Assembly (NCBI GenBank): GCA_964590575.1
Contig: CAZPWM010000004.1
Coordinates: 275 to 64,274 of the forward strand
From: an uncultured archaeon
GTDB lineage: Archaea > Asgardarchaeota > Thorarchaeia > Thorarchaeales > Thorarchaeaceae
Direction of reading: 5' to 3'
Length of the DNA: 64,000 nucleotides
Below the pieces are notes generated by a model. The model ran no database searches and was not told the DNA's origin. It was given only the letters and a program-made list of their open reading frames with translations. Numbering within the stretch: position 1 is the stretch's first letter; every line of letters begins with the position of its first letter. The position numbers and the translations under genes are program-made. Positions 1 to 64,000 of this stretch are shown here, one piece after another.

Positions 1-1
1 T

Positions 2-283
2 ATGAATGGTGATGTGATTCAAGAAATTGGTCCAGTGAGATCTGCCCCATGCGGCTGCACTTGGTACGTCAGCCAGAAGGTTAGAGGTAAGTCAATCGCT
101 GACACATACACATTGTTCGATGAAATTGCAAAGGCACACCATTCCTACCCCTGTACAGCCTCAATGACTAAAGACCGAGAATACGGCGATGCCCTCCTTC
201 ATATTGCAGGTTACAATGCAAGACATGCTGTGTGTAATGCTACAGGGATTACAGACTGCGAGTTCTCCACCGACAAATATTGA
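2..283 (+). CDS. Hypothetical protein, C-terminal fragment; the ORF is probably open at the window edge
   Basis: ORF track only; Cys-containing, no recognisable motif. Confidence 0.3.
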   Translation: MNGDVIQEIGPVRSAPCGCTWYVSQKVRGKSIADTYTLFDEIAKAHHSYPCTASMTKDREYGDALLHIAGYNARHAVCNATGITDCEFSTDKY

Positions 284-437
284 TGGCGACGAAGGTCGGA
301 AATGTAATTCTTCATCTTGCAGAACAAACAGCTTGTTATGCAGTTTACGAAGCAGTAGGAATCAATAATTGCTGTATAAAAAAAGGGGCCTTGAGAAACA
401 CTCAAAATAGTCCACAGGCATCACTAACTGAACTGCA

Positions 438-1082
438 ATGGTTGACGCGATTATTGAATATTGGGCGAGTCTTGCACGAGAACTAGCAGCTCGTTTCAAT
501 ATACATGACGATTTCGATAAGAGTTCGGAATTCTGGAATTGGGAGAATTTCAGCCAAGAAATTCGTACTCTGAGGAATAAATTTGGTATTGGGAATGACT
601 ATGTAGATATCATGGGGCTTCGGGTTGATTTTGAAACAGGTGAAACCACAGATTTACTAACAAACACCAAGACCAATACTAGTCGTGTAATTCCCCATCT
701 TTACTATCACTCAAAATCACAGGACAAGGGTATCGCAAATGAGTGGGTCAAATATAACGCACTGAGTGGATCTTGGGCGTGCCGGTACAGTTTCGATGAG
801 AAAGACGTGAATATACTGGCAGCTGCTTTCGTGAACAACAAGGAGAAACTCTTCGATGCATTGAAGAAATTCGGAGCGAAGGAAGCAGATTACGGAGATG
901 CCGCCTTCGAGATACCATTCCTTCCAATGATCAAGGTTCTCCTTGTGTTTGAGGACGCTGATGAGGAGTTTCCAGCCAGTGTCAGACTTCTCTATGATAA
1001 GAATTCCATCTATTATATGCCACATGAGCAACTTGGAGATATCAGCTGGTTCATCGCAGGACGAGTTATGAAAGCTATGTAA
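438..1082 (+). CDS. Hypothetical protein
   Basis: 214-aa ORF with coding-like composition; no motif recognised. Confidence 0.35.
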   Translation: MVDAIIEYWASLARELAARFNIHDDFDKSSEFWNWENFSQEIRTLRNKFGIGNDYVDIMGLRVDFETGETTDLLTNTKTNTSRVIPHLYYHSKSQDKGIANEWVKYNALSGSWACRYSFDEKDVNILAAAFVNNKEKLFDALKKFGAKEADYGDAAFEIPFLPMIKVLLVFEDADEEFPASVRLLYDKNSIYYMPHEQLGDISWFIAGRVMKAM

Positions 1083-1277
1083 AACGTTGGAAAAAGTGCA
1101 TTTTGTATCGCATATCCGTTTGAAAACGAAATATGAATTTTCAAATTCGCCCTAGTGCTTTTAAGGTGGATGTTGTTCAATTTACAGTGCTAAGTAAACC
1201 AGAGTCATGTTTCTGTTAGTCATTCTTCAGACACATCATTCTGGTGAGCGTGGAAAGTTACAGAGGCGAGGAACAAA

Positions 1278-2336
1278 ATGACTGAAAAAGTTTTGAAGAC
1301 TGTCTGTGCTGGAGTAGGTTTTGTCGGAGGCGCAGCTCACGTTCCATCATTCCGCAAGGTACCCAACTCTCAATTATATGGTCTATTGGCCAGAAAGGGT
1401 AGGGAAAGTGAGAAGTATGCCCTGAAATTAAAGGAAAAAATGGCGAAGAAAGATAATTTCGATCTCAAAATCTACTATGACTGGAGTGACGTCTGTAAAG
1501 ACCCTGAAGTTGATGCTGTGTGTGTAGCTACACCTACACCATTCCATTATCCAATGGGTAAAGAAGCACTTGAGGGTGGTAAGCATGTCTACTTGGAGAT
1601 GCCAATAGCACCAAAACTCAAGGATGCTGAAGAATTGGGTAAAATTGCTGAGAAGAAGGGTGTGGTTCTCATGCCTATTCTGAACTTCAGACGCTGTCCT
1701 GGTTATGTGAAGGCAAAGGAACTCGTTGATACTGGTGCGATTGGAAAACCTATTGCAATCACATTTAGAGAGTTTATTGCTGCAGAGGATTTAGCCGACC
1801 AGTGGCCCCTAAGTGGATGGGCTTGGAATATTGAAAAAGCTGGAGGGTATCCAGATTATACGTTATCAGTATGGAGTCTTGATATGCTTCAGTGGTTCTT
1901 TAACAACCCCATCGAAAACGTCGAGTGGACTGCAAACTACAAGCCTATAGAGGGTATTGATGATTTCATGGGTTACCAAACTGTAGGAATAATGAAGTTC
2001 GCTAATGGCATAGTTGGTACGACAATGCTTGGATCATCTGTTGCAAAGGGCCTAGATCTCAGTAGGTTTGAGATTTTTGGTAACAATGGTAAGACCATTC
2101 TCGTAGACTGGATCCCAAGCAAAAACCGAGAGGTCTTTGATGTGACCCTATTTGGAAAAGATGGCGATGATAAGAATTGGCAGGTAGAAGGACCTGGTCC
2201 AGAAATTTGGGGGCACAAACAGATGATAGCCCACTTCGTTCAAGCATGTCTCGGTAATGAGAAACCCACGTGTGACTACAAATCAGCCATTGCAGCACAG
2301 AAGTGGTCAAACAAGATTGTAACCGATCTAATGTAG
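1278..2336 (+). CDS. Gfo/Idh/MocA-family NAD(P)-dependent oxidoreductase
   Basis: N-terminal Rossmann motif CAGVGFVGGAAH; length 352 aa typical of the family. Confidence 0.7.
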   Translation: MTEKVLKTVCAGVGFVGGAAHVPSFRKVPNSQLYGLLARKGRESEKYALKLKEKMAKKDNFDLKIYYDWSDVCKDPEVDAVCVATPTPFHYPMGKEALEGGKHVYLEMPIAPKLKDAEELGKIAEKKGVVLMPILNFRRCPGYVKAKELVDTGAIGKPIAITFREFIAAEDLADQWPLSGWAWNIEKAGGYPDYTLSVWSLDMLQWFFNNPIENVEWTANYKPIEGIDDFMGYQTVGIMKFANGIVGTTMLGSSVAKGLDLSRFEIFGNNGKTILVDWIPSKNREVFDVTLFGKDGDDKNWQVEGPGPEIWGHKQMIAHFVQACLGNEKPTCDYKSAIAAQKWSNKIVTDLM

Positions 2337-2388
2337 TTTTTAATGAAGTCGTCTGGTGCTGTGAGAAACAGCACCAGGCGCTCATGCT

Positions 2389-3039
2389 TTATTCATTTTC
2401 AATATCTTGGTACCATTCATATGAATATCTGGTCCAATCATCGATTTCTAGAACAAATGATTCGCCGCAATTCTGGCAAACAACCATTCCATTTTCTTGA
2501 ATTTGTTTCTCCTTGTAGATGTATGCGGCGTTGCAATAGGGGCAAGGTGTTCGTCTAAATCTAATATCTCCTCGATCATCTTCAGTTTCAAGTGGTACAT
2601 CTGTACCAAACTCCTTTCCACAATTCTGGCAGATTCTAATGTGTTGTCCTGGTTCGTCTTTGTATTTGTATGTAGCTTTGCAGTGCGGACACGTATTACC
2701 TCCATACCTCGTCGGAATCCGTTCAAATTTCCACTTATTGCTCATTGCTATTTTACCGATACCTCGAATTATCTCTTTCATGGTTCTATCAGGTGCAACG
2801 ATGCCCGTACCAAAGGGCTCAATCCAAATCTGACAGTATTTCTCGTTCTGGTCATGGTCGATTACAACGTTGATTAGTGCTGAATCTGCTGAAAGCGTAA
2901 TGGGAAAAACTTCCAAAAAATAAACTGCTATTGTCTTCCCATTGATATTCCACACTTTTTTCCATCTGATGGTCTTTTGGTTTTCTAGTAGCAAGATGAA
3001 CTCATCAACGACCGGTGTGAAGATATGGAATTTGACCAT
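2389..3039 (-). CDS. Zinc-ribbon-containing hypothetical protein
   Basis: C-terminal half carries two C4 motifs (CPHC...CQNCG and CPYC...CQNCG). Confidence 0.45.
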   Translation of the reverse strand: MVKFHIFTPVVDEFILLLENQKTIRWKKVWNINGKTIAVYFLEVFPITLSADSALINVVIDHDQNEKYCQIWIEPFGTGIVAPDRTMKEIIRGIGKIAMSNKWKFERIPTRYGGNTCPHCKATYKYKDEPGQHIRICQNCGKEFGTDVPLETEDDRGDIRFRRTPCPYCNAAYIYKEKQIQENGMVVCQNCGESFVLEIDDWTRYSYEWYQDIENE

Positions 3040-3110
3040 TGAAACTCTCCCTGTGATTGCATCGTATTGAAAGCTTATTAGTTTAAGTTCTCATCGTGCG
3101 ACCTTTGGAC

Positions 3111-4130
3111 TCACCATCGATGAACCGTAACTTGACCATCCAAAATCTTGAGATATGACCCAGCTTCTCCAAGCCAGCATCCAGCATCAGCAACTTTGGT
3201 TTCCTGGCTGACATACGGAGTATGGCCATGACCTCTAATCAAAAATTCTTCAGAGCGTAGACCCACAGTGAGCGCAGCGGCCTCTCTTTTCTTCTGATGT
3301 ACTTCTCTTGCTAGATGTGGTGGAATAGCGCTTCTCTCAGTGTAATGGTCAAGTTTTCTAATGATTTGTTCCCACTCTGTGGCAAACTGCTCGATTTCAG
3401 TCAATAGCCTTGAACATCTAATGGCAACATCCTCGAAAACACTAACTTGTCTAAGCAACTCCCATTCGTAATGCAGACCTGTCTTTTCTCTCTCCATGTT
3501 CCCATCAAGAGGTCCTGCTAGCTTATGTTCTAGCTTGCTCTGGATATCATGAGGTAACTCTCTCACTAGACAACTTGTCTTCATAGGAAGGGTCTCTGCA
3601 AATCGATAGATGATATTCCAAACATCTGATAGATCTTCATCCTCTGTATCAACAAAACACATCGCCTGACTGAAGACTTCGTAGAAACTTAATGCAAGCC
3701 AGTAGTCTACCTGATGACCATGAATGAACTTCAACTTCAGTCCATCATCTGTCAACTCCAATGTTTCTGAAACTTGATCTAGAACACCTGATGATTCTGG
3801 AGGGCCCGATGATTCAATCTGTGATAATAGACTGAAGATTCCATAGTCATGATTTCCAACCAAGTAGTTCTTCTTCATCTCTAAACGACCAATTTCGGTG
3901 AGAATATCCAGGTTTTGCGACAGAACCTGTGAGTTCGTATTTCTCCACAAATCAAGAATATCTCCAAGCAGAACAATGTGAGAAATATCATCTTGATTTG
4001 GTTCCAAGTATTCGCTGATGAAATCTGAAAATCCCGATTTGTTCGCCATCTGACTTCCCAAGTGTAAATCTGCAACCGCGATTATCATACTTGATTCCTC
4101 AGTGGCTGTGACCATGTCCTGTTTCATCAT
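3111..4130 (-). CDS. Calcineurin-like metallophosphoesterase
   Basis: Motifs DLHLG, GDILD and GNHD in the canonical order; the start may be the MVTAT Met at 4115. Confidence 0.65.
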   Translation of the reverse strand: MMKQDMVTATEESSMIIAVADLHLGSQMANKSGFSDFISEYLEPNQDDISHIVLLGDILDLWRNTNSQVLSQNLDILTEIGRLEMKKNYLVGNHDYGIFSLLSQIESSGPPESSGVLDQVSETLELTDDGLKLKFIHGHQVDYWLALSFYEVFSQAMCFVDTEDEDLSDVWNIIYRFAETLPMKTSCLVRELPHDIQSKLEHKLAGPLDGNMEREKTGLHYEWELLRQVSVFEDVAIRCSRLLTEIEQFATEWEQIIRKLDHYTERSAIPPHLAREVHQKKREAAALTVGLRSEEFLIRGHGHTPYVSQETKVADAGCWLGEAGSYLKILDGQVTVHRW

Positions 4131-4539
4131 TCTCAGGCAAATAGAATGTGAATAATCTTACATATTCTATGCCCTTGAGTCCTGAAATCTTGTTAGCGAG
4201 TGCTTCGATAGACTTTCGGGTTCCCTTTAATGTGATGACTTCCAAACAATGACTGTGGGTGGCGTGGACATGAACAGTTGAAACCACCTGAGCTTGAGCG
4301 TCATGTTGAATCCTCGTGAGATCCGACATCAATCTCGGTTTGTGCTGATAGACAATGTTTAGACTGGCCATTGTATTCTCTTGATCTGATTCCGCACTCC
4401 ATTCAAACTGGGAGATATACTCTCGCATAGCATCACGGATAGCCTCAGACCTGCCAATGTATTCCTTCTTCTCAACCAGCTTATCGAACTTCTCCAGTAG
4501 GTCCTCTGGAACAGATACACCGAATCTCTTTAAAGCCAT
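4099..4539 (-). CDS. nikR: Nickel-responsive transcriptional regulator NikR
   Basis: N-terminal ribbon-helix-helix (MALKRFGVSVPEDLLEKFD...GRSEAIRDAMREYI) plus a C-terminal His/Cys-rich metal-binding domain (HVHATHSHCLE); start chosen at the MALKRF Met rather than the longer ORF. Confidence 0.75.
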   Translation of the reverse strand: MALKRFGVSVPEDLLEKFDKLVEKKEYIGRSEAIRDAMREYISQFEWSAESDQENTMASLNIVYQHKPRLMSDLTRIQHDAQAQVVSTVHVHATHSHCLEVITLKGTRKSIEALANKISGLKGIEYVRLFTFYLPENDETGHGHSH

Positions 4540-4635
4540 GACACGAACCACCATTAATAGTAACACGATTTCACCAGAAGTAACACACTTAAGTAAATAT
4601 TGTTGAATCCGATAAAGCGGTATGGTGTGAAAAAA
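4540..4635. promoter_or_regulatory. Divergent nikR / nikM intergenic region with two direct AGTAACAC repeats at 4559-4566 and 4579-4586; candidate NikR operator
   Basis: Repeats read directly in sequence, about 20 bp apart centre to centre; location between the regulator and its likely target operon. Confidence 0.3.
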
Positions 4636-5343
4636 ATGCATGTTCCGGATGGTGTGCTACCCCTTTGGGTCTATATCCTCTTCTTGGCCATTAGTCTGCC
4701 GATACTTGGCATAGCAATTCGAAAAGTCAACAAACGTTTTGATGATCGACTTACTCCCTATATGGGTGTACTAGCCGCTGTAATATTTGCCGCGCAATTC
4801 GTGAACTTTCCAGTTCCTCCCTCAAGTGGACATCTTGTAGGTACAACGCTTCTCGCAGTGATGCTAGGACCTTGGGCAGCAATGGTAATAATTGCACTTG
4901 TTCTCTTTGTTCAAGCTCTATATGGTGATGGAGGACTACTTGCGTTTGGTCTTAATTTCTTCAATATGGGTGTCTTAGGTGCAATTCTCGGATGGGGGAT
5001 TGCATTCATCCTTTTCAAAGGAATAACCAAGTTTCTAGACGAGAAAGCTTCTGTTCTTATTGCCGCATCAGTTTCTGCATTTATCACTGTTGTAGGAGCT
5101 GCATTCGTGCTTGGTCTTGAGTTACTGACAATTCCTGGATTAGGTTTTGAGTTTGTGTACATCATTACTGGCATTCATGCAGTCATTGCTCTCGGAGAAG
5201 CTGTTCTCACATTTGTGATTCTTCTTTATTTCGTCAAAGCCAAACCAAAGATGATTGCATTCCTAAAGGACAGTGATACTGGTAGAGCCCTCAATAGAGA
5301 TAGAACACAAGAGATTACACCAACATTGGAGGAGGCCAGATAA
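4636..5343 (+). CDS. cbiM: ECF-type Ni/Co transporter substrate-capture component CbiM/NikM
   Basis: N-terminus MHVPDG, the metal-binding Met1-His2 terminus of CbiM/NikM; seven TM helices; the track ORF from 4600 would destroy the conserved N-terminus. Confidence 0.8.
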   Translation: MHVPDGVLPLWVYILFLAISLPILGIAIRKVNKRFDDRLTPYMGVLAAVIFAAQFVNFPVPPSSGHLVGTTLLAVMLGPWAAMVIIALVLFVQALYGDGGLLAFGLNFFNMGVLGAILGWGIAFILFKGITKFLDEKASVLIAASVSAFITVVGAAFVLGLELLTIPGLGFEFVYIITGIHAVIALGEAVLTFVILLYFVKAKPKMIAFLKDSDTGRALNRDRTQEITPTLEEAR

Positions 5344-5630
5344 TGGACAGAAACACATTTGTGAGGGTAATAATCCCAGTCATAGTTTTGCTGACTGTAG
5401 TCATATCCGTTCTGATTTTTACGGGTCTGGCCTCTGAAAATCCTGATGGGTTTGAATGGGCTTTATTTGATTGGGCTGGGATTACAGAACCTGAAGGTGG
5501 GTTCGAAGGCATATTCGCCTTTCTTGGATCGGGTCCTTTAGTGGATGCGGTAACGGGCGGTATTGGCATCATTGTGATATTGATACTTGCTTACCTTTTC
5601 TTCAAGTTCACCTCTCGTAGAACAGAATGA
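5343..5630 (+). CDS. Small membrane component CbiN/NikN-like
   Basis: 95 aa with two TM segments, immediately after cbiM, 1-nt coupling. Confidence 0.5.
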   Translation: MDRNTFVRVIIPVIVLLTVVISVLIFTGLASENPDGFEWALFDWAGITEPEGGFEGIFAFLGSGPLVDAVTGGIGIIVILILAYLFFKFTSRRTE

Positions 5631-5680
5631 TTATTGCAAAATTAATTTGCAAATAGAAAGAATATCGGAGAACTAGAATA

Positions 5681-6466
5681 ATGGCCACATTCCTACTGCC
5701 CTTTGTCGAGGGCAGAGCAAATCTGCAGCGGTTTTCACCAACAGCTGTCTTGCTATCTGCAGTTGGTCTAGGCATATTCATCGCTCTACAATCAAATCCC
5801 TTTGCCGTTCTCTTTATTCTGTTGATGATATTTTCAGGTGGAATTATTACCAGAACACGATGGAGGGTAGTCCTCAGACTTGCCGCCAAGTTTGAAATCC
5901 TTATCCTATTCTGGATGTTCTTAATGCCTTTCATATACGGAGAAACGGTCATTCTCTCAATCATGCTTCCTTGGGGAATCTTGAATGCTTATAGTGAAGG
6001 TCTGACTTTCGGAATTCTAATTGCCCTCCGAATGATGACAATGTTAGTGCTATTTGTTACGACTCTATCGCATATGTCATTGACTGAGTTTATAGGTGCA
6101 TTACGAACGTTACGTGTTCCTAGTACCATTCTCGGTTCTCTTCTGATAATGCTTCGATATATCCCGTTATTTATGACCGAAAGGAAACGCATGCAAGAGG
6201 CTCAACTTTTGCGTGGCTACAATCGCGGCAAACGTGTCGAACGAATAAAATCTCTTGGATATCTGGTTGGAACAACCATCAGTCGCTCATTTGATAGAAG
6301 TGCAGCAGTATATGATGCAATGAGCCTTCGCGGATTTGGAAAAGGAACAATGGTATTGGGAACTGGATTTAGACGTTCGGACGCTCTTCTCCCAGTCATC
6401 TTACTTGTTCTTATTCTTAGTCTTCCTTTTCTAGTTACAATAATTTTTGGGGTCCTAATGATATGA
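5681..6466 (+). CDS. cbiQ: ECF transporter transmembrane (T) component CbiQ
   Basis: Polytopic 261-aa membrane protein with LRGYNRG-type C-terminal motifs; operon position. Confidence 0.7.
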   Translation: MATFLLPFVEGRANLQRFSPTAVLLSAVGLGIFIALQSNPFAVLFILLMIFSGGIITRTRWRVVLRLAAKFEILILFWMFLMPFIYGETVILSIMLPWGILNAYSEGLTFGILIALRMMTMLVLFVTTLSHMSLTEFIGALRTLRVPSTILGSLLIMLRYIPLFMTERKRMQEAQLLRGYNRGKRVERIKSLGYLVGTTISRSFDRSAAVYDAMSLRGFGKGTMVLGTGFRRSDALLPVILLVLILSLPFLVTIIFGVLMI

Positions 6467-7221
6467 CCTGTGCAATCGATATGAATCATGTCTTCTTTAG
6501 ATATGACGAATTCAAAATCGAAGATGTGAAACTCCAACTCCATATTGGAGAACAGAAAGCTCTTGCTGGATTGAATGGATCTGGAAAGACTACATTATTC
6601 AAACTCCTTCTAGGACTTCTTGAACCTGACTCTGGTGATATCTACATCTTTGATAAGAAATTAACAAAGGACACACTTTGGGAAATCAGGCAGGATGTTG
6701 GTTTCCTCTTTCAGAATCCCGATGACCAGCTCTTTGCACCTACTGTGTGGGAGGATGTTGCATTTGGCCCTCGAAACTTAGGCCTTTCTAATGAAGAGAT
6801 TGAGGACAGAGTTGAGTGGGCACTTGATAGAGTTGGAATGTCCAAATTTGTAACTCGACCTGTGAACCAGATGAGCCACGGAGAAGCAAAAAGGATCGCT
6901 TTAGCTGGTATCATAGCGATGCGTCCCAGCATCTTAGTTCTAGACGAACCTTTCTCCGGACTTGATTTTAAAATGGTCACGACCATGATAGACATCATTC
7001 AGAGACTACGTCAGGATGGTGCAAGCATACTCTTCACAACCCACAACAGTTTCTTCATTGAGAACTGGTCAGACTCTGTGGCTGTTATAAAGGAGGGTAG
7101 GATTGTTTATGATGGCCCCACAAAAGAGGCTATGAGGAGTAGAGTGGTCACTGAGAACATTGGCGACTGGAGCGGTTTAAGAAAAAAGATTGTGTCCTCT
7201 CGAAGCTCACTTCTCGATTAA
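6463..7221 (+). CDS. cbiO: ECF transporter ATPase component CbiO
   Basis: Walker A GLNGSGKTT, signature-like MSHGEAKR, Walker B ILVLDEP. Confidence 0.8.
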   Translation: MTCAIDMNHVFFRYDEFKIEDVKLQLHIGEQKALAGLNGSGKTTLFKLLLGLLEPDSGDIYIFDKKLTKDTLWEIRQDVGFLFQNPDDQLFAPTVWEDVAFGPRNLGLSNEEIEDRVEWALDRVGMSKFVTRPVNQMSHGEAKRIALAGIIAMRPSILVLDEPFSGLDFKMVTTMIDIIQRLRQDGASILFTTHNSFFIENWSDSVAVIKEGRIVYDGPTKEAMRSRVVTENIGDWSGLRKKIVSSRSSLLD

Positions 7222-7266
7222 GTTCGATATTGTTAAAAGGTACTTCCTAAGAATCCGTTTCTTAAT

Positions 7267-7385
7267 GCGGAGGTTGCCAAGCCAGGTTAAAGGCGCAGGG
7301 CTCAGATCCCTGTCTCGTAGGAGTACATGTGTAGGTTTTCCCTCACATGGCCGAATCGCGAGTTCGAATCTCGCCCTCCGCACCA
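7267..7385 (+). tRNA. tRNA-Leu (anticodon CAG) with about 30 nt extra sequence, either an intron or an unusually long variable region
   Basis: Acceptor stem GCGGAGG/CCTCCGC with discriminator A and encoded CCA; anticodon stem CAGGG/CCCTG with loop CTCAGAT; T arm GCGAG-TTCGAAT-CTCGC; total 119 nt against about 88 expected. Confidence 0.75.
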
Positions 7386-7386
7386 T
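7367..7386. repeat. Copy 1 of a 20-bp direct repeat AATCTCGCCCTCCGCACCAT, the 3' end of tRNA-Leu
   Basis: Exact match with 8146-8165. Confidence 0.55.
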
Positions 7387-7535
7387 TAATTCTCCATTTC
7401 ATGTGTAGGAAACTATTGAGCAGTGTTATTGGTTATGCGATTTGTCTTTCTGTACAGATATATGATGAGTAGGTTGCCAATGATAGAGAAAACAAAACTA
7501 TCGAAAGAAGCGTTTCCGCCATCTCCGCACCACCA

Positions 7536-8087
7536 TCAGTCAATCACCCTAAATCCTGAATATCGTCTTTTGCAGGCTATCAGCCAAATAGTCACAGTGA
7601 ATAATAAGACCAAACCAACTCCGTAAACAGAAAACTGTATCCCTCGAGGATGCATGTTGGTGACAATTGTTGCTCCTAGAAGAAAGAGAATAATCTCTGC
7701 AATAAGCGCTCCTTTCAACAGCGAACATAAGATGGTCCTCTCAATCCGATAGGGCGAAAATGAATAGAGAACTCCAATAATGATCCAGAATATCCAAGTT
7801 ACACTGTGCATGAAGACAAGGTAGAATACCTGATCAACCAGTACTGCTGGAGTGATTACCGTCAAATGACCCGGTGGGCTTGGGACGGGGAAAAAACTTC
7901 CCGGTCCTCCACTAGACCATTCTAATCCTCGTTCAAAACTCCAACCCCAACTACCATACATCAACAATGCAGAGCATAGAATCCAAAGGTAGTATATTAG
8001 AAGTACCACAACTGGAAAACGATAGAGGACATTGTTTCGATTTAGAGGTTCCCTGACCCAAAACCTTGACTCCTGCGAATCAATCAT
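7536..8087 (-). CDS. Hypothetical polytopic membrane protein lying between the tRNA-derived direct repeats
   Basis: 183-aa ORF with several hydrophobic segments. Confidence 0.45.
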   Translation of the reverse strand: MIDSQESRFWVREPLNRNNVLYRFPVVVLLIYYLWILCSALLMYGSWGWSFERGLEWSSGGPGSFFPVPSPPGHLTVITPAVLVDQVFYLVFMHSVTWIFWIIIGVLYSFSPYRIERTILCSLLKGALIAEIILFLLGATIVTNMHPRGIQFSVYGVGLVLLFTVTIWLIACKRRYSGFRVID

Positions 8088-8145
8088 TCGTTACACCCTT
8101 ACTAGACATAACTCATCATATTCATATCATTCTTCTTCTATTTCA

Positions 8146-8165
8146 AATCTCGCCCTCCGCACCAT
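8146..8165. repeat. Copy 2 of the tRNA-Leu 3'-end direct repeat; att-like
   Basis: Exact 20/20 match to 7367-7386; neighbouring bases also similar (tcA vs tcG). Confidence 0.55.
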
Positions 8166-8176
8166 ATTATCTCATT

Positions 8177-8542
8177 TTAGAAGGCGGTGACTACTGCGTT
8201 GTATTCGATGCGAACCACTTCATCCATTCTAGCAATTCCAAAAATCTGCTCTGGTGTAAGGAATGCATGAAAACCACCTAGTAGCTCCCATACTTGCTCC
8301 ACAGACTCACTAGGTATTGTATCAATGACAGTATACGCATCATCAATCGATCTACAAGCAATGATGCAATCGTGTATAGTATCAAATGTTCCAGCTTGAA
8401 TTCTCTCAACCAAGTCTTGACTTAATTTGTTCTTAACATCGTCAGGAACAGACGCGCGAGTAGCTGCCCATAAGCTAAATCCAGAGAATACCAAAATTGA
8501 AGCTACAAACACTAGGAGGATGTATTTTCTCAATCTGTTCAT
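8177..8542 (-). CDS. Small secreted or anchored hypothetical protein
   Basis: N-terminal signal/TM segment ILLVFVASILVFSGFSLWA. Confidence 0.4.
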   Translation of the reverse strand: MNRLRKYILLVFVASILVFSGFSLWAATRASVPDDVKNKLSQDLVERIQAGTFDTIHDCIIACRSIDDAYTVIDTIPSESVEQVWELLGGFHAFLTPEQIFGIARMDEVVRIEYNAVVTAF

Positions 8543-8621
8543 TCGTTAAGCCCCTCATTTGAGGTATGGGCTCAAATTCATATCAACCTTTTTCCAAACT
8601 GGATATTGCAGAAATCATTCA

Positions 8622-8638
8622 GATCTCGCCTTTCGCCA
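8622..8638. repeat. Degenerate third copy of the tRNA 3'-end repeat (GATCTCGCCTTTCGCCA)
   Basis: About 14 of 17 positions match ATCTCGCCCTCCGCACCA; weak. Confidence 0.2.
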
Positions 8639-8651
8639 ATCTGTTCGAAGT

Positions 8652-9086
8652 TCATTCATCTTGAGGGAGAATGAAGATAGTTTCGATTCTTTCTACACCC
8701 TGAAGTTTCTCAAGTTCATTAGTGATGAACTTTGCAAGTTTGGAAATATCCTTGACCTGCGCCATGCAAATGAAATTAGCTGACCCAGATGTCCTGAGCA
8801 CCTTCGATATTTCGTTATATGTTGAGAGCGTTCGGTACAGAGAGTCTGACTCTCCAGGTTTTGAGGTTATCATGACAACTACCTGAACCTCATATCCGAG
8901 CTTTCTGTGGTCTAGTTCGAGAGTATACCTCTTGATGACTCCGAGATTAACCAAGCGTTCCATTCTATTTCGGATAGAACTGGGACTAAGGTCCACTACC
9001 GCTGCAATCTCTCTCAGAGAAATACGCGCATTCTTTATGAGCATCTCAATAATTGCAAGATCGCTTTCATCAATCTTTTCTGTCAT
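8652..9086 (-). CDS. Lrp/AsnC-family transcriptional regulator
   Basis: HTH region DLAIIEMLIKNARISLREIAAVVDLSPSSIRNRMERL followed by a RAM-like C-terminal domain. Confidence 0.75.
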   Translation of the reverse strand: MTEKIDESDLAIIEMLIKNARISLREIAAVVDLSPSSIRNRMERLVNLGVIKRYTLELDHRKLGYEVQVVVMITSKPGESDSLYRTLSTYNEISKVLRTSGSANFICMAQVKDISKLAKFITNELEKLQGVERIETIFILPQDE

Positions 9087-9134
9087 ACCCATGTAGAACA
9101 TCCCTTTTTTGAAGGCAATTCCTGAAAGAATGCT

Positions 9135-9533
9135 CTAGGTCTTGACCCTTACAATTATCTTTGTATCCATGACATGCCAGACTTCTACGGCTACATTCAG
9201 TTCAATCTTCGAAGCGACCTCCGGATCAGCAGGTTTAGGTACCTCATAGGTCTCAAATGTTTCACTGTCCATGAGACTGTATGTTTCACCCATATCCGCA
9301 ATGACTGTCGCGCTCAGCTTGTCAATTAGTGGGACATCAACCATCCTGTCTGCAGGCATAATGACATTGCGTTTTCGATTGTCAAAGAATCCAACAGCAA
9401 CAATGTTTGCCTTGGCTGCGCCATGCTTACCAGGTTTTGATTTATCCATTGATATAACCCTGCATGGTTCTCCATCTATCAGGAAGTAGGCACCAGGCTT
9501 CAGGCTTTTGGCTTCAGACTTCTTAATGCTCAT
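9135..9533 (-). CDS. eif5a: Translation initiation factor 5A (aIF5A)
   Basis: Hypusine loop SKPGKHGAAKA and the overall SH3-like plus OB pattern; 132 aa. Confidence 0.85.
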   Translation of the reverse strand: MSIKKSEAKSLKPGAYFLIDGEPCRVISMDKSKPGKHGAAKANIVAVGFFDNRKRNVIMPADRMVDVPLIDKLSATVIADMGETYSLMDSETFETYEVPKPADPEVASKIELNVAVEVWHVMDTKIIVRVKT

Positions 9534-9679
9534 TCTAATTCACCAACTTAATCGTGCAGACCTATGTTACTCCACAGCTGTAGTTTCATCTATATATATT
9601 TGAGGGCAACACAGGTTTCTTTCTCTGACAATAACTGTAAAAAGGATTAGATAAAGGGCAAGCTTGGGAGTGTTTCCCA

Positions 9680-10549
9680 GTGATTGAAGAAAACCCACAG
9701 ATTCTCACAGACAAACGGACGGTGGGACTTGTATGTAGACCTGACCGTCCTGAGATTGATCAGATTGCTAATCAAGTAGCTGATTTTCTCATTTCAAACA
9801 ATCTGGATGTACAAGTGGATCCTGGGTCATGCAACATTTCCAGTACCAAAATCCACCCAACTCCAATCGAAGACATGGATGCTGATTTTGTCGTGACAAT
9901 AGGTGGTGATGGGACCATCCTATATACACTATCAACACTGAAGGACCGCGAAACTCCTCTTTTCTGTATTAACAAAGGTACTGTTGGATTTCTTACAGAG
10001 AGTGACATTGAGTCGTCGATATTGGCTCTAGAGAAGGTTCTGCAAGATGAATGCATCCTCGAGCACAATGTGAATATCAGTTCTGGCGTAGGTGATAGAG
10101 TATTCGAGGATGCTCTGAACGAGGTCTATGTTGTATCCAAAATGCCTGGTCGATTACTCACTTTCCACGTATTCCTGGATGGTGTTGAAGTAGACTACGG
10201 CCGAGCTGATGGTGCGATGCTCGCAACTCCTGTTGGATCTTCAGCCTACGCTCTTGCCGCTGGCGGGTCTATTCTAGCGCCTAGTGTCAATGGTCTGATC
10301 TTTGTACCAGTATGTCCTCCTAGGTTTGAATTGAAGTCAATTGTTATTCCAGATAGATCCACATTAGAGCTTGAGTTGGTCAAACCTAGTGCATATGGTC
10401 TAGCAATCATCGATGGTCAGACTAGGTGGGATGTAGAACCTCTAGAAACTGTTTGGATGAAGAGATCTGAAGTTGTAACAAGATTCATCCGATTGTATGA
10501 CAACTACTATGACCGACTCAACACACGTCTTGTACCGAGGAAACTCTAG
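9680..10549 (+). CDS. nadK: NAD kinase
   Basis: GGDGT motif (TIGGDGTILY) and NE/D region; 289 aa. Confidence 0.8.
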   Translation: MIEENPQILTDKRTVGLVCRPDRPEIDQIANQVADFLISNNLDVQVDPGSCNISSTKIHPTPIEDMDADFVVTIGGDGTILYTLSTLKDRETPLFCINKGTVGFLTESDIESSILALEKVLQDECILEHNVNISSGVGDRVFEDALNEVYVVSKMPGRLLTFHVFLDGVEVDYGRADGAMLATPVGSSAYALAAGGSILAPSVNGLIFVPVCPPRFELKSIVIPDRSTLELELVKPSAYGLAIIDGQTRWDVEPLETVWMKRSEVVTRFIRLYDNYYDRLNTRLVPRKL

Positions 10550-10557
10550 GTGATGTG

Positions 10558-11073
10558 ATGCCCACAATCTATGTTCTAGACACGGGAGTTTTGGTTTCAA
10601 CATGGACCGACAAGAAAATGGATTCGACTTTCGTAACAACTCCTAGCATAGTTGAAGAAGTACGAAACCGCTTGAGTCGTTTTCGAGCTGAAACCTTGTT
10701 GCTTATTGAAAAGATGGATGAACGCACACCAAGTGATGAGGACATCAGACATGTGGAATCTGCTTCGATTTCTTCTGGAGACAAGTCTGTATTATCACAA
10801 AGTGATATTGAGTTAGTTGCCCTCGCGCTCACATTATCTCGTGAGGGTGCCGACATCACTCTTGTTTCTACTGACTTTGCAGTCCTGAACACTGCGAGTC
10901 ATCTGGGCATCAAGATATTGGATCCGAATAGAAAGTTTGGAAAAGAGATTACTTGGGGGATGAGATGCCCTGCTTGTCGGTACAAGTCAACGACCTCAAC
11001 GCGCGATTCTGAATGTCCAGTATGTGGAACAGCAATGCGTAGAACGCCTTTGAAAACACGTAAGAAATCTTGA
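10558..11073 (+). CDS. nob1: Nob1-like PIN-domain endonuclease with a C-terminal zinc ribbon
   Basis: N-terminal PIN (IYVLDTGVL...) and C-terminal CPACRY...CPVCG ribbon; size matches archaeal Nob1. Confidence 0.6.
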   Translation: MPTIYVLDTGVLVSTWTDKKMDSTFVTTPSIVEEVRNRLSRFRAETLLLIEKMDERTPSDEDIRHVESASISSGDKSVLSQSDIELVALALTLSREGADITLVSTDFAVLNTASHLGIKILDPNRKFGKEITWGMRCPACRYKSTTSTRDSECPVCGTAMRRTPLKTRKKS

Positions 11074-11417
11074 AACCAGTAATACTCCGGTCTTACATCA
11101 TGTAATATGGCTATCTTGGTAGGATGAGTGTTGGAGAGTTGTCTTGATTGACAGATACACCCGGACTTACAATACAACGAGACCTCGACGATATCAAGAT
11201 TCAAGTCAAAAAAGAGCTAGACACCATCAGAGACCTGATGGACTCCTTTGGATATCGTAATCCTGCACCCAATTGGAACGCTCCTTTTCAAATACATCGA
11301 CTTCGCAGAGCCTTGAGAATTCATTATCTCGCCATGAAAATCAGAGATTCTACTCCCCAGAGTCCCAGTATGAGGAATCTTGCCTGGGATCTGGGAAACG
11401 ATCATGATCTACCTTGA

Positions 11418-11849
11418 TCAATCTCCTATGAGCACGACCTCAAGTTTTCTATTTCGTGGTCGATTGTCAAAATCCACAAAAACAATTTGCTGCCAAGTAC
11501 CTAATGTCAGCCTTCCATTAACGAATGGTACTGTGAGACTTGGTCCAAGAACTGATGCCCTGATGTGAGAATGTCCATTACCATCATGCCATCTCAAATG
11601 ATGCTCATAGACTGCATCTGATGGTGCAAGTCTTTCCATTGCTGCTGGAAAATCTTGCAGGAGCCCCTCTTCATACTCAATCGTTGTTACAGAACCAGTA
11701 GAGCCCTCACAAAACACCGTACAGATACCTGTGTTCAACTTGCTCTTAACTACAGTATCTTCAACAGATTGAGTGATATCTATCATGTCACAATCGCCCC
11801 TAGTTTTAATAGAAATCGTTTCATGATATGCGCTCAACTTGTGTATCAC
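11418..11849 (-). CDS. YjbQ/UPF0047-family protein (secondary thiamine-phosphate synthase-like)
   Basis: Family-typical segments GICTVFCEGSTGSVTTIEYE and HHLRWHDGNGHSHIRASVLG. Confidence 0.7.
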   Translation of the reverse strand: MIHKLSAYHETISIKTRGDCDMIDITQSVEDTVVKSKLNTGICTVFCEGSTGSVTTIEYEEGLLQDFPAAMERLAPSDAVYEHHLRWHDGNGHSHIRASVLGPSLTVPFVNGRLTLGTWQQIVFVDFDNRPRNRKLEVVLIGD

Positions 11850-11905
11850 CTGTCTAATATCAGATACACCCGAGTAGCGACCTCACTTCTATCTTCCGAC
11901 TATTT

Positions 11906-13711
11906 CTACTTCATAGGTCTTACTTTTTTAGAATGTTGAATAAGCCTGCGAATTCTATAAGCTTTATCGAGCATATCTTCTTCGTTCTCTTGAAGAATGA
12001 GCAACGCTCCAATATGATTACCAGCATTCAAAGCTCTAACCAAAGCTACAATGGCGATTAGAACTTCATCCTGAGTCGTGGCTGCTACCTCATTCATTAT
12101 ATTGATGGTGCTCTTGATTGGTTTTTTACTATCTGCATAGTGCAGAAAGCGTGTTTCAAAAACCGTGAATAGATCTTCGAATGCCTCCCTAAGCTCATTA
12201 GCTTCTCTGAAACCCTCTGCTGATTTTGATAGCAGCTCAATAGATTTCTCTATCATTTCTGATGAATCAGTTAGAAGGGCCTCCAATCCCGCTGTACGCA
12301 GCCATATTGTTGCTAATTCAGGAACACCGAGCTCTTGGTAATACTCTGCTGCATTCTCAGCCTTCTCACTTGCCATCCAATGAAATGAATCGTGTCTTTC
12401 CTTATCATCAAGCTTTATTGCACACTCTGCAGCTTTGGTATATAATCTGGAGCCGCTTTCTGGATCTCCCGAAGTCGATGCCTCATCAGCAAGTTGAATG
12501 TATAATTCTAAAGCATGCTCAAGATGACCCATCGCTTCTGTCACCCTGCCTGATTCTCGAAGAACCTCTGCAGCTTCTTCTAGAGTAATTGCCTGTCGTT
12601 CCTTGTTGCCATCTTTCTCTTCTGTCTTGGCTTCATTTAGATAATGAGATATGACTTTGACATATATCTCGCTGGCAACATCATCTTGCCCCCAATTCAG
12701 CAGACACATTGCTTGAAATCGCAAGTATTTCATTTCAGATTCAGTGTCATTTTGGGTCTTTGCCTTTTTCGCTAGTTCCCCAAATAGCTCATTTGCATTA
12801 AGGAACGCCCACTTGGCTTTCATGGGGCGGCTTATTTCCTTGAACATGTTTCCTGCTTTGACGAGCAAAGGCGCAACTGCTTCGGGTGCTCCTTGAGCTT
12901 TGAGATATGCTTCGGCCGCTTTCGATATAGCTTGGTTTCTTGCAGAAGTGAGTCTTTGAAGTTTGTAGGCTTCTTGAGCTGCATCATAGATATTACCCGC
13001 CTTTTCAAAAAGCTCAGCTGCTTCGTAAAACTCTCCTGCCTCCATCATGGTGCGTGTTGCTTCAGGAGACTCCCCTTTTGTTTCCATAATCTGTGCTGCT
13101 TCTGCTAGTGCATTGCCTGCCGAAATGTAATCTCCACTTCCTTTCGATAGATTCGCCCAGCGTCGTGCAACCTTCACAGTTCTATCACTGATTCTATTTC
13201 CTAACTCATCATCCCCTGCTGTATAGTATAATCTGCTTACTTTTCGTAGCAGGCCAATAGTTTCAGCAAAGTCTTTTTCTTCCTCTCTAGCATCCGCTAA
13301 TATTTCCAGAGCATCCGCTGTTTTGATACTTAGCTCTGCCTTCTCTTTATCATCAACAGCAAAGTCTTGTGCTCTGAGGTAGTAGTCTGCAGCTTTCTTG
13401 TATTCAGTCGCTTCTTCAGCAATCTTTGCCGCTGTCTTATTGATCCGCACAATTTCTTTGTATATTTCAGGTCCTTGTGGCAGACGAATCAACATCAGTG
13501 TCGCATTATCAAGAGACTTGAAACATTCATCCGCCTCGTATAAATCTCTGTAAATGAGTGCTCCTTCTTCGTAAATCTTAGCTGCTTTTTCGTATTCCAT
13601 CTTTGTCGCAAGACGACTGGCAGCAGCGAGAAATAGTTTCGCTCCTACCTCTCTGTTACCTTCCTCTAGTGCATTTCTTGCCTCTTTTAGGATATCCTCG
13701 TCCGAAGCCAA
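11906..13711 (-). CDS. Large all-helical TPR-like repeat protein
   Basis: 601 aa of repeated Ala/Glu/Lys/Tyr-rich helical hairpins (AxxYY, EAxxxYxxA patterns). Confidence 0.5.
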   Translation of the reverse strand: MASDEDILKEARNALEEGNREVGAKLFLAAASRLATKMEYEKAAKIYEEGALIYRDLYEADECFKSLDNATLMLIRLPQGPEIYKEIVRINKTAAKIAEEATEYKKAADYYLRAQDFAVDDKEKAELSIKTADALEILADAREEEKDFAETIGLLRKVSRLYYTAGDDELGNRISDRTVKVARRWANLSKGSGDYISAGNALAEAAQIMETKGESPEATRTMMEAGEFYEAAELFEKAGNIYDAAQEAYKLQRLTSARNQAISKAAEAYLKAQGAPEAVAPLLVKAGNMFKEISRPMKAKWAFLNANELFGELAKKAKTQNDTESEMKYLRFQAMCLLNWGQDDVASEIYVKVISHYLNEAKTEEKDGNKERQAITLEEAAEVLRESGRVTEAMGHLEHALELYIQLADEASTSGDPESGSRLYTKAAECAIKLDDKERHDSFHWMASEKAENAAEYYQELGVPELATIWLRTAGLEALLTDSSEMIEKSIELLSKSAEGFREANELREAFEDLFTVFETRFLHYADSKKPIKSTINIMNEVAATTQDEVLIAIVALVRALNAGNHIGALLILQENEEDMLDKAYRIRRLIQHSKKVRPMK

Positions 13712-13872
13712 AGTGGAGCGACCTCAATTCTACTTAGTTCATGCTTTTCTTTGAACGTTATTGGACTCAAATGCTTCATAACAGTTGTCGTTATGGTTCA
13801 CTTAGTTTCATATTATTCTCAGAACACTCAAATATCGAGAATCCTTTTAGAAGAACTGGTAGATGAAACCCA

Positions 13873-14979
13873 TTGAGTAGTAAAGCAGAATTGCGGCTTG
13901 GCCTCATCGGGGTTGGGAAATCTGGACGGACACATCTTGCGGCATTGAAATCTTTGAAAGATGCAGGTTTTTTGAACATCAAAATCAATGCAATAAGTGA
14001 TATCGACAAAGACAAGCTAAAAAATACTGCGAAGGAATTTAATGTCCCCGCAGCTTATGATGATCCTGTTGCTCTGATTAACGATGAGAATGTAGATGTT
14101 GTCTATATCTGCGCCCCCATTGGTACACATGCTGATATGGTGAAACGAACAGCTCAAGCAAATAAGGCAGTTTATTGTGAAAAACCACTGGCTCATAGTT
14201 GTCCACAAGTTCGAGAACTGAATGCCGTAGCAATGGACTCGTCCGTGCAAACTAGTGCTGGTTTTTTGTTAAGGTATGACCCCTTTCTCCTATATGCAAA
14301 GCACCTCATCAATAAACATGATTTTGGGAAACCCCTCCTCGCTCATATTCACGATGACCAACAATTTCCTTTGAATGAAGTGGATTATGCACAATGGCGA
14401 GGAAACATGCAACTTCCTGGAGGTGGAATTCTCCTGCATCAGAGTATCCAAGATATTGATGTTCTCAATTGGTTCTTTGGTGATATAGCAAGCGTATATG
14501 CTCAAGTTGGTTTCCACGGTGAACGGGGGATTGAAGACCAAGCATCTCTTATGATGATGCATGAAGATGGAACAACAAGCACACTTGACTCACTATGGCA
14601 TTGGCTTGATCGCCCGGAAGAAAGGAAAGTTGAGTTGTTCTTTGAGAATGGATTCATAGGAATAACACTCGAATCAGGGAATACGCATTTAGATTATCAT
14701 CTTAGAGGCGAAGGACCAATCCGAGTATACTCTGAAAATACTACAAAAATTCTTCTTGAACATCTTAACATACCCTCGAACAATCTTGCACTAAACATTC
14801 ACGATCCTCTCTCAGATCCTAGGATTAACAAACACTTGGCATTAAGCTACTCCTTCCTGAAATCTCTTTTATCAGGAGAATCCACATCACCCAACTTTTT
14901 GGAGGCCACTTCTGCGCATAGAATTGTGGACGCTGCTTACGAGTCCGCTAGCACGAAGACTCCCATTGATATTCTTTAG
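13873..14979 (+). CDS. Gfo/Idh/MocA-family oxidoreductase
   Basis: N-terminal RLGLIGVGKSGRTH Rossmann motif; probable TTG start. Confidence 0.65.
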   Translation: MSSKAELRLGLIGVGKSGRTHLAALKSLKDAGFLNIKINAISDIDKDKLKNTAKEFNVPAAYDDPVALINDENVDVVYICAPIGTHADMVKRTAQANKAVYCEKPLAHSCPQVRELNAVAMDSSVQTSAGFLLRYDPFLLYAKHLINKHDFGKPLLAHIHDDQQFPLNEVDYAQWRGNMQLPGGGILLHQSIQDIDVLNWFFGDIASVYAQVGFHGERGIEDQASLMMMHEDGTTSTLDSLWHWLDRPEERKVELFFENGFIGITLESGNTHLDYHLRGEGPIRVYSENTTKILLEHLNIPSNNLALNIHDPLSDPRINKHLALSYSFLKSLLSGESTSPNFLEATSAHRIVDAAYESASTKTPIDIL

Positions 14980-15017
14980 AGATCTATTGGACATCCTTAA
15001 GTAGCGCTGGAATACCC

Positions 15018-16406
15018 ATGAGGATGAGTTCAGCAATGCAAGAGATAGCTCTCAATCAGGTGGATACATCCAACTATGATGTGATCATTGCAGGTGGTGG
15101 TGCTGGTGGTCTTCTTACCGCATTAGCATTGACAGCTGAGGGTAAACGCGTTTTAGTTCTTGAGAAGGCTGACCGTTTAGGCGGTGTTTGGTATAGCTAT
15201 TGGGTGGATGGGTACCGTGTTGACCAAGGATTACATGTCATCACACGGGTCACACGTGGTGCATTTGTTAGATTCCTCAAGACCTTCTTATCGCCGCCCC
15301 CTGTCTTTGTGCTTCACGAGGGATGGCAGTTCCGTGTTTATGACAAAGTTGGTACAATTCCATCTAGCATTGGAGAAACCCTCCGTTGGCCATTGACTGG
15401 GTGGAGAGGCCGTTTAGGACTCATGCGTATCGGTGCGAAAATAAAGACAATGAAACTGGAAGAGATGCGGAAATACAAAGATATCTCGTTTCTAGAGTTC
15501 ATGCAGTCGAATGGTGCAACGAACCAGGTCATGCTTGATGTGATGCAAAGTGCAATCTACATGGCTGCAGGTGTTCCAATCACGGAGGCTTCAGCCTATG
15601 AGTCTCTCAGAACTCTTAAGGATACAGACAAGGAATCATCTAAACTTGTATCAGCAAAGAGACTCTTGTTAGGGTCTGGGGAATATGATGAGGGTTATGT
15701 CATTGGTGGAATGGAGGAGATAATTAAGAGAGTGGTTGAAACCATCAATGGTGACTATGTGCTAAACGCAGCTGTAGAACAGATCCATGAGCAGGCGGGT
15801 AGTGTCACTGGCTGTTCAGTCGCTGGAAAGATATTGTCACACAATTACATTGTGAGCAACATCCCTCTATGGGCGATGCCTGAGATAGTCAGGTCTGAGA
15901 ATGTCGAAACTCAAGAGTTCTTCAAACGCTGGAGTAACATGAAACCAACTCATGGCATAACACTCTGGCTTGGTCTCAACAAGACTGTGATTGGGGATCG
16001 GAAGAACCGAGTGCTTGTTCACCCTAACCCCAACCGGTGGATTGTTTCCATCTCGAGTTTTGACCCAAGTTGTGCTCCTGAAGGCAAGGAGTTAGTAGCT
16101 ATCGCCATGATGACAATCCCAGGAAAAAGCAAGGATGAAATGGTCGAAATCATGAAGGGTAATGGGCTCGAGAAATATCATCCTGGAATCTTAGAACATA
16201 CGGAGATGGAACATGTGCAGATGTCCTATGCAACACGAGCTGCACTCATCCCTGGTCAAACAGACCTGGACAGACCTGGGCCACGAACTCCTATCAAAGG
16301 TCTATACATCGTTGGAACAGATACTGCAGGCTCTGGTGTAGGTCTCCAACAAGCTGCACAGTCAGCTGATGGAGTTGTTAAAGCTCTCTGTGAAGATATT
16401 AGTTAA
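15018..16406 (+). CDS. FAD/NAD(P)-binding oxidoreductase (phytoene-desaturase/amine-oxidase-like)
   Basis: Dinucleotide-binding motif DVIIAGGGAGGLLTALAL...VLVLEKADRLGG. Confidence 0.65.
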   Translation: MRMSSAMQEIALNQVDTSNYDVIIAGGGAGGLLTALALTAEGKRVLVLEKADRLGGVWYSYWVDGYRVDQGLHVITRVTRGAFVRFLKTFLSPPPVFVLHEGWQFRVYDKVGTIPSSIGETLRWPLTGWRGRLGLMRIGAKIKTMKLEEMRKYKDISFLEFMQSNGATNQVMLDVMQSAIYMAAGVPITEASAYESLRTLKDTDKESSKLVSAKRLLLGSGEYDEGYVIGGMEEIIKRVVETINGDYVLNAAVEQIHEQAGSVTGCSVAGKILSHNYIVSNIPLWAMPEIVRSENVETQEFFKRWSNMKPTHGITLWLGLNKTVIGDRKNRVLVHPNPNRWIVSISSFDPSCAPEGKELVAIAMMTIPGKSKDEMVEIMKGNGLEKYHPGILEHTEMEHVQMSYATRAALIPGQTDLDRPGPRTPIKGLYIVGTDTAGSGVGLQQAAQSADGVVKALCEDIS

Positions 16407-17215
16407 TCCTTTTTAGTTGCCTTCAAGGAAAACATGAGTGGTATCTTGTCCTCATTGTCAGGGAGGATCCATCTCCCAGGTTCTTTCTTAATCATGAACG
16501 GTAGTGCCTTGTAGGTTACTACTGGGAACTCGTGGAAGAAATCAATTGTCAATCCTGCGTCTATCAGGACATTGATTATTCTTGAGATTGGATGATTCCA
16601 TTCAAAGGATGGCATCTTTCCAGTCTTAGCGTCTTCATCTGCGTATGATCCTTCATCCTCATAACTCAGAGGGTCTTTACCTTGGAAGTACGGATACCTC
16701 ACTTTCAGGTCATTAACATCTTTTTCATCATCAAAGACATAACAAAAGGGATGAAACTCACGGATATAGAAGAAGCCACCAGGTTTGAGGAAATACGCAA
16801 TTATTCTCGCCCACTCTTCTAAATCAGGGAGCCACATGATGACACCACCTGATGTGAATACAATGTCGAATTTCTCATCAAGGTTATCAGGAAGGTCATA
16901 GACGTTTGAGCAAACGAAGTTCGCATCTATCTTTGCAGTTTTACTCAATTCTCTTGCTAGTTCTATTGCCTCCGATGAAAAATCAACGCCAGTAACCTTT
17001 GCACCCAGTTTCGCTAATGATAGTGTATCCAGTCCAAAGTGACACATGATATGCAGAATTTTCTTCCCTGACAGGTTTGGAAGTTCCTTTATCTCAATTG
17101 GGTCAAGTGTCTGATTTCCCTTGAGAAATCCTTCAACATCATAGAACTCTGATTTATGGTGGATTTTCGCTAGCTTATCCCAAAGTTCCTTGTTGGCATT
17201 CATGTATTCATCCAT
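16403..17215 (-). CDS. Class I SAM-dependent methyltransferase
   Basis: Motif I-like ILHIMCHFGLDTLSLAKLGAKVTGVDFS; start chosen at MDEYM rather than the Pro/Cys-rich upstream extension. Confidence 0.65.
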   Translation of the reverse strand: MDEYMNANKELWDKLAKIHHKSEFYDVEGFLKGNQTLDPIEIKELPNLSGKKILHIMCHFGLDTLSLAKLGAKVTGVDFSSEAIELARELSKTAKIDANFVCSNVYDLPDNLDEKFDIVFTSGGVIMWLPDLEEWARIIAYFLKPGGFFYIREFHPFCYVFDDEKDVNDLKVRYPYFQGKDPLSYEDEGSYADEDAKTGKMPSFEWNHPISRIINVLIDAGLTIDFFHEFPVVTYKALPFMIKKEPGRWILPDNEDKIPLMFSLKATKKD

Positions 17216-17315
17216 ATTGGTCACATGTTCAAGACAAGTAGTGATAACGTAAAGGTTATGTTTGACCGATGTCGAGCAGGGTTTGACGAAACGTCGGTCC
17301 TCAGGAGTATTTCCT

Positions 17316-17873
17316 ATGAAGATGATAGAAATTCGTTGGCATGGTCGAGGTGGACAGGGTGGTGTCACCTCTGCAGAACTTCTTGCAAAGGCTGCTTACA
17401 TTGATGGATACAAGGGTGTCCAAGCGTTTCCTTACTTTGGTGCTGAACGTCGAGGTGCTCCGGTCAAAGCATTCACGCGGATTGCTAATCAGGAGATTAA
17501 TGTGAGAAGCCAGATTTACACTCCTGATATTGTAGCAGTCCTTGATTCCTCGATTCTTGACCTCATTGATGTCACTGAGGGTCTTGTAGAGAATGGGAAG
17601 GTCATAATCAATACACCCAAGAAACCAGGTGAGATTGATTTGCCCCTGGGTCATATCTACACGTATGATGGAACTGGTATTGCCTTGAAGAATGGGCTAC
17701 TTGTTGGAGGATTACCAGTCATTAACACTACAATGCTCGGTGCTTTTGCAAAAGCTACAGGTCTAGTTAAACTAGAAACTGTCCAGAAAATCATCTGTGA
17801 GAAGTGGTCTGGAAAGGTGGGCGAACGAAATGCGCAAGGCGCTAAGGAAGCCTATGATACATGCACAGACTGA
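17316..17873 (+). CDS. Stand-alone 2-oxoacid:ferredoxin oxidoreductase gamma-subunit-like protein
   Basis: N-terminus IEIRWHGRGGQGGVTSAELLAKA and FGAERRGAPV typical of PorG/KorC. Confidence 0.6.
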   Translation: MKMIEIRWHGRGGQGGVTSAELLAKAAYIDGYKGVQAFPYFGAERRGAPVKAFTRIANQEINVRSQIYTPDIVAVLDSSILDLIDVTEGLVENGKVIINTPKKPGEIDLPLGHIYTYDGTGIALKNGLLVGGLPVINTTMLGAFAKATGLVKLETVQKIICEKWSGKVGERNAQGAKEAYDTCTD

Positions 17874-17876
17874 ATA

Positions 17877-18584
17877 TTATGCATACATTCTCTCATACCT
17901 TGATCGATCGGTACCCGGTTGTTGTCTACGCATTCCATCGACCTGCTGTGCCATCTCTTCCATTTTCTTTCGTATCTCTGTTGCACTTTCCTGTAATTCT
18001 GTGACATCCACATTAACGTTGTAGAGTCTGTTGAGAGCCTGCAGTAGTTGCACAGCTCCATCTGGATCTGGAATCATGGCTATGGCGGGTGTGAGAAGTG
18101 CAAATCCCACCATATCCCTACAGAGGGTTTCTGAGAGAATTGATCCTGCAATTCCTGTGATAATCCCCTTTGTAAGAATCTCCATGGTTTCGTCTTTTTT
18201 CAAATCACGAAGCTTCTCTTCTTCGGCTGCATACAATACTTTGCGATCTGAAGGCAATCCCTGAACCGGGATTCCATCAAGTATAACGGTTTCCTTTACA
18301 CCAACAGTTGTTCCCCAATCTAGAAGAGCTGAGCTTACAGGATAGAGTCCCTCCTCAGCAACTGGTAGTTCTGCAGTCACAACAAGTAGATTCTTTTCCT
18401 TCTTTCCATAGATTCTGAAGGGATGACGAAGACGTCCATCCAAGAAGACTGCCGCTGATGGCATATATCTTGACCTGACATGAGCAACTTCTTCCATCTC
18501 AAACTGCTCAATCAAAGTGTTCGCTGCTATTGTCCCTACAACTCCTGCTGAGGGGAAACAACAAACGAGTAATGGTTGTTTCAT
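17877..18584 (-). CDS. PAC2-family (proteasome assembly chaperone-like) protein
   Basis: Pattern LLVCCFPSAGVVGTIAANTLIEQF...LLVVTAELP typical of archaeal PAC2; start at MKQPLL. Confidence 0.6.
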   Translation of the reverse strand: MKQPLLVCCFPSAGVVGTIAANTLIEQFEMEEVAHVRSRYMPSAAVFLDGRLRHPFRIYGKKEKNLLVVTAELPVAEEGLYPVSSALLDWGTTVGVKETVILDGIPVQGLPSDRKVLYAAEEEKLRDLKKDETMEILTKGIITGIAGSILSETLCRDMVGFALLTPAIAMIPDPDGAVQLLQALNRLYNVNVDVTELQESATEIRKKMEEMAQQVDGMRRQQPGTDRSRYERMYA

Positions 18585-18707
18585 CTCAAACTCTTTTGTC
18601 TGTATAACCTGAGCCTCTGGGGACCCAAGTATTTTACCTGCACATTCTTCGTTCATCTTTCCAGAACCTCTACTATCCTTCAATCGTGGCTGAATATTAA
18701 GCTTAGG

Positions 18708-20102
18708 TCACGCTGGTTCAAAGTGAATAAACACTGAATTGACTGCGTCTAAACGCTCAAGTATCTTCTTTTCAATTGCTTCAGCAATCTCATGACTTTC
18801 AGTAAGTGTCATCTGACCTGGAATAGTACAGTCTAATAATACAAAAACTCCCACTCGTTCTTCACGAATCTTTGCTTCTCGATAGTTCACAGGCGGTGAA
18901 AATTCAGCAATGATTTCCTTTACTGACTTGATGATATCTGAAGATACCGATGTAATATCCTGTGCTTTGTCCTTTGTCATTGTTGTTTCCAGGTGAAGGG
19001 TCACCGAATTTATGTTTGCGATAATTCCTCTCAATTGCTTTTCAAACAACTCGGACACAGTATGAGCTTCTTCCAAGGTGAGATCTGCTGACATCTCAAG
19101 ATCTGCTGCCACATCGATATTATCTGAAATCTCGAACACTCGAATATTGTGGACACTCTGTATATCTGATATTCTACGGGCAATGATTTGCATCTGGTCA
19201 TAGATATCCATCTCCGAATATTGTGATATATCTCCTTCAACAGGCTCAATATGTACAACGACATCTACTCTATGAGCCAAGTCTTTTAGTTTCTCTTCGA
19301 TGGATTCGGCAATACTGTGTGCTTCAAGGGTGGAAACATTCTCATCAATTGTGATTACAATATCTGCGAATAATTCAGGTCCCACGTGTCGAGCACGTAC
19401 GCGTTTGCATTCTACAACTCCTGGTATCTCCATGCATAGCCCGATGATTTTTTCCCTAGTACCCTCTGGTGCATGATCGACTAGTGCGTCAAAGGCTCTT
19501 CTTGCGAGATTGAATGAGACAAAGAGAATCACAACGGAAACTCCAAGTGCTCCAATCGGATCCCCTATTGGAAATCCAATCCACACAAATGAAAGTCCAA
19601 TTAATACTACAACAGAGCTCAACATATCTGTCCTGAAATGAAGCGCATCTGCTTCTAGAGCTTGGCTACTGTGTTTTCTTGCGTTCTTGTATAGCATTTG
19701 GCTTCTTTCATAATCCACAAAAATACTGAACAACATGACAGCTATACCCCAAAATGTGGCTTCTGCGAATTCTTCGAAAACAATTCTTCTGATTGCTTCG
19801 TAGATAATCCACCCTGACGTTATCCAAAGGATTAAAGTTTCAGCAAGAGCCGCAAAATTCTCAATCTTACCATGACCATATTGATGTTCAGAATCTGGTG
19901 CTTGTGAAGCCCTTCTCACTGCTAACAATGTTATTCCTGCGGCTAAAAGGTCAAGACCACTATGTAGAGCTTCAGAAAGAACACCAATTGAATTGGTGAC
20001 CAGTCCGGTGATTAGTTTGATGAGCGTTAATAATGCGGCAGCGGCCACTGACCATGCTGCTGCTCTCTGTACTTCCTTCCTACCTTCTGCCAACAAATCC
20101 AT
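18708..20102 (-). CDS. Cation diffusion facilitator transporter with three tandem C-terminal cytoplasmic domains
   Basis: TM region with HSGLDLLAAG and HQYGHGKIE motifs; three repeats of an approximately 60-aa segment ending in the motif H[I/L]EP. Confidence 0.7.
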   Translation of the reverse strand: MDLLAEGRKEVQRAAAWSVAAAALLTLIKLITGLVTNSIGVLSEALHSGLDLLAAGITLLAVRRASQAPDSEHQYGHGKIENFAALAETLILWITSGWIIYEAIRRIVFEEFAEATFWGIAVMLFSIFVDYERSQMLYKNARKHSSQALEADALHFRTDMLSSVVVLIGLSFVWIGFPIGDPIGALGVSVVILFVSFNLARRAFDALVDHAPEGTREKIIGLCMEIPGVVECKRVRARHVGPELFADIVITIDENVSTLEAHSIAESIEEKLKDLAHRVDVVVHIEPVEGDISQYSEMDIYDQMQIIARRISDIQSVHNIRVFEISDNIDVAADLEMSADLTLEEAHTVSELFEKQLRGIIANINSVTLHLETTMTKDKAQDITSVSSDIIKSVKEIIAEFSPPVNYREAKIREERVGVFVLLDCTIPGQMTLTESHEIAEAIEKKILERLDAVNSVFIHFEPA

Positions 20103-20225
20103 TTTGGTCACTGCCGAGCGCCATATCAAACCCCGATATAATGCTTATCAATCTGGTCCCTTTTTTTGGTTATAGTTATACCATACGCTCATATCCGTGA
20201 TAGCGCTTGTTATCTGGTGCATCTC

Positions 20226-21383
20226 ATGAAGTATCGTACCGAAGACATCATGTCACCTCCCATTGCAAAATTAGCCGAAGCAGCAAAGAGATTCATCAAG
20301 TCACCTAGTTTCCTGAATCTAGGTCAGGGACTACCCGGTCACATTCCTCCCGATACTGTACTAACCGTTTTGAAAGACCGAATCTCTCATCCCTCTACAC
20401 ATGTCTACACACCTGATGAGGGTCTACTAGAGTTACGTGAGGAACTTGCTCTCTATTTACGTCAGAAATCCGGAATTGATGTTAATCCCCAAGATGAGAT
20501 AGTAATTACTGCAGGAGCAAATAATGCATTCGCTGGCATAATTCTGACACTTGTAGCGCAAGGCCAGAATGTCATCATGCCCTCTCCTTACTACTTCAAC
20601 TCAGTAATGACAGTCAAGCTCGCTGGAGCTGAAGTAAAAGCGGTCCCTGTAGACGAAATGTTTCAACCCCGTGTGGAAGACATTGAGGCGGCTATAGACA
20701 AAGACACAAGTGCAATTTTCATGATAACGCCCAACAATCCGACAGGTGCAGTATATGAAAAGAAAATGCTTGATGACATTGTTGATCTTTGTATACAAAA
20801 TGATATCATGTTGATTTCGGATGAATCATATTCTCGCATGGTCTTTGATGATGCTTCCCATTACAGTCCGAGGTCACGTCGAGATGCAGGTAATCATGTG
20901 GTGACTCTTGGTAGTTTCTCGAAGGATTTTGGAATGAGTGGATGGCGAGTCGGGTTTACTATTGGTCATCCTGAATTCATCAAAGAGTTTCTCAAGGTTC
21001 AGGATACAATGACTATCTGTGCTCCCACAGCTGGGCAGATTCTAGCATTAGAGGTATTGAAGAAAGGTCTAGATTACGTTGAAAACGAACTACAACGGTT
21101 GAACCTACTTCGTGACCTGGCATATCTTCGTATGCGAGAGATTGATGCTTTTGAGGAAATCTATACAAAGGGGACCTTCTATCTATTCCCTCGAGTGAAA
21201 GGCTGCACAGATTCACGAAAACTTGTGATGGATATTCTTCAATCTACTGGAACGCTGGTTCTTCCTGGCATAATCTTTGGGGATGCTGGCGAAGGTCATG
21301 TACGAATCTCGATTGGTCCATTGACCCCAGAAGCTGTGGACGAAGCCTTTGAGAGGTTCTCGAAGTTCTTCAGGGATGACTAG
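20226..21383 (+). CDS. Class I/II PLP-dependent aminotransferase (aspartate/aromatic type)
   Basis: SFSKDFGMSGWRVGF lysine motif region; NNPTG; length about 385 aa. Confidence 0.75.
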   Translation: MKYRTEDIMSPPIAKLAEAAKRFIKSPSFLNLGQGLPGHIPPDTVLTVLKDRISHPSTHVYTPDEGLLELREELALYLRQKSGIDVNPQDEIVITAGANNAFAGIILTLVAQGQNVIMPSPYYFNSVMTVKLAGAEVKAVPVDEMFQPRVEDIEAAIDKDTSAIFMITPNNPTGAVYEKKMLDDIVDLCIQNDIMLISDESYSRMVFDDASHYSPRSRRDAGNHVVTLGSFSKDFGMSGWRVGFTIGHPEFIKEFLKVQDTMTICAPTAGQILALEVLKKGLDYVENELQRLNLLRDLAYLRMREIDAFEEIYTKGTFYLFPRVKGCTDSRKLVMDILQSTGTLVLPGIIFGDAGEGHVRISIGPLTPEAVDEAFERFSKFFRDD

Positions 21384-22687
21384 TTATCTTCGTACATTTC
21401 CCATTCCCAATCAGTCACAATATGGCTAGTATATTCCCGCCACTCTTTTCGTTTGAGTTTCACAAAGGATTCCAGAATATCTTTTCCTAGCGCTTCACAA
21501 ATCACACTATCCGCTTCTAAGGCATCGAGTGCTGTTTCTAATGTAGTTGGGAGCATCTTAATCCCGAGCTTCTCCCGTTCATCGTCGCTCAGGTTGAAGA
21601 TATCCTCACTTCTTGGGTCTGGTGGCGTGAGTTTTCGATTTACACCATCCATTCCCGCAGCAATGATTGCTGTGAAAAGGAGATACGGATTTGTCATTGG
21701 GTCTGGTGATCGTAATTCTATTGCCGCTTTATCACCAGTAGCAAACATTGGAACCCGGATTAGAACAGTCCTGTTCTTTATTCCCCAGGTGATATACACT
21801 GGCGCTTCGTGGTGTGGAACAATTCGTTTGTAGGAGTTGATGCTTGGGTTAGCTATTGCTGTAATAGCTGGAGCATGTTCTAAAAGTCCCGCAATAAACA
21901 TCTTTGCAGTTTCTGATAAATCTGAACCACTGCCAACACCAAACAGGTTTTTTCCATCTTCCCAGAGTTGCAGGTGACAATGAAGACCATTACCCGCTTC
22001 TCCTTCGAAGGGTTTTGGCATAAAGGTCACATCTACTCCCTGACCTCTACAGATTTTTCTGGCTAGATTTTTGAATAACAAGATATTATCTGCCATTTTT
22101 GTTGCATCATCAAAATCTAATTCAATCTCTTGTTGTGATTCACCAACCTCATGATGAATCACTCTCGGTTTGATTCCGAGAGTCCGTAGTGTGGATGCTA
22201 ATTCAAGTAGCATATCCATCCCTGGATTAGTGGGATATGTGTCCGCATAACCCGCTTCATCAAAGGGTTCACCATCTGGTGTTATGAAATGGAACTCAGG
22301 CTCAACCTTGACTTTCATCTGCATCTTACCCGTGAGCAGCTCCTCACTTATTCTGTGCAGTCTCCCTCGGCTATCCAGTGAAAAGAATTCTGAACTTTTC
22401 CCATCAGCAATTTTCTCTCTGATGTAACACATCGCGGCTGCAGTCCTATGCGACGTAAAGGGTAGTTCAATGAGAGATGTCGGATCTGGTTCTAGTCGGA
22501 GATCCGATGATTCAACTTTTGCTAAACCAGTAACTGAGCTTCCATCACAACTGGTCCCGTTTTTCATGGCTGGGTCTTTAGCTACTTCTTCAATTGTTTC
22601 TGATGCCTTACATGGTACAACCATTGCCTTCAATCTGCCAAGAAGGTCTGTGAACCTTAACTCTATGAATTCAATCTTCTCAGACAT
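21380..22687 (-). CDS. glnA: Glutamine synthetase
   Basis: N-terminal beta-grasp (FIELRFTDLLGRLK) and catalytic-domain motifs (GLHCHLQLW, NPYL); start set at MSEKIEF, as the upstream Pro/Arg-rich extension looks non-coding. Confidence 0.8.
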   Translation of the reverse strand: MSEKIEFIELRFTDLLGRLKAMVVPCKASETIEEVAKDPAMKNGTSCDGSSVTGLAKVESSDLRLEPDPTSLIELPFTSHRTAAAMCYIREKIADGKSSEFFSLDSRGRLHRISEELLTGKMQMKVKVEPEFHFITPDGEPFDEAGYADTYPTNPGMDMLLELASTLRTLGIKPRVIHHEVGESQQEIELDFDDATKMADNILLFKNLARKICRGQGVDVTFMPKPFEGEAGNGLHCHLQLWEDGKNLFGVGSGSDLSETAKMFIAGLLEHAPAITAIANPSINSYKRIVPHHEAPVYITWGIKNRTVLIRVPMFATGDKAAIELRSPDPMTNPYLLFTAIIAAGMDGVNRKLTPPDPRSEDIFNLSDDEREKLGIKMLPTTLETALDALEADSVICEALGKDILESFVKLKRKEWREYTSHIVTDWEWEMYEDN

Positions 22688-22748
22688 TTCAAAACCCCCA
22701 GGTACTTGCTCTTTCCGTTCGGGTTTGCTTCCGTTTAAAGGTCTTGGT

Positions 22749-23084
22749 CTATCCCCAAAGCTCTTTATACCACGTTTCTGCGGTGTCACCAATCTCAAGT
22801 CTGATGGAACCGCTGGCGACACTCACCTCATCGCCCTCTCTAATCTCGAAGTTCAGTCCTGCAATCCTGATTGCCTTCTTCTCTAGATGAACATTTCCGA
22901 TGTTTCGAGCGTGCATGGTGGCTACTCTCTTGCCCCCATCCATTACCAGTAACTGGTCATGAAACGTTATTTTGCACTTGAGCTTGAATTTATTCTCCTT
23001 GAAAGAACCCATGTGTATCTCAAGATTGTTGAACTCTGCTTTCACATCTTCTGCATGCATCGGTTTCACAACATACCGGTTCAA
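22749..23084 (-). CDS. Hypothetical small protein, possibly with a TOBE-like OB fold
   Basis: MHARN...GDEV segments loosely resemble TOBE domains; weak. Confidence 0.3.
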   Translation of the reverse strand: MNRYVVKPMHAEDVKAEFNNLEIHMGSFKENKFKLKCKITFHDQLLVMDGGKRVATMHARNIGNVHLEKKAIRIAGLNFEIREGDEVSVASGSIRLEIGDTAETWYKELWG

Positions 23085-23138
23085 CGAGCCTTCTTATGAA
23101 CTTCATCATCGGGATAATTGAATCCGGAAGACAGATAG

Positions 23139-23981
23139 TTGTTCCTGACAACTAGAAGTATGAGAGTGATGAGGAAAGGTCTACATATTGGCACAAGTGG
23201 ATGGTCATACGATAAGGACTGGAAGGGAACTTTCTATACATCTGGAGGATCTATGCTAAACCAATACCTCAAATATTTCAAGACTGCTGAGATTAACTCA
23301 ACCTTCTATGCTCTTCCAAAACCAAACTTCATCAAGCATCTTTCCACCTTGGATGAGAGTGTCTTCTTCACTGCTAAACTTCCGAAAAAAGTCACACATG
23401 ACAATCGGCTCAATCTTCAAGGAGAAGGTGGCGTAACTCTTACTGAGTACTTCAGACTGCTTGAACCAATCAGTAATCGGATTCCGGTTCTATTGATTCA
23501 GCTACCACCATGGGACATATCAACTATGGGTGATTTAGAAACCTTTCTTTCGATGTTGGACTCGCAATATAGGTATGCTATTGAATTTAGAGATCAGTCT
23601 TGGTTAATCAATGCAGTTTGGAATCTGTTGGAAGACTATGGAATCGCCTATGCCATTGTTGATGAACCTAAGATCCCCATAGATCTTCGAATCACGACTG
23701 ATTTCTCCTACATCCGCTGGCATGGCCATGGTGAGAACCCATGGTTCAACTATCGTTTCTCTATCAAAGAACTAGAAGCTTGGGTTCCTCGTATTGAGCA
23801 AGTTACCGATAGTGTCGAAACAACATTTGGTTACTTCAACAACCACTTTGCAGGAAATGCGCCTCTCAATGCGTTTCAAATGCTATCGCTACTTGAGATG
23901 ATTAACCCCAAACAACAAGTAAAACTTGAGCGAATGTTGAAGGTAAGTGAAACAGCTCAAGCCACTCTAGATGAGTTCTGA
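23139..23981 (+). CDS. DUF72-family protein
   Basis: N-terminal HIGTSGWSYDKDWKGTFY signature of DUF72; the start may be 23161 or 23170. Confidence 0.65.
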   Translation: MFLTTRSMRVMRKGLHIGTSGWSYDKDWKGTFYTSGGSMLNQYLKYFKTAEINSTFYALPKPNFIKHLSTLDESVFFTAKLPKKVTHDNRLNLQGEGGVTLTEYFRLLEPISNRIPVLLIQLPPWDISTMGDLETFLSMLDSQYRYAIEFRDQSWLINAVWNLLEDYGIAYAIVDEPKIPIDLRITTDFSYIRWHGHGENPWFNYRFSIKELEAWVPRIEQVTDSVETTFGYFNNHFAGNAPLNAFQMLSLLEMINPKQQVKLERMLKVSETAQATLDEF

Positions 23982-24198
23982 TTCTTCGCTGTTTTAGCAG
24001 ATTCTCCAACCGAAATGCCCAAGCTTATAAGCAATCCCAGGGTTGTTATCATGCATAAAGTGAGAAAAGAAGAGCCAGGTTAACAAATAACCAAAATAAG
24101 ACCAGAACCTTCACTCTGGTATTTGATGTATCTGCTTTTCAGCAATCGCAGAATTAGTCTGATTGATATACTATACTCACAAGAGCAGGATATAACCA

Positions 24199-24348
24199 AT
24201 GGAAAAATTGAAACTCAATTCTAAGAGAGGCTATACTAGAAGTCGTGTAATAAGCGGACATGGGCCTCACAGATTATTGGAAATGAAACAGAAAGAAATG
24301 CTAGATAGACTTGCTAGTGAAGAAAACGCTGAAGCAGAGGTGAGCTAA
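24199..24348 (+). CDS. Small basic hypothetical protein (49 aa)
   Basis: Clean ORF read by hand; TAATG overlap with the next small ORF; AT-rich promoter-like sequence upstream. Confidence 0.25.
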   Translation: MEKLKLNSKRGYTRSRVISGHGPHRLLEMKQKEMLDRLASEENAEAEVS

Positions 24349-24467
24349 TGAGTACGAGAAATTATGACCACTGTACCTGTGGCCACATACGTGAGAAACA
24401 TGAAGACTTCAAGGATGAATGCACCAAATGCACCTGTGAAGTGTTTCATAGAGGCATGAAGCTATAG
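24348..24467 (+). CDS. Cys/His-rich microprotein (39 aa), putative zinc binder
   Basis: CTCGH...CTKCTC spacing; translationally coupled to 24199-24348. Confidence 0.25.
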   Translation: MSTRNYDHCTCGHIREKHEDFKDECTKCTCEVFHRGMKL

Positions 24468-24566
24468 TATAGCACTTACTCCCTAGTAATTAACTCGTAA
24501 TCGATGTCCATCTCGAAAGCCTAATAAGTAGACCAACGGCTCGATGCCGAGTCAGGTGAATAACCG

Positions 24567-25016
24567 ATGAGCTTTGATATTATTGCTGAGCCAAGAGTAA
24601 AATCGCCACGAGATGGTCGCCCAAAGAGGGGCCGTGGTTTTAGTAGTGAAGAGACTACTCAAGCAGGTCTCACCATAGATGAAGCTCGACGAATGGGGCT
24701 CATCGTGGATATTCGAAGAACGACTATCCATCCTGAAAATGTTGCAGCTTTGAAGCAGTACATGAAGGATCTCGAGGAGTTGGTTTCCGCTCTAACTGAA
24801 GAAGAGCAACCTATGAAAACACAGGTTGATGTTGCAGCTGATGACTTAGCATCCCTTCGGGCGGTCAAGGCGTCTGAGGTTCCCCTGCTTGTAAAAGCTG
24901 GCATTAAATCATTCGAAGACTTGGCCTACTGTGATATTTCTAAGGTCGCGAAGAAGACCGGAATTGATGAAGACCGGATTACAGCCATGGTCAAAGCTGC
25001 TCTTAGAAAGGTCTAG
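24567..25016 (+). CDS. rpl13e: Ribosomal protein L13e-like with a C-terminal HhH-like extension
   Basis: RVKSPRDGRPKRGRGFS...AGL...ARRMGL pattern of L13e. Confidence 0.55.
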   Translation: MSFDIIAEPRVKSPRDGRPKRGRGFSSEETTQAGLTIDEARRMGLIVDIRRTTIHPENVAALKQYMKDLEELVSALTEEEQPMKTQVDVAADDLASLRAVKASEVPLLVKAGIKSFEDLAYCDISKVAKKTGIDEDRITAMVKAALRKV

Positions 25017-25051
25017 AGATGTACCTGATTATACCTTAGGGGAAGAGTGAG

Positions 25052-26152
25052 TTGGACTATAATCAGCTCATTTCAGTCTTGAAAAATCCTCCAAAGGTGA
25101 ATTACCCAGTAGTGCTTCCTGACTTTTTTGTAGACCATTTTGTAAAGGTGGAAACACTAGATTGTCTATTGGATGGCTTAATACAACTTGCAGAACAAGG
25201 TGGTGGCAATCTTCTCAACAACGAGCAGTTCATTCGAAGAGGTGGGAATGCTGTTAATACTGCCTCTGCACTTCTATCTCTAGGACTTAATCCACGATTA
25301 ATAGTTACGACTGATGAGCACGGAGCATCACTGCTTCAAGCACTTGCTGACCCTCAACTGGATTTGAGTCATATACACACAGATGGTCGCCTCTCTTCTA
25401 CAGTTTCTATTGAAACAACGCATTCTGAGAGAAAGGTCAACTTGATGTTGAGTGACAGTGGTTCCGCCTCACAATTTGCGTTCTCTGATTTAACTAAGGG
25501 TGATATTGAACTCATTAACAGTAGTGGGATTGTTGCTCTTGTTAACCTGAATCATAATAGAAAAGGTTCCGAGCTAGCTCATGATCTATTCAAGATGGTG
25601 AAGGAGTCTTCTACAGCTAAGACATTCATTGATATAGGTGACCCGTCTGGAAATCCTACGAACGTTACTCAACTTGTTAAACACGTTATCAAAGCTGGTT
25701 TAGTTGATATAATCGGTCTGAATGAAAACGAAGTGGGTTGGATAGTTCAATCATTAGCTGGCGACCAAGAACGTTGGAAAAATCTGCCATTAAAGCCCGA
25801 ACTTTGGCTTGAAGGCGCCCAATTGATTGCTACCGAATCAGGGTCTCGAGTTGATCTTCATACACCTCAATATTCTGCAACCATTATCAATGATGAAATA
25901 ACTGCGATTCCAACATTCATGGTTGAGAGCAATGTGGTCTGTGGCGCTGGCGATGCATGGAATGCTGGTGATATCTATGGCACTCTTCTTAGTCTTCCCT
26001 CAATGGACCGATTGATTCTTGCTAATGCAGTCGCATCTCTCTACGTATCATCAATATCTGCATCTCATCCTTCACTGCCTGATATAGTGAGTTTCTTACA
26101 GTCTGCCCCCATCCTTTCAGGAGATGGTAAAAAGCTACTTATGGCTCAATAA
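25052..26152 (+). CDS. PfkB/ribokinase-superfamily carbohydrate kinase-like protein
   Basis: C-terminal VVCGAGDAWNAGDIYG matches the PfkB GAGD signature. Confidence 0.5.
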   Translation: MDYNQLISVLKNPPKVNYPVVLPDFFVDHFVKVETLDCLLDGLIQLAEQGGGNLLNNEQFIRRGGNAVNTASALLSLGLNPRLIVTTDEHGASLLQALADPQLDLSHIHTDGRLSSTVSIETTHSERKVNLMLSDSGSASQFAFSDLTKGDIELINSSGIVALVNLNHNRKGSELAHDLFKMVKESSTAKTFIDIGDPSGNPTNVTQLVKHVIKAGLVDIIGLNENEVGWIVQSLAGDQERWKNLPLKPELWLEGAQLIATESGSRVDLHTPQYSATIINDEITAIPTFMVESNVVCGAGDAWNAGDIYGTLLSLPSMDRLILANAVASLYVSSISASHPSLPDIVSFLQSAPILSGDGKKLLMAQ

Positions 26153-26198
26153 CTCTTGTACCAATTGTATTTGCAACGCTAAGTTAGGTGTATGACAT

Positions 26199-27194
26199 TT
26201 GGAACTGGAACGTGTTCTTACTAAACTGAAGTTTGATGAATCAGTTAGTGGGTATGCTCTTATCACCAGTGATGGTCAACCCTTCTTGTCGTTTTCATTG
26301 CCAGATGAGGTACTACCTCAAATCAGAGGGACCCTACGAATCCATGGAAAGGATATGAAACTCGTTAACACCATGACCAGTAAAGGAACTGTTATCCTGG
26401 CAAGAGTTGACCCACGATGGGTACTCGCTGTTCTATTCGAGCCTGAGTTCCAGCTTGGTGGTGCTCTCTCAAGGACTAAGGCTGTTGTTGATCTTCTTGT
26501 GCAGGTCGACCTACCTCCTCCCCCAGCTACCATAGCATTGGAAGATGAGGTGACTTCTTTGGTTGAGGATGAACCGATATCTGAACTAGAGTCCAGTATT
26601 CCTGATGAGTCTGAAGATGTCATCGTGGAAGAAACTGCATCTTCTCAACCAACAGAACCATTGTCAATGGAGATAATGTCCACCGACTCTATTGATGAAT
26701 CTCTTAAAGAACAAGTCCAAGTAAGACATGGTTGTGTAGTGCATCGAGGCGAGAACTACAATGACTCCATGACCTTGGACTCGAAGCTCAATGTTACGCT
26801 AAAGAGGGAGTTTGCCAATATTGGCATTGATATCCTTCTAGTTGTCGACGAGAAGATGACCGTCTACAAACTTGCTGAACACTTAGCTAGACCTGTAGAG
26901 AAAGTCATTATGATTGTGGCTTGGTGTGTTTCGCATGATATTCTTTGGATTGAATGTCCTGAGGAACAAGAACCTAGCCAAAAGGCGATTATAGAGCTGC
27001 CTTTGTTTGAGGGGGACCTCAACAAGGCTAAGAAACAACATCGGGCTATACTCGAGTTGTGCAACGGAAAGAGGACATTGCAGGAAATTGCTACTGAACT
27101 TGGAATACTCTATTTCGATGCGTTGCAATGCATAATTCCATACCGCGGAAAAACGGTTAAGTTCATACGCACAGATAAATTGTCAAGATATTGA
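26199..27194 (+). CDS. Roadblock/LC7-domain fusion protein, paralog A: N-terminal Roadblock, PPPP plus acidic linker, C-terminal domain with a CPxFEGD / GxRTxxEIA motif
   Basis: N-terminus LERVLTKLKFDESVSGYALITSDGQPFLSF is a Roadblock/MglB-like start; same architecture as 29058-30065; TTG start. Confidence 0.6.
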   Translation: MELERVLTKLKFDESVSGYALITSDGQPFLSFSLPDEVLPQIRGTLRIHGKDMKLVNTMTSKGTVILARVDPRWVLAVLFEPEFQLGGALSRTKAVVDLLVQVDLPPPPATIALEDEVTSLVEDEPISELESSIPDESEDVIVEETASSQPTEPLSMEIMSTDSIDESLKEQVQVRHGCVVHRGENYNDSMTLDSKLNVTLKREFANIGIDILLVVDEKMTVYKLAEHLARPVEKVIMIVAWCVSHDILWIECPEEQEPSQKAIIELPLFEGDLNKAKKQHRAILELCNGKRTLQEIATELGILYFDALQCIIPYRGKTVKFIRTDKLSRY

Positions 27195-27213
27195 TACTGG
27201 AGGAATAATAACA

Positions 27214-27717
27214 ATGGGTGTAAAGGGAAAAATAGCTTGGAATTTTATGACACCGAAAGTTTCCAAAGTCTTGTTTCAAGCAAGCTACAGAGAACTGATG
27301 AATCTTCTAATGAGCACCAGCATGAGTGTTGATGAAATAAATAGGAAGATGAAAGACATAGGCTTCAGGGTCGGAGAAACCCTGCTTATGGACTATGCTG
27401 ATAGGATCAGAGAACATGCTGGACAATTCCATGAGTTCGCGAATACTTTACAACTTGCATACAAGGTGAATTCAGGACAAACATTCACTAACATCTCGAT
27501 AAGTGAAGATAAGAGAACAATCAAGTTCACAGATGCAGACTGTCCTATATGTGCTGGTGTTCACATCACAGATATGCCTGGTTTGCAGTACTGTGTTATT
27601 GTGAGTGGTGTATTTGATGCAGTCATGAAACTGCGCGGATTCCATGCTGAAAGTTTCCAAGAGTCCTGCAGAGCGTTAGGTGAAGAAGTCTGTACTTGGA
27701 CCCTCTCACTTCGATAA
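27214..27717 (+). CDS. V4R-domain (Bet3/TRAPP-like) protein, paralog A
   Basis: C-terminal DCPICAGV...GLQYCVIVSGVFDAVM...C..LGEEVCTW matches the V4R Cys pattern; paralogous to 30089-30562. Confidence 0.6.
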   Translation: MGVKGKIAWNFMTPKVSKVLFQASYRELMNLLMSTSMSVDEINRKMKDIGFRVGETLLMDYADRIREHAGQFHEFANTLQLAYKVNSGQTFTNISISEDKRTIKFTDADCPICAGVHITDMPGLQYCVIVSGVFDAVMKLRGFHAESFQESCRALGEEVCTWTLSLR

Positions 27718-27780
27718 GTACCCATCACCTAAGCTTTGGAATTCCAACTACTCATCTGGCATAGGTATAAAACATAATAA

Positions 27781-28344
27781 TTGAAAATAGATTATAGAAC
27801 CAACTATGGAGGACCTCGATTGGGTCAAGGATTAGGCACGCTATTAGGTCTGGTCACTGCATTTGCAATAACATTCATCGTGTTGACATTCGGAGATTTG
27901 ATGCCTAATGACCTCATTGCATCAACCGTTGTATCTGACTTCCTCGTCACTGGTGAACTTGAAATACGCTTAGCTGTAGCTGGTACTATCCTATACCCTG
28001 CTCCAGCTTTTCTTGGTTCTACCAGTTTAGGCTCTCTTGTGGGTTATGGTTCAGTAGGTGCGTCTGTTCTCATGTGGCTTGCCTGGGGTACTGGCGGTCT
28101 TGTAGCTGGATTGATGACCAAGGAAATATTTCCAGGAATTCTTTCAGCAGTCTTCTCAGCAATCATTGGAGCTTTTCTCACTTGGCTTCTCTTCTTCATC
28201 ATCTCTCCAGGATTTAATGTCGTAGCCATCTTTCAACAAGGATCTCTTATAATCATGCAAGCCGCACTTGAGGGAACAATCTACCCTGTGATTGCATGTG
28301 CGATTGGCGGACTCCTAGGTAGCGCAATTACCCGAGACCGATAA
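27781..28344 (+). CDS. Gly-rich polytopic membrane protein
   Basis: Several TM segments; TTG start. Confidence 0.4.
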   Translation: MKIDYRTNYGGPRLGQGLGTLLGLVTAFAITFIVLTFGDLMPNDLIASTVVSDFLVTGELEIRLAVAGTILYPAPAFLGSTSLGSLVGYGSVGASVLMWLAWGTGGLVAGLMTKEIFPGILSAVFSAIIGAFLTWLLFFIISPGFNVVAIFQQGSLIIMQAALEGTIYPVIACAIGGLLGSAITRDR

Positions 28345-28911
28345 CTAATCTCTGCTTGAATTCAGAGTTCTACCACACTCAGAGCATATCATAGGATTGG
28401 ACTTGAAGATAGCACCACACTCGCAAACTGTTTCAATCTTAGTTGGAATTGGAGGTTCTGCCTTGCGATTGATTCTGTCTACTATCATTGCTATAGGGAG
28501 CGCAGAGGGTAGCGTGAGGATGGACAAAATCAGAGATGTAAAGAATTGAACGAGTAGGTCAAAGTTCCTACTAGCACGAATCCAGAACTCCGAGTCCAGA
28601 AAAAGTAAGGATATGAGCGCAAATACAGCATGGATAAGACCAACCCAGATTGCAGATCTAACAGAGTTCCACCCCGGTTTGGAAAACACTCCAATCACTA
28701 ATCCGATGACGATCCATGATATAATATATAGAATGATACTCATAGATGAAACTGGGTTGAACAAAGTAGACTGAAGTGCACTACTTCCTGCTAGAAGAAA
28801 CCAAATGATGTTAAACGGTTCTGGATATGTTGGTTGCGCAAGTCCATACAACATAACGATGGTCATAGATCCTATGATGACTGCTAGTAAGCTACCAACG
28901 AAGTTCCTCAT
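28345..28911 (-). CDS. Membrane protein with a C-terminal zinc ribbon
   Basis: Five TM segments plus CECG...CSECG. Confidence 0.45.
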   Translation of the reverse strand: MRNFVGSLLAVIIGSMTIVMLYGLAQPTYPEPFNIIWFLLAGSSALQSTLFNPVSSMSIILYIISWIVIGLVIGVFSKPGWNSVRSAIWVGLIHAVFALISLLFLDSEFWIRASRNFDLLVQFFTSLILSILTLPSALPIAMIVDRINRKAEPPIPTKIETVCECGAIFKSNPMICSECGRTLNSSRD

Positions 28912-29057
28912 GGTGATTCCTCAACATATGCATGTCCCTCTTAACCGTTATTGACAGGATTCAACTTACTTCACGACCACAATCCTTTTCAGACGACTTC
29001 TGAAAATGCTACATGTAGGCCAGTATTTGTCAAACCAGTGCTCGTGAGGTAAATATT

Positions 29058-30065
29058 ATGTCCAAAGATTTAGAAAGAGCTCTATCTAAATTGAGATTCG
29101 ATGATCAAGTATTGGGTTATTCACTGATGACAAAGGTTGGAAGACCCTTTGTTAGTTTTGCATTTCCAGATGAACTATTTCCACGCGTTAAGGATAGCAT
29201 TAACCTATACAAATCTGAACTGCGTCTCATGACAATCGACACTGAACGAGGACTAGTTGTCCTATCACCTGTAGATAATAACTGGATTTTGACAGTTCTA
29301 TACGTCCCAGAGCTGCAGCTTGGATTGGCCATTGCTAAAACTAAGAATGTTTTGCGATTACTAGAAGGAATTGAACTTCCTCCTCCACCTGATGAATTCG
29401 AGGAATCCTCTGAATCAAATATTCAAGTATTGGAGAGCATTGCTATCAAAGCCGCCTCTGTTGAATCTGCAACCCCCGATGTAGGTTCGCTGACTCCAGA
29501 AGTCGATATTGCTACTTCGACTCCTGCTGTGGTAATACCAACACCCCCCGTTGAGGAGTTGCCACCCCCAGATGCTTTCAATGTTCAACCAATTACCGTG
29601 CCTGAAAGAGGACCTCGGTACTCGAACGCGCTAACCTTGGACTCTGCGCTTTATTTTGAGATGAAGAACTTATACCGCAACTTTGGGTTTGATGTTCTAA
29701 TGCTTGTCAACGGAACCATAAGTGTAGAGAAGATTGCGGACTCCATGTTTCAACCAAATGAAAGAGTAATTGACCTCCTAAAGTGGGGCGCCTCAAAGGG
29801 TATCATTAATGTTCCACAGCTTGCTGCAGGCGAAGAAGTTCCTTCTAAAACAAAAGGCACAATGGGTCGCTACGTAAAATGTCCTCGATTTGAGGGTGAT
29901 TTTGGCAAAGTTGAAAGCGGCGATCAAAGTATCATCAAAATGTGCGATGGAAATCGGACAACTGAACAGATTGCTGAGTCACTGAACCTTCCTTTGCCAA
30001 AGATTGTACAGACAGTCGCGAAATATAGAAAACATGGTCTAAAGCTAATTGGAAAGACCCTCTAA
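29058..30065 (+). CDS. Roadblock/LC7-domain fusion protein, paralog B
   Basis: LERALSKLRFDDQVLGYSLMTKVGRPFVSF N-terminus; LPPPP linker; C-terminal CPRFEGDFG...CDGNRTTEQIAESL aligned to paralog A. Confidence 0.6.
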   Translation: MSKDLERALSKLRFDDQVLGYSLMTKVGRPFVSFAFPDELFPRVKDSINLYKSELRLMTIDTERGLVVLSPVDNNWILTVLYVPELQLGLAIAKTKNVLRLLEGIELPPPPDEFEESSESNIQVLESIAIKAASVESATPDVGSLTPEVDIATSTPAVVIPTPPVEELPPPDAFNVQPITVPERGPRYSNALTLDSALYFEMKNLYRNFGFDVLMLVNGTISVEKIADSMFQPNERVIDLLKWGASKGIINVPQLAAGEEVPSKTKGTMGRYVKCPRFEGDFGKVESGDQSIIKMCDGNRTTEQIAESLNLPLPKIVQTVAKYRKHGLKLIGKTL

Positions 30066-30088
30066 ATTGCCACGTAGGTGTGACAAAA

Positions 30089-30562
30089 ATGCCTAAGATA
30101 GAAAATCCACTACTTGTTAGTCTCTATTCCTATTATGTCGAGAAGGTTCTTGAGGAAACTAGCAATATCGATGAAGCAAATCAAAGATTACGAACCCTTG
30201 GAAATGAAATTGGTCAGCAGGTTTACCTCAATACAGAGATTATAGAAAAGACAAAGGATAATGTTACGACGCGTGAGGATGTAGCAAAACTAATCGAGAT
30301 TGTCTACAGAGTTCTTTTTGATAAAAAACCAAAAGATATAGACATGAAAACAGCTCGTGGCTCTGTACGAATTACCGATGACCAATGTGTCTGGTGCCAA
30401 GAAGTCAATCTTGAAGGTATGCGTGGATTCGGATACTGCGAAGTCTTCAGTGGAATTCTTGAATCTGTACTCGAGTTCAAAGGTGTCGATGCAAAAGTCT
30501 TCCAAGAATTAAGTAAAGCTACAGGCGCTGATGCATGTGTCTGGAATGTCCGTTTAGTGTAA
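30089..30562 (+). CDS. V4R-domain (Bet3/TRAPP-like) protein, paralog B
   Basis: DDQCVWCQEV...GFGYCEVFSGILESV...ACVW parallels 27214-27717. Confidence 0.6.
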   Translation: MPKIENPLLVSLYSYYVEKVLEETSNIDEANQRLRTLGNEIGQQVYLNTEIIEKTKDNVTTREDVAKLIEIVYRVLFDKKPKDIDMKTARGSVRITDDQCVWCQEVNLEGMRGFGYCEVFSGILESVLEFKGVDAKVFQELSKATGADACVWNVRLV

Positions 30563-30631
30563 CTGTATCACATACACATAAATCACTTAACTATCAACTC
30601 ACCATCAATTAGTGAAATTGAGGCTCAAGAA

Positions 30632-31186
30632 ATGTCCAAGCAAGATGATATCATTCCATGGTGGCAAGGACGACTGAAAGAACGTGATCTTATGGTTGCA
30701 TTCTTTGCCAAGACCTGGAACAAGATTGGGAATCGGATAGCTGTAATGTTCCCCGATCGAGTAAAAGACCTATACTACTCAGCTGGGCGTCTTGCAGGAC
30801 TTGAAGCACAAAGAGAATACTTCAAAATTGGAAAGCAAAAGCCTCCCGGAGACTTCAAGGGTATCATAGAGTTCATCAAGATGGCTCTTGAAACTCTGAT
30901 TGTACCTTTTGGCGACATCAGGATAGCAAAACTCTACAAGCTTTGGCTGGATGAAGAAGCGATAATCGAGATTATTGATAATCCATACGCTTCAGGCTAT
31001 GACGCTGAAGAACCTTCGTGCTTCTTCTTGAAGGGATTCATTGAGGCTGTTCTCGAGTATCTAACCGACTTCAACCGAATTGAGTATGAGAAATTGATTG
31101 TAACTGAGGATACGTGCATATCGATTGGTGCCGAAACATGCACATTTAAGATTACAATGACTTATCCTGCACGTGGCACCCCCTAA
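30632..31186 (+). CDS. Third V4R-like protein
   Basis: C-terminal SCFFLKGFIEAVLEY...TCISIGAETCTF resembles the V4R core. Confidence 0.45.
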   Translation: MSKQDDIIPWWQGRLKERDLMVAFFAKTWNKIGNRIAVMFPDRVKDLYYSAGRLAGLEAQREYFKIGKQKPPGDFKGIIEFIKMALETLIVPFGDIRIAKLYKLWLDEEAIIEIIDNPYASGYDAEEPSCFFLKGFIEAVLEYLTDFNRIEYEKLIVTEDTCISIGAETCTFKITMTYPARGTP

Positions 31187-31257
31187 TAGTGCGAAATTTC
31201 AACAAACGTAGTTTTTAACTGCAAAACGCTATTAGGATTTGCTGTGGAAGTTAGAAC

Positions 31258-32073
31258 ATGAATAGACGTTTCACCAAACATATCCTAGTAGGACTTTCAC
31301 TGATCCTCCTTTCATGGGGCATTCTAGGTGTAGTTCTATCTGGTGTCAGTTTTGGTGGTGTTGAGCCTATGGCTCAGGATCTGTCGCCTTCTATTAATAG
31401 TGAAGATGGTTTTGTACACCTCAAGGCATTATCAATGTGGATTGGAAGTGCCACAAGTAATGAGAATCTAACAATGGATGCTGTACCATTCTCCTGGAAT
31501 TCGGGCGGCACAAACATAGCTTGGTCTGATGCGCTCTTCGCTGCGATTGATATTGGTTTCTTTGCATTTGCGATTGGAACAGTATCTATTGACAAGAGAG
31601 ACGACCGCAGACTGCAGAAGCTGCGAGATAGAATCCTTGACGAAGTCGCGGCCAACCCCGGCATCCATCTTCGCGAGCTTCATCGAATCATTGGATGTGC
31701 TATGGGTGCTCTCCAGTATCACCTTCGATTTCTAGAAGATGATGGGTCTGTCATTTCTCTCAGAAACGGTAACGTTAGACACATATTCTCACCGGACTAC
31801 TCATCTGATGAGAAGGTTATGTTGTTGACTGCACTAGCTAGGAACCCGACTGTTGGTTCCATTCTTGGAGAGTGTGCAGCTAACGGTCAAACAACTCAGG
31901 CAATCATCAGCAGGACATTAGATGTAGACAAGAGTCTCGTCTCCTATTACATCAGTAGTCTACTTGAGGCTGATATCCTCCGTTCAGTAAAGGTGTTTGG
32001 TAGAGAGAAGCCCGTCCTACTCACCGATTGGGCCCGTACAGCTATAGATTGTCAAGGCATTTTGATACAATAA
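31258..32073 (+). CDS. Membrane-anchored protein with two winged-helix DNA-binding-like domains
   Basis: N-terminal TM (ILVGLSLILLSWGILGVVL) plus two wHTH-like segments (IHLRELHRIIG..., SILGECAANGQTTQAIISRTL...). Confidence 0.5.
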   Translation: MNRRFTKHILVGLSLILLSWGILGVVLSGVSFGGVEPMAQDLSPSINSEDGFVHLKALSMWIGSATSNENLTMDAVPFSWNSGGTNIAWSDALFAAIDIGFFAFAIGTVSIDKRDDRRLQKLRDRILDEVAANPGIHLRELHRIIGCAMGALQYHLRFLEDDGSVISLRNGNVRHIFSPDYSSDEKVMLLTALARNPTVGSILGECAANGQTTQAIISRTLDVDKSLVSYYISSLLEADILRSVKVFGREKPVLLTDWARTAIDCQGILIQ

Positions 32074-32136
32074 TTGTTCGACCCTCATGCTTATCTTGGG
32101 TTGATATTCATTCGCCTTTATCCGAGGTAGTACAAT

Positions 32137-32889
32137 ATGGCTGATGACGATTACCTTGACGCAATTGATTATACGCGAGACGACTTAGATATAGACGATC
32201 TCGAAGAGGTTAAACATGCAGTTCGGCTCCAAGATGTCCATAGGACCTATAAACTGGATAAGAACGAGATTGGAGCTGTCATCGGAGTAAACCTCACTGT
32301 CGATACTGGTGAGTTTGTTGTCATCTCAGGTAAATCAGGCTCTGGAAAAACAACACTCCTGAATATAATCGGGGCAATTGATTTGGCAACTCGAGGACGT
32401 GTATTCCTAATGGATGTTCCAATCAATGATTATGACGAATCATTCAGAGCATCTTTCAGACTCAATAATACCGGCTTCATTTTTCAGAGTTACAACCTCG
32501 TTTCGACCTTAACTGCAATTGAGAATGTACTGTTTCCAATGCAACTCTCTGAAAAGAAGCAATCCGAATTGAGAGATGAAGCTATGAAGCTTCTCGAGAC
32601 TGTTAAAATGGATCATCGGGCTGATCATCTTCCTTGGCAACTCAGCTCTGGAGAACAACAACGAATTGCAATTGCTAGAGCAATGGCAAATGACCCTCCA
32701 ATCATACTCGCAGATGAGCCTACTGCAAACCTTGATGGAGATAGTGGACAGATGATACGTGATCTGCTAATTGATTTGAACAAACAGGGAAAAGTAGTGA
32801 TTGTGATGACCCACGATGAGGGCATAATTAACCAACCTAATATTCAGCATTATAAAATGGAGTCTGGAGTGCTAACGCGTTATGCCTGA
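32137..32889 (+). CDS. ABC transporter ATP-binding protein (MacB/LolD type)
   Basis: Walker A GKSGSGKTT, signature LSSGEQQR, Walker B ILADEPT. Confidence 0.8.
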   Translation: MADDDYLDAIDYTRDDLDIDDLEEVKHAVRLQDVHRTYKLDKNEIGAVIGVNLTVDTGEFVVISGKSGSGKTTLLNIIGAIDLATRGRVFLMDVPINDYDESFRASFRLNNTGFIFQSYNLVSTLTAIENVLFPMQLSEKKQSELRDEAMKLLETVKMDHRADHLPWQLSSGEQQRIAIARAMANDPPIILADEPTANLDGDSGQMIRDLLIDLNKQGKVVIVMTHDEGIINQPNIQHYKMESGVLTRYA

Positions 32890-34735
32890 CCATCAGATGT
32901 TTGCATCAAGGGACCTCAAGAGACGCCCATTCAGGACTACTCTCACACTGATTTCATTGACGAGTGTTGTCGCTGCTACTACATTCGTATTCCTATTTGG
33001 CAATGTTCTCCTTGATGTGTCATCCTTAGCTGTATCAAGCGCTTTGTCTTCATCTTTTGGTATGTTCTTCTCGACTTTCGTATGGACAATACTTCTATTG
33101 GTGTTTATACTTGGTATTGTTGTAGTTTCCACAACTATATCGCTAGAGATGGTGACCCGCCGTCGTGATATTGGTTTAATGAAATCAATTGGCACATTGC
33201 TGGACACAATCTTCGACTTTTTCATGGCACAGTCGGTAATCTTACTACTTGCAAGTATTATTCTTGGCCTAGCCGCTGGTACAATTATCTATATGATGGG
33301 TATGATATGGCTTAGTTCCATTATCCCAAATCTACAGTTTACAAATACCTTTCCTGTTCTTCAACTATCAGTCCTTGCAATAATCCTCACAATAGCTGGA
33401 TACCTGTCTGCTCAGAAACCAATATACGACACCGTTCAGGAGTTTCCCTCTCTTTCACTGAATCCTGATGTGGGCACGAAAGTCCGTGTTGCAGGCTTCC
33501 TAGATAGTTTTGGTCTATCCTTTCGTATTGCCACTAAAGGAACTGGTAGAAGACTAAAAGGGACCAGAAGAACTGTAATTTCTCTTTTTCTAAGTTTTAC
33601 TATCGCATCCATCCTCTGGATTGGAGGCGGTGTGGTTCATACCACCTCAAATGCTTATGTAACGCGCTCGATGGGGACAAACATAATCGCAGTAGGAACC
33701 CCCGATCTCTTGGATTCATACTATGACTCGTATTCACTCTATGGTTCTCCTCTCAATACCTCCTTTAATTTTCTAGATGTTGCAGATATGATTCCTGCTC
33801 CGTTAGTTGGAAATCTTACGAGTATTCTCGGAGTTACTAATGTCGAATCACGTCTGGTCATATATTCTGAAGTGCGGGAAGAACCGGGCATTATTTGGAA
33901 TGAGGAGTTTGAACATTACGAGTACATCGGTTTAGATCGCATATCTTCTGCTGTACTTGTCGGTGTAAACTGGGATAACACCATTTCTGACTGGTACTAT
34001 GAAGGTCGTATGATTGATAATATCAATCAGGTATGGATTGGTGGGAGGATGGCAAGTGACCTCTTCGAGGATCCATTCGTGCAGAAGCTGGGTGTACAAG
34101 GAGCAGTACTTGAGATCAAAGGGCAGGCTTTTGATATCTTGAATGGTGGGATGATGGCCATAATGGAGCTCTCCCAATTACAGAGCTACTACGGTGTTTC
34201 TGGAACTAATCTGGTTCTTGTTCAGCTCGATGAATACGACGACTCACTTATCTCGCAAATTGACACACTTGCAGAAAGTTATGGATTTGACACCTTCAGA
34301 CAACAAGATGTGTTAGAAAATAACATTGAAACAATCGATGCAATCTGGACCCTACTGAATCCAATAGTGATCGTGACACTCTTGAGTGCGTTTCTGAGTT
34401 TAATGAACTATCTACTTGTTTCTATATTTGGACGTTTGAATGACTATATCATCATGAGGTCTGTAGGAGCAAAACCCTCTTTCTTAGCAAAGGTAATGAT
34501 TGCTGAGGGGTTGGATGTGGGATTGAGAGCTGGCATTCCAGCAATAATAGTTGGTACTCTACTCAGTATTTATTCATTGATACCTGAAGCCGCTGTTTCC
34601 TCATTGGCATATCTTCCTGTATCAATTATAGCAATGTTGGTCGCTATGATTGTAGTCATAGTACTAGCATCGATACCTACGTACATCTTCTTTGCCACAA
34701 GGAATGATTTGAGAGTATCAGAGTTCTCATCTTGA
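32882..34735 (+). CDS. ABC transporter permease (FtsX/MacB-like, large extracytoplasmic domain)
   Basis: Two FtsX-like 4-TM modules separated by a roughly 230-aa soluble domain; 8-nt overlap with the ATPase gene. Confidence 0.7.
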   Translation: MPDHQMFASRDLKRRPFRTTLTLISLTSVVAATTFVFLFGNVLLDVSSLAVSSALSSSFGMFFSTFVWTILLLVFILGIVVVSTTISLEMVTRRRDIGLMKSIGTLLDTIFDFFMAQSVILLLASIILGLAAGTIIYMMGMIWLSSIIPNLQFTNTFPVLQLSVLAIILTIAGYLSAQKPIYDTVQEFPSLSLNPDVGTKVRVAGFLDSFGLSFRIATKGTGRRLKGTRRTVISLFLSFTIASILWIGGGVVHTTSNAYVTRSMGTNIIAVGTPDLLDSYYDSYSLYGSPLNTSFNFLDVADMIPAPLVGNLTSILGVTNVESRLVIYSEVREEPGIIWNEEFEHYEYIGLDRISSAVLVGVNWDNTISDWYYEGRMIDNINQVWIGGRMASDLFEDPFVQKLGVQGAVLEIKGQAFDILNGGMMAIMELSQLQSYYGVSGTNLVLVQLDEYDDSLISQIDTLAESYGFDTFRQQDVLENNIETIDAIWTLLNPIVIVTLLSAFLSLMNYLLVSIFGRLNDYIIMRSVGAKPSFLAKVMIAEGLDVGLRAGIPAIIVGTLLSIYSLIPEAAVSSLAYLPVSIIAMLVAMIVVIVLASIPTYIFFATRNDLRVSEFSS

Positions 34736-34784
34736 TAATAACGTTCTTTAGGTTCAGACCTTAGGGGTATCTGAGGAGTGTTAA

Positions 34785-36455
34785 ATGTCACCTGAGGATA
34801 TGCAGGACGAGGAGTTCTCAATACACTGGATAAGTGATATTGTTAACGAAGTATTGGAACGCGATGTTGATGAATATCTAATAGTGACAGGGAAGAGCAT
34901 GAGTGGTAGTGTTCATGCTGGGTTCATGAAAGAGATTATCATCGCAGATGTCATCAAACGGGAACTCCAGACATTGGGAAAGGATGCAAAGACTGTATTC
35001 ATCTCTGACGATTTTGATCCAATCCGGGCATTCCCTTCAAGTGTGACCCTCTCTCCTGAAGAATACATGGGTGTTCCATATTCTGATGCCCCTGATCCAC
35101 ATGGCTGTTGTGAAAGTCTAGGCGCACACTGGACAAATGAGTTGGTCGAAGCATTTCCAGAATTCGGGGCTGACCCTAAGGTCGTATCGCAATCAAAACT
35201 CTATGAAACAAAAGAGATGCTGGATGCTGTTCGTATCTGTCTGAACCAGACTGAAACAATCAGAGAGATACTAATCGAATATGTTGCTCGCGACTTTGAT
35301 GAGAAACAGAAGGCTGATTATATCGAATCCATGAAGACTTGGTATCCAGCTTCGGTTATTTGCCCAGAGTGTGGTAGGTTGCAGTCTGGTGGAAAGGGAT
35401 CAATTATACCCAACCGAGTGACAGGATATGATGCTGAGAGTGATGAGGTTTCCTACAAATGTGCACATTGCGGACATTCGGAAACTACTAAACTCGATAA
35501 ACTTAGGCTTAAGTTGTCATGGAGAGTTGATTGGCCAGCAAAATGGTACATAATGAAAACAACATGTGAACCTGCGGGAAAGGATCATGCAGTAAAAGGT
35601 GGTTCATATGATACTGGTCTAGAGATGTCTCGGCGAGTCTTTGGTTGGGAAGGTCCAGTTAAAGTCCCTTTCGAATGGGTTCGTCTTGGTGGACGAGATA
35701 TGGGCACATCGAGAGATGTGGTCTTTACCCCCCGAGCATGGTTGAATATTGCGCCTCCCGAGTTATTCAGGTACATGGTTCTGAGAACGGACCCCGAACG
35801 AGCTAATAACATCCAGACAGATCTCATTCCCGACTTGGTTGATATCTACGAAGCCTTCGAGCGAAACTACTATGGTTTTGATGATGCAGATAACGAAAAA
35901 CAGGACTTAGCAAAGGTTCTGTATCCTCTGACAGAGGTCCGTCCAGTTAGTGATGAATACATTCCAAAACTCTCCTTCAAATTTGCTGTAGTGACATCAC
36001 AGCTTCAGGGAATCCTAAGTGAAGAAACAATTTTGGAACGATGTTATGAAGTCTTGAAGAAACAACACAACCTTGCCACTATATCATCTGAGTCAAAATC
36101 ATTGATACCAACAAGACTCTCAAGAGCTTTGCATTGGGCCAAAGAATTTGGAAGTGCACAGGACCAAGTTGAGGTCCCTGATACAGTTTCCAAGGAAATT
36201 CGAGATACATTAACGGATGATGACCGAGCTTTCCTTAGGAAGTTTGTCGCGGTTCTGAAAGGTGACACTCTTGACGACGAGGAATTACAAGGAAAGGTAT
36301 TTGAAACTGCTCGAGAAGTGGGTCTGAAGGACAAGAGGGCGTTTATTGTTCTCTATAGGATTTTGATCTCTCGTAAATCCGGTCCCCGACTTGGAGGATT
36401 CCTGAATCTCTTAGGCAATGAATGGGTCCTCAATCGCATAATGAGTGTGTTATAA
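34785..36455 (+). CDS. lysK: Lysyl-tRNA synthetase, class I
   Basis: N-terminal TGKSMSGSVHAGFMKE (HIGH-class variant of LysRS-I), Zn-binding CPECG...CAHCGH, 556 aa. Confidence 0.7.
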   Translation: MSPEDMQDEEFSIHWISDIVNEVLERDVDEYLIVTGKSMSGSVHAGFMKEIIIADVIKRELQTLGKDAKTVFISDDFDPIRAFPSSVTLSPEEYMGVPYSDAPDPHGCCESLGAHWTNELVEAFPEFGADPKVVSQSKLYETKEMLDAVRICLNQTETIREILIEYVARDFDEKQKADYIESMKTWYPASVICPECGRLQSGGKGSIIPNRVTGYDAESDEVSYKCAHCGHSETTKLDKLRLKLSWRVDWPAKWYIMKTTCEPAGKDHAVKGGSYDTGLEMSRRVFGWEGPVKVPFEWVRLGGRDMGTSRDVVFTPRAWLNIAPPELFRYMVLRTDPERANNIQTDLIPDLVDIYEAFERNYYGFDDADNEKQDLAKVLYPLTEVRPVSDEYIPKLSFKFAVVTSQLQGILSEETILERCYEVLKKQHNLATISSESKSLIPTRLSRALHWAKEFGSAQDQVEVPDTVSKEIRDTLTDDDRAFLRKFVAVLKGDTLDDEELQGKVFETAREVGLKDKRAFIVLYRILISRKSGPRLGGFLNLLGNEWVLNRIMSVL

Positions 36456-36528
36456 GTCCCCTCAACACGTTTATTAACGCTATACAAGTCGGCGAAGCCC
36501 GGCCTATAGTCCTGGATTTGTGAAACCC

Positions 36529-37251
36529 ATGCTTGGATCTTTGAGAGAACGATACCAACGTGTGATGATGCCAGTTGGTAAAACAATCGCAAGAACTGGT
36601 ATCACTCCCAACATGATTACTGGATTGACCGTTCTTGTTGCACTTGTTAGTGCTTGGTTCTTCGTACTGGGTGAACTCTTTATCGGTTTCTTGTTTATGA
36701 TTCTCACAGTTGTCATGGACATGTTCGATGGTGCTGTTGCACGTGCTGCGGGGTTATCCTCAAAATTTGGAGCTACATTCGACCATACTCTTGATCGCTA
36801 TACAGAGTTCCTTTTCTTACTAGGACTCATGTTAGGACCTCTCGGTACAGTAGCAATTCCTTGGTGGAATGTTGGCGACACCTTCATTCCTTGGTTTTGG
36901 GGATACTTCACACTATTTGGTATGATAATGGCAAGTTTCACTCGTGCAAAAGCTGAATCTGTTGGTGGTATGGAGAGCTGTACAGTTGGTATTGCAGAAA
37001 GGCAGGAAAAGTTGACTCTTCAGTTTGCAGGAATTCTACTTCTGCTAATCCCTTCAACCAATATTTGGGAAGACTTGCTGATTCCAATCCCTGTCCTCTT
37101 AGACTTCTTCACAATGTTAGATATCACAAATATCCTAACTCTTTGTATTGTGATTGTTGGAATATTATCTCACATTACCGTGGCTCAAAGACTTGCATAC
37201 GCTCGTAAGATAATTACTGCCTCTGAACAGGGAGAATCTTCAGATGTATGA
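36529..37251 (+). CDS. CDP-alcohol phosphatidyltransferase (archaetidylinositol-phosphate synthase-like)
   Basis: MDMFDGAVARAAG...GATFDHTLDRYTE matches the D-G-x2-A-R...G-x3-D-x3-D motif; six TM segments. Confidence 0.7.
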   Translation: MLGSLRERYQRVMMPVGKTIARTGITPNMITGLTVLVALVSAWFFVLGELFIGFLFMILTVVMDMFDGAVARAAGLSSKFGATFDHTLDRYTEFLFLLGLMLGPLGTVAIPWWNVGDTFIPWFWGYFTLFGMIMASFTRAKAESVGGMESCTVGIAERQEKLTLQFAGILLLLIPSTNIWEDLLIPIPVLLDFFTMLDITNILTLCIVIVGILSHITVAQRLAYARKIITASEQGESSDV

Positions 37252-38122
37252 CATCGTCGTGTTTGGTAATCCCATATTCCACAATAGTGGATTAAATGGA
37301 CCATGTATTTACTCTGCAGCAACAGCTGCAAAAATTGGCTTCGAACAAATGGCTCTTGTGAGTTCAATTGGACCACAATTGGTTGACCGGTTCATCCAAG
37401 GAGTGGACGCGCTAGATATTCCGGAATACTTCATTATCGAAGCAAATGGTCCCGGTGCCGTGGAGTTACGAAACCCATCACTTAATGGTGAACATAGTAT
37501 TCTAGGGGTTCCAAATAAAATCACCATTCGTGATATTCCTGAGGAGTTTCTCAAGACACAAGCTATTCTGTTGAGTCCTTCCCTACAAGAAATCAGCGCG
37601 GAATTGGTTGAATGGATATGCAATTCAACGGATGCCCTAGTTTTTCTAGACCCGCAGCTTCGAGAGGTCAATTCAAAGGGTCAAGTAGAATTCATTCGTG
37701 AGTTCAGTGTAACTGAGAAAACCCAAAGTTACATTGATATCATTAAACCAAATCAGCTAGAATCAAAGATGATAACCGGAGAATCAGATCCATTCTTAGC
37801 TGCAGAGTTAATTGTTGAATGGGCATCAGAAACCTGTGTCATTACTCTCGGAGAAAATGGTTGTCTTGTTTATGATGGGACTGACTTCAGTAAAATCCCC
37901 TCCTATAGGACCAAGGAAGTGGATGCGATAGGTGCAGGAGATGTATTTTTAGCTGCCTTTGCCTCGCAATCGATTGCAGGAAAAGCACTTTCTGACTGTG
38001 GTATATATGCTTCATCTATTGCTAGTTTGAAAGTAGAAAATCAAGGTCTCGATTTTCAAATTAATGACCACGAAATCAGACTTCGATCTGATGCAATCCG
38101 AGATTCAGTAGAGGTTCGTTAG
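37244..38122 (+). CDS. PfkB-family kinase
   Basis: DAIGAGDVFLAAF (GAGD signature); 8-nt overlap with the preceding CDP-alcohol phosphatidyltransferase. Confidence 0.55.
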   Translation: MYDIVVFGNPIFHNSGLNGPCIYSAATAAKIGFEQMALVSSIGPQLVDRFIQGVDALDIPEYFIIEANGPGAVELRNPSLNGEHSILGVPNKITIRDIPEEFLKTQAILLSPSLQEISAELVEWICNSTDALVFLDPQLREVNSKGQVEFIREFSVTEKTQSYIDIIKPNQLESKMITGESDPFLAAELIVEWASETCVITLGENGCLVYDGTDFSKIPSYRTKEVDAIGAGDVFLAAFASQSIAGKALSDCGIYASSIASLKVENQGLDFQINDHEIRLRSDAIRDSVEVR

Positions 38123-38140
38123 TGACTTTCGTCAAGCTTT

Positions 38141-38497
38141 CTATGATGTCTGATCAAATACCAGATTCATTGTTTTTGTAAGGAAAGATTTTGCTTCCGA
38201 CATGGCCTTTCCACCTTTCTCTGTTATCGCATAGTATTTCCTAGGAGAATCGTCTTTTCTCTGTTCTTCAATGAGCCCGTCTTTTATTAGACGATATATA
38301 ATCGCATATCCACTAACGGTAGCTGGTGAAAATCCGAAGCGTTTGTTGATTAGTTCTTTAATTTCATATCCATAGTGAGGTCGCTCTTGTAAAAGCCTGA
38401 GAATGTACATCCAGAGCATCTCTTTAGTCAGTTTGTTTGCAAGTCTTGTCATTGCTTTGGGTTGTTGGCTTTGATTGGATATGTCATCATCTAGCAT
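38141..38497 (-). CDS. PadR-family transcriptional regulator
   Basis: MYILRLLQERPHYGYEIKELINKRFGFSPATVSGYAIIYRLIKDGLI wHTH. Confidence 0.7.
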   Translation of the reverse strand: MLDDDISNQSQQPKAMTRLANKLTKEMLWMYILRLLQERPHYGYEIKELINKRFGFSPATVSGYAIIYRLIKDGLIEEQRKDDSPRKYYAITEKGGKAMSEAKSFLTKTMNLVFDQTS

Positions 38498-39072
38498 TAT
38501 CTGACCATCCCTTCGAACTCGGAGATTATTGCTGCAAGACAGTGGCTACTAAGATAACTCTTTTTCCCCAGTGATATTCGTGGAAGATTATACTGAGATA
38601 TTGTACCCTCTGACTGAGAATCGAAGCCGCGATGGTCTCCAAGCATAAAACTGTTCTGAGTATCAAGACGAACAGTCTGAGCTTCAAACAAATTAATATC
38701 CTCTTCATCTAAGACCCAGAGTCTGGAATCATCTTCCTGGTTCAATCTATTGATGACATCATCCAGAGTTCCATCAGAAACATCAATATAGTTGGGCGGG
38801 TTTTCCCTCAATGAATATCGAATCACTGATGCCCATTCCACTTCTCCACTAGGAATTATATCCTGCGGATTACTGAATGTGAGAATCTTAGTGTTCGCAA
38901 TCACAGCAATCATTTCGAGATTCGACTTTGGCCAAGATTTCGGTCCCCATGAGAAGCAAGCTGCGAGATCCCTACAGAGTACATCTATTCGTTTCCCGGA
39001 ACCGGGTAGATCTTTAAGAAGGAAATCTCCTGTAGGTGACACTTGTGGTAGAATCTGCACGAATCTTAGCAT
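38497..39072 (-). CDS. trmY: tRNA (pseudouridine54-N1)-methyltransferase TrmY-like (SPOUT)
   Basis: LKDLPGSGKRIDVLCRDLAACF parallels the DLPGSxGRxDxLCR region of archaeal TrmY. Confidence 0.6.
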   Translation of the reverse strand: MLRFVQILPQVSPTGDFLLKDLPGSGKRIDVLCRDLAACFSWGPKSWPKSNLEMIAVIANTKILTFSNPQDIIPSGEVEWASVIRYSLRENPPNYIDVSDGTLDDVINRLNQEDDSRLWVLDEEDINLFEAQTVRLDTQNSFMLGDHRGFDSQSEGTISQYNLPRISLGKKSYLSSHCLAAIISEFEGMVR

Positions 39073-39158
39073 GGTGGATTCTGGCATGCGGCATACCAGC
39101 TAATAGTTATTTTTCAAGTGAGAGTTTGGTTTTAGCATTAAAAGCGTTCATGATGCGT

Positions 39159-39455
39159 TTAAAAGCTACGACCTCGACTTGGTACTGTCTTCCGCTCTGA
39201 GGCTTGTCTAATATGTACCCTGCCCGCATGTACTGCGCAACTCACGCAGTAATATGACGTCACTCTTTTGGTTTGAATATAGCTTCCCTGTTGTCTGAGT
39301 TCGCGAGCGAGCTGAGGTTCAACAGATGACACACTCTTTGTGTATTTCTTTGCTTTGTCAGATGGCACAATGCGTCCACATCGGGTGCATTGAACAGTTC
39401 CACTCTTACCCGAACTGCCTTTGTTTCTGCCGCCAGATTTTCTTTTCTTACCCAA
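39159..39455 (-). CDS. rps26e: Ribosomal protein S26e
   Basis: MGKKRKSGGRNKG...VQCTRCGRIVPSDKA...YYCVSCAVHA C4 pattern. Confidence 0.75.
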   Translation of the reverse strand: MGKKRKSGGRNKGSSGKSGTVQCTRCGRIVPSDKAKKYTKSVSSVEPQLARELRQQGSYIQTKRVTSYYCVSCAVHAGRVHIRQASERKTVPSRGRSF

Positions 39456-39540
39456 TTTTCAGTTCCACCATGGCTGATTGTGCCCCCGGCAACTCGGCTA
39501 TACTTAAAATCTTGTTCATATTGCTACAGAAAATACTGTA

Positions 39541-40614
39541 TCACCAATGAGGTTCGATTGTTTCAAGCACCTTGTCCACGACCTCATTGTTTGCATCAAT
39601 GATGTGTTGATATACTTCTCTCTCTATTTGGTCATCAAGAATTGGAGAAATCCTTCCAGCAAGACCCTCCAAACTTGCTCTAACTGAAGGACCAAGCGCG
39701 AAGGGGTTATATCCCCCTTCTAGAGCCCAGACTGAACCTTTTGCACCTAATTCATGCACCATCTTCTTAACGAAACTACCGAACCTCCAAAAGATTCGTG
39801 AATCAACATCCATATTTCCAACAGGATCTGCATAATGTGCATCATAACCCGCTGATACCATAATTATGTCAGGGCTGAACCTCATGAGGGCTGGTTCTAT
39901 CACTTTGTCGATTGCTGTTTCGTACGAAACATTTGGGGAAGTTTCAACAAGAGGAATATTGATGTTTGTTCCTTTTGCTACACCGTGTCCCAATTCAGCA
40001 TAGTGCCCTAAACCAAAATTTTCGTAGTCATATTCATGAACTGAAATCAGCTGCACATTGGCATCTGTGTAAAATATCTCTGAAGTGCCATTTCCAAAAT
40101 GGTTGTCAAAATCTATAATGGACACCTTGTTTACATCTTTATTCTTTAACACATGACGAGCTGCAATAGCTACATTATTGAAGTAGCAGAGTCCCATTGG
40201 ATTTGATGTACTGGCATGGTGCCCTGGTGGGCGCATAAATGAAAATACATGGTTGGCTTCCCCTGAGGTTACCATCTCAGTCCCTTTCATTGCTCCACCA
40301 ACTGAGAGAAGAGCGGTTCTGAGTAAGTCTGGACTAGCGTATGATGCCTCACCAAGTTGTCCTGTTCCAATGTCTGACATTAGTTCGACAACTTCAACCA
40401 AATACGCCGAATGAACAAGACGCACATCATCAAGCTTTGCCTTTGGGGCTTTCACTCTGATAGTAGTTCCAAGTATACCCTCTTGATCAAGATATCTCTC
40501 CACAATTTGAGTTCTGAGGGGGCTCTCAAAAGCCTCTAAGTGGGGTTTGGGAAAAGGCATTCTATGTAGGTTTGATTTCGGATGTGAGATGAACGCAATC
40601 TTGTCCTTTGGCAC
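39541..40614 (-). CDS. Histone deacetylase/acetoin-utilisation (AcuC/HDAC)-family deacetylase
   Basis: HHASTSNPMGLCYFNNVAIAA and IIDFDNHFGNGT motifs. Confidence 0.75.
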   Translation of the reverse strand: MPKDKIAFISHPKSNLHRMPFPKPHLEAFESPLRTQIVERYLDQEGILGTTIRVKAPKAKLDDVRLVHSAYLVEVVELMSDIGTGQLGEASYASPDLLRTALLSVGGAMKGTEMVTSGEANHVFSFMRPPGHHASTSNPMGLCYFNNVAIAARHVLKNKDVNKVSIIDFDNHFGNGTSEIFYTDANVQLISVHEYDYENFGLGHYAELGHGVAKGTNINIPLVETSPNVSYETAIDKVIEPALMRFSPDIIMVSAGYDAHYADPVGNMDVDSRIFWRFGSFVKKMVHELGAKGSVWALEGGYNPFALGPSVRASLEGLAGRISPILDDQIEREVYQHIIDANNEVVDKVLETIEPHW

Positions 40615-40620
40615 AGTGAT

Positions 40621-42108
40621 TCACTGAGGAATCTTAATATTTCCATCCTTAACTCTTGTCATTTTCTCAAGGAATGAGGATTCGATCGGAAGGATATACC
40701 TGTAGAGAACATTGAGAACTTTTTGTGAAACTTGGCTTGTTTTGGTAACTCGTTCCAATCCTTGAATCGGATTTTCTTTTAGAATTACGTCAGCTAATTT
40801 CTGTGGATCGCGCCACTGCCTTTCTTCACTTGTCCACAGAAATCCCTCCCTTTCCTCAGCTTTCGGGTGAGTTCGCTTGAATTCTTCTCCTGCTTCAACA
40901 AGATCAATTGGAGGACCTCTCCGAACATAATGTTCTGAAGGCTCGGGATTTTCAATGAAAAATCCCATTGAAAAGACGTCTTCTTCAAAATACACCTCCC
41001 ATAGGGTCTCTCCGAACCTAGGTTCTCCAGTTCTTTCAGCAGTGAGACTGACCTGCACTTTGTTGGCGATTCGATACAACTTATCCCGAAGGATCGTGTA
41101 GTGCCTTGTACCATCAGACTTGAACTCCCGTGTGAATGCATGTTTGGACAACCACTCAGGCAGCGCCTCGGTTGGAATTGAGGATTCAAGCAACATCTCC
41201 AGCATCGCATTTTCGTTACTTCTTTGAGAAGCCTCTTGTAGTCTGTTTATGCGATATTTCACCCACTCATAAGCCCTAGGGGCAAAACTGGAAGCAATAT
41301 TCCTTTGATTATCTGTTGGGTCTATCAAAATGATGTAATCATCCCTAAAAGCTGGGATTTTTCGCAACTCCGTCATAGATCGTTTCAACGGGTCGATTGG
41401 CTTGTTGGTTAGTTGCTCCAATGAATCAAAAACATCGTCAAGAGTTACTGAGAGTGTTGCTAGTACTTCAAGAGAAACTCCAGTGATACCCATTCTCCCG
41501 ACTGCACATTGGTCTCCGTATGCATGACTTGCTCTAACAAATGACTTCAGTATTCTCACATTATCTCTCTTTTCATCAGTTAATAAGTCTGCAACATATC
41601 TGGTATGATGGACTGTTCTATCCACGGCTGTTATAGGTCCGCATTCCGAGAGTGTTGTAGAGTCAATGTCAAAACAACCAAGTATGTCAATCTCCAACCC
41701 CTTTATTTTCAATGACAAATACGGGTGCTGTGAAAAAGCTCGTTGCACCTTGGTTGTTTCCATTCCAGATACTGCAGGCTCAAACCAACCGTTGACCATG
41801 TTGTTCATCAGACGATCTAGTTCTTTGTGTCTTTGTTGGCGAGGTTTGTCTAGGATAGCTGTGTAGGCATCCGGATTGAGTCCTACGAACATGTCTATAT
41901 CTGCTGCGTTTCGAAGTTGTGTTTGTTTTTTTCCTGTGGACCCCTGTGCTTCGATGAAGGAGAATGAATATTTCTTTGAACTTGGATGGTCTGATAATGC
42001 ATATTTGAGTGACTCGATGACTTTCTTCTGTAGATCTAATTCCTTCTGTGTAGGTGTTACCTCTGCCAGAATACGTCTTCTAACGTTATCCGAGAGTAAC
42101 GATTCCAA
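40621..42108 (-). CDS. cca: Class I nucleotidyltransferase, probably the archaeal CCA-adding enzyme
   Basis: QGSTGKKQTQLRNAADIDMFVGL resembles the GS...G....DIDxFV catalytic motif; the assignment is uncertain. Confidence 0.45.
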   Translation of the reverse strand: MESLLSDNVRRRILAEVTPTQKELDLQKKVIESLKYALSDHPSSKKYSFSFIEAQGSTGKKQTQLRNAADIDMFVGLNPDAYTAILDKPRQQRHKELDRLMNNMVNGWFEPAVSGMETTKVQRAFSQHPYLSLKIKGLEIDILGCFDIDSTTLSECGPITAVDRTVHHTRYVADLLTDEKRDNVRILKSFVRASHAYGDQCAVGRMGITGVSLEVLATLSVTLDDVFDSLEQLTNKPIDPLKRSMTELRKIPAFRDDYIILIDPTDNQRNIASSFAPRAYEWVKYRINRLQEASQRSNENAMLEMLLESSIPTEALPEWLSKHAFTREFKSDGTRHYTILRDKLYRIANKVQVSLTAERTGEPRFGETLWEVYFEEDVFSMGFFIENPEPSEHYVRRGPPIDLVEAGEEFKRTHPKAEEREGFLWTSEERQWRDPQKLADVILKENPIQGLERVTKTSQVSQKVLNVLYRYILPIESSFLEKMTRVKDGNIKIPQ

Positions 42109-42225
42109 GTTTCAGACCTGATTACCTAGGGCTAATTGTTTGCTATGAATGTTATCTTCTTAGGAAATGGCACAGCCTCTATCTTTAAAGCAGTAGTTTC
42201 ATGTAATCCCTTATTGGTGGACTGA

Positions 42226-42729
42226 ATGGCAAAGATGGTGCCAATTGCTATTACCATACTCCGATGTGGTGAAAGCTATTTGTTTCTTCAGCGGCGAAAT
42301 CCCCCTTACGAGAATCTCTGGAGTATGGTTGGTGGGAAAGTGGCTCTAGGTGAGCATATACAGAGTGCCGCTATAAGAGAGGTTATGGAAGAAACTCGTA
42401 CACCCACAGTCATTAATTATCAGTATCGTGGTTTGGTTTCCGAGCGATTGGTCGAATTCGATGGTTCTCTTTCCGCTCACTTTCTAATTTTTGTAAGCTA
42501 TGCTGAGATTCCCTCATTCAGTGAGAATCATCGAGAAGGAAACCTTGCATTATTCACTGAAGATGAGATTGAATCTGCCAAAGAACAGTTCCTACCTTCT
42601 GATTATCAGATGTTCAAATCCTTCAAAGAAAAGACGTTATCTCAAACGATTTACGAAGCAGAACTACTACATGATGATACTGGGTACAATCTAATCTATT
42701 ACAGGGAGTCTGATGATGAAACTCGGTGA
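42226..42729 (+). CDS. NUDIX hydrolase
   Basis: Nudix box GGKVALGEHIQSAAIREVMEETR. Confidence 0.7.
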   Translation: MAKMVPIAITILRCGESYLFLQRRNPPYENLWSMVGGKVALGEHIQSAAIREVMEETRTPTVINYQYRGLVSERLVEFDGSLSAHFLIFVSYAEIPSFSENHREGNLALFTEDEIESAKEQFLPSDYQMFKSFKEKTLSQTIYEAELLHDDTGYNLIYYRESDDETR

Positions 42730-43705
42730 TATTGAAGTCACTCCCTTGGCAGCAGAGAGTCTTGGAACCCGCTCATTGTGCACTCAGATTAAAACACCCG
42801 ATATCAGCATTCTATTTGACCCATCTGCGGCTCTAGCAAAACGATACAATTTGGAACCTCATCCATCTGAATACTTGGCTCTACAGAACTCACTTAGCAC
42901 AATTATGAAAACAGCAGATGAATCTGATATATTGTCAATCTCTCATTATCATTACGACCATGTTAGACCTGGCTTTGAAAATCAACTCTACAATATGAGT
43001 ACTAAGAATGAGCGTCGTGATATGTTCTCTGGAAAAATAGTACTTGCAAAGGACAACCGGGAGAATATCAACCCATCACAAAGACGACGCGGATTCTATT
43101 TTGAAAAGGATATCAAAGAGGTAGCTACGAAGATTGAATGGGCCGATGATAGACTCTTTAAATTTAATGATACGAAAGTAACGTATTCTCCCCCGCTTCC
43201 TCACGGGTCGACTAACTCTCGTCTTGGATATGTTTTAGCAACCCTTGTTGAATATTCTGGAAATCGCATAATGTTTGCACCTGATGTCCAGGGTCCAATC
43301 GCACAAGGCACATTGCAATACATTTTACTAGCATCTCCCGATGTTCTAATAATTGGTGGTCCACCTATCTATCACTTCAAATTTTCAGACAAGGAACGAG
43401 AGATTGCCCATAATTCTCTAATTGTTCTTGCTTCAACAATTCCAACACTAGTTGTAGATCATCATTTGATGAGGGATAGAACCTGGAAGGAATGGATACT
43501 TCCAGTCTTGAATGCTACTGAAAAAGCTGGAAACCGAGTACTGACTATGGCGGAACTTTCAGGTAAAAAGAATACACTTCTTGAGGCGGAACGTGAGGAT
43601 ATCTATAGAACCGACCCTCCTAGTGAGGATTTCATGAATTGGGCTGATTCTACAGAAGAGTTCAAATTAAAACATCCAGCACCAATCTCTGACCTCTATG
43701 AGTAG
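42713..43705 (+). CDS. UPF0282-family metallo-beta-lactamase-fold protein
   Basis: N-terminus IEVTPLAAESLGTRSLCTQIKTPDISILFDPSAAL follows the UPF0282 pattern; HYHYDH. Confidence 0.55.
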   Translation: MMKLGDIEVTPLAAESLGTRSLCTQIKTPDISILFDPSAALAKRYNLEPHPSEYLALQNSLSTIMKTADESDILSISHYHYDHVRPGFENQLYNMSTKNERRDMFSGKIVLAKDNRENINPSQRRRGFYFEKDIKEVATKIEWADDRLFKFNDTKVTYSPPLPHGSTNSRLGYVLATLVEYSGNRIMFAPDVQGPIAQGTLQYILLASPDVLIIGGPPIYHFKFSDKEREIAHNSLIVLASTIPTLVVDHHLMRDRTWKEWILPVLNATEKAGNRVLTMAELSGKKNTLLEAEREDIYRTDPPSEDFMNWADSTEEFKLKHPAPISDLYE

Positions 43706-43829
43706 AGACAGCAAAACATCTTATTGGGATAGTCTGAAATCTTTTCTATGGTCTAGATTAAGAAGACCCGCCGTGACTATGATATTCATGGTAACACAGG
43801 ACCGGTATAATGTAAAGGTGAACTTTTAG

Positions 43830-44369
43830 TTGGAAGATATTGAAGGCGCATCCACAAAGGCACTGCTTGATCGTTTCAAGCACTCGGTAGGACGCGCTGA
43901 CGAATGTCTCACAAATGAAGAGTATCAACAAGCAATGGCGCTCTATTATGATGCAAGTCAATCTGCAGATGAGATGACTCAACGTTTTCTCAGCTTACTT
44001 ATCAAGACAGCTCCAAGCACAGCGCATAAGACATTGCTTATCGAAGTTCTAAGCTGGCGACTACGGTATTTCACAGCACAATATGACTATCATCTTGCAG
44101 TTGCGCAGACTTTATCCGGTCTGCCCAGAGAGGAGTGGATTGCCAGACTAGAAACTATTCTTGTTCTCTCACAGAGTTTAGTTGACATGATTCTTCCAGT
44201 CTATCATCAAAAAGATGAGGACCCAATGATTCAACAGAGAATAAAGGATCTCTTCGACGATTGGATAGCTGGAATCAGAAACTTGATTCTCAACCTCCGT
44301 TCTTGGGGTATGGCAAGTGCTCAAGCTGCACGAGTTCTTGAATGGGCTATGGACAATGGGATTGAATAA
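43830..44369 (+). CDS. Hypothetical helical protein
   Basis: ORF with TTG start; no motif. Confidence 0.35.
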   Translation: MEDIEGASTKALLDRFKHSVGRADECLTNEEYQQAMALYYDASQSADEMTQRFLSLLIKTAPSTAHKTLLIEVLSWRLRYFTAQYDYHLAVAQTLSGLPREEWIARLETILVLSQSLVDMILPVYHQKDEDPMIQQRIKDLFDDWIAGIRNLILNLRSWGMASAQAARVLEWAMDNGIE

Positions 44370-44396
44370 TTGGATATAACAAAAAGGTATGAGCGC

Positions 44397-44624
44397 TTAT
44401 TTCTCTACTTTACCCTCGACACTTGTTAGTGCAACCTCAGTATCAGCAAGTTGATGATGACTATCCAAATAGCAGATAAGATGGTGGTCCTTGTGCTTCA
44501 CAATGACAGGGACTGGAAACCGTTTGACTTTCTTCAATTCCTCTGTTGGAATCTCCCAATAGATTGATTCCTTACAGACGGGACATTGCATCCATTTCAG
44601 CCCTTCAGCCATTTGTAGTTCCAC
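44397..44624 (-). CDS. Small zinc-finger hypothetical protein
   Basis: CPVC...H..H...C arrangement in 75 aa. Confidence 0.35.
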   Translation of the reverse strand: MELQMAEGLKWMQCPVCKESIYWEIPTEELKKVKRFPVPVIVKHKDHHLICYLDSHHQLADTEVALTSVEGKVEK

Positions 44625-44718
44625 CTATCTATGAGTGGGCGGTGCAGGTGTCAGAATCAGCAATGGTACTAAAAAGCGTTTTCTAGAGGCCCTACCAGAA
44701 GTAGGTTCTATAGTTAAA

Positions 44719-45552
44719 TCATTCTTCATCGAGATTAATATCCCACGCCCCTGGGTCCTCGAGATCTCTGCTAAGAATGGGTCTTCTACGAGCTTCAAGA
44801 GAGTCCAAGTCAAAACGATCAGTGTCTACAACCAATTCATTCGACACTTCATCCAAATATGCGGGGATGAATCCGTTTTCAATCAACCTAACTATCAATC
44901 TTTTCAGTTGGTTTTGCTCTAATCCTGTACTCTCTTCAAGACTAGAAAGTGTTACAGCTGCTTCTGATTCGAGAGATGATCGAATAAATCCCCCCAGAAC
45001 TAATTCAAAGGAGGACCTCAATTTCTCAAGTTCATGTCGATCGATTTCACCTGCCAAGACAGTTTCCATCATCTTATTGGCATCTCCAAAGCGGTATTCG
45101 GCTAGCATCAGAGCTAGATCAATATGACCCGTGACTTCTCCCCTAGTACTTTGGATGGCAGCATCAATCAATTGTCTTGATAGGTCAAGGTCACCTCCAG
45201 TTATCGCGCAGAATGCCCCATCTAGCAATAAGTGTGGGTCCTTCTTCTCTCTAGCCGCAGACACGTATGCTTGAGCTGCAATCTGGCAGTCAACCTCGAA
45301 CTTCTCATGTTCGCCATGCTTAACCCACGCCGCACCAGCTTTAGTCATTATCACTGCGGCCTCAGCATATTCTTGCGCCAACATACCATGTTCATACGCT
45401 CGCTCATACGCTTCAGCAGCCTTTGAATAAGACTCCCAATTCTTCCAACAATCTCCTGTCTTTTGGAAGAGCATCATAGCTTCACTATTTTTTCCACTGT
45501 CTGCTATCTCTTCAGCTAGTTTTTCCAGTTTCTGGCATTCCGCCTGAGGCAT
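44719..45552 (-). CDS. Helical-repeat plus C-terminal winged-helix protein (PCI-domain-like architecture)
   Basis: N-terminal TPR-like helices and a C-terminal LKRLIVRLIENGFIPAYLDEV wH-like segment; assignment tentative. Confidence 0.4.
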   Translation of the reverse strand: MPQAECQKLEKLAEEIADSGKNSEAMMLFQKTGDCWKNWESYSKAAEAYERAYEHGMLAQEYAEAAVIMTKAGAAWVKHGEHEKFEVDCQIAAQAYVSAAREKKDPHLLLDGAFCAITGGDLDLSRQLIDAAIQSTRGEVTGHIDLALMLAEYRFGDANKMMETVLAGEIDRHELEKLRSSFELVLGGFIRSSLESEAAVTLSSLEESTGLEQNQLKRLIVRLIENGFIPAYLDEVSNELVVDTDRFDLDSLEARRRPILSRDLEDPGAWDINLDEE

Positions 45553-45585
45553 GAATATCCGGACTCCATGGAGGAACTGTGTGTA

Positions 45586-46263
45586 CTATCTAAGGACCCC
45601 ATCTTTCATGTTAAGAGTTCGTTTGGCAAATTTCGCAATCTCTTGGTTGTGCGTGACAAGAACAACGGTCATCTTTTTCTCTCTATTCAGCTGAGCTATG
45701 ATTTTGAGAATATTCTCCCCGGTTTTTGAATCGAGATTTCCTGTTGGCTCATCACAAAATAGGATTGGTGGGTCATTCACAAGCGCTCTTCCAATGGCGA
45801 CTCTCTGCTGCTCTCCACCAGATAGCTGCTTTGGAAAGTGGTCTCTTCTCTCTAGCATATCAACCTCACGGAGAACTGCAAGTGTACGATTCTCTTGCTC
45901 TTGTTTAGTAATGTCATTTCTAGGCCAAAGAACAGACTCGATATTCTCGTAAGCAGTAAGATTTTCAATGAGCAGGAATGATTGAAACACAAACCCGATT
46001 TTTTGAGCTCGCACCTTTGGGAGGTCTCTCTCACTAATCAGAGTGACATCTACAGCATCTACAAGAACTCGGCCAGATGATGGTGCCTCGAGTCCGGACA
46101 TGACATGGAGTAGGGTTGATTTTCCACAACCACTTGGTCCTAGGACAGCTACGAAGTCACCTGCGTCAATGTTAAGATTGACATCTTTCATTGCAGCTAC
46201 GGTATTCTTCCCTTTACCATATTCCTTATTGACTCCTTCAAGTTGAATTATCGGTCCTGCCAT
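45586..46263 (-). CDS. ABC transporter ATP-binding protein (MacB/FtsE type)
   Basis: GPSGCGKST, LSGGEQQR, ILFCDEPTGNLD. Confidence 0.8.
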   Translation of the reverse strand: MAGPIIQLEGVNKEYGKGKNTVAAMKDVNLNIDAGDFVAVLGPSGCGKSTLLHVMSGLEAPSSGRVLVDAVDVTLISERDLPKVRAQKIGFVFQSFLLIENLTAYENIESVLWPRNDITKQEQENRTLAVLREVDMLERRDHFPKQLSGGEQQRVAIGRALVNDPPILFCDEPTGNLDSKTGENILKIIAQLNREKKMTVVLVTHNQEIAKFAKRTLNMKDGVLR

Positions 46264-46266
46264 ATC

Positions 46267-46782
46267 TTATTCCTCCCTTAATGCTCTCATTGGTGGGACT
46301 TGAGTTGCTCTCCACATAGATAGTACCAAACCTGGAAGCTGTGCAAGAATGATCCAGAATAGCGTAACAAACATGGAGATGATATCAACATAGAGTATTG
46401 ACAATATTCCTGTAACACTTGCGACTCCTGTTATGTATGCAGCTAATCCAAGAAGTTCAACACTGATTTGGAACACCAGAAGAAACGCTGTGAATGAAAC
46501 TAACACAACCTCTCCCATGACAAGAATCATTACATTTGAGTTGTCCCATCCAATACATTTGAAAATGGAAATATCCCGTCGTCGAAATTGCGAAACTAAT
46601 ATAGCGTAAATTGTAGCGACAATGAACGCTAGCCCAACATAAGATAACCAATCTCCTGGATAGTTGGTAAGCCCTCTTGCTACAATTATGTATAATATTG
46701 CATAGATTAGGATAAATGCCAACACTCGGATTTTTGCTCGATATGCGAATTTGACACTCTTGAAGAATACTCTGAAGTTCAA
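46267..46782 (-). CDS. FtsX-like 4-TM permease module (short form)
   Basis: 171 aa with four TM segments; partner of the ATPase 4 nt downstream. Confidence 0.55.
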   Translation of the reverse strand: MNFRVFFKSVKFAYRAKIRVLAFILIYAILYIIVARGLTNYPGDWLSYVGLAFIVATIYAILVSQFRRRDISIFKCIGWDNSNVMILVMGEVVLVSFTAFLLVFQISVELLGLAAYITGVASVTGILSILYVDIISMFVTLFWIILAQLPGLVLSMWRATQVPPMRALREE

Positions 46783-46866
46783 ACAGTTGTCCTCCTTGCA
46801 ATAGACGCAGTTGTTGACTCTTTCAAATCATTTTGCTTAATGTGTCTTGTGGGCACAAAACTCGAG

Positions 46867-47043
46867 TTACTTCTCAATATCCATTTGTATTGGGCTCCCT
46901 TCAGCAGGCCATAATTCCCGTCGCAGGAGGTCTCTAATAGCAACTCTGATTGCTTCACTTCTTGACGGATACATACCTATTTCCACAAGTTTGTCAAGTC
47001 CCTTGACGTAAATATCGCTCATTTTCACAGTAACAAGCTGCAT
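46867..47043 (-). CDS. Ribbon-helix-helix (CopG-like) regulator
   Basis: MQLVTVKMSDIYVKGLDKLV...RSEAIRVAIRDLL. Confidence 0.5.
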   Translation of the reverse strand: MQLVTVKMSDIYVKGLDKLVEIGMYPSRSEAIRVAIRDLLRRELWPAEGSPIQMDIEK

Positions 47044-47301
47044 AGATAATCCCTCACGGCAGGTGTTAACCGGGTAATACCGAATATAAGTCGATACCAC
47101 GTTTCATTGGGTCGGCGCCAACGTCTCTGGATATGTTGAACGCGACTTTCACTCTAGGGCATTCGGCCCATAAAAGGCTAAATATGCTGAAACCATCTTC
47201 GAATAAGGAAACATACGGGTGGAAGCAAATTTGCATCCCCTATGTGATTCTCTATTACCGAGCAGAAAGGTGAGTACTTGAGTAGCGGTGGCTTTGACTA
47301 C

Positions 47302-47820
47302 ATGCGTAAGGTCGTCATGATTGGCGCAGGTGGCAGTGGAAAGACTGCCTTAGTCAACCGTTTTCTCACCCACAAGTTCTCTGAAGAATATATAGTAACA
47401 ATCGGATCACAATTTGCTGTCAAAACTGTAGAACTAGAAACTGCAAATGGTCGCAATGTGGTTGTGAAGCTTCTTGTGTGGGACCTAGCTGGTCAACAAC
47501 GGTTCGATTTTATTCGTGGAAGCTATTATCGCGGTTCCAAAGGTGCACTGCTTGTTTTTGACACGACGCGAAAGAGCACATGGTTGGAATTGCCAAAATG
47601 GATCAAGGAAACCGAAGATGCGCTAGGAGAGCGAATTCCTATTATTCTCCTTGCAAACAAGGTAGACCTAGCTGAACACAGAGTGATCACTCGTGAGATG
47701 GGCGAACAATTCGTTCGCGATAATAATCTCACAGGTTATCTTGAAACGAGTGCATTGTCAGGCCAGAACGTCGAAGAAGCATTCAGGGTGCTTGCCAAGA
47801 GTTCGATGGCAAATTCCTAA
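47302..47820 (+). CDS. Rab-like small GTPase (Ras superfamily)
   Basis: G1 GAGGSGKT, switch I T, G3 WDLAGQQRF, G4 NKVD, G5 ETSAL; no CAAX. Confidence 0.75.
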   Translation: MRKVVMIGAGGSGKTALVNRFLTHKFSEEYIVTIGSQFAVKTVELETANGRNVVVKLLVWDLAGQQRFDFIRGSYYRGSKGALLVFDTTRKSTWLELPKWIKETEDALGERIPIILLANKVDLAEHRVITREMGEQFVRDNNLTGYLETSALSGQNVEEAFRVLAKSSMANS

Positions 47821-47908
47821 TCTTTTTCTTTCTACTGCTCTAACCAAAACCACTAAAGAGAGTAGTGTAACGGAAGGAAAGTACTCCATAGAAAATGAAG
47901 TGAATCCC

Positions 47909-49048
47909 ATGACAGATTCAGATCTTAATTTGAAATTCCTAGAGCAACTCTGCGATGCCTTTGGCCCAAGTGGACATGAGGAAGACGCGCAGAAAGTTGC
48001 TCATAATTATGGTAAAAAATATGCAGACGAGATTCTTCAAGATGGACTAGGATCACTGATATTCAAGAAAGGAAACAGTGGTCCCAAAATAATGCTTGCT
48101 GGACATGTTGATGAGATTGGTTTCGTCATCACCAACATCAAGAAGGATGGTTATCTTCAGTTTCATCAACTTGGAGGTTGGTGGGACCAGACTCTCTTAA
48201 CGCAAGAGGTTGTGATTCAACCGTTCAAAGGAGAAAAAATCGTCGGTGTAATTGGCGCTCCCCCACCACATGTTCTTACTCCCGAGATGCGTAACAAGGT
48301 CGTTACGAAGGACAAGATGTACATCGATATTGGTTGTTCATCTGCTGAAGAGGTCAAGAAACTCGGTATCCGTGTTGGAGATCCTGCTGTTCCTGTTTCT
48401 TATTTCCGAACGATGAAGAGAACACGGAAGGAAAAGAAGGATGAGGATAACAAGGATGCAAAAGAAGAAACGCGGGAGGTCACTCTTGCTGTGGCAAAAG
48501 CATTCGATGATCGAATTGGTGTGTTTATTGCACTTGAAGCGCTTCGTCGAATCTCTGAAAAAAACATTGAACTTCCGAATACAGTCTACTTCTGTTCAAC
48601 AGTGCAAGAGGAAATAGGTCTCAGAGGTGCCAAGACAACAGCTCAGATGATTAAACCAGATATTGGTTTCGCGCTAGATGTTGACATCTCTGGCGATTCA
48701 CCAGGAGCTGAAGGATTGGTCCAGAAGATGGGCAAAGGTGTTTCAATCTCCGCAGGTGATGGATCAATGATACCAAATCCGAGATTCCGCAAATTCGTCA
48801 TGGAAATAGCTGAGGAGAAAGATATCCGACATCAACCAGCATTCTTGAAAGCTGGTGGGACTGATGCTGGTCAAATTCACCTTGCAGGCATGGGTGCTCC
48901 ATCACTATTCTTAGGTATTCCGACCCGTTATATTCACTCTCACCATGGAATGCTTGACATTAGCGATGTTGAGGCTGCAGTCCAACTTCTTATCGAAGTT
49001 CTGCAGAAACTTGATGAAAAGACAGTTAAGAGTTTTACAAAACTTTAG
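47909..49048 (+). CDS. M42-family (TET/FrvX) aminopeptidase
   Basis: FGPSGHEE and GHVDEIGFVI motifs; start at MTDSD, as the upstream track extension looks non-coding. Confidence 0.7.
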   Translation: MTDSDLNLKFLEQLCDAFGPSGHEEDAQKVAHNYGKKYADEILQDGLGSLIFKKGNSGPKIMLAGHVDEIGFVITNIKKDGYLQFHQLGGWWDQTLLTQEVVIQPFKGEKIVGVIGAPPPHVLTPEMRNKVVTKDKMYIDIGCSSAEEVKKLGIRVGDPAVPVSYFRTMKRTRKEKKDEDNKDAKEETREVTLAVAKAFDDRIGVFIALEALRRISEKNIELPNTVYFCSTVQEEIGLRGAKTTAQMIKPDIGFALDVDISGDSPGAEGLVQKMGKGVSISAGDGSMIPNPRFRKFVMEIAEEKDIRHQPAFLKAGGTDAGQIHLAGMGAPSLFLGIPTRYIHSHHGMLDISDVEAAVQLLIEVLQKLDEKTVKSFTKL

Positions 49049-49059
49049 AGAAAGAAGAA

Positions 49060-49095
49060 CAGCCTAGCAAACCACTAGGCTGTATCTCTTTTTCT
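49060..49095. terminator. Bidirectional terminator-like hairpin CAGCCTAG-(7)-CTAGGCTG followed by a T tract, between convergent genes
   Basis: Perfect 8-bp inverted repeat plus CTCTTTTTCTCC. Confidence 0.4.
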
Positions 49096-49102
49096 CCTTA
49101 TA

Positions 49103-50191
49103 CTAGCGCTCGCGTTTGCCCTCAATATACTCATCGACACGTTTTCTTGCTTCGAAGTCGTCTATCTGAAAGCGTGGATGTTTAAAGCTATAAGAGCTGA
49201 TGCTTGAGAGCTCTCCTCCTATTCCTCTATCCAGTGCGATTTTTACAGCACGTGCAACATCGATGATAACTCCACCACTATTAGGCGAGTCCTGAACTGA
49301 TAATTTCAAGTCCAGATCAATTGGTAGGTCTCCAAAAGATTTCGACCTCATGCTGATGTAGCATACTTTGTTGTCTTGTAGGAACGGTACATAGTCACTC
49401 GGACCTATTTTAGTAGGTAGTTCATAATCAACACAGCTTGTGACTGCTTCAGTCTTGCTAATCCTCTTTGAGCTCAGTCTGTTTTCAACCTGCATATTTT
49501 CAAAATCGGTATTTCCACCTATGTTGAGCTGGTAAGTGTTCTGAAGAATCAGACCCCTCTTGTCAAACAGTTGAGCAAGAACACGATGAAGGATTGTTGC
49601 GCCAAGTTGACTCTTGATATCATCTCCTGCACATGGAATTCCTGCTTTTTCAAAAGCTTGTGCAAGAGGAGATTTAGGATCTGATACAATAAATTCAGGA
49701 ATTGCGTTGATGTAGCCTATTCCCGCATCCAGGGCAGCTTTAGCATAAATCCTTGAACTTTCTGCACTACCCACGGGGAGGTAGGATACGAGCAAATCTG
49801 CTTTGGACTTCTTCAATTCTTCAACAATATCAACAGGTTCTATCTCCTTCTCATCATAAGCAAAGAAGGACTCTCTCATGTGTGGTGCGACGCCATCTGA
49901 TATTGGGCCTGGTAGTACCTTAACGCCCATCTTTGGAACATCAGGGGCAAATGCAACACAACAGTTTGGTTCCGCCCACATAGCCTCTGCTATATCAAGA
50001 CCAATCTTCTTTTTGTTTGCTTCAAATGCCGCAACAAACTTGAGATCTTTTGGAAAGTAGCCGCCAAAATCAACATGCATTAGACCTGGGACTTCCTCAT
50101 CTGCCTTAGAGTTTCTATAGTAGTGTGTACCTTGAATCAACGCAGACGCACAATTACCAAGTCCAGCGATTGCTATTCGGACATCTCCCAT
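49103..50191 (-). CDS. myo-Inositol-1-phosphate synthase (archaeal short type)
   Basis: N-terminal VRIAIAGLGNCAS Rossmann motif and NAIPEF, AGDD, YQLNIGGNTDF segments resembling archaeal inositol-3-phosphate synthase. Confidence 0.55.
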   Translation of the reverse strand: MGDVRIAIAGLGNCASALIQGTHYYRNSKADEEVPGLMHVDFGGYFPKDLKFVAAFEANKKKIGLDIAEAMWAEPNCCVAFAPDVPKMGVKVLPGPISDGVAPHMRESFFAYDEKEIEPVDIVEELKKSKADLLVSYLPVGSAESSRIYAKAALDAGIGYINAIPEFIVSDPKSPLAQAFEKAGIPCAGDDIKSQLGATILHRVLAQLFDKRGLILQNTYQLNIGGNTDFENMQVENRLSSKRISKTEAVTSCVDYELPTKIGPSDYVPFLQDNKVCYISMRSKSFGDLPIDLDLKLSVQDSPNSGGVIIDVARAVKIALDRGIGGELSSISSYSFKHPRFQIDDFEARKRVDEYIEGKRER

Positions 50192-50265
50192 TTTTGATTC
50201 ACCTTACCCAAGTATTCTATAGCCATAGAATAGTTATTTCTTTTAAAACTTGTGAGCTGGCAATC

Positions 50266-51102
50266 TCAGGAATCTGAAGATTCCATGTCGTTTTCAGATG
50301 TTTCTGATTCACTGACCTCGTAATCTGAGAATAGCAACTTCTTAGCAGAGGCAATGGTCTTGGAACCAATCCCTGGTATCTTTCCCCAGTCGTCAATCTG
50401 AAGGATGGCTTCTTGAGGTGAACCGAATCGTTCCAGTAGATTCCTTGCTCGAACCACATTGACTCCAGGGAAACCTGCGATGAAGAATTCCTGTTCATCG
50501 TTCATCGAATCAAGACCTTTCCTCGTTCGAATCACAGGGAGTTTCTGCCCCGTTTGCTTTCTCTTTTCAGGATCTCCAACAAGAATCCCATATAGGAGCC
50601 CAGCTGAGTGCAATGCATTGAATCCTTTGATTACTTGAATGCCTCTCTCACTGATACTCTCAATCAATGCATCCAATGAGCTCGGATGGATATAGCTTGC
50701 TCGTTCCATTGTCACGAAGAACGGTTTTCCCTTTGTTTGTTTAGTGGAAAATGGGATGTAGACACATCCTTTCATTGGGTCTCTTCTGATGGCGAGGATA
50801 TTTTCTATTAGGACATAGGGCTTCTCGTACTCAAGCAGCGCATCCAACTGTTTGGTGAGTCGTGGTACACCTGCAGCACTGCCCTTGAGCGTGTTCACGA
50901 GATCATTTACGGTCTTTCTTTCAATCGCAATCCCATCGACTCCAAGAACATCTCCGATTGGGATTTTCTGAACAGAATAGGTGATCTCCTCTTTTTCTAA
51001 CATTGACATAAGATGCTTAACAGCATTCTTGCCTTTTCCACCAGTTTCATGTATATCGATAACTATCTCCGGTACGTTTCCAAAAAGGTCTGATTGCATC
51101 AT
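50266..51102 (-). CDS. Short XPF/ERCC4-family nuclease with a C-terminal (HhH)2
   Basis: ERCC4 catalytic motif IERKTVNDL; C-terminal GFPGVNVVRARNLLERFGS...IPGIGSKTIASAKKLL. Confidence 0.7.
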   Translation of the reverse strand: MMQSDLFGNVPEIVIDIHETGGKGKNAVKHLMSMLEKEEITYSVQKIPIGDVLGVDGIAIERKTVNDLVNTLKGSAAGVPRLTKQLDALLEYEKPYVLIENILAIRRDPMKGCVYIPFSTKQTKGKPFFVTMERASYIHPSSLDALIESISERGIQVIKGFNALHSAGLLYGILVGDPEKRKQTGQKLPVIRTRKGLDSMNDEQEFFIAGFPGVNVVRARNLLERFGSPQEAILQIDDWGKIPGIGSKTIASAKKLLFSDYEVSESETSENDMESSDS

Positions 51103-51749
51103 TAAACCCCATCAAAGAGCGTCATGACAGCAGCCATTGAAACCTCCCTTGCCAAATTTGGGTCATCGGCAGAACCTATGACTACAACATCATTGTTCTC
51201 AGGCCGCAGGCTCTCTATAATTAGTAGTGTTTCAGATTCATATGCTAGTAGAATGTGGAAATCATCTGGTGGCATGACCAATCGAACGTTTTTTTGAATG
51301 AGAGTTGATGCTCCTGCTTTCCCATATCCTCCCTGGATAATCGCTTCATCTCGCTGTCGAACACCATCAGTCACTTTTGATGCTTTGTCTTTTACAAGAT
51401 TCGCAAAGGCATATTCATACATCACAAGGCGCCTAACATCTAGCATTAGTCCAATGGGTACGTCGCGTATAATTTCGTCAAATAATCGTTGACCGCTAGA
51501 AGTCAGTTTCTGACCCTGTTTTCTCTCGGGTTCAATATAATCTGCTTCAGTAAGCCGTTTCAGTAGTGTTCTAGCGCTTCCCTCTCCTATTGACATTTTA
51601 TCACAGAGTTCATACCTTCCAAGGGGTTGCTCTCTGCCAATCATAATCAACGCCACCGCAGCCTGATGCGGTTTGAATGCCGGAGCCACACGGCCATCTG
51701 CGGGCTCAGAGAGTCTGATGAAGTCATCCTTCCATGTCAAACTATACAC
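51102..51749 (-). CDS. Winged-helix-containing hypothetical protein
   Basis: LGRYELCDKMSIGEGSARTLLKRLTEADYIE wH-like. Confidence 0.4.
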   Translation of the reverse strand: MYSLTWKDDFIRLSEPADGRVAPAFKPHQAAVALIMIGREQPLGRYELCDKMSIGEGSARTLLKRLTEADYIEPERKQGQKLTSSGQRLFDEIIRDVPIGLMLDVRRLVMYEYAFANLVKDKASKVTDGVRQRDEAIIQGGYGKAGASTLIQKNVRLVMPPDDFHILLAYESETLLIIESLRPENNDVVVIGSADDPNLAREVSMAAVMTLFDGV

Positions 51750-52344
51750 TCTCCAACATCTGGACTTTTACTTCTGAATCAGTACTCCAGATAAGGTCTT
51801 TGAGCTGTTTTGTTAATGCAGTATTTAACATGGGTACAGCCTGTGAGAATATCACAGCATTAGAAACAATATGAAGTAATGTGAATGGAATCGCAGCAGT
51901 AACCGCTATGAAGAATGGTACTCCAAAAGTCGCTGAATACCCCAGGTTTGTGATTTGTTCGAAAATGAAGGTGACAAAGGCGCCTGTAGTGGCAAGTTCC
52001 CATTTTCTAGGTTCTAGTTGCTTCCCATTAGTTCCACGTCTTCCCATTATTGATCCGATTGTTACAATATAGAACCACCCGATGATCTGCGACACCCAAA
52101 TCTGAGGAATAAAGCCCCCCCAAGGGTTAATCAATCCAAATAGCAAAGACATAATGAGAGTCGACCAGATGGCCATCTGAGCGCCGAAGATGTAAGCTGT
52201 TACAAACAAAACAGTAGAACCTAGCTCCAAATTTGGTATAGCAACCAATGCATAATTGCCAACTAATGCAAGAGCAGTCATAATAGCGGTTATAGAAACC
52301 CATCTACTTCCTCTCTTTTCTTTTCGAGATTCGTAGGTTTCCAT
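51742..52344 (-). CDS. Polytopic membrane protein, possibly an ECF-type S component
   Basis: Five or six TM segments; operon with a DUF4430-like protein. Confidence 0.4.
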   Translation of the reverse strand: METYESRKEKRGSRWVSITAIMTALALVGNYALVAIPNLELGSTVLFVTAYIFGAQMAIWSTLIMSLLFGLINPWGGFIPQIWVSQIIGWFYIVTIGSIMGRRGTNGKQLEPRKWELATTGAFVTFIFEQITNLGYSATFGVPFFIAVTAAIPFTLLHIVSNAVIFSQAVPMLNTALTKQLKDLIWSTDSEVKVQMLESV

Positions 52345-52363
52345 GACTACATACCTTCATGAT

Positions 52364-53113
52364 TTAATTGCGCCGACTCAATATGACATAAGATATGAAT
52401 ACCGCCCCAAGAACTGCACCACCAATTATCAGTAGATATAGTCCTTGTTGAGGTTCTACTAGGGGAGTACCGGACCCTTCAAGACTGATTTCTAGATTGT
52501 ATGGAACACCAAAAGAGTAACTTGTGCTTGCTTCCACAAGCACACCGGTCGCTAGACAATAGGCCAAGTGAGTTCTTTGTGGGTCGCCAAACCCTGATGG
52601 ATCCTGCTCATAATCAAATACTATGCATTCTAATTGGACATTACCAACAGAGATATTCTCGTAGTGAGAAGTCATCGTTCCATTAAGGAAGTTACCAGAC
52701 ACCCGTTCTGCTGATGCAAAAGCTGTCGCATTCAAACTTTCGATGTTACTCTCTCCAACCCCCACTATGAGTCCTGGCCACCACTCAGTAGGTGTGCCCC
52801 ATACACCGAGAGTCAGATCTTTAGCGATTTCTGTATCATTTGCGACCACAGACACATTTCCTATTGTGAGTTGGCCAACGACATCATCACTAACACTTTG
52901 AATACTAAATCTCATTAGACTCCCATTTTCTGCAAGCCAGTTTCCACCATTAGTATAATACAGGTTGAAAGCAGATGTTGGGGTTGCTTCTACACGCCAT
53001 TCTAGGATTTTACCATTCTCGATTTCTGAACTATACCCATCTGTTTGTGGTGTCATTGTCATAGAAAACATAAGCAGTGCAACTATTAGTGAAAGGATTA
53101 TTTTTCTTCTCAT
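52364..53113 (-). CDS. Surface (glyco)protein with a signal peptide and a C-terminal TM anchor
   Basis: MRRKIILSLIVALLMFSMT signal; many N-x-S/T sequons; C-terminal LYLLIIGGAVLGAVFISYVIL. Confidence 0.45.
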   Translation of the reverse strand: MRRKIILSLIVALLMFSMTMTPQTDGYSSEIENGKILEWRVEATPTSAFNLYYTNGGNWLAENGSLMRFSIQSVSDDVVGQLTIGNVSVVANDTEIAKDLTLGVWGTPTEWWPGLIVGVGESNIESLNATAFASAERVSGNFLNGTMTSHYENISVGNVQLECIVFDYEQDPSGFGDPQRTHLAYCLATGVLVEASTSYSFGVPYNLEISLEGSGTPLVEPQQGLYLLIIGGAVLGAVFISYVILSRRN

Positions 53114-53114
53114 T

Positions 53115-53564
53115 CTATCGGATTCTCCTTGTAGTCTGAATATAGGCCAAGGCCATGAAACCGAAACCAGACGCCGAAATGATAACCACTCCGGGAATGA
53201 ATGTGGGGTCTTGCTGAGTTCCTGGAGCTGGAGATGAGAATGCCCACAAGATTGTGTCACCATTTTCAAGTGAATAGAGATTGACTGCTATCGATGCAAA
53301 CTCATCATTTACCCAATATTGCCATCCATATTCTCCTTCACCTATTAATCCTTCAATGCCTTTGATATATGCAAGAGTACCAAACCACCGCACCTCAACA
53401 TCAAGCACCGAGGACGTTACTTCAAGGACATTAGACCCGTTAAGACCGCTGAATTCTCTGATGGTTCCATTTCCAAAGTCTACAGTGAGTGTAATTCCCT
53501 CTGCTGCAATAATAACCTCCGAGTCGCTCTGGGCATGAGAACTGGTGACCAAACTCATCATCAC
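53115..53564 (-). CDS. DUF4430-like (transcobalamin-like) secreted protein; true start uncertain
   Basis: LTVDFGNGTIREF...GWQYWVNDEF resembles DUF4430; the in-frame upstream sequence continues as a signal peptide but has no ATG. Confidence 0.4.
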   Translation of the reverse strand: MMMSLVTSSHAQSDSEVIIAAEGITLTVDFGNGTIREFSGLNGSNVLEVTSSVLDVEVRWFGTLAYIKGIEGLIGEGEYGWQYWVNDEFASIAVNLYSLENGDTILWAFSSPAPGTQQDPTFIPGVVIISASGFGFMALAYIQTTRRIR

Positions 53565-53746
53565 TATCAGAACGAGTATCAGAGGAATGCTATATTTTCG
53601 TAGGGTCAGATTTTACACACTCTAGGATAGGTTAACCTATCCTACGATTTCCATCATATAAGCTTTCCTTCTCTCAACCTAACCGAAGCATCTAATACGA
53701 GCTCGAGTTTGAGAACTGTTGTTCGTGCATCTAGGAGAAATCTCTC

Positions 53747-54394
53747 TTGTCTGATACGACTCACATTAAAACCAAAGGGTTCCTCTTTGTCCTTGAAGGG
53801 ATAGATGGCTCAGGTAAAACCTGTGCTTGCGAGGAATTAGTTAAGAGATTGCAATCTGATGGGTACTATGTAGAGTATCTTAGAGAGCCCACAAATGAGA
53901 GTCCGTGGGGAAAAGAGATGCGCGAAAGGTCCCCCCGTGGGGAACTCACCCCCGAAGAGGAACTTGAGCTTTTCATCAAAGACCGTGAGTGGCACATAGC
54001 AAATAAGATTCGACCTGCTCTTGAGAAAGGGAAGGTCGTTCTGATGGACCGCTACTTCTTTGCTACTGGAGCGTATCAGTCAACAGTGATGGACCTTCAT
54101 TGGAAAGAAATCCTTCGAAGAAATCGTGAGGAGATTTCAGCTCCAGAACCTGATATTGCATTCATACTTGATGTTCCTGCTGAGATAGGCCTCGAACGAG
54201 CCACTGGACGAACTGGGAAGGCAAATCTACAGTTCGAAAAGCTTGACCGTTTAGTAAAGGTTCGTCAGGCCTATCTTGAGATAGCTGAGAATGATTGTGG
54301 AACGTTTAAAGTGATTAATGCCAAGAATCCACTAGATCAAGTTGTGGATGAGATTTATGACATCATCACGGATACAATAATACTGAACGACTAG
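53747..54394 (+). CDS. tmk: Thymidylate kinase
   Basis: P-loop LEGIDGSGKT, DRY and lid regions. Confidence 0.75.
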   Translation: MSDTTHIKTKGFLFVLEGIDGSGKTCACEELVKRLQSDGYYVEYLREPTNESPWGKEMRERSPRGELTPEEELELFIKDREWHIANKIRPALEKGKVVLMDRYFFATGAYQSTVMDLHWKEILRRNREEISAPEPDIAFILDVPAEIGLERATGRTGKANLQFEKLDRLVKVRQAYLEIAENDCGTFKVINAKNPLDQVVDEIYDIITDTIILND

Positions 54395-54558
54395 TGTTTT
54401 TCCCTTATATAAGGGGCCAGTTTCTAAAAAGCGCTGAAGAAGTCGATATTTCTTATAGTCGGGTCCAAATAAGACAAGGTTTTTTAGGATGGCTCCATGC
54501 ATCGTAAATCAATCTAGCTTTACAATCACCATGCTCCAGGGACTGGGAGAGAAGTAAA

Positions 54559-55698
54559 ATGCCCGTCGCGATGTTACTCATAGATTGGGACTCAAAGATA
54601 GGCGCTGTCCTAAAGGCTAAGGTTCCTGCGGACTTTGCGGACTATTATAGGGAAGATCTCAATACAGAGATTATGCGTATCTTCACGTCACACGCAATGG
54701 GTGACGCAACCGCTGGATTCTCGTCATTGAGTGTTAGAATTGGAGGAGAAGAATATGGTGTAGCCTCCTACTACACAGGAGTTGTTAGAGAGGAGGAACA
54801 GTACTGTGTATCACTCTTACTAACACCCTCAGAGGATCCGAAGACTTACGAGGCTGCAATTACCTCCATAGTCACACCCCTCACTAACGCGGTCGTTGCC
54901 ATGACTGACGCTGAACTGCGGACTGAAATCGACAATACCTACCGTCGGATTATCAGACTTGCGGGAATGACTGACGAGTCACGTCTTGCGAGATTATTTT
55001 CAGATGAGGTTTCGCGAGCTGTGTTTCCGAAGCTCTGGAAAGGAGGCATTTCCAAGGAGGAGCTCGAGGAATGGCTCAAAATGGTCACAGGATTACCTAG
55101 TGTGAGTGTGGACTCCGTCATTGCACCATTTGAAGAATTAGGTCTTGTAAAGACTGAGTGGGTTGATGAGATTGGTCGAACCTGCGTCTTCATGATCAAA
55201 GACCTTGAAGTTTTCAGAGCACCACCACTCATAGCAATGGAGTCAGCTAGTAGTGTTTTAGACCCCGAGCTTGCTGCTGAATACAAGACTGAAGTTTTGG
55301 AGTTCCTAACTGAATGGCAAAAGACTCCTGAAGACACAGTTTCTGTTGCACAGGTATTGGCTGATCCCGACTGTTATGATACGCTTAGTGAGCTGAGAAG
55401 ACGACCCGTCAACATTTCAGAACTGGAAGCGACTCTTGCTATTCCCCCAAAGGAGTTGAAGTCTGCGATTCAGACTCTCAAGAAATTCCGAATTATATCT
55501 GAAAAGAGAAGAAAGGGCGCCTCTGGTGAGTATGACAAATGGTTATTCTTGCTTAACGATATACGCGTGAGACTGTTCTTCCCAGAGTATTTCCTTCAGA
55601 CACTTGTCACAGATCTTGAGAAAACTCCGGATGATCCAAAGCAGATGGAGATGGTCCATCATCACCTGCGTTTGCTACGGGACAACTTCCCACGATAA
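54559..55698 (+). CDS. Hypothetical protein with a longin/roadblock-like N-terminal fold, upstream of an Arf-like GTPase
   Basis: Alternating beta/alpha pattern AMLLIDWDSKIGAVLKAKVP...YCVSLLLTP; inference only. Confidence 0.35.
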   Translation: MPVAMLLIDWDSKIGAVLKAKVPADFADYYREDLNTEIMRIFTSHAMGDATAGFSSLSVRIGGEEYGVASYYTGVVREEEQYCVSLLLTPSEDPKTYEAAITSIVTPLTNAVVAMTDAELRTEIDNTYRRIIRLAGMTDESRLARLFSDEVSRAVFPKLWKGGISKEELEEWLKMVTGLPSVSVDSVIAPFEELGLVKTEWVDEIGRTCVFMIKDLEVFRAPPLIAMESASSVLDPELAAEYKTEVLEFLTEWQKTPEDTVSVAQVLADPDCYDTLSELRRRPVNISELEATLAIPPKELKSAIQTLKKFRIISEKRRKGASGEYDKWLFLLNDIRVRLFFPEYFLQTLVTDLEKTPDDPKQMEMVHHHLRLLRDNFPR

Positions 55699-55904
55699 GT
55701 GAAGTTACTTCCATGTGTGATTGAAATCATACGCATTTAGCGGAATTACAATTGGGATTTCTGGTTCTTTCGATTGCGATTCTTCAACCTGATTCAATCA
55801 ATCCGTGATAATTTCATTGAACTTGGCACAAGACGAGTTCCGTATAAACCTAGAAAGCTTCATATGGTATTTTACCTTCTCGCTTAGTGAATCTTCGTAA
55901 CAGG

Positions 55905-56200
55905 GTCGCATGGTTTCCCCCGTCAAGGAACTCGCGTGTTAACACGGTCCCAAAGTGAGTTCTGGTCCCTATTGCCTGTTACTAGGCAAATCTTGCGCAT
56001 GTAATTTTTAACCATGCATCCTGTTAGGAAGAGCTCCACGGATGCGGAAGGTTCGCCTTGGCGGACCAGCCGCTCCAACCTTATTCACGCTGAGGGCATT
56101 AATAGACACACGGAATATCAAAATATACACACAGAACATCTTAATCTACAACCAAAAAATAACTTGCAGACTAAGAGGCTTCAAAAAACCAGGCCTCTCG
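55905..56200 (+). ncRNA. Candidate structured RNA (unassigned) in a GC-rich segment upstream of, or overlapping, the annotated GTPase 5' end
   Basis: Long-range pairing GCATGGTT (55908-15) with AACCATGC (56010-17); local hairpins CGTGTTAACACG (55935-46), GCCTGTTACTAGGC, CGCCTTGGCG (56055-64), AGAGGC-(13)-GCCTCT (56174-98); the region is GC-rich against AT-rich flanks and its translation is Arg/Ser/Pro-rich. Confidence 0.25.
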
Positions 56201-56202
56201 GT

Positions 56203-58014
56203 TTGATTGAACCTGGTGATATCGAAGTGATTCACAACACCTTCCTTGTTCGCATATCCAACCGGCAAATAATTGCATCTACCCAGTATTGGCCAGTTGA
56301 GGTGAGAAACGAAGCACTGAATGAATTCATCTCCACAAGAGAGGATCTCAGAACAGAACATGGCCAGGTGTCAGAACTACCTCTGATTATTGGGGATCAC
56401 AAATTCCTAGGAAAAGACTGGATTGAGGATTCAGTTCTTGTTTTCGTTACCGACAAGGGTGAGGATGAAAGCAATACCTATGAAAAGATAGACTTGGCTT
56501 TGAAAGCTCTTAGAACGACTTTCAAAAAGAAAGGGATTGAAGGAGCAATCAAGAATTATAGCAATCTTATCGAACCTTCTATTACAACTAGACTCAAGAT
56601 TGCTCTGGTCGGAGAAGGTGGTGTTGGGAAAACAACTACCTTGCATCTCCTCTTAGGTGATACGCCACCTCTACAGTATGTTCCAACAATAGCGTTGAAT
56701 TTAGAAACAGTTGAGAACATTCGCTTTGGCAACTACTCTCTGGTTCTATGGGACTTTGCTGGACAGGAACGGTTTCGAACTTTGTGGCGGTTCTACTTCC
56801 ATGGTGCAGATGTTATTTTCCTCGTGTGTGACTCCACTTTAAGGAACGTCATCATAAGCAAAGATATTCTCAAACTAATCAAACGAGATGCACCAAAGGT
56901 GCCTATATTTGCATTAGCAAATAAGCAGGATAAACCAAATGCTATGAAACCTGAAGTTGTTCAGAAGATTCTAGGGATTCCTACATATTCTATGGTGGCT
57001 ATCGACAAAGACCGTCGCGACGAAATGTTACGTATTCTTATGACTGCAGCTGCGCAGTACGTTGGCGTGGCTCTCCCAGACCTTCCTGCCGCAGAGCTAC
57101 TGAAATTCACAGACGCAGCCACTAAAGAAGCAATTGCAGAAGCAGATGCCATAGAGGTTAAGGCAATCGAAGAGGAAGAGATCGAGGAAGAAGAAGAGAT
57201 TGAAGAAGAACTTGAGGATGAAGAGTACGAAGAAGTAATTGAAGAAATCTTTGTTGATGAAGAAGGTCACGTGATTGAAAATCTCGATGAGTATGAGATT
57301 GTTGAAGAAGATGCAGATGAATCCATAGCGGTACCTACTGCAGCGGATGAAGTTGAGATAGAGGTTGAATCTCCGGAAGCGTTTGATATCCCTACAGTGG
57401 ATGATGCAGAGATTATAGAAGAGGTAGAAATTGAAATAGAGTCAGAACCTGAGCCAATTGAAGAATTCATTGAAGATGTTGTAAAGGAACCTATTGAGGC
57501 TTTTGAGGCGATTGCAGAAGAAGGTCCTGTGATCGAAGTGGTTACTAAAGATGAGCCAGAATCTGAACCTGTTGGAGCAGAGACTGAGACAGCTGAAGCG
57601 ACATATTTCGATTCTGGACCTGTATTAATAATAGAAGAGAATACTGACGCAATGAAGATGGCTAAGGATATCATCTTTGAGGCTCTTGAAACAGATGATA
57701 TTGATGATATTATTGCAACTGAGATTGAACAAGCCTCTGACGAAGAGATAGATACTGCTCTTCAGGCGATTGGGAGCGACGAAACAATCCCACTTGAAAA
57801 TGAACTTGTAGAGACTGAAGAGATTGATGCTGAATCGCTAATCGAACTTGAAAAATTTCTAGGTCCCTTGGATCGGCCCATTGGTGGTACTGGAATTGTA
57901 AAAACAGATGAAGATGATGAAGAAAACGACTCTTATCTCCCACTCAACGGTGAAACCCTTGCTGAGCTTGACCGTCTGTTCGATGCAAGTCAGGAAGACG
58001 GCGATTCAGACTGA
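56203..58014 (+). CDS. Arf/Arl-like small GTPase with an N-terminal Roadblock-like domain and a roughly 330-aa acidic low-complexity tail
   Basis: G1 GEGGVGKTT, Arf-type WDFAGQERFRTLWRFYF, NKQD; the C-terminus is made of E/D/I-rich repeats; start uncertain (the TTG at 56203 is chosen, the track ATG at 56014 is probably non-coding). Confidence 0.6.
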   Translation: MIEPGDIEVIHNTFLVRISNRQIIASTQYWPVEVRNEALNEFISTREDLRTEHGQVSELPLIIGDHKFLGKDWIEDSVLVFVTDKGEDESNTYEKIDLALKALRTTFKKKGIEGAIKNYSNLIEPSITTRLKIALVGEGGVGKTTTLHLLLGDTPPLQYVPTIALNLETVENIRFGNYSLVLWDFAGQERFRTLWRFYFHGADVIFLVCDSTLRNVIISKDILKLIKRDAPKVPIFALANKQDKPNAMKPEVVQKILGIPTYSMVAIDKDRRDEMLRILMTAAAQYVGVALPDLPAAELLKFTDAATKEAIAEADAIEVKAIEEEEIEEEEEIEEELEDEEYEEVIEEIFVDEEGHVIENLDEYEIVEEDADESIAVPTAADEVEIEVESPEAFDIPTVDDAEIIEEVEIEIESEPEPIEEFIEDVVKEPIEAFEAIAEEGPVIEVVTKDEPESEPVGAETETAEATYFDSGPVLIIEENTDAMKMAKDIIFEALETDDIDDIIATEIEQASDEEIDTALQAIGSDETIPLENELVETEEIDAESLIELEKFLGPLDRPIGGTGIVKTDEDDEENDSYLPLNGETLAELDRLFDASQEDGDSD

Positions 58015-58037
58015 TTCTGACAAGCGGAAAGACTGAT

Positions 58038-58430
58038 TTGCTAGTATGCTTCAACAAACCAGAGGAAAATTGCTTGAAATTATCTGAAGTTGAAGCAGGA
58101 AAGAATGTCATAGAATTGATTGTCCGCATTGTTTCCGTAGCACCGCCCAAGATGGTTAGCACTCGAGCAGGACGGAAGACCCAACTAACAGAAGTTCTTA
58201 TTGCTGACGAAACAGGATCCACTATTCTCTCACTATGGGGATTTGGGGAGGGTTCAGACCTTTCTGCAGGCAAAGTGATACGAATCGATGATGGCTGGGC
58301 AAAAGACTGGAGAGGGAAGGTTCAGCTCTCACTAGGCCGCTCCGGAAAATATGAGGTTCTTGTAGATGATGGGTCCGTTCCATCAATCACTGAAATTGGT
58401 GCAGCAACAGAATCTACTGGACCTGAGTAA
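58038..58430 (+). CDS. ssb: Single-OB-fold ssDNA-binding protein (SSB/RPA-like)
   Basis: IADETGSTILSLWG...GKVIRIDDGWAKDWRGKVQLSLG parallels the crenarchaeal SSB OB core. Confidence 0.65.
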   Translation: MLVCFNKPEENCLKLSEVEAGKNVIELIVRIVSVAPPKMVSTRAGRKTQLTEVLIADETGSTILSLWGFGEGSDLSAGKVIRIDDGWAKDWRGKVQLSLGRSGKYEVLVDDGSVPSITEIGAATESTGPE

Positions 58431-58441
58431 TAGTCGTAAGT

Positions 58442-58963
58442 GTGGTTACAAGGGGTTTCATTATGGTTCTTGTTTATCTTTCAGCTCCAATAATCAAGAA
58501 ATCATCGCGAAAGGATGATTTTTGCAGCAATGTTATAAAAATCCTCGAAGATCTTGGGCTCAATGTGTTCGCTCCTCAATTCCTTGGTCCTGCAGAACCA
58601 GAGGAGATTTTCAGACGAGATGTGTACAATATTAGAATGAGTGATTTTATTATCACCGAAGTATCGAACCCCTCATTAGGCGTTGGAATGGAAATTATGT
58701 TAGCAATTGAGCTTGTGAAACCAATCTTAATGTTTTTTGAGGGTGACATTGAATCTTTGTCAAAGATGGTCCGAGGCGCTGATGGTAAGGTACTCATCGA
58801 ATATCGCACACTTGAGGATGTTGAGAAAACACTCCTTACCCACAATCTAGAGAATCTGATTGTTCAAAAATGTCCTATCTGCGGTGCTCAAGTTGCTGAG
58901 GTAGTCGAAGACAGTCTGAAATGTCTTGGATGTGGCTCCGGTGGTCACCAGGTAAGGGTGTAG
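58442..58963 (+). CDS. Rossmann-like (nucleoside 2-deoxyribosyltransferase-like) domain protein with a C-terminal zinc ribbon
   Basis: VYLSAPI start and CPICG...CLGCG. Confidence 0.35.
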   Translation: MVTRGFIMVLVYLSAPIIKKSSRKDDFCSNVIKILEDLGLNVFAPQFLGPAEPEEIFRRDVYNIRMSDFIITEVSNPSLGVGMEIMLAIELVKPILMFFEGDIESLSKMVRGADGKVLIEYRTLEDVEKTLLTHNLENLIVQKCPICGAQVAEVVEDSLKCLGCGSGGHQVRV

Positions 58964-58967
58964 AACG

Positions 58968-59915
58968 GTGGCTGTTTCGCTCATCGATGAATCGACAAGT
59001 AAGAAACAGATTATTCCCCTCTTGCTTCTTTCCGTTTCAATGGTTTCAAGTGCCAGTATTTTGATTCTCTTCAGTTCTTCCCATCCTTTTGTAATCGTTT
59101 TTTGGAGGACCCTTTACGGAGCAATTTTCATGGCTTCGATTGGTGCAGTTAGAGGTGACCTTTCATCTCTGAAAAAACCAGTTGTACGTAATAATTTGCA
59201 TTGGCTTCTTGCCATAGGAGTAACATTGTCTCTTCACTTTTGCACATGGTTTCAATCTCTGTTTATGACAACCGTTGCTGCTAGTGTGGTTCTTGTTGAT
59301 TCATCTCCTATTTTCACTGCAATTCTTTCAACTCTGTTTCTTGGCGAAGCCTTACGAAGAAGATCTTGGTTTGGAATCCTGATAGCTTTGATTGGCGCTG
59401 TTTTCTTAGCCTGGGGTGATTTTGGAGGAAGTGGTATCATAGCTCTGGGAGGGGATCTCCTTGCACTTGCAGGAGCTGTCTTTCTCGCACTCTATTTCAT
59501 AGGTGGCCGGCGAATTGCTAAGGAGATGCCAATTACGGTTTACACTACAGTGATTTACCTGTTCGCAGCGATTAGTACCTTAGTAATCTGTATCGTTTTC
59601 AACCTGAATGTTCTTGTTTTCGAACCAACCGAGGTTGCAATTTTCATTGCTCTAGCAATATTTCCAACTGTACTTGGTCATTCTGTTAATAATTACTTAC
59701 TTACAAAGGTGCCAGCCTATGTTGTTTCTTCAGCTGTTCTGGGAGAACCAATAGGTGCAGCCCTCTTAGCTGCTTTCATTTTCGCACAGATTCCAGGACC
59801 AACAGCTATTATCGGATTCTTTGTGATTCTGGCTGGCATAGCAGTAGTGTTGGTGGATATTGCTGCACGTGAAAGAGATAGAATCTCAACCCTTGATAAC
59901 ACCGATAGGTCGTAA
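58968..59915 (+). CDS. DMT-superfamily (EamA-like) transporter
   Basis: Ten TM segments arranged as two EamA halves. Confidence 0.7.
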   Translation: MAVSLIDESTSKKQIIPLLLLSVSMVSSASILILFSSSHPFVIVFWRTLYGAIFMASIGAVRGDLSSLKKPVVRNNLHWLLAIGVTLSLHFCTWFQSLFMTTVAASVVLVDSSPIFTAILSTLFLGEALRRRSWFGILIALIGAVFLAWGDFGGSGIIALGGDLLALAGAVFLALYFIGGRRIAKEMPITVYTTVIYLFAAISTLVICIVFNLNVLVFEPTEVAIFIALAIFPTVLGHSVNNYLLTKVPAYVVSSAVLGEPIGAALLAAFIFAQIPGPTAIIGFFVILAGIAVVLVDIAARERDRISTLDNTDRS

Positions 59916-61331
59916 CCGTACCGCCTTTGTGGCGATACCCACTGCATCAGAAACTTTCACAACTTCATCAACATCTTTGTACGCTCCAGGTGCTTCCTCT
60001 GCAATCACAATACCCTTGGTTGCTCTTACGAGGATTCCTTCTGAAGCGAGTTTCTGTTGTACTTCTTTCCCGAAGAACTGTTTCTTTGCTTTCGACCGAC
60101 TCATGAACCGCCCTGCTCCATGAGCTGTTGAACCCCATGTCAATTCCATTCCTTTCTGGTTACCAATCAGAATGTATGATGCAGTACCCATTGTCCCTGG
60201 AATAATCACTGGCTGTCCCACCTCTCGATATTTTACTGGCACTTCAGGATGACCTGGCGGAAATGCACGAGTCGCACCCTTTCTATGAACGACGACTTTA
60301 GTCTTCTTTCCATCTATATTATGTTCTTCAACCTTGCCCATATTATGAGCGACATCGTAGATGAGACCCATGTCTAAATCCTCCGCTGAGCTCCGCATCA
60401 CCTTTGCAAATGCTTCTCTTGTCCAGTGCATCATCACTTGTCTATTTGCGAAGGCATAATTCGCTGCTGCACTCATTGCTCCCAGATATGCTTGTCCTTC
60501 AGGTGAGGTTGTAGGTGCACAACAAAGTTCTCGATCTGGAACTTCAATGTTGTATTTTCTCATTGCATGTGTCATTATCTTAATGTATTCAGAGCACACT
60601 TGATGTCCGAGACCACGAGAACCACTATGTATCATCACCATGACCTGTTTCTTTCTGGTGATGCCCATTATCTTAGCTGCTTCTTCGTCATAGATATCAT
60701 CGACCACTTGAATCTCTAGAAAGTGATTCCCTGATCCAAGTGTACCACTCTGTTTGAGACCTCGACTCTTAGCAGTGTCCTGAACATCAGAAGGATTCGC
60801 AATATCGAGTTTTCCATTGGCTTCTTGATGATTTAGATCCTCTTCCCAACCATATCCTTGTTCTATAGCCCACTCTGAACCATTTGCAAGGACCTCATCT
60901 ACTCCTCTATAGTTTCGCAAATCGATTTTGCCTTGCTTTCCTACACCAGTAGGCACATCATCAAATAACTGATCGATTAAGTCTCTAATCTTTGGCTGAA
61001 CGTCACTCTCATCAAGATTTGTTCTTAGAATCCGAACCCCACAATTGATATCATAGCCGACCCCACCTGGAGAAATCACGCCCGATTCATAATCCGTTGC
61101 AGCAACTCCACCTATTGGAAATCCATACCCTTGATGACCATCTGGTAGTACTATGCTGTGTTTGTATATCCCTGGCAGACATGCTGCATTCGTTGCTTGT
61201 GTGAAGGTTGCATCTTGCCTCATCTTCTTTACAAGACTATCAGAGGCAAATATTGTGACCGGAACCTTCATGCATGATTGGGTGCCCTTGGGGATTTCAT
61301 GGATGTATTCAGAGACCTTCTTGATATCCAC
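59886..61331 (-). CDS. rtcB: RNA-splicing ligase RtcB
   Basis: LPGIYKHSIVLPDGHQGYGFPIGGVAA, GYDINCGVR, GSGNHF, HGAGR motifs; 481 aa, no intein. Confidence 0.85.
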   Translation of the reverse strand: MDIKKVSEYIHEIPKGTQSCMKVPVTIFASDSLVKKMRQDATFTQATNAACLPGIYKHSIVLPDGHQGYGFPIGGVAATDYESGVISPGGVGYDINCGVRILRTNLDESDVQPKIRDLIDQLFDDVPTGVGKQGKIDLRNYRGVDEVLANGSEWAIEQGYGWEEDLNHQEANGKLDIANPSDVQDTAKSRGLKQSGTLGSGNHFLEIQVVDDIYDEEAAKIMGITRKKQVMVMIHSGSRGLGHQVCSEYIKIMTHAMRKYNIEVPDRELCCAPTTSPEGQAYLGAMSAAANYAFANRQVMMHWTREAFAKVMRSSAEDLDMGLIYDVAHNMGKVEEHNIDGKKTKVVVHRKGATRAFPPGHPEVPVKYREVGQPVIIPGTMGTASYILIGNQKGMELTWGSTAHGAGRFMSRSKAKKQFFGKEVQQKLASEGILVRATKGIVIAEEAPGAYKDVDEVVKVSDAVGIATKAVRLRPIGVIKG

Positions 61332-61505
61332 TTCGAATCACACTCTTAGAATGGCGCATCGCTTCGTAACTCTGGCTATAAGGCTTGTGAAGTGAGCTTG
61401 ACCCAGAATCTTATTACTCCCTACCCCCAGAAGTGAGCTGGGTAGGATTACCCTAAATTGCAAAGGAGGATGAGTCACCAAGTGCCTGAAGTACGACTGA
61501 CTGCA

Positions 61506-62516
61506 ATGGTAACTTCTCACGGCTGAAGCTGCAAGGTCCAACAGAATGATCTTACTCGCCTTTTACAAACTGCAAACTTGCTTCCTTCTGGGTCTAGTAC
61601 CGCAGAGGAAATCGGTGATGACGCAGTGGTCCGTGTCATCAGTGACGACATAGCAGTTGTAGAAAACGTGGATATCTTCACACCCATCCATGATGACCCT
61701 AACCTACAGGGCGAGATTGTCGCATGCAATGCTACTAACGATATCTTTGCTATGGGTGTCACTGACATTCTCTCATTTCAAGCATTCCTTGCTTATCCCA
61801 AGGATTTGCCAGAAGAGATTGTTGTGGGAGTTCTCAAAGGAATGAAGAGTTTCATGGAACGCCATAGGGCAAAGATTTCTGGTGGCCAGACAATCACGAA
61901 TCCTGTTCCGGTCTTCGGGGGGATTGCACTTGGCACTGCGCACCCGCGTGATATTGTATATTCACGTGGTGCTAAGGCTGGCGATGTAGTCCTTCTGACA
62001 AAGCCACTGGGTATACAACCAGCGATGAGATCATACAGAGACCTTAGAGATGAGAAACGCGATGCGCTTTTGTCTGAATTCAAGGAGTCTGACCTCAAAC
62101 GAATGCAGGATGTTGCTGTTCGGCTGATGACCTTCAGCAATCTTGAGGTTGCTCAAGCAATGCGAAGTGTTGGAGTGCATGCTGCAACAGATATCACAGG
62201 ATTCGGTCTACTCGGTCATGCTGGAAACGTCAGTTCTCTAAGTGGAGTTGATGTGGTTATCGATCAAGTCCCTGTGATTCGTGGGACTCTTCAACTGGCT
62301 GAGTTCTTTGGTCATAAACTCTCAACTGGATTCGGTGCCGAGACCGCAGGTGGAATGCTTGTGTTCTTGGAACCAAGTAAGGAAGAAGAGTTTCGAAGAT
62401 TCCTCAAAGAAAAGAAGCTGCCCTGTTGGCCTGTTGGCAAAGCTGTGAAACCTATAGGATCACCTTGTGCATGTCTTGCACAGGATGCACAGTTTATCGA
62501 GACCGAATTCCCATGA
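61506..62516 (+). CDS. selD: Selenophosphate synthetase SelD with an in-frame UGA (selenocysteine) at 61524-61526
   Basis: Reading from the ATG at 61506 gives MVTSHG-U-SCKVQQNDLTRLL...GDDAVV, which aligns with the SHGAGCGCK...GDDAAV region of SelD/SPS2 and puts U where the catalytic Cys/Sec sits; downstream AIR-synthase-like fold (NDIFAMG, GGQT). Confidence 0.75.
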
Positions 62517-62545
62517 TTACAATGGAAAACCCTCTGGGCCCATGT

Positions 62546-62583
62546 ATGAGGACCGCTGCTGCGAGCAGCCGGTCTCCAATCAT
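62546..62583 (+). other. Stable imperfect hairpin 30 nt 3' of the selD stop; candidate SECIS-like element
   Basis: AUGA GGA CC GCUGC (UGCGA) GCAGC c GG uc UCC aa UCAU, about 16 bp with 3'-side bulges. Confidence 0.25.
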
Positions 62584-62739
62584 TCTCTCAATTTGTCGGT
62601 TTGCGCAATTCAAAGTCACTAGTGTGGTTTACCCTACAGGTGGCGCCTGAAGTTGTCAGACCGACGATAGCACTACAAACCTTATAATGAGCATCAGAAT
62701 ATTGGAAATACGCTAATTCGAAGTCAGAATGGTGGTTGC

Positions 62740-63573
62740 ATGAAGATTGTCGTTACTGGTCCCTATGAATCTGGTAAGAGCCTGATGATTCATCATATCA
62801 CAAACGGTGCATGCATCAATGTTGAACGTAGGGGAACTACAATTGCGATGGACCATGGCTTAGCTAATGTAGATGGAATGAGCGTCTTCATGTTCGGAAC
62901 TCCTGGACTCCTTCGCTTTCGTACGATGCGGAAGATTCTCAGTGAAGGCGCAGATGGAATCGTCTTTGTCGTTGATTCAGTTGATCCAGAATCTGACGCT
63001 CGTGCAAAGTTGTTTTTCAGAGAGATTGCATTCTTCTTACCTGGAGTGCCCTGTGTAGTTGCAGCGAATAAACAGGACCTTCCGGAAGCCCGACCCATCG
63101 ATCATCTTCGGAAGAATCTTAGATTTCTAGCTGGTCTCCCAGTGTTTCCTGTTTCAGCCAAAACTGGAGAAAATGTTGACAGTATGCTCCGGACACTTCT
63201 GTATCTTGTTATGATGCAATGGAGTTCTGTCTTTAGAAAATTTGCTGAGCATAGTGGAGATAAGAAAGGGCTTAGTAAAATGATGAAAGACCTGAATATT
63301 GAACGCGAACAAGCAGTAGGTTATCTGCGCCGGTTTGAGCTGAGGAAGCTACTAGAAGTCCAAGTGGGCGACGAGCAGTTCGTCGTCAAAGACTCTGTGC
63401 AACCGCTTCTCGAGAATCCCGTCTTACTTATGCGTCGGTTGTTTGAATTTCATCTTTATTTCATCAACGCGCTCTTTCTAGATGTTTTAATATCGCATCC
63501 AATGTCGTTCAGAAAGAATCAAAAGCGATATAGCCCGCCAACGTTGATGTTTTCAGGTGAGTCAAATGAGTGA
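62740..63573 (+). CDS. MglA-like small GTPase with a roughly 110-aa C-terminal extension
   Basis: GPYESGKS (compare MglA GPGLCGKT), FGTPG (compare TVPGQ), GADGIVFVVDS, NKQDLP. Confidence 0.65.
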   Translation: MKIVVTGPYESGKSLMIHHITNGACINVERRGTTIAMDHGLANVDGMSVFMFGTPGLLRFRTMRKILSEGADGIVFVVDSVDPESDARAKLFFREIAFFLPGVPCVVAANKQDLPEARPIDHLRKNLRFLAGLPVFPVSAKTGENVDSMLRTLLYLVMMQWSSVFRKFAEHSGDKKGLSKMMKDLNIEREQAVGYLRRFELRKLLEVQVGDEQFVVKDSVQPLLENPVLLMRRLFEFHLYFINALFLDVLISHPMSFRKNQKRYSPPTLMFSGESNE

Positions 63574-64000
63574 TGAAATAGAAGACATGGACCCTGCAGA
63601 AATCTTGGAACAGGCTGCTGAAGCTTTGGAAGCTGGAGAGAAGGATACAGCCGCAAAGATGTTCAATGCAGTTGGTAATTTCTATATGTCTCTTGCAGAA
63701 TTTGAAGAGGCTCACAAATGCTTCGAAGACTCTCTGAAAATCTATCAAGATATGAAAGATGAAACCGGTATTTGCGATACAATGTACAATCTTGGAGTGG
63801 CACAAATCAACCTTGAGCATTGGGATGAAGCAATTGCGACACTTGAATCTTCAAGAAAAATGTTTGAGAAGTCTTCTAACACTAGCGGTGCTGCTGATGC
63901 CACCTATGGTCTTGCTTTGGCAACCTTAGGTCAAGGGAACTTTGATACTGCCATGGCTCACTTCAAGAAAGCTCAACGTGCGTACACTACACTTGAGAAC
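63566..64000 (+). CDS. TPR-repeat protein (5' part; runs off the window end), translationally coupled to the MglA-like GTPase
   Basis: Repeated A..Y/F..LG..A TPR helices; 8-nt overlap with the upstream gene. Confidence 0.55.
   Translation, partial: MSDEIEDMDPAEILEQAAEALEAGEKDTAAKMFNAVGNFYMSLAEFEEAHKCFEDSLKIYQDMKDETGICDTMYNLGVAQINLEHWDEAIATLESSRKMFEKSSNTSGAADATYGLALATLGQGNFDTAMAHFKKAQRAYTTLEN

Follow-up and report, generated by a model that had tools for sequence, protein, structure and literature searches.

Several systems are known in which mobile DNA collects at defined sites of a chromosome. Genomic islands that target tRNA genes, such as those of the Islander type and the tycheposons of Prochlorococcus (10.1101/2020.12.28.424599), insert at the 3' part of the gene, restore the tRNA and displace a partial copy of it; newcomers push older insertions outward, partial tRNAs lie scattered, and relatives possess empty sites. 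Integrons, including those of archaea and of Asgard archaea (Ghaly et al., 10.1101/2022.02.06.479319), collect compact cassettes that mostly hold a single ORF, serve varied accessory functions and terminate in a recombination site; these are inserted at one preferred position at the head of the array, and cassette content varies between relatives. The CIMEs and IMEs of streptococci and the pdif modules of Acinetobacter plasmids, which have been covered in reviews, are small recombinase-less modules mobilised in trans; they are bounded by sites, depend on a recombinase encoded elsewhere and accumulate in tandem. Among archaea, the SSV-type integration of fuselloviruses and of pSSVi/pSSVx is directed to tRNA genes, and integrase-less satellites can use the integrase of a helper. 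The locus analysed here resembles these systems in the traits just listed, the dependence on a recombinase encoded elsewhere being inferred, and no description of such arrays was found in the literature searched.

The locus is located in a 64-kb stretch of DNA from a Thorarchaeota (Asgard) genome, hereafter the window (Table 1). A preliminary description, made from sequence alone, had reported that 20 bases at the 3' end of a tRNA-Leu gene recur exactly downstream, that the interval holds one gene for a 183-aa membrane protein on the opposite strand and no integrase, and that a weaker third copy would bracket the next small gene. All three claims held. The exact 20-mer, AATCTCGCCCTCCGCACCAT, is found at 7367-7386 and 8146-8165 and has no further site in the window even when up to three mismatches are allowed, 0.01 being expected by chance. 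In register, copies 0 and 2 are identical at 22 of 23 positions (TTCgAATCTCGCCCTCCGCACCA), and the first of them is the real 3' end, from the T loop to the encoded CCA, of tRNA-Leu(CAG). ORF183 is the sole real gene between these two copies, with no integrase in that interval, and the third copy is now located at 8618-8640, backed by shuffles and by relatives. The preliminary description had missed a fourth, truncated copy at 7517-7532.

Table 1. Features of the tRNA-Leu(CAG) locus, numbered from the first base of the window.
Feature	Position	Strand	Remarks
cbiO (ECF/ABC ATPase), conserved flank 5' of the tRNA	6463..7221	+	Pfam ABC_tran 2.2e-31
tRNA-Leu(CAG) gene, insertion target (attB/attL)	7267..7385	+	Rfam RF00005 49.6 bits; encoded CCA; 31-nt intron
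Repeat copy 0, T loop to CCA of the intact tRNA (TTCGAATCTCGCCCTCCGCACCA)	7363..7385	+	
131-bp stretch without ORF between the tRNA and copy 1b	7386..7516	.	
Repeat copy 1b, truncated and degenerate (CGCCatCTCCGCACCA)	7517..7532	+	3 nt from the ORF183 stop
ORF183, 183-aa multi-pass membrane protein, cargo of unit 1	7536..8087	-	Thorarchaeota-only family
Promoter-like purine-rich/TATA-like motif upstream of ORF183 (GAAGAAGAATGATATGAATATGA on the - strand)	8116..8138	-	Inferred
Repeat copy 2 (TTCAAATCTCGCCCTCCGCACCA), distal boundary of the ORF183 unit	8142..8164	+	
ORF121, N-terminal membrane anchor and subtilase-propeptide (I9)-like domain, cargo of unit 2	8177..8542	-	
Promoter-like motif upstream of ORF121 (GAAAAAGGTTGATATGAATTTGA on the - strand)	8572..8594	-	Inferred
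Repeat copy 3, degenerate (TTCAGATCTCGCCTTTCGCCAAT)	8618..8640	+	Abuts the chromosomal flank
Lrp/AsnC regulator gene, conserved flank 3' of the array	8652..9101	-	Pfam HTH_24 and AsnC_trans_reg

The tRNA-Leu(CAG) gene was overlooked by ARAGORN because of its intron, which is non-canonical, spans approximately 7325-7355 and is delimited by 88-nt intron-less orthologues in L059 and L060. The surrounding order CbiQ-CbiO-tRNA-Leu-...-Lrp-aIF5A-NADK is conserved in more than 25 Thorarchaeota loci. The full copies 0, 2 and 3 all have the orientation of the tRNA and all lie at or downstream of its 3' end, which is the direct-repeat arrangement of a tRNA-integrating element. Copy 3 matches at 16 of 19 or 16 of 23 positions, a score equalled in 22 of 20000 ungapped and 1 of 5000 gapped shuffles of its intergenic stretch. 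It directly precedes the Lrp stop codon, the place taken by the displaced tRNA end in relatives (junction alignment with L007, L059, L060 and L028), and represents the oldest displaced tRNA 3' end. Copy 1b reaches a gapped local score of 11, equalled in only 4 of 5000 shuffles, and its position is homologous to that of the full copies found after the ORF183 homologues of L005 (1 nt) and L007 (3 nt). Nevertheless, this youngest orphan by position is more decayed than copy 2, and an extra deletion is therefore needed as explanation. The ORF-less stretch before it has no Rfam family above chance and no homology to the unit of L007 at the same position; we infer that it is probably the remnant of another unit, left by a deletion that also took the left part of copy 1b. 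A second tRNA or a pseudogene within 7386-7536 was considered and discarded, a tRNA 5'-like match of 14 out of 16 and a C/D-box-like hit (E = 1.7) both being at chance level, and an E-value scan of 7386-8700 against Rfam gave no tRNA signal and no signal of another RNA family at the orphan copies.

Comparison with related species directly shows that DNA was inserted at the tRNA 3' end and that this duplicated the att segment. At the locus of the window, between CbiO and Lrp (locus A), 13 of 22 species carry an empty site, in which the CCA of the tRNA lies 4-95 bp from the Lrp stop, while nine are occupied by insertions of 466-1474 bp whose content differs between species. The junction alignment places the distal copy against Lrp exactly as the tRNA itself is placed in empty sites. 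Clean orphan copies are present in four of the nine occupied sites, the window included, and four others (L027, L043, L077 and L082) have no recognisable distal copy. At a second position, marked by the conserved ORF113 (locus B), five loci are empty and the units that occupy the other five all differ; L005 has a unit of the ORF183 family where L151 has one of the ORF121 family. Units are thus present or absent, and different in identity, between related species. The preliminary description left two alternatives, decay of a tRNA-targeting element and stepwise integration of very small cassettes; insertion with att duplication follows from either, and to this extent both are supported. The empty site that it proposed to look for in relatives exists in the 13 species mentioned, and neither outcome that would have refuted it arose, as no relatives carry the interval without the repeat and no second tRNA gene includes the repeat. 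The GC content of the interval, which it had also suggested as a check, is flat (0.40-0.47), as is the skew, and because of this flatness the test is uninformative.

The arrangement is not peculiar to the window. In Thorarchaeota DNA, 88 distinct orphan copies of the tRNA-Leu 3' end were found and about 70 units could be delimited, most with one ORF, approximately 45 of them in genome loci and further ones in 20 metagenome contigs; the longest arrays (L129/L147) comprise four units. Loci of the genome collection were visible as blocks of at most 8 kb only, and larger integrase-bearing elements with the same end copies may escape detection. The 19-mer is almost exclusive to Thorarchaeota-type MAGs. 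A second copy nearby accompanies 22 of 72 tRNA-Leu genes as compared with 1 of 43 other tRNAs (Fisher p = 1.7e-4). A typical unit contains one ORF, a margin of a few to about 100 nt on each side and a promoter-like motif of its own, and mostly measures 0.4-1.3 kb; units are nearly filled by their ORFs, both orientations occur, and a larger unit, of 4.5 kb and with an OLD nuclease, is present in L134. The distance from copy to start codon ranges from about 10 to more than 150 nt. As a side observation, the copy supplies the last codons of some ORFs. Among the cargo are membrane and secreted proteins, hydrolases and anti-virus defence genes, and in many cases the copies are perfectly conserved while the cargo proteins are only 50-80% identical.

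Such units are common behind all tRNA-Leu genes of Thorarchaeota, and the same families occur at different tRNA-Leu loci with identical boundaries. For the ORF183, ORF121 and CxxCxxCC families, the unit boundaries are conserved while the tRNA-Leu isoacceptor in front and the neighbours change from one occurrence to another. ORF183 and ORF121 units are found as discrete one-gene units behind tRNA-Leu(CAG), (TAG) and (GAG) genes of other Thorarchaeota, the ORF121 family behind all three. Margins of 12-18 nt and 74-75 nt are shared by ORF121-family units in three of five compared loci (window, L010 and L054), and between the window and L054 the homology spans the non-coding margins and stops at the repeats. 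Likewise, the CxxCxxCC unit has 85-89% nucleotide identity in six contigs with differing neighbours, and its homology also stops at the repeats. Serial integration of very small cassettes accordingly fits better than a decayed tRNA-targeting element, because discrete one-gene units recur at other tRNA-Leu loci and no unit with an integrase was found.

All tRNA-Leu isoacceptors (five genes) share their 3' end, and 23-30 identical bases are common to the genes and the orphan copies, upstream of which the sequence is unrelated to tRNA. At three loci (the window, L005 and L054) position 57 of the orphan is not the base found in its own tRNA; in the window, copy 2 has A where tRNA-Leu(CAG) has G. 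Furthermore, 16 of 68 short orphans begin with A where the tRNAs invariably have T54, a trait that tracks the unit family. Since the orphans differ from their own tRNA in these two ways, the att site is probably borne by the unit and not a duplication of the target. The orphan copies have no conserved left arm and no inverted-repeat or hairpin structure, which is unusual for the core site of a tyrosine recombinase. Folding in the manner of attC was ruled out, as DNA folds of the copies with their flanks (-0.2 to -4.4 kcal/mol, z-scores 0.2-0.9) are no better than those of shuffles. Besides copies 1b and 3 in the window, copies decaying in place were found in L111 and L115.

Neither cargo gene of the window encodes a recombinase, as judged by Pfam, PHROGs, structure models and Foldseek. 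ORF183 has ten homologues (51-68% identical, with 51 invariant columns among nine aligned), no Pfam or PHROG family, and a predicted model that is helical with a mean pLDDT of 64.6. ORF121 belongs to a family of 21 homologue clusters, mostly from Thorarchaeota; it matches Pfam Inhibitor_I9 (E=0.009), and its model (pLDDT 82.9) has as best Foldseek hits the propeptides of Tk-SP, cucumisin and subtilisin BPN', with probability ~1.0. The putative promoter motifs of the two genes are 83% similar, and L010 and L054 also have this motif ahead of their ORF121 homologues. The 80-bp similarity of both upstream regions is better explained by this promoter-like consensus together with the att copy than by a shared regulatory element. 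Elsewhere in the window, a patch of 34 SNPs at 3645-3963 was considered as a diversity-generating retroelement and rejected.

No integrase or integrase fragment was detected in the approximately 70 units by Pfam, PHROGs or phmmer. Pfam reported no integrase among about 100 cargo and neighbour proteins, the result of one run extending only to the top 25 of 100 families, and PHROGs returned nothing for ten unknown cargo proteins and only a marginal ORF121 hit (E = 0.028) for the window ORFs. Searches by phmmer with lambda Int, SSV1 Int and XerC gave no match in 1450 ORFs, nor was an integrase detected in about 1.2 Mb of flanking DNA; Pfam and a three-seed phmmer search may miss a divergent recombinase family. 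Within the 64 kb of the window phmmer found no tyrosine recombinase, and no intI lies beside the array, cbiO being upstream of the tRNA and lrp downstream of the array. Two candidates were dismissed: a 325-aa protein directly after the tRNA in L027, L032 and L082 is a secreted or membrane protein instead of an integrase, and no copy lies next to a 404-aa multi-HTH protein of L072. Viral relatives of the repeats and ORFs, which the preliminary description had proposed to seek, were not found in IMG/VR or PHROGs beyond the marginal ORF121 hit. The 20-mer and the 19-mer are absent from IMG/VR and no viral contig there carries the site, 38 matches to a 15-mer core cannot be extended and are due to chance, and the ORF121 family is absent from viral contigs. 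No autonomous element combining this att with a recombinase was seen in genome blocks, the 20 metagenome contigs or IMG/VR, whole genomes being outside the search. No excised circle and no empty/occupied polymorphism within one population was seen; the only hint of either is that two assemblies break within 8098-8175.

On balance, and with moderate confidence, we favour serial site-specific insertion of integrase-less single-gene cassettes that carry their own att (WTCAAATCTCGCCCTCCGCACCA) and are served by a still unidentified recombinase in trans. Cassettes would have been inserted successively into the 3' end of tRNA-Leu(CAG), giving a short array. Each insertion regenerated the tRNA and pushed the prior 3' end, the 23 nt from T loop to CCA, downstream, and therefore the ORF183 and ORF121 units are each bounded by copies; this much is shown. 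The remaining steps are inferred. Each unit may bring its own att, with the consensus WTCAAATCTCGCCCTCCGCACCA followed by a pyrimidine-rich stretch resembling a tRNA trailer, and may exist as an excised circle able to recombine with any tRNA-Leu gene, although no circle has been observed. Strand exchange would take place within AATCTCGCCCTCCGCACCA, and the recombinase would be encoded elsewhere and act in trans, because no unit encodes one. Old copies (1b and 3) would decay, and so would be scars that are not maintained. Site-specific catalysis is inferred from anatomy only, no recombinase having been identified.

Among the rival explanations, it remains possible that the units are decayed conventional elements, that is, integrase-encoding plasmids or proviruses at tRNA-Leu in which deletions left one gene between attL and attR. 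The 3' ends of tRNA genes are classic targets, displaced tRNA fragments and degenerate remnants are known from genomic islands (10.1101/2020.12.28.424599), copies 1b and 3 are decaying, 7386-7516 resembles a deletion remnant, some units are larger, such as that of L134, and genome loci were viewed only through blocks of at most 8 kb. Against this, some 70 units contain neither integrase nor fragment, their ORFs fill them almost completely, and no IMG/VR viral contig has the site. Moreover, units do not end at random points: margins stay constant within a family across genomes and loci, homology ends at the repeats, and identical family boundaries at unrelated loci have already been seen for three families. 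Shuffling driven by homology, in which general recombination and repair between short repeats delete, excise and re-insert genes without a dedicated recombinase, appears improbable. It would agree with the failure to find a recombinase and with orphan sites lacking a recognisable recombinase core architecture, the five isoacceptor genes with their common sequence would provide dispersed homology, and differential loss between direct repeats would account for part of the empty/occupied pattern. It leaves unexplained, however, the first gain of a flanking tRNA 3' copy, the constant start in the T loop and the family-specific left ends (e.g. ATCA), and other tRNA families with common 3' ends are almost without copies (1/43). 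In addition, 23 bases are short for efficient recombination of the RadA type.

Two further readings find little support. That the copies are functional and not scars, serving as promoter, operator or terminator, as the 3' piece of a split tRNA, or as a complement of the tRNA-Leu 3' end comparable to a primer-binding site, is considered highly improbable. Many copies are perfectly conserved over cargo of 50-80% identity, some serve as last codons of ORFs, and in antisense units the copy, read along the coding strand, is TGGTGCGGAGGG..., which complements the tRNA 3' end exactly. Yet the distance to the start codon is variable (~10 to >150 nt), units have both orientations, copies decay in place (1b, 3, L111 and L115) and show no RNA family signal or stable structure, a piece starting in the T loop corresponds to no known split-tRNA half, no LTR-like repeats or reverse transcriptase were found at the units, and empty sites show that neighbouring genes do without copies. 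Equally remote is a target-site duplication of 19-23 bp made by a casposase- or Tn7-like transposase recognising tRNA-Leu. Tn7-like elements targeting tRNA genes are known in Asgard archaea (10.1101/2025.07.27.667033), and casposons duplicate approximately 14-15 bp at tRNA 3' ends. In this case, however, the 5' parts of the orphans differ from the adjacent tRNA according to unit family, no transposase or terminal inverted repeats bounding the units were found, and 23 bp would be an unusually long duplication.

Starting from serial cassette insertion, a bolder reading may be formulated, which we put forward tentatively and consider more likely to be wrong than right: Thorarchaeota, and perhaps other Asgard archaea, would possess a dedicated gene-capture system, integron-like but independently evolved, in which the tRNA-Leu 3' end docks one-gene cassettes with a 23-nt tRNA-mimicking att and their own promoter, and an unlinked recombinase of an unrecognised family circulates cassettes within and between genomes, making several small variable arrays per genome. 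Asgard archaea are the closest known relatives of eukaryotes, and gene gain and loss in their large flexible genomes is an open question. The locus and its counterparts suggest a simple and repeatable form of gene turnover, with one-gene modules behind tRNA-Leu swapped between loci and species. If a dedicated enzyme exists, integrons would be joined by a second, independent cassette-array system, with a new recombinase acting on a short, defined 23-bp site; if there is none, short tRNA-derived repeats alone can organise gene-flux hotspots. In either case the 23-mer is a practical marker of recently acquired genes in Thorarchaeota genomes.

In comparison with the systems introduced above, each likeness is accompanied by differences. 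In SSV-type integration attP lies inside int, so that the provirus comes to lie between int(N) and int(C) (SSV1 record), whereas no such fragments were met around the units, where no ORF is similar to SSV1 Int and the ORFs abutting the copies are cargo genes; moreover, the att of Thorarchaeota begins in the T loop instead of the anticodon region. The units meet the CIME-like criterion of being flanked by att and devoid of a recombinase, but a CIME can be recognised as having arisen by deletion from a co-resident ICE, and no parent element was seen here. The pdif modules are bounded by inverted XerC/XerD sites, while no Xer-type sites were found at the units. The tRNA-targeting islands have their own tyrosine or serine recombinase, often replication genes, and sizes of kilobases to tens of kilobases, in contrast to units that mostly hold one gene (0.4-1.3 kb), lack a recombinase and belong to families that move among at least three tRNA-Leu genes. 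With integrons a functional parallel may be drawn, in which tRNA-Leu would be the attI-like site and the 23-nt unstructured att would replace attC. Integrons, however, have intI adjacent, and their attC is an imperfect palindrome of 50-150 nt, as opposed to a 23-nt unstructured copy of a tRNA end; in Thorarchaeota the equivalent of attI is an essential tRNA gene with several copies per genome, and the cassettes, unlike those of integrons, are inserted in both orientations and apparently have their own promoters.

The gene order CbiQ-CbiO-tRNA-Leu(CAG)-[X]-Lrp-aIF5A-NADK is kept in more than 25 Thorarchaeota loci. At the 22 loci in which both tRNA and Lrp are visible, to which the comparison was restricted, the site is either empty (13 loci, 4-95 bp from the CCA to the Lrp stop codon) or occupied (nine loci, gap of 466-1474 bp), and the gene content of the occupied sites varies (table). 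The outermost copy of the tRNA-Leu 3' end in L007 and L059 (L numbers denote related genome blocks or metagenome contigs) is placed against the Lrp stop in just the way that the tRNA end is in L028 and L060, where the site is empty, and copy 3 of the window holds the equivalent position. At a second tRNA-Leu locus, beside a conserved 113-aa ORF, the site is empty in five cases and in five others contains a unit, different in every case, for instance an ORF183-family unit in L005 versus an ORF121-family unit, 79% identical to that of the window, in L151. These comparisons are direct evidence that units insert at the tRNA 3' end and duplicate the att segment in doing so, and that they turn over. 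The block directly upstream of the tRNA, which comprises the gene of a NikR-like regulator and an operon for a CbiM/N/Q/O ECF-type metal transporter, is its conserved 5' flank in all relatives, and in L027 the otherwise conserved locus has acquired an IS605-type OrfB/TnpB gene, which separates aIF5A from NADK.

In the window the 20-mer AATCTCGCCCTCCGCACCAT occurs exactly twice, as claimed in the preliminary description, which had placed the first occurrence at the tRNA 3' end; no third match was found there with up to three mismatches allowed (chance expectation 0.01), and in register the identity is 22/23 across TTCRAATCTCGCCCTCCGCACCA. The first copy spans the T loop, 3' T stem, 3' acceptor strand and encoded CCA of tRNA-Leu(CAG). 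ARAGORN reported zero tRNAs anywhere in the window, missing this gene because it is interrupted by a 31-nt non-canonical intron between variable arm and T stem, which the orthologues of L059 and L060, 88 nt long, do not have. The intron lies immediately 5' of the att block, and would split orphan copies (those outside an intact tRNA gene) of the longer, ~45-nt class, seen in L033, L046 and L071, but not those of the 23-nt class. The weak third copy of the preliminary description also held: its score was reached by 22 of 20000 ungapped and 1 of 5000 gapped shuffles of the 109-bp intergenic stretch, and that of a truncated fourth copy, 1b, by 4 of 5000. The ORF-less 131 bp and the truncation of copy 1b would be best explained by a later deletion within a third, tRNA-proximal unit. 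Within these 131 bp, two signals are at chance level: a weak resemblance to C/D-box snoRNAs (E = 1.7) and a stretch that agrees with the tRNA 5' end at 14/16 positions. GC content, which had been proposed as a check, is flat over the region.

Features of the window, in order, and of the related loci and contigs
Source	Feature	Position	Strand	Remarks
Window	ORF, metallophosphoesterase	3111-4130	-
Window	Substitution patch	3645-3963
Window	NikR-like regulator and CbiM/N/Q/O operon	4099-7221		ends with cbiO next to tRNA
Window	tRNA-Leu(CAG) gene	7267-7385		Rfam tRNA 49.6 bits; anticodon CAG
Window	Intron	about 7325-7355
Window	First copy	7363-7385 (23 nt); 7367-7386 (20-mer)
Window	ORF-less 131 bp			between tRNA and copy 1b
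Window	snoRNA-like match	7425-7493
Window	tRNA 5'-end match	7465-7480
Window	Copy 1b, truncated	7517-7532		3 nt from ORF183 stop
Window	ORF183	7536-8087	-	membrane protein
Window	Copy 2	8142-8164 (23 nt); 8146-8165 (20-mer)
Window	ORF121	8177-8542	-	N-terminal membrane anchor, small alpha/beta domain
Window	Copy 3, degenerate	8618-8640		16/23 match
Window	lrp, then aIF5A		-
Window	ORF183 + ORF121	between tRNA and Lrp
L007	ORF239 + ORF183 homologue	between tRNA and Lrp
L059	ORF153	between tRNA and Lrp
L128	ORF130 + ORF96	between tRNA and Lrp
L111	ORF121 homologue	between tRNA and Lrp
L027, L082	325-aa secreted protein	between tRNA and Lrp
Window, L005, L007, L010	ORF183 family
Window, L010, L036, L054, L111, L130, L140, L151	ORF121 family
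L010, L048, L057, L122, L129, L137, L139, L142	CxxCxxCC family
L046; L134; L140	Defence-like cargo	443-2884; 4425-6104; 1118-1780
L133; L144; L138	Read-through unit ORFs	485-1148, 1811-2549; 2451-3114; 3432-4143
L013	tRNA-Ser(CGA)	7285-7387
L027	IS605-type OrfB/TnpB	4510-5727
L148	Part of window covered	8098-10494
L001	Part of window covered	2923-8175

Both genes of the window units are genuine genes under selection, and a recombinase identity is excluded for both. The ORF183 family is confined to Thorarchaeota MAGs (10 homologues, 51-68% identity; 51 invariant columns among the nine aligned), and its predicted structure is helical, with modest confidence (mean pLDDT 64.6). ORF121, whose family comprises 21 sequence clusters, nearly all from Thorarchaeota, matches Pfam Inhibitor_I9 weakly (E = 0.009), and its confident model (pLDDT 82.9) has the subtilase propeptides Tk-SP, cucumisin, subtilisin BPN' and PCSK9 as its best Foldseek matches. 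No phage-family match was found for either protein except a marginal one for ORF121 (E = 0.028).

Three unit families, ORF183, ORF121 and CxxCxxCC, recur. Among five loci compared, ORF121 units of the window, L010 and L054 have margins of 12-18 nt beyond the stop codon and 74-75 nt ahead of the start codon, and between the window and L054 the non-coding margins are alignable and homology stops at the copies. Likewise, the CxxCxxCC unit of roughly 545 bp is 85-89% identical in nucleotide sequence in six contigs with unrelated neighbours, its blastn matches ending at the copies, and ORF121-family units are found behind tRNA-Leu(CAG), (TAG) and (GAG) genes. Short orphan copies share the consensus WTCAAATCTCGCCCTCCGCACCA, followed by a pyrimidine-rich, tRNA-trailer-like stretch, with no conserved sequence to their left. 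Position 57 differs between the orphan and its own tRNA in the window, L005 and L054, and 16 of 68 short orphans start with A where tRNAs invariably have T54, a variant that tracks unit family. The 5' part of the orphan is thus unit-derived and not a target duplication, as predicted by an attP x attB exchange with crossover inside AATCTCGCCCTCCGCACCA. The block from T loop to gene end is reportedly a classic sublocation among those for tyrosine integrases (Williams 2002).

The species-level genome collection contains the 19-mer AATCTCGCCCTCCGCACCA in at least 115 stretches, which come almost without exception from Thorarchaeota-type MAGs; four are chance matches in bacteria. The 3' end containing it is common to all tRNA-Leu isoacceptors. 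Besides tRNA genes, 88 distinct orphan copies were found, 68 of the short class starting in the T loop; they lie downstream of tRNA-Leu in the same orientation and bound about 45 units in genome loci, and an orphan-only pattern recovered more in 20 metagenome contigs. A nearby second 3'-end copy accompanies 22 of 72 tRNA-Leu genes versus 1 of 43 other tRNAs in the same blocks (p = 1.7e-4). The sole exception is a tRNA-Ser(CGA), whose 3' 19-mer is repeated within its 8-kb block, and it is conceivable that the mechanism occasionally uses tRNAs other than tRNA-Leu. Most units consist of one ORF nearly filling the available space, and the longest arrays have four (L129/L147: tRNA, ORF182, ORF119, CxxCxxCC, ORF95). 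The cargo includes many unknown membrane or secreted proteins, others that are recognisable (CxxCxxCC proteins, a 4HBT thioesterase, alpha/beta hydrolases, M20 and S9 peptidases, PrcB_C, a JAB domain) and, in some larger units, defence-like proteins, namely a HepT-like protein and OLD-family ATPase/TOPRIM nucleases, of which one is accompanied by a HEPN AbiV partner. In certain units, ORFs of 220-245 aa run through the copy on the antisense strand and end inside it (...GAEGEI*), and two such paralogous units, 85% identical, share one array.

Pfam reported no recombinase in about 100 proteins encoded by cargo or neighbouring genes, nor did PHROGs in ten of these, and phmmer searches seeded with lambda Int, SSV1 Int and E. 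coli XerC returned nothing at E <= 10 from the 1450 ORFs of the window and all Thorarchaeota loci (about 1.2 Mb). Neither the site nor the ORF121 family was found in IMG/VR contigs, and neither an excised circle nor polymorphism within one population was seen. L148 and L001, metagenome contigs assembled independently from this strain, both end within 8098-8175, around copy 2, which may reflect alternative population arrangements and is the only hint in that direction. Over 5.25 kb, L001 differs from the window only by 34 substitutions, which are confined to a 320-bp patch inside the metallophosphoesterase ORF (13 amino-acid changes). With mixed substitution types and no template repeat in the window, a diversity-generating retroelement was rejected for this patch, which looks like an allelic recombination tract.

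On balance, and with moderate confidence, we favor serial insertion of single-gene units through a circular intermediate and a recombinase acting in trans. A unit inserts into the tRNA 3' end, regenerating the tRNA gene and displacing the old end, units that carry their own att pile up serially behind the tRNA, and old copies decay; the same units turn over between related species and are reused at different tRNA-Leu loci, and all this is shown by the loci compared. The circular intermediate is inferred, as is a site-specific recombinase encoded elsewhere, with neither the enzyme nor current activity demonstrated so far. The serial integration of very small cassettes, the second reading of the preliminary description, is accordingly supported and extends Thorarchaeota-wide.

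Its other reading, the decay of conventional integrase-bearing elements, is unlikely; integrase fragments are completely absent, and unit boundaries are conserved, reproducible end points not being expected from random decay of larger elements. Nevertheless, genome loci are visible only as blocks of up to 8 kb, and elements that share these ends but are larger and carry an integrase are not excluded. Homology-driven shuffling between short repeats, without a dedicated enzyme, is less likely still, as it leaves unexplained how units gain att and why att begins in the T loop. Target duplication by a transposase, against which the unit-derived 5' part of the orphans counts, can be all but dismissed, and so can a cis-regulatory, RNA or split-tRNA role of the copies.

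The anatomy of insertion described here matches that of tRNA-targeting integrative elements and serial-integration islands such as the Prochlorococcus tycheposons (10.1101/2020.12.28.424599). Nevertheless, such elements carry a defining element-borne integrase, and since none was found in the units tested, these are not classed among them. The arrays behave like integrons, which have been reported from Asgard MAGs too (10.1101/2022.02.06.479319), but are not integrons because they lack intI, attI and attC, the copies not being attC-like since they have no hairpin potential. The literature searched yielded no account, for Asgard archaea, of arrays of single-gene cassettes delimited by tRNA-Leu ends; its coverage was incomplete, so that a prior description is possible. 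Functionally, such arrays come closest to att-flanked modules that lack an integrase and are mobilised in trans, namely CIMEs/IMEs, pdif modules and SSV-type virus satellites.

Follow-up and report, generated by a model that had tools for sequence, protein, structure and literature searches.

Why would an archaeon carry two NPRL2/NPRL3-like genes, each placed directly ahead of a gene for a TRAPPC3/Bet3-like protein? The question is raised by a 64,000-nt window (the whole stretch of DNA analysed) from a Thorarchaeaceae archaeon (GCA_964590575.1, contig CAZPWM010000004.1, positions 275-64,274, forward strand). Five open reading frames, F1, T1, F2, T2 and V3, were found on its + strand where the original prediction had placed them. 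They include two two-gene units, F1-T1 (26199-27717) and F2-T2 (29058-30562), whose paralogy was established by alignment, and the two membrane-protein genes said to separate these units were also located. The features are as follows.

F1: 26199-27194, + strand, 331 aa, NPRL2/3-like, with a Roadblock domain, LPPPP plus acidic disordered linker and a tandem winged-helix C-domain
T1: 27214-27717, + strand, 167 aa, TRAPPC3/Bet3-like, Zn-binding, a divergent paralogue of T2
TMa: 27781-28344, + strand, polytopic membrane protein
TMb: 28345-28911, - strand, membrane protein with ~4 TM segments and a C-terminal 4-Cys CxC...CxxC zinc ribbon
Palindrome TTTTCAGA-N5-TCTGAAAA: 28986-29006, no strand, candidate operator in the TMb/F2 divergent promoter region
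F2: 29058-30065, + strand, 335 aa, NPRL2/3-like, with Roadblock, linker and tandem winged helix
T2: 30080-30562, + strand, Thor-TRAPPC3 orthologue, 160 aa from GTG
V3: 30632-31186, + strand, 184 aa, stand-alone V4R-domain protein, third member of the F-T-V triad
Ras/Rab-like GTPase: 47278-47820, strand not given, Pfam Ras E 5e-46
Protein of 666 aa with an Arf/Roc-like domain: 56014-58014, strand not given
MglA-like small GTPase: 62740-63573, + strand, with a C-terminal extension; candidate client by class-B adjacency only (class B is described below)

F1 and F2 align from end to end (33% identity, E 4e-64), as had been proposed for the two fusions. In F2, a Roadblock domain (residues 1-106) is followed by a disordered acidic linker (114-166) and a C-domain (170-335); the Roadblock domain of F1 covers approximately residues 1-104. 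The AF2 model of the N-domain (pLDDT ~88) has the element order alpha-beta-beta-alpha-beta-beta-beta-alpha, and Foldseek matched it to Thor-RB, MK-D1 Roadblocks, LAMTOR2 and MglB (probability 1.0, TM 0.62-0.73), which supports the Roadblock assignment. The motifs reported as common to the two proteins were upheld in part by a 32-sequence alignment of the F family: LPPPP is invariant, and P-x-[FY]-[EDQ]-G and C-[DN]-G-x-[RKQ]-[TS] ... I-A are conserved, but the Cys of CPxFEGD is confined to the F2 lineage. The C-domain, previously regarded as an unknown module, is instead a tandem winged helix of the NPRL2/3 type. With two methods and two models, the C-domain of Npr2/NPRL2/NPRL3 came out as its closest structure, and Npr2/NPRL2 of GATOR1 was the top structural match both for the whole F protein and for the C-domain alone. 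Foldseek E-values of the C-domain alone against NPRL2-type proteins were only ~0.01-0.03. Pfam NPR2/NPR3 profiles gave no match to the F proteins, the likeness being at fold level only, and a PDB profile search with F returned nothing significant. Given the best match of its C-domain, the F "fusion" has the architecture of a GATOR1 subunit. F1 has 275 homologues; every named one belongs to Thorarchaeota, and JGI labels some of them Roadblock/LC7/MglB.

The T proteins proved more firmly Bet3/TRAPPC3-like than had been assumed. Their Pfam TRAPP scores lie above the gathering cut-off of 27 bits (T2 41.1 bits, T1 27.3 bits), and the two are paralogues of each other (23% identity, E 7e-25). The sequence of T2 identifies it as the orthologue of Thor-TRAPPC3, for which crystal structures exist (PDB 7YH2, E 2.3e-92; 7YH3, E 2.2e-91). 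T1 matches 7YH3 with E 4.5e-22, and its matches to eukaryotic TRAPPC3 chains have E-values from 1e-5 to 1e-3. The Zn-ligand cysteines of T1 (C110, C113, C127 and C160) are kept in 63/63 orthologues and the four of T2 in 64-65/65. The true start of T2 is probably the ATG at 30089 (157 aa) rather than the GTG at 30080 (160 aa); T1 starts 19 nt downstream of the F1 end, with GGAGG upstream. Thor-TRAPPC3 crystallised as a Zn-binding homodimer with ligand-type cavities, and from the cavities and the Zn site Tran et al. concluded that it is most likely a ligand binder (PMC10933270).

V3, predicted as a third V4R-like gene at 30632, scored 34.3 bits against Pfam V4R (cut-off 31). Its relationship to T1/T2 is distant (E 0.05). 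It has three invariant cysteines and weakly matches MJ1460 (PDB 2OSD) and BchJ; faint matches to MsvR were obtained from both T1 and V3.

Loss of gene adjacency had been set beforehand as a refutation test, and adjacency was found to be conserved. Among ~60 species-level Thorarchaeota loci long enough to show the arrangement, F2 is followed by T2 in 63/63 (median gap 17 nt), T2 by V3 in 61/61 (66 nt) and F1 by T1 in 62/63 (16 nt). The arrangement recurs in all of these loci and is therefore not a chance feature of one genome. F-to-T gaps are 4-36 nt, with the T start typically some 15-25 nt beyond its F gene; the T genes lie behind Shine-Dalgarno-like motifs, and the internal gene starts of the cassette have GGAGG or GGTG upstream. 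However, gene order is the same from GlnA through to LysRS in every class-A locus, and this holds for the housekeeping genes as well; synteny alone therefore says little about function. The triad is also kept in one divergent lineage, class B (L004/L062), where all flanks are unrelated and V3 is 49% identical to its counterpart; this independent context is a single lineage without close relatives. Residual distance correlations, from a mirror-tree analysis without a formal significance test, were 0.73 for T2-V3, 0.61 for F2-V3 and 0.58 for F2-T2, and at most 0.51 for all other pairs among 13 neighbouring genes. The F-T pair itself was duplicated as a unit. Among distant F-like proteins (P0255), no TRAPP or V4R neighbour was found. 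The claim that this system had not been described holds for the gene linkage only, for which we found no earlier description in the literature, because the components had already been published: Thor-TRAPPC3 (PMC10933270) and an NPRL2-like family in "most Thor MAGs", reported in 2020-21 (Liu et al., bioRxiv 10.1101/2020.10.19.343400).

Of the two genes between the units, TMa is syntenic across Thorarchaeota, is missing from the class-B cassette and had no match in Pfam or NCBIfam. TMb is transcribed divergently from F2, and its zinc-ribbon cysteines are kept in 66/67 orthologues; at another locus (L007), a TMb homologue with the same ribbon (E 2e-7) adjoins a distant F-like gene.

Three small-GTPase genes lie within the window, in agreement with the Rab-, Arf- and MglA-like partners originally listed. 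The best PDB sequence matches of the one at 62740 are MglA; its G3 motif is TPGL, without Asp, and a TPR protein gene (63548 to the window end) comes after it. No Thorarchaeota locus has a GTPase gene adjacent to the cassette. In class B, an MglA-like GTPase, the only one ever found adjoining it, is transcribed divergently from the F-T-V genes of L004, and its directon holds a separate Roadblock gene. This GTPase is 56% identical to that at 62740 (E 5e-106).

Two NPRL2/NPRL3 relatives, each directly 5′ of a TRAPPC3/Bet3 relative, suggest joint work as one complex. We tentatively propose, with a probability of about 0.4, that a regulatory complex of several subunits, specific to Thorarchaeota, is encoded here, with a platform and sensors that control a small GTPase; a ligand-sensing regulator of this kind is the best-supported reading of the data. 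Roadblock/longin proteins generally pair, as in NPRL2-NPRL3, LAMTOR2-3 and MglB dimers, and for this reason we infer that F1 and F2 would pair via their Roadblock domains to form the platform. The Zn-stabilised, cavity-bearing T1, T2 and V3 would dock on it as reporters of a small ligand, hydrophobic or redox, and the assembled complex would control where a small GTPase is located or which nucleotide state it adopts. Among the GTPases, only the MglA-like protein at 62740 has genomic support as a candidate, and TMb may serve as a membrane anchor. F2-T2-V3 is the conserved core unit, and F1-T1 with TMa and TMb is a second divergent copy, which makes a hetero-oligomer T1-F1:F2-T2(-V3) possible. 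Eukaryote-like proteins already known singly may thus work together as one complex in Thorarchaeota.

A serious rival, unlikely as we judge it, is a transcription factor that is split over several proteins and responds to a ligand or to redox state. In it, V4R/TRAPPC3-like proteins would detect a small molecule or thiol oxidation at their Cys/Zn sites and signal to F, and the basic second winged helix (WH2) of F would bind DNA such as the palindrome upstream of F2, controlling the cassette and perhaps neighbouring HTH/ABC-transporter genes. The model is methanogen MsvR, in which a winged helix and a V4R domain share one polypeptide, and the faint MsvR matches of T1 and V3 point the same way. 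Archaeal winged helices are mostly DNA-binding, and WH2 is basic across the F family (median pI 9.1, net charge +3), but the C-domain as a whole is about neutral (median pI 6.9) and is joined to a highly acidic linker, whose net charge is about -13. Subthreshold HTH_47 matches occur in 31/32 family members, with Sigma70_r4 and TrmB also appearing, and the C-domain of F1 holds four near-invariant cysteines (C179, C243, C253 and C288). The palindrome, a candidate operator, is perfect in the window, 72 nt upstream of the F2 ATG; with at most one mismatch per arm it recurs at -69 to -74 in 9/22 loci examined, against a background of 0.013 per 220 nt, but it is limited to the subgroup closest to the window. 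Bacterial transcription factors such as PoxR do sense their ligands through V4R domains (PMC10933270). Against this reading, constraint on F2 is strongest in its Roadblock domain, a type of module known to bind GTPases and scaffolds: its median pairwise identity is 90.6% (41 genomes) versus 61.5% for LysRS. The G28-R29-P30 loop of this domain is invariant.

We consider it distinctly improbable that, as the original prediction suggested, T1/T2 and the F1/F2 N-domains assemble like the TRAPP core and promote nucleotide exchange on a Rab-like GTPase, for instance the one at 47278-47820. In the TRAPP core, longin-fold subunits are flanked by Bet3-family subunits, and the locus echoes this composition by pairing Bet3-like and Roadblock/longin-fold proteins in two paralogous sets. 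However, the topology of the F N-domain is that of a Roadblock, starting with a helix, and not the longin/sedlin topology of Bet5, Trs23 and Trs20; taken as a whole, F has the architecture of the GAP subunit NPRL2 and matches no TRAPP subunit. The Rab-like gene lies 17 kb from the cassette and was linked to it in no locus examined, the only adjacent GTPase ever being MglA-like. The match of both T proteins to Pfam TRAPP and to eukaryotic TRAPPC3 speaks for such an assembly, as does the finding that Thor-TRAPPC3 is nearest in structure to eukaryotic TRAPPC3/C6 (PMC10933270); in contrast, Tran et al. favour a ligand binder and found no membrane targeting in HeLa cells (PMC10933270).

Few grounds remain for viewing the locus as a conservon-like module, in which F would be a fused CvnB (Roadblock) and CvnC (DUF742) with an MglA/CvnD-type GTPase as partner, T/V3 would be lineage-specific input subunits in place of the CvnA sensor kinase, and the NPRL2 likeness would reflect the same ancient Roadblock-plus-winged-helix combination. 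The only cassette-adjacent GTPase is indeed MglA-like, the Streptomyces Roadblock/LC7 structures 3KYE and 3LEQ are among the Foldseek fold matches of the N-domain, and DUF742 matches fall on WH2 in 16/32 family members (best E 1.3e-4), but every score is below the 27-bit gathering cut-off and overlaps generic HTH families, and there is neither a CvnA-like kinase nor a GTPase within the same directon. Just as doubtful is the absence of any functional unit, with each protein acting alone in a region frozen in Thorarchaeota and T2 a free homodimeric ligand binder as in its partner-free crystal (PMC10933270): the collinear housekeeping genes fit this, but the triad survives where every flank differs, F and T are closely spaced behind Shine-Dalgarno-like motifs and were duplicated together, and co-variation is stronger among F2, T2 and V3 than in any flanking pair.

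The locus was compared with the closest known systems. NPRL2/NPRL3 (Npr2/Npr3 in yeast) are paired subunits of the GATOR1/SEACIT Rag-GTPase GAP. F differs from them in lacking sequence-level similarity, in its Roadblock N-domain with N-terminal helix, and in having a disordered acidic linker where they have a structured TINI/intermediate region; F has no linked DEPDC5 or Rag partner, an arginine finger could not be placed in it, and nothing in eukaryotic GATOR1 corresponds to its operon with Bet3-like proteins. Within the TRAPP Rab-GEF, eukaryotic TRAPPC3/Bet3 forms hetero-oligomers with the longin-fold Bet5, Trs23 and Trs20, whereas the genomic partner of the T proteins is an NPRL2-like Roadblock protein. 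To our knowledge, no GEF activity is known for archaeal TRAPPC3. T2, as the Thor-TRAPPC3 orthologue, and its paralogue T1 both keep the four Zn-ligand cysteines; this site is lost in eukaryotic TRAPPC3 (PMC10933270). V3 resembles archaeal V4R proteins (MJ1460), MsvR and BchJ by weak matches and has a conserved Cys triad. Unlike the PoxR/MsvR sensor domains, it has no fused DNA-binding or AAA+ domain, and unlike other stand-alone V4R proteins it is the third gene of a triad with TRAPPC3-like and NPRL2-like proteins. The MglA/MglB system shares the Roadblock fold of the F N-domain, which matches MglB structures, and both the class-B cassette-adjacent GTPase and its orthologue at 62740 are MglA-like. 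However, MglB is a single domain co-transcribed with MglA, whereas the Roadblock of F has a large C-terminal extension and F is grouped in Thorarchaeota with V4R-superfamily genes, not beside a GTPase. The actinobacterial conservon (CvnA-D) likewise offers a Roadblock module, a DUF742-like winged helix and, as possible client, a GTPase of the MglA/CvnD type, but in F the modules are fused, the DUF742 matches are subthreshold and the operon has no sensor kinase or GTPase. Finally, Tran et al. 2024 (PMC10933270) modelled a Heimdallarchaeial protein, MBD3190748.1, in which a longin domain and a TRAPPC3 domain are fused. This single polypeptide lacks the NPRL2-type winged-helix domain of F, but its union of Roadblock/longin-superfamily and TRAPPC3 domains makes it a "Rosetta-stone" counterpart to the F-T pair.

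Two paralogous gene pairs make up the core of the cassette. In each pair, a gene for an NPRL2/3-like protein of about 330 aa (F1 or F2) is followed closely by one for a TRAPPC3/Bet3-like protein (T1 or T2). A gene for a V4R protein (V3) comes after T2, and two membrane-protein genes (TMa and TMb) lie between the pairs. The whole set was found where the original prediction had placed it:

26199-27194, plus strand: F1, 331 aa
27214-27717, plus strand: T1, 167 aa
27781-28344, plus strand: TMa, a membrane protein
28345-28911, minus strand: TMb, a membrane protein
29058-30065, plus strand: F2, 335 aa
30080-30562, plus strand: T2, as called mechanically from the GTG at 30080
30632-31186, plus strand: V3, 184 aa

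The true start of T2 is more probably the ATG at 30089 (MPKIEN...), with a product of 157 aa, because annotations of other genomes also give 157 aa, the construct that was crystallised agrees with it, and a GGTG lies about 10 nt upstream. F1 and F2 align from end to end (33% identity, E 4e-64) and T1 and T2 are also paralogues (23% identity, E 7e-25), while the similarity of V3 to T1 and T2 is remote only. The genes are tightly spaced, with gaps of 19 nt between F1 and T1, 14 or 23 nt between F2 and T2 and 69 nt between T2 and V3, and the internal start codons of the cassette are preceded at about 10 nt by GGAGG or GGTG. Base composition is even along the whole window, so there is no sign of a recently acquired island.

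To examine the architecture of the F proteins, F2 was modelled with AlphaFold2 from an alignment of 32 sequences that covers both paralogue families. In the model, residues 1-105 (pLDDT ~88) follow the order alpha-beta-beta-alpha-beta-beta-beta-alpha of the Roadblock fold. An invariant LPPPP motif then leads into a disordered acidic linker (residues 114-166, net charge about -13) and a confident C-domain of two winged-helix-like modules (residues 170-335). Foldseek matched the N-domain to Roadblock proteins in the PDB with probability 1.0 and TM(target) of 0.62-0.73; these included Thor-RB (7F8M), 9JUE, MK-D1 Roadblocks, LAMTOR2, MglB and Streptomyces 3KYE. The predicted Roadblock identity of the F1 and F2 N-terminal domains is thus borne out by model and structure search, with Pfam silent: Robl_LC7 (PF03259) did not match F1 or F2 at gathering score, and 5 of the 32 family members gave weak matches (E 0.085 or worse). 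JGI labels some F1 orthologues as COG Roadblock/LC7/MglB.

For the whole of F2, the top Foldseek ranks were taken by NPRL2/Npr2 chains of the GATOR1 and SEA complexes (E 2.7e-7). The alignments were full-length (~365-390 columns), and the predicted helix placement in the F2 N-domain is that of Roadblock, not longin. To see whether the C-domain adds to this match, residues 168-335 were modelled alone (pLDDT 79.6). Npr2/NPRL2 filled all top five positions, with whole-domain alignments at probability 0.90-0.94 and E values of only 0.012-0.033. Sequence searches gave no such link: Pfam NPR2 (PF06218) and NPR3 (PF03666) had no match at E ≤1 in F1, F2 or the 32 family members, an NCBIfam search did not connect F to NPRL2, and a profile search of PDB sequences with F returned no NPRL chain, the best match being Thor-RB at E 1.4. 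HTH_47 matched 31 of the 32 members below threshold. Since Foldseek ranks Npr2/NPRL2 first both for the whole of F2 and for its C-domain alone, the models indicate that F1 and F2 share the NPRL2/NPRL3 architecture at fold level, namely a Roadblock/longin-superfamily domain joined to an Npr2-type winged-helix C-domain. What had been described as a Roadblock fusion of unknown C-terminal domain is identified here as the Thor NPRL2-like family, which was already reported by Liu et al. 2020/21 (10.1101/2020.10.19.343400). F1 and F2 agree with the Thor 'NPRL2-like' asCOG of these authors by identical architecture and phyletic range, rather than by accession.

Several features of the F family deserve mention. 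G28-x-P30, in the beta1-beta2 loop of the Roadblock domain, is invariant, and G-x-P is common at this place in Roadblock domains. In F2 the motif reads G-R-P (window 29139-29147, residues 28-30), with R29 present in 68 of 69 F2 orthologues and Q or H in F1. In eukaryotic longin GAPs, a GP motif lies beside the catalytic arginine finger of the longin domain (NPRL2 Arg78; PMC12290439). The R29 versus Q/H asymmetry at the GP-motif position resembles that of a partnership in which one member is catalytic and the other is not. The neighbourhood of the cassette showed no DEPDC5-like gene. In the C-domain of the F1 lineage (window 26199-27194, residues 177-288), C179, C243, C253 and C288 are near-invariant (60-64 of 64). 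H177 and H281 also occur in the F1 winged-helix domain, and F2 retains only two cysteines; in F1 alone, this set may therefore form a metal or redox site. The winged-helix module 'C-[DN]-G-x-[RK]-T...I', typical of the F C-domain, occurs three times in a 501-aa marine-metagenome protein (P0262, L086 194-1699), ahead of a further C-terminal domain. Therefore, the F-type module occurs outside the Roadblock context too.

The proteins encoded next to F1 and F2 had been predicted to be V4R/Bet3-like, and the Pfam searches agree. T2 scored 41.1 bits and T1 27.3 bits against TRAPP (PF04051; gathering cut-off 27), and V3 scored 34.3 bits against V4R (PF02830; cut-off 31) and weakly matched the V4R protein MJ1460. 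With matches to PDB 7YH2/7YH3 at E ~1e-92, T2 is the orthologue of crystallised Thor-TRAPPC3 and so has experimental structures behind it. T1 matched 7YH3 at E 4.5e-22 and eukaryotic TRAPPC3 chains at E 1e-5 to 4e-3. The homology of V4R and Bet3 is established (Podar 2008, PMC2253512). Crystals of Thor-TRAPPC3 from Thorarchaeota AB25 and SMTZ1-45 (PDB 7YH2 and 7YH3) revealed a homodimer that most resembles TRAPPC3/C6 of eukaryotes; it has a Zn site of four Cys and cavities in its interior, and ligand binding was proposed (Tran et al. 2024, PMC10933270). Across 62-65 orthologues per protein, neither the cysteines that serve as Zn ligands in T1 and T2 nor the cysteine triad of V3 (C130, C162, C170; 62 of 62) vary.

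All homologues of F1 and F2 that carry a name are from Thorarchaeota MAGs, with the labels Promethearchaeota, Sifarchaeia, Lokiarchaeota or Hermodarchaeota on a few. An exhaustive HMMER search over 1.84 billion cluster representatives returned 25 at E ≤1e-3, so the family is very narrow. Across 75 loci from GTDB species representatives, gene order is near-invariant: GlnA - DUF72 - L13e - PfkB - F1 - T1 - TMa - TMb (minus strand) - F2 - T2 - V3 - HTH - ABC - FtsX - LysRS. The adjacency of F and T, on which the original prediction depended, is conserved for F2 and T2 in 63 of 63 loci (median gap 17 nt) and for F1 and T1 in 62 of 63 (16 nt), and V3 follows T2 in 61 of 61 (66 nt). On its own, this synteny of standard Thorarchaeota loci (class A) is weak functional evidence, because the housekeeping flanks are equally frozen. 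More weight is carried by the context in a divergent lineage (class B), by duplication of the F-T pair as a unit (F1-T1, F2-T2) and by residual co-variation. Class B (L004, which is the same as L062, plus L005 and L006) keeps the F-T-V order at 43% identity to F2, 30.5% to T2 and 49% to V3, in wholly different flanks. TrmO, an M24 peptidase and TldD lie downstream; an MglA-like GTPase, a TPR protein, a 1261-aa membrane-anchored protein and a Roadblock protein lie upstream and are divergently transcribed. Class B is a singleton lineage: a metagenome scan with its protein recovered the known contig alone and no further independent context, and a database search found no relatives above 47% identity. 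A distant F-like protein, P0255, has no TRAPP or V4R neighbour; the contigs of two others, P0257 and P0262, are too short to show such neighbours.

Co-variation was measured over 13 genes in 41 genomes after regressing out the species signal with five flanking genes, and is given as correlations without a formal significance test. The three highest residual distance correlations were T2-V3 (0.73), F2-V3 (0.61) and F2-T2 (0.58); F1-F2 reached 0.45 and all remaining pairs were at or below 0.51. The cassette proteins are also under unusually strong constraint: the F2 Roadblock domain has a median pairwise identity of 90.6%, V3 one of 78%, T1 73% and T2 69%, and the flanking LysRS and L13e have 61.5% and 58%. 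The stretch directly after V3 (window 31258-34735) encodes an HTH_HVO_0163/MarR-like regulator with a membrane anchor and, as a pair, a MacB-type ABC ATPase and an FtsX permease. All Thorarchaeota loci have these genes in synteny, and their co-variation is with each other and with TMa and F1 (0.45-0.51), not with the F2-T2-V3 triad. We considered the regulator and transporter as system members and rejected them because of this pattern and their absence from class B.

TMb (28345-28911, minus strand) has about four TM segments and, at its C-terminus, a conserved zinc ribbon (CxC...CxxC). The ribbon is shared by a homologue (L007 2097-2690, minus strand; 25% identity over 125 aa, E 2e-7) that adjoins the distant F-like gene P0257 on an unrelated short contig. 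This neighbourhood hints at an association of F with TMb independent of the TRAPPC3-like genes. Between TMa and TMb the similarity is marginal (E 0.004 over 67 residues), so the idea that they are paralogues was dropped. Between the divergent genes TMb and F2 lies a perfect palindrome, TTTTCAGA-N5-TCTGAAAA, at 28986-29006, 72 nt before the F2 ATG. If up to one mismatch is allowed in each arm, the element is found again at -69 to -74 in 9 of 22 related loci (background, 0.013 per 220 nt). It is a candidate operator or bidirectional promoter element.

Rab-, Arf- and MglA-like GTPases had been proposed as possible partners, and three such genes are indeed encoded in the window:

47278-47820: Ras/Rab-like small GTPase
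56014-58014: 666-aa protein with an Arf/Roc-like domain
62740-63573: MglA-like small GTPase

None of the Thorarchaeota loci has a GTPase beside the cassette. The gene at 62740-63573 is a clear orthologue of the class-B GTPase neighbour (56% identity, E 5e-106), again with a TPR gene next to it. Its best PDB sequence matches are MglA; its G3 motif, TPGL, lacks the canonical Asp, as in MglA, and there is no catalytic Gln. Adjacency in class B, a single lineage, is the sole genomic pointer to a GTPase client, and the class-B GTPase has a Roadblock gene of its own. The GTPase at 62740 also has a C-terminal extension of ~110 aa with an HTH-like segment. Compared with its orthologue in class B, the ORF in the window has ~40 aa more and runs into the beginning of the following ORF, a TPR/SNAP-like protein cut by the window end. 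In class B, the GTPase-TPR pair adjoins the F-T-V cassette at L004 7822-9618. The directon goes on (L004 3315-7711, minus strand) with a 1261-aa protein that has an N-terminal signal/TM segment and a C-terminal TM segment, and then with a canonical 135-aa Roadblock/LC7 protein (Pfam E 5e-12). It has the look of an MglA/MglB-like module in its own right, equipped with a large surface protein. In the protein at 56014-58014, the Arf/Roc-like domain is central (residues ~192-330, Pfam Arf E 2e-21), and there is a faint Gtr1/RagA match.

Taken together, the best-supported model, to which we assign a probability of roughly 40%, is that F1 and F2 form a platform carrying T1, T2 and V3 as sensors that set the state or location of a small GTPase. 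F1 and F2 would dimerise via their Roadblock domains. T1, T2 and V3 would be Zn-stabilised, cavity-bearing ligand or redox sensors bound on this platform, and the assembled F/T/V complex would act on the GTPase, with TMb as a possible membrane anchor. The model builds on the observed fold assignments, linkage and co-variation; that the proteins form a complex, which GTPase they act on and in which direction they regulate it are inferences.

The main rival is that the cassette encodes a split MsvR-like transcription factor, which we consider unlikely. The second winged helix of F is basic (pI 9.1), T1 and V3 faintly match MsvR, four cysteines are near-invariant in the F1 C-domain, and the palindrome keeps its distance from F2 in 9 of 22 loci, with 0.013 expected. 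However, the F C-domain as a whole is neutral, is joined to a very acidic linker and looks most like the protein-binding Npr2 C-domain. MsvR-type regulators have wHTH and V4R in one polypeptide; here the domains are on separate proteins, and NCBIfam MsvR, whose cut-off is 220 bits, gives 17-18 bits. A strict proto-TRAPP GEF, the reading of the original prediction, is less likely again and in our view improbable; the sole evidence linking T1 and T2 to a TRAPP complex is gene adjacency to a Roadblock-domain protein. Less likely than the main rival, too, is a conservon-like CvnB-CvnC fusion, to which we give little credence. DUF742 (PF05331) matches 16 of 32 F-family members at E ≤1 (best E 1.3e-4), but stays below gathering score (best 17.7 bits, in F1, against 27). 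Neither a GTPase nor a sensor kinase is found in the operon of any class-A locus, and in class B the MglA-like GTPase is adjacent but divergently transcribed, with no kinase. Synteny alone, with no functional unit, would suit the frozen class-A flanks and is a similarly slim prospect beside the main rival, given class B, the duplication and the co-variation.

Returning to the platform-and-sensor model, its parts are known: V4R-Bet3 homology, Thor TRAPP-domain proteins with a crystal structure, and the Thor NPRL2-like family. The newly recognised part is the conserved gene-cluster association of these known Asgard eukaryote-like families. In the literature searched, no mention was found of operonic pairing of NPRL2-like with TRAPPC3-like/V4R genes; the main text of Liu et al. 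nowhere mentions TRAPP or V4R, and Tran et al. do not discuss the gene neighbourhood of Thor-TRAPPC3. The earlier claim that no such system had been described therefore stands for the gene linkage and falls for the components. Tran et al. 2024 found genome layout no help in matching small GTPases with regulators and studied Thor-TRAPPC3 in isolation (PMC10933270). The locus supplies a specific and testable partner set for this protein: the NPRL2-like Roadblock protein, whose gene lies 15-25 nt upstream, the V4R protein from the gene downstream, a second paralogous pair and, as candidate client, the MglA-like GTPase. Most eukaryotic signature proteins of Asgard archaea are dispersed across the genome. 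Here, isolated signature proteins gain concrete candidate partners open to direct test.

If the proteins do not assemble, identification of the fusion as the Thor NPRL2-like family is still useful. If they do, operon evidence would for the first time join the ancestors of two separate families of eukaryotic GTPase regulators, GATOR1-type longin GAPs and the TRAPP GEF, and the Bet3 fold would be tied to ligand sensing, its presumed ancestral role. A more specific proposal, which we regard as doubtful, is a new Asgard hetero-oligomer in which an NPRL2/NPRL3-like F1:F2 Roadblock pair is physically coupled to TRAPPC3/Bet3-like and V4R ligand sensors and the assembly regulates a small GTPase. Were this true, Bet3-family proteins would have begun as small-molecule-sensing input subunits of Roadblock/longin GTPase regulators, and the cassette would encode a prokaryotic machine joining parts that eukaryotes later divided between GATOR1, the Rag GAP, and TRAPP, the Rab GEF.

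Follow-up and report, generated by a model that had tools for sequence, protein, structure and literature searches.

A thorarchaeal longin-Arf-like GTPase with a conserved acidic tail and its longin/winged-helix neighbor, a candidate GTPase-partner module

Introduction

Arf GTPases link the binding of GTP to that of membranes through an amphipathic helix at the N-terminus, in many cases with a myristoyl group on Gly2. Domains of the longin and Roadblock folds are found in other GTPase systems. Roadblock/LC7 domains, such as those of MglB, LAMTOR and the Rag C-terminus, have the order α-β-β-α-β-β-β with an N-terminal helix, and in the signal recognition particle (SRP) receptor the longin domain of SR-alpha lies N-terminal to its GTPase domain, in a receptor that also contains charged linker regions.

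Within the Asgard archaea, some Arf proteins have extra N-terminal domains "such as longin" (Zhu et al. 2025, PMC11914678), and longin-GTPase fusions have been remarked on (Liu et al., bioRxiv 10.1101/2020.10.19.343400). The GTPase fusion at the locus studied here is less exceptional than a preliminary description had implied, since these two sources already report, in general terms, Arf-type GTPases of Asgard archaea with a longin domain fused at the N-terminus. The main text of PMC11914678 does not mention Thorarchaeota, and the searchable literature on Asgard Arf-type GTPases contains no ~300-aa polyacidic tail with islands, no phylum-wide, near-invariant G domain and no conserved neighbor. 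Among the regulators of Rag-type GTPases, Nprl2 carries a catalytic arginine finger, Arg78, in its longin domain and a "GP" motif in the β1-β2 loop (PMC12290439). Here, we describe a gene pair in a 64,000-nucleotide stretch of Thorarchaeaceae DNA (hereafter, the window) as a candidate archaeal version of these eukaryotic GTPase-regulator modules.

Results

The GTPase gene starts inside its longest open reading frame

The locus contains two ORFs on the + strand, 54559..55698 (379 aa) and 56014..58014 (666 aa, the longest ORF). The second of these begins too far upstream.

54559..55698, + strand: 379-aa longin and winged-helix protein, candidate partner
56014..56226, + strand: 71 codons wrongly added to the 5′ end of the GTPase ORF, non-coding, overlapping the RNA gene and a conserved non-coding element
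56120..56148, + strand: conserved AT-rich element AAAATATACACACAGAACATCTTAATCTA (alignment A4, the three clades nearest the window)
56215..56219, + strand: Shine-Dalgarno-like GGTGA, 7-10 nt 5′ of the start codon and identical in all 25 aligned loci
56227..58014, + strand: longin-Arf-like GTPase with acidic tail, corrected coding sequence (595 aa; more than 100 ortholog clusters of ~500-680 aa)

As the invariant GGTGA is followed by a [G/T/A]TG-ATY start pattern (conserved at 56215-56229 across the 25 aligned loci), and as most called ortholog proteins begin with MIHNTF, the sequence evidence places the true start at GTG 56227-56229, not at ATG 56014, with a predicted product of 595 aa. The 71-codon extension is absent from all called orthologs of the GTPase, and this part of the long ORF (its codons 1-71) overlaps both the non-coding RNA gene described below and a promoter-like element. 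The AT-rich element is likely to be the promoter region of the GTPase gene. Residues 60-190, previously given for the N-terminal domain, were numbered from the over-long ORF. The GTPase gene noted earlier was confirmed by its ORF, by the motifs then quoted (WDFAGQERFRTLWRFYF and NKQD) and by the Pfam Arf match.

A nearly invariant Arf-like G domain follows a longin-fold domain

56227..56568, + strand: N-terminal longin-fold domain (AF2 and Foldseek; mean column identity 0.73)
56590..57069, + strand: Arf-like G domain (Pfam Arf, 2.2e-21; closest PDB relatives Arf1; mean column identity 0.98)

Judged by its profile score, which is above the curated threshold (76.5 bits vs a cutoff of 22.3), and by its G1-G5 motifs, the GTPase belongs to the Arf family (Pfam PF00025); the Roc and Ras profiles gave 66.8 and 54.0 bits. 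The motifs comprise the P-loop GEGGVGKT, switch I PTIALNLETVE, WDFAGQ, LWRFYF and NKQDKPNAM, and all those that bind nucleotide are intact in sequence, including the catalytic Gln of DxxGQ and the T of PTIA. In a HMMER alignment, PTIALNLETVE, WDFAGQERFRTLWRFYF and NKQDKPNAM line up with the Arf1 motifs, and the nearest solved structures are those of eukaryotic Arf1 (E ~1e-19 to 1e-20). GQERFR is also Rab-like, so the domain has a mixed signature. It is nearly invariant (mean column identity 0.98 across 62 clusters) and was poorly modelled by AF2 (pLDDT 25-50). An Arf-type N-terminal amphipathic helix is absent, its place being taken by the ~113-residue longin domain, and there is no Gly2. We rejected two related identities: Rag/Gtr, given a Gtr1_RagA score of 19.4 bits (cutoff 22) and the reversed domain order, and SR-beta, given an SRPRB score of 17.8 bits (cutoff 25) and no N-terminal hydrophobic segment. 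The order first proposed for this protein, the reverse of Rag/Gtr, was thus borne out, with longin first and G domain second.

The N-terminal domain had been described as Roadblock-like. In the AF2 model it is ordered (pLDDT 76-88) as β-β-α-β-β-β-α, with no helix before β1, as in the longin fold. A Foldseek search of the PDB with this domain gave 29 matches at E<=1e-3, and the matches listed are longin domains of adaptors, coatomer and SNAREs or C-terminal roadblock domains of Gtr/Rag. The top matches were AP mu/sigma, COPI delta/zeta, Sec22b and VAMP7 (E 4e-5 to 1e-3); the roadblock domains of Gtr/Rag came lower in the ranking than the longin matches, and the bacterial Roadblock protein 3kye was placed only 42nd. 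The N-terminal pattern MIHNTFLVRISNRQIIASTQYW may resemble the start of sigma-adaptins. Neither the GTPase nor the 379-aa protein matched Pfam Longin or Clat_adaptor_s at E<=0.1. We therefore retain from the earlier description an ordered domain of the longin/Roadblock superfold fused to an Arf-like G domain, and assign it by topology and by the top-ranked structural matches to longin. A Roadblock/LC7 identity was rejected, given the missing N-terminal helix, the rank of 3kye and the lack of a Pfam Robl_LC7 match.

The acidic tail is kept across Thorarchaeota and contains conserved islands

57070..57141, + strand: conserved post-G motif ALPDLPAAELLKFTDAATKEAIAE (column identity 0.94)
57142..57639, + strand: polyacidic region, with an E-rich predicted helix, then island 1, then a variable, indel-rich acidic linker
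57241-57309, + strand: conserved island 1 EEIFVDEEGHVIENLDEYEIVEE (identity 0.82 vs 0.39-0.41 in its flanks)
57640..57774, + strand: conserved three-helix module NTDAMKMAKDIIFEALE...IDTALQAIG (identity 0.73; AF2 helices)
57823..57888, + strand: conserved island 3 IDAESLIELEKFLGPLDRPIGG (identity 0.85; predicted helix at model residues 534-544)
57937..57984, + strand: conserved C-terminal motif LP[LI][ND]xE[TS]LxEL[DS]RL[LF]D, then an acidic end (identity 0.74; nearly all orthologs)

After residue 300, the GTPase continues for 294 aa with 113 D+E and 9 K+R (net charge -104). This tail peaks at 51 acidic residues per 100-aa window, and among the other ORFs of the analyzed stretch that reach 200 aa none goes above 25. 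Five conserved islands, including the C-terminal helix LPLNGETLAELDRLFD, lie within it, and column identity is 0.73-0.94 in the islands vs ~0.4 in the linker. The linker varies from 79 to 207 aa among orthologs while keeping its composition (D+E 0.28-0.48, K+R ~0.02). AF2 gave pLDDT <50 for model residues 360-471 in the acidic region, three helices in the module (residues 472-487, 491-501 and 504-514; pLDDT 67-76) and a helix at residues 574-588 for the C-terminal motif. Low complexity is confined to the beginning of the tail, where short GAA-rich repeats span 57169-57246. The tail is polyacidic, as first described, but not uniformly disordered, and its first description as disordered and repetitive holds only in part.

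Every ortholog has the tail (>100 protein clusters), as do ~75 of the 79 loci from species-representative genomes, nearly all of which are thorarchaeal and a few of which are tail-less paralog loci. Because non-Thorarchaeota homologs and thorarchaeal paralogs end at ~280-311 aa, the tail is in these comparisons a Thorarchaeota-specific addition; the tail-less thorarchaeal paralogs retain the PDLPxEELLxF part of the post-G motif. It is extremely unlikely that errors of assembly, reading frame or gene calling produced the fusion or the tail. The 5′ end alone was mis-called, through the spurious extension from ATG 56014, but in more than 100 clusters, drawn from independent assemblies, and at ~75 species-representative loci the three-part protein runs in frame to the conserved C-terminal motif. 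Fusion and tail are both conserved, with no frameshift.

The upstream protein has the domain architecture of Npr2/Npr3

54559-54960, + strand: longin-fold domain of the 379-aa protein (~residues 1-134)
residues 135-262, + strand: helical middle with a probable first winged helix
55345-55578, + strand: ArsR-like winged helix (~residues 263-340), followed by a C-terminal helical hairpin

The predicted model of the 379-aa protein is of moderate confidence (mean pLDDT 59) and places a longin-fold domain at the N-terminus, in agreement with the longin/roadblock-like start noted earlier. With its longin and winged-helix domains, the protein has the architecture of Npr2/Npr3, and it is a member of an unannotated family found across Asgard lineages. 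Neither this protein nor 62 family members matched Pfam NPR2 or NPR3, and the family profile showed no similarity to human NPRL2 (hhalign probability 0.2%; the query sequence was confirmed against PDB 6ces_N). Likewise, sequence profiles showed no similarity of the GTPase longin domain to that of the partner family. In the thorarchaeal 379-aa proteins, G15-A16 in the β1-β2 loop is invariant, as is R77, which the model places in the β4-β5 loop, close to where Nprl2 has its Arg78 finger. Across the wider partner family, G15 and P23 are retained and position 77 is mostly a gap, so an arginine finger does not appear to be conserved family-wide.

The ArsR-like winged helix raises a different reading, in which the protein is a DNA-binding, ArsR-type transcription factor with the longin domain as sensor. 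It would then either regulate the locus with no part for the GTPase or serve as the effector through which the GTPase switch reaches transcription. We consider this improbable. The ArsR-type matches fall far under the curated cutoffs (19 vs 55 bits), on which ground we also rejected the ArsR/SmtB repressor class. The protein as a whole is acidic (pI 4.85), its 82-97% identity across Thorarchaeota would be unusual for a specific transcription factor, and the tandem winged helices that follow the longin domain in Npr2/Npr3 are protein-protein modules (PMC3521125).

The two genes are adjacent in Thorarchaeota and in two other lineages

In 72 of 82 thorarchaeal loci, the 379-aa gene is found upstream of the gene for the GTPase, and the other ten either lack the upstream flank or are paralog loci. 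This adjacency is weak evidence on its own, because divergent Thorarchaeota share the order of the whole block (Tmk, the 379-aa gene, the RNA, the GTPase, an SSB-like OB-fold gene, Nuc_deoxyrib_tr, EamA and RtcB). The spacer of 0.4-1.7 kb between the two genes, moreover, contains the RNA gene as well as separate promoter-like elements, which makes a single operon improbable in this phylum.

Outside Thorarchaeota, homologs of the two genes stand directly next to each other in at least two Asgard lineages. At locus L085, the longin-Arf GTPase (311 aa; 42% identity over both domains) comes first, and 13 nt separate its end from a partner homolog of 365 aa. At L087, the partner homolog (358 aa) comes first, and a longin-Arf GTPase of 282 aa (33% identity) follows after 14 nt. 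These two loci thus have opposite gene orders, and the GTPase is tail-less at both. Tight adjacency in two non-Thorarchaeota lineages, in either order, argues for a functional pair. Two of the seven partner-family loci outside Thorarchaeota have such a directly adjacent GTPase, and a third has an Arf-like gene at a distance of 4.6 kb; none is nearby in the remaining four. The preliminary description had not noted that the gene pair recurs beyond Thorarchaeota, that the neighbor is built like Npr2/3 or that an RNA gene separates the two.

Alternatively, the GTPase may work independently of its neighbor, with a longin domain that homodimerises or binds other regulators, a tail that is a spacer, binds cations or basic proteins, or is autoinhibitory, and an adjacency that is frozen thorarchaeal gene order. 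The synteny of the whole block, the spacing and separate promoter-like elements, the four unpaired partner-family loci and the thorarchaeal GTPase paralogs that have no 379-aa neighbor are all consistent with this view. The tight pairs in two other lineages, with order reversed, are hard to explain by inherited synteny, and we regard independence as somewhat unlikely. From architecture, conservation and linkage together, we favor a GTPase-plus-partner module, with a probability of roughly 45%, in which longin docking would join the two proteins, the partner would be a regulator or effector and the tail would be a tether.

A structured RNA gene lies between the two genes

55852..55867, + strand: promoter-like BRE/TATA element AGAAAGCTTCATATGG, ~30-45 nt 5′ of the RNA (alignments A2 and A4, divergent loci)
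55900..56085, + strand: structured non-coding RNA gene of no assigned class, ~186 nt (covariance model R1, covariation and MFE)

In 69 Thorarchaeota loci, covariance model R1 found a single, full-length, + strand copy of the RNA per locus; paralog loci and non-Thorarchaeota loci, including the two with the gene pair, gave no match. A long-range helix closes the multi-branch core of the RNA, which is accompanied by a hairpin whose ACACGGUCCCA loop is invariant, another hairpin that is variable, a single-stranded U-rich segment and a hairpin on the 3′ side. Pairing is retained in 93.5% of cells, vs 35-55% in slid controls, with compensatory changes in 41 of 46 pairs and MFE z-scores of -2.9 and -4.1. 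The RNA has no match in Rfam 15 at E<=1 and is not a tRNA. From its likeness to the archaeal BRE/TATA consensus, the element upstream is a putative promoter.

The RNA could be a third component of the system, bound as a ribonucleoprotein by the winged-helix protein, the GTPase or both. Its position, exactly once between the two genes at 69 loci and with strong covariation, is compatible with such a role, as is the capacity of winged helices in general to bind RNA (the winged-helix domains of SelB are an example). However, the RNA is absent from both non-Thorarchaeota loci with the gene pair, and where the spacer contains insertions it stays beside the GTPase gene (L033) or beside the 379-aa gene (L036, L040 and L067). 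With its own promoter-like element it looks like an independent gene, and synteny alone can account for the co-location. This role is very improbable.

Discussion

In the GTPase-plus-partner module that we favor, the longin domain of the GTPase would be a built-in platform, in the role that the C-terminal roadblock domain has in Rag/Gtr. We infer that it may dock on the longin domain of the 379-aa protein, as in the pairs of longin or roadblock domains in Nprl2-Nprl3, FLCN-FNIP, Mon1-Ccz1 and Rag-Ragulator. The docked partner could then control the nucleotide state, as a GAP or GEF, or read that state through its winged helices as an effector. The acidic tail of the thorarchaeal proteins would serve as a long, flexible tether, whose islands and C-terminal amphipathic helix might recruit further partners; it might instead fold back on a basic surface, such as the C-terminal winged helix of the partner (pI 8.8).

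A broader proposal is that the locus preserves a pre-eukaryotic module with the logic of Rag-GATOR1, FLCN and SRX-SR-beta: an Arf-like switch with its own longin platform, an Npr2/3-like protein that docks as GAP, GEF or effector, a thorarchaeal tether and possibly the RNA. In that full form we judge it unlikely. If true, the locus would offer an experimentally tractable archaeal model for the pre-eukaryotic origin of small-GTPase regulation on longin platforms.

Among known systems, Rag/Gtr with GATOR1 (Nprl2-Nprl3) or FLCN-FNIP differs in having the reverse domain order and a Rag-like rather than an Arf-like G domain. The partner has no profile similarity to NPRL2 and apparently no arginine finger conserved across its family, which sets it apart from GATOR1, and no DEPDC5 or Ragulator counterpart was identified. 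The layout of the GTPase also resembles that of FtsZ, whose short conserved C-terminal helix docks partner proteins: both have a globular GTPase, a linker of variable length and constrained composition, and a short conserved C-terminal helix. This is an analogy only, as the GTPase folds are unrelated and the linker here is extremely acidic and has additional conserved modules.

The SRP receptor (SR-alpha SRX and SR-beta) likewise pairs a longin domain with an Arf-family GTPase, but on separate chains, whereas here one chain contains both and has neither the N-terminal membrane anchor nor the SRP-type NG domain. The small and medium subunits of adaptors and coatomer and the longin SNAREs, which are the best fold matches of the N-terminal domain, carry their longin domains within a coat or a SNARE, whereas here the longin domain is joined to a GTPase. 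An Arf-like G domain is the feature shared with Asgard Arf-type GTPases that have extra N-terminal domains (the AArf, ArfL and ArfR groups), and since the first ArfR matches were reported in Lokiarchaeales and Heimdallarchaeia (Vargova et al., bioRxiv 10.1101/2024.02.28.582541), membership of this GTPase in the ArfL group is plausible.

The GTPase gene begins inside its longest open reading frame

The window is archaeal: the only genomes with close relatives of both focal proteins were MAGs that bear the name Thorarchaeota or its newer phylum-level equivalent, "Promethearchaeota". The features that define the two genes are as follows.

54559-55698, + strand, gene for a 379-aa protein, the candidate partner of the GTPase
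56014-58014, + strand, listed open reading frame of 666 aa
56215-56219, + strand, Shine-Dalgarno-like element (GGTGA), from an alignment of 25 upstream regions
56227-56229, + strand, GTPase start codon GTG, from the same alignment
56227-58014, + strand, GTPase gene

Because most GTPase orthologs start with MIHNTF, and because the alignment of 25 upstream regions contained an invariant GGTGA 7-10 nt upstream of a [G/T/A]TG-ATY start, we conclude that the 666-aa gene model starting at 56014 is too long and that the GTPase comprises 595 aa. Residues are numbered below as in the AlphaFold2 (AF2) model and the GTPase ortholog alignment (A1), counting from Ile2, with residue n at nt 56230+3(n-1). 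The segment 56014-56226 (+ strand) is a spurious 71-codon N-terminal extension of the longest reading frame that begins inside an RNA gene, and short, non-conserved N-terminal extensions are also present in some database entries for GTPase orthologs.

The GTPase combines a predicted longin domain with an Arf-type G domain

The proposal that this protein contains an Arf-type G domain with an NKQD motif is borne out by profile and structure searches. Arf was the top Pfam match (residues ~121-260; 76.5 bits, cutoff 22.3), above Roc and Ras, and both Gtr1_RagA (19.4 bits) and SRPRB (17.8 bits) scored below the Pfam cutoff. The closest solved structures are eukaryotic Arf1 proteins (E ~1e-19 to 1e-20), whose motifs align with PTIALNLETVE, WDFAGQERFRTLWRFYF and NKQDKPNAM of the GTPase, and all nucleotide-binding motifs are intact, the catalytic Gln included. 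Constraint on the G domain is exceptional: the 62 ortholog clusters diverge overall by as much as 40%, and yet the mean column identity of this domain is 0.98.

AF2 predicted a beta-beta-alpha-beta-beta-beta-alpha order for the N-terminal ~113 residues (pLDDT 76-88). When this domain was compared with the PDB using Foldseek, we obtained 29 matches at E<=1e-3, among them mu and sigma of AP-1, AP-2 and AP-3, delta and zeta of COPI, Sec22b and VAMP7. Placed lower were two chains of 8fw5 (GATOR1-Gtr complex), D and E, which we take to be the roadblock domains of Gtr1 and Gtr2, and the first bacterial Roadblock/LC7 protein appeared only at rank 42. As longin-type matches came first, we assign this domain to the longins by its predicted fold; no Pfam longin profile gave a match to this region. 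The Roadblock-like label given to this domain earlier thus stands for the superfold, which the two have in common, and fails for Roadblock identity, as the Roadblock N-terminal helix is missing. In the AF2 model of the full GTPase the G domain was poor (pLDDT 25-50), probably due to its nearly invariant alignment, and so interdomain geometry, be it longin-G contacts or tail docking, is unreadable from this model.

A conserved acidic tail was added to an older longin-Arf core

Behind the G domain is a tail of about 295-315 residues that contains 113 D+E versus 9 K+R, an acidity far above anything else in the window. We found this tail in every GTPase ortholog examined (about 250-380 aa; D+E fraction 0.33-0.47), in none of which it was absent or frameshifted. 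Since its composition and motifs are conserved in orthologs, we conclude that the tail is real and not an artefact.

Segments of the GTPase tail and their column identity
Post-G motif, ALPDLPAxELLKFTDAAT.EAIAE, column identity 0.94
E-rich stretch, predicted single long helix, column identity 0.39
Island 1, EE[VI]xVDE[DE]GHVIEDLDEYEI[IV]EE, column identity 0.82
Acidic linker, indel-rich, 79-207 aa, K+R ~2%, column identity 0.41
Three-helix module, AF2 pLDDT 67-76, column identity 0.73
Island 3, IDAESLxELExxLGPLDRSVGG, column identity 0.85
C-terminal motif, predicted helical, LP[LI][ND]xE[TS]LxEL[DS]RL[LF]D, column identity 0.74

The tail had been described as acidic, disordered and repetitive. 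Its acidity is confirmed, and AF2 pLDDT values below 50 at residues 360-471 and in short spacers are consistent with disorder in those parts; the conserved islands and the three-helix module speak against a featureless tail. Long tandem repeats were ruled out, as the DNA contains only short GAA-rich codon repeats (57169-57246). The tail is under selection for both composition and specific motifs. MIM-like and YxxPhi-like interpretations of these motifs were set aside, the spacing seeming not to suit MIM1.

A scan of one genome per prokaryotic species identified 79 GTPase-family loci, nearly all titled Thorarchaeota. Some genomes also contain tail-less paralogs, such as a tandem pair of 306 and 296 aa in a Thorarchaeota genome (L074:2998-3918 and L074:4055-4945) in which both domains (longin and G) and the PDLPxEELLxF motif are retained and which has neither a 379-aa neighbour nor the RNA; paralogs of this kind also occur at L075, L077 and L078. 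Both domains are also covered by a 311-aa homolog in an Asgardarchaeia genome (locus L085; 42% identity) and a 282-aa homolog in another Asgard genome (locus L087; 33% identity). As these non-Thorarchaeota homologs lack the acidic tail, the ~300-aa longin-Arf core is the older unit and the tail a Thorarchaeota innovation. Small GTPases do not usually carry such an addition, an acidic tail with conserved motifs that is specific to one phylum.

The homolog at L085:4053-4988 carries a polybasic C-terminal stretch, KKKATFPPVNLPADAKRKYSMKVKNY, where the Thorarchaeota proteins carry their polyacidic tail, so that the C-terminal charge is opposite in the two.

The 379-aa protein resembles Npr2/Npr3 in architecture and fold

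The product of the upstream gene has 46 orthologs, essentially all of 379 aa and 82-97% identical, and across the phylum it is far more conserved than the GTPase longin domain. It belongs to no Pfam family, with ArsR-type matches at sub-threshold scores only. Its AF2 model is moderate (mean pLDDT 59) and predicts a beta-beta-alpha-beta-beta-beta-alpha-alpha order at residues 1-134, then helices, and a confident winged helix at residues ~270-337 (pLDDT 80-89). The full-length Foldseek alignment of this model to NPRL3 (8fw5_C) was weak (E 5e-3, probability 0.69); together with the predicted order of residues 1-134, it supports the earlier view of this neighbour as longin-like.

Npr2/Npr3 have been described as a longin domain with winged helices behind it (PMC3521125), an architecture that the 379-aa protein has in common with them. 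However, 0 of 62 family members matched Pfam NPR2 or NPR3, and hhalign found nothing between the family profile and human NPRL2, whose sequence we confirmed against PDB 6ces_N. We therefore dropped the claim of homology to Npr2/3 in favor of "same architecture and fold".

An exhaustive profile search was needed to recover relatives of this family, since a second word-seeded search, with the family alignment, gave the same 46 proteins. It returned 225 distant relatives, mostly 355-380 aa; those sampled belong to Asgardarchaeia, Hodarchaeota, Lokiarchaeota and Helarchaeota, nearly always under the name "hypothetical protein". They have in common MPxGhhhhxWDDRxGxxhxxxYP, a motif similar to that of the beta1-loop-beta2 segment in GAP and DENN longins (PMC12290439). 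Compared to non-Thorarchaeota members, the 379-aa protein has phylum-specific loop insertions at residues 27-34, 61-64, 76-78 and 113-115. Residue Arg77, close to where Nprl2 has its Arg78 finger, is invariant in Thorarchaeota; given that the loop holding it is deleted in most relatives, a conserved arginine-finger GAP for the whole family is not supported. Profile-profile comparison of the two longin regions (alignment A3 or A5 against A1) found nothing, and at the level of sequence the longin domains of the GTPase and the 379-aa protein have no recognisable relation.

Linkage outside Thorarchaeota argues for a functional pair

The 379-aa gene lies upstream of the GTPase gene on the same strand at 72 of 82 Thorarchaeota loci, the other 10 having no upstream flank or being paralog loci. 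As the whole Thorarchaeota neighbourhood is syntenic, linkage inside the phylum is by itself weak evidence, and adjacency elsewhere is the stronger evidence. In L085 the longin-Arf GTPase comes first, with 13 nt between its end and the partner homolog, and in L087 it is the partner homolog that comes first, with 14 nt between its end and the longin-Arf GTPase; the gene order is opposite in these two loci and both arrangements look operon-like. At four other non-Thorarchaeota partner-family loci we found no GTPase nearby, and at one further locus only an Arf-like gene 4.6 kb off. Because tight linkage recurs outside the phylum, a functional GTPase-partner pair is the best explanation, which we hold with moderate confidence given the other loci that have no adjacent GTPase.

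Several other genes lie near members of the pair.

47248-47817, + strand, second small GTPase reading frame, Rab/Ras-like (GAGGSGKT, DLAGQ, NKVD), ~9 kb upstream
58038-58430, + strand, SSB-like single OB-fold gene, 24 nt past the GTPase stop, position kept in other Thorarchaeota
L084:7094-7411 and L087:6961-7284, small proteins homologous to each other, ~105 aa, 26% identical (E 3e-12)

The OB-fold gene is NCBIfam PRK06461-like (77.7 bits, below cutoff) and may be co-transcribed with the GTPase; no OB-fold counterpart adjoins the non-Thorarchaeota modules. The small proteins are encoded directly 3' of the partner-family gene or the GTPase in two non-Thorarchaeota lineages. Each has a hydrophobic/basic N-terminal stretch (MGIWGRIKSWFG and MGLINKVVSFFKGLLGG, respectively), judged by eye to be a potential amphipathic helix, together with a charged segment that may be coiled coil. 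We rejected the OB-fold gene and these flanking genes as shared components, as the small proteins have no relation to the OB-fold protein and do not occur at Thorarchaeota loci.

A structured RNA lies between the two genes

The 0.5-kb spacer between the two genes contains a conserved element preceded by a candidate promoter-like sequence.

55852-55867, + strand, BRE/TATA-like element, by resemblance
55900-56085, + strand, structured RNA element of ~186 nt

Two divergent versions of this element fold independently to one architecture (z-scores -2.9 and -4.1). A covariance model built from ten close sequences detected the element at 69 Thorarchaeota loci, each time as exactly one full-length copy on the + strand, and found no copy in paralog or non-Thorarchaeota loci. 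In the 69-locus alignment, which was fitted to the covariance model and so favours the structure, paired cells reached 93.5% versus 35-55% with partners slid by 1-3 columns, and compensatory double changes occurred at 41 of 46 pairs (426 cells versus 48-78 in the slid controls), a margin that is still large. Frequent G-U pairs fit transcription from the + strand, and a T-rich stretch follows the element. Where extra spacer DNA is inserted, the RNA has remained beside the GTPase gene in some loci and beside the 379-aa gene in others, and it therefore looks like an independent gene.

Rfam 15 contained no match to the RNA in the window or in four divergent loci, and a tRNA scan indicated that it is not a tRNA. 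By eye, we saw none of the conserved defining motifs of RNase P RNA, SRP RNA, H/ACA, C/D or tRNA-like minihelix RNAs. Absent from Rfam, this RNA is a side discovery that warrants a separate study.

Immediately 5' of the 3' strand of the closing helix, the RNA has a single-stranded, U-rich tract (~56001-56013, AAUUUUUAA; other clades have GAAUUUUAC and GAUUUCUG) that bears a superficial resemblance to Sm/Lsm-binding sites. One sub-clade (L004:2653-2857, L007:1925-2125, L012:2653-2857 and L021:2138-2343) has an extra small hairpin, CAUGUUUCGAAAGAAACA, after a CCCCCGUC motif, and in other clades the variable hairpin holds larger insertions; clade-specific hairpin insertions are typical of structured RNAs.

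A proposed longin-based module and its relation to known systems

General statements on Asgard Arf-like GTPases with N-terminal longin domains, and on NPRL2-like proteins in Thorarchaeota, have been made previously (PMC11914678; 10.1101/2020.10.19.343400). In the literature searched, we found no description of the polyacidic GTPase tail with its conserved motifs, of recurrent pairing with the longin and winged-helix family, or of an RNA between the two genes, and public annotations offer only "ADP-ribosylation factor-like protein", "GTP-binding protein", "hypothetical protein" and "ArsR family regulator". The gene pair does not amount to a categorically new system, but it forms a well-defined and conserved module that is open to testing. 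Many longin proteins and GTPases are encoded in Asgard genomes, yet hardly any pairs of them have been defined. The pair singled out here is conserved throughout Thorarchaeota and, in two further Asgard lineages, is again tightly linked. The small size of both proteins should allow recombinant production, so that binding, GAP/GEF activity and the role of Arg77 are biochemically testable.

Longin and roadblock domains serve as dimerisation platforms for small GTPases and their regulators, as in Rag-Ragulator, Nprl2-Nprl3, FLCN-FNIP, Mon1-Ccz1 and SRX-SR-beta. By analogy, the GTPase longin domain would most plausibly dock on the longin domain of the partner, which could then set or read the nucleotide state of the GTPase, and the partner's winged helices would add protein contacts and possibly nucleic-acid contacts. 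The Thorarchaeota tail may act as a flexible polyanionic tether that presents conserved docking helices, comparable to the linker and C-terminal peptide of FtsZ-type proteins. The tail could also fold back onto a basic surface such as the C-terminal winged helix of the partner, which has a pI of 8.8.

In eukaryotes, membrane traffic and nutrient signalling depend centrally on GTPase-regulating platforms built from longin and roadblock domains, namely GATOR1, folliculin, Mon1-Ccz1, TRAPP, Ragulator and the SRP receptor. The origin of these platforms is debated, and the Thorarchaeota module is relevant to the origin of longin-based GTPase regulation.
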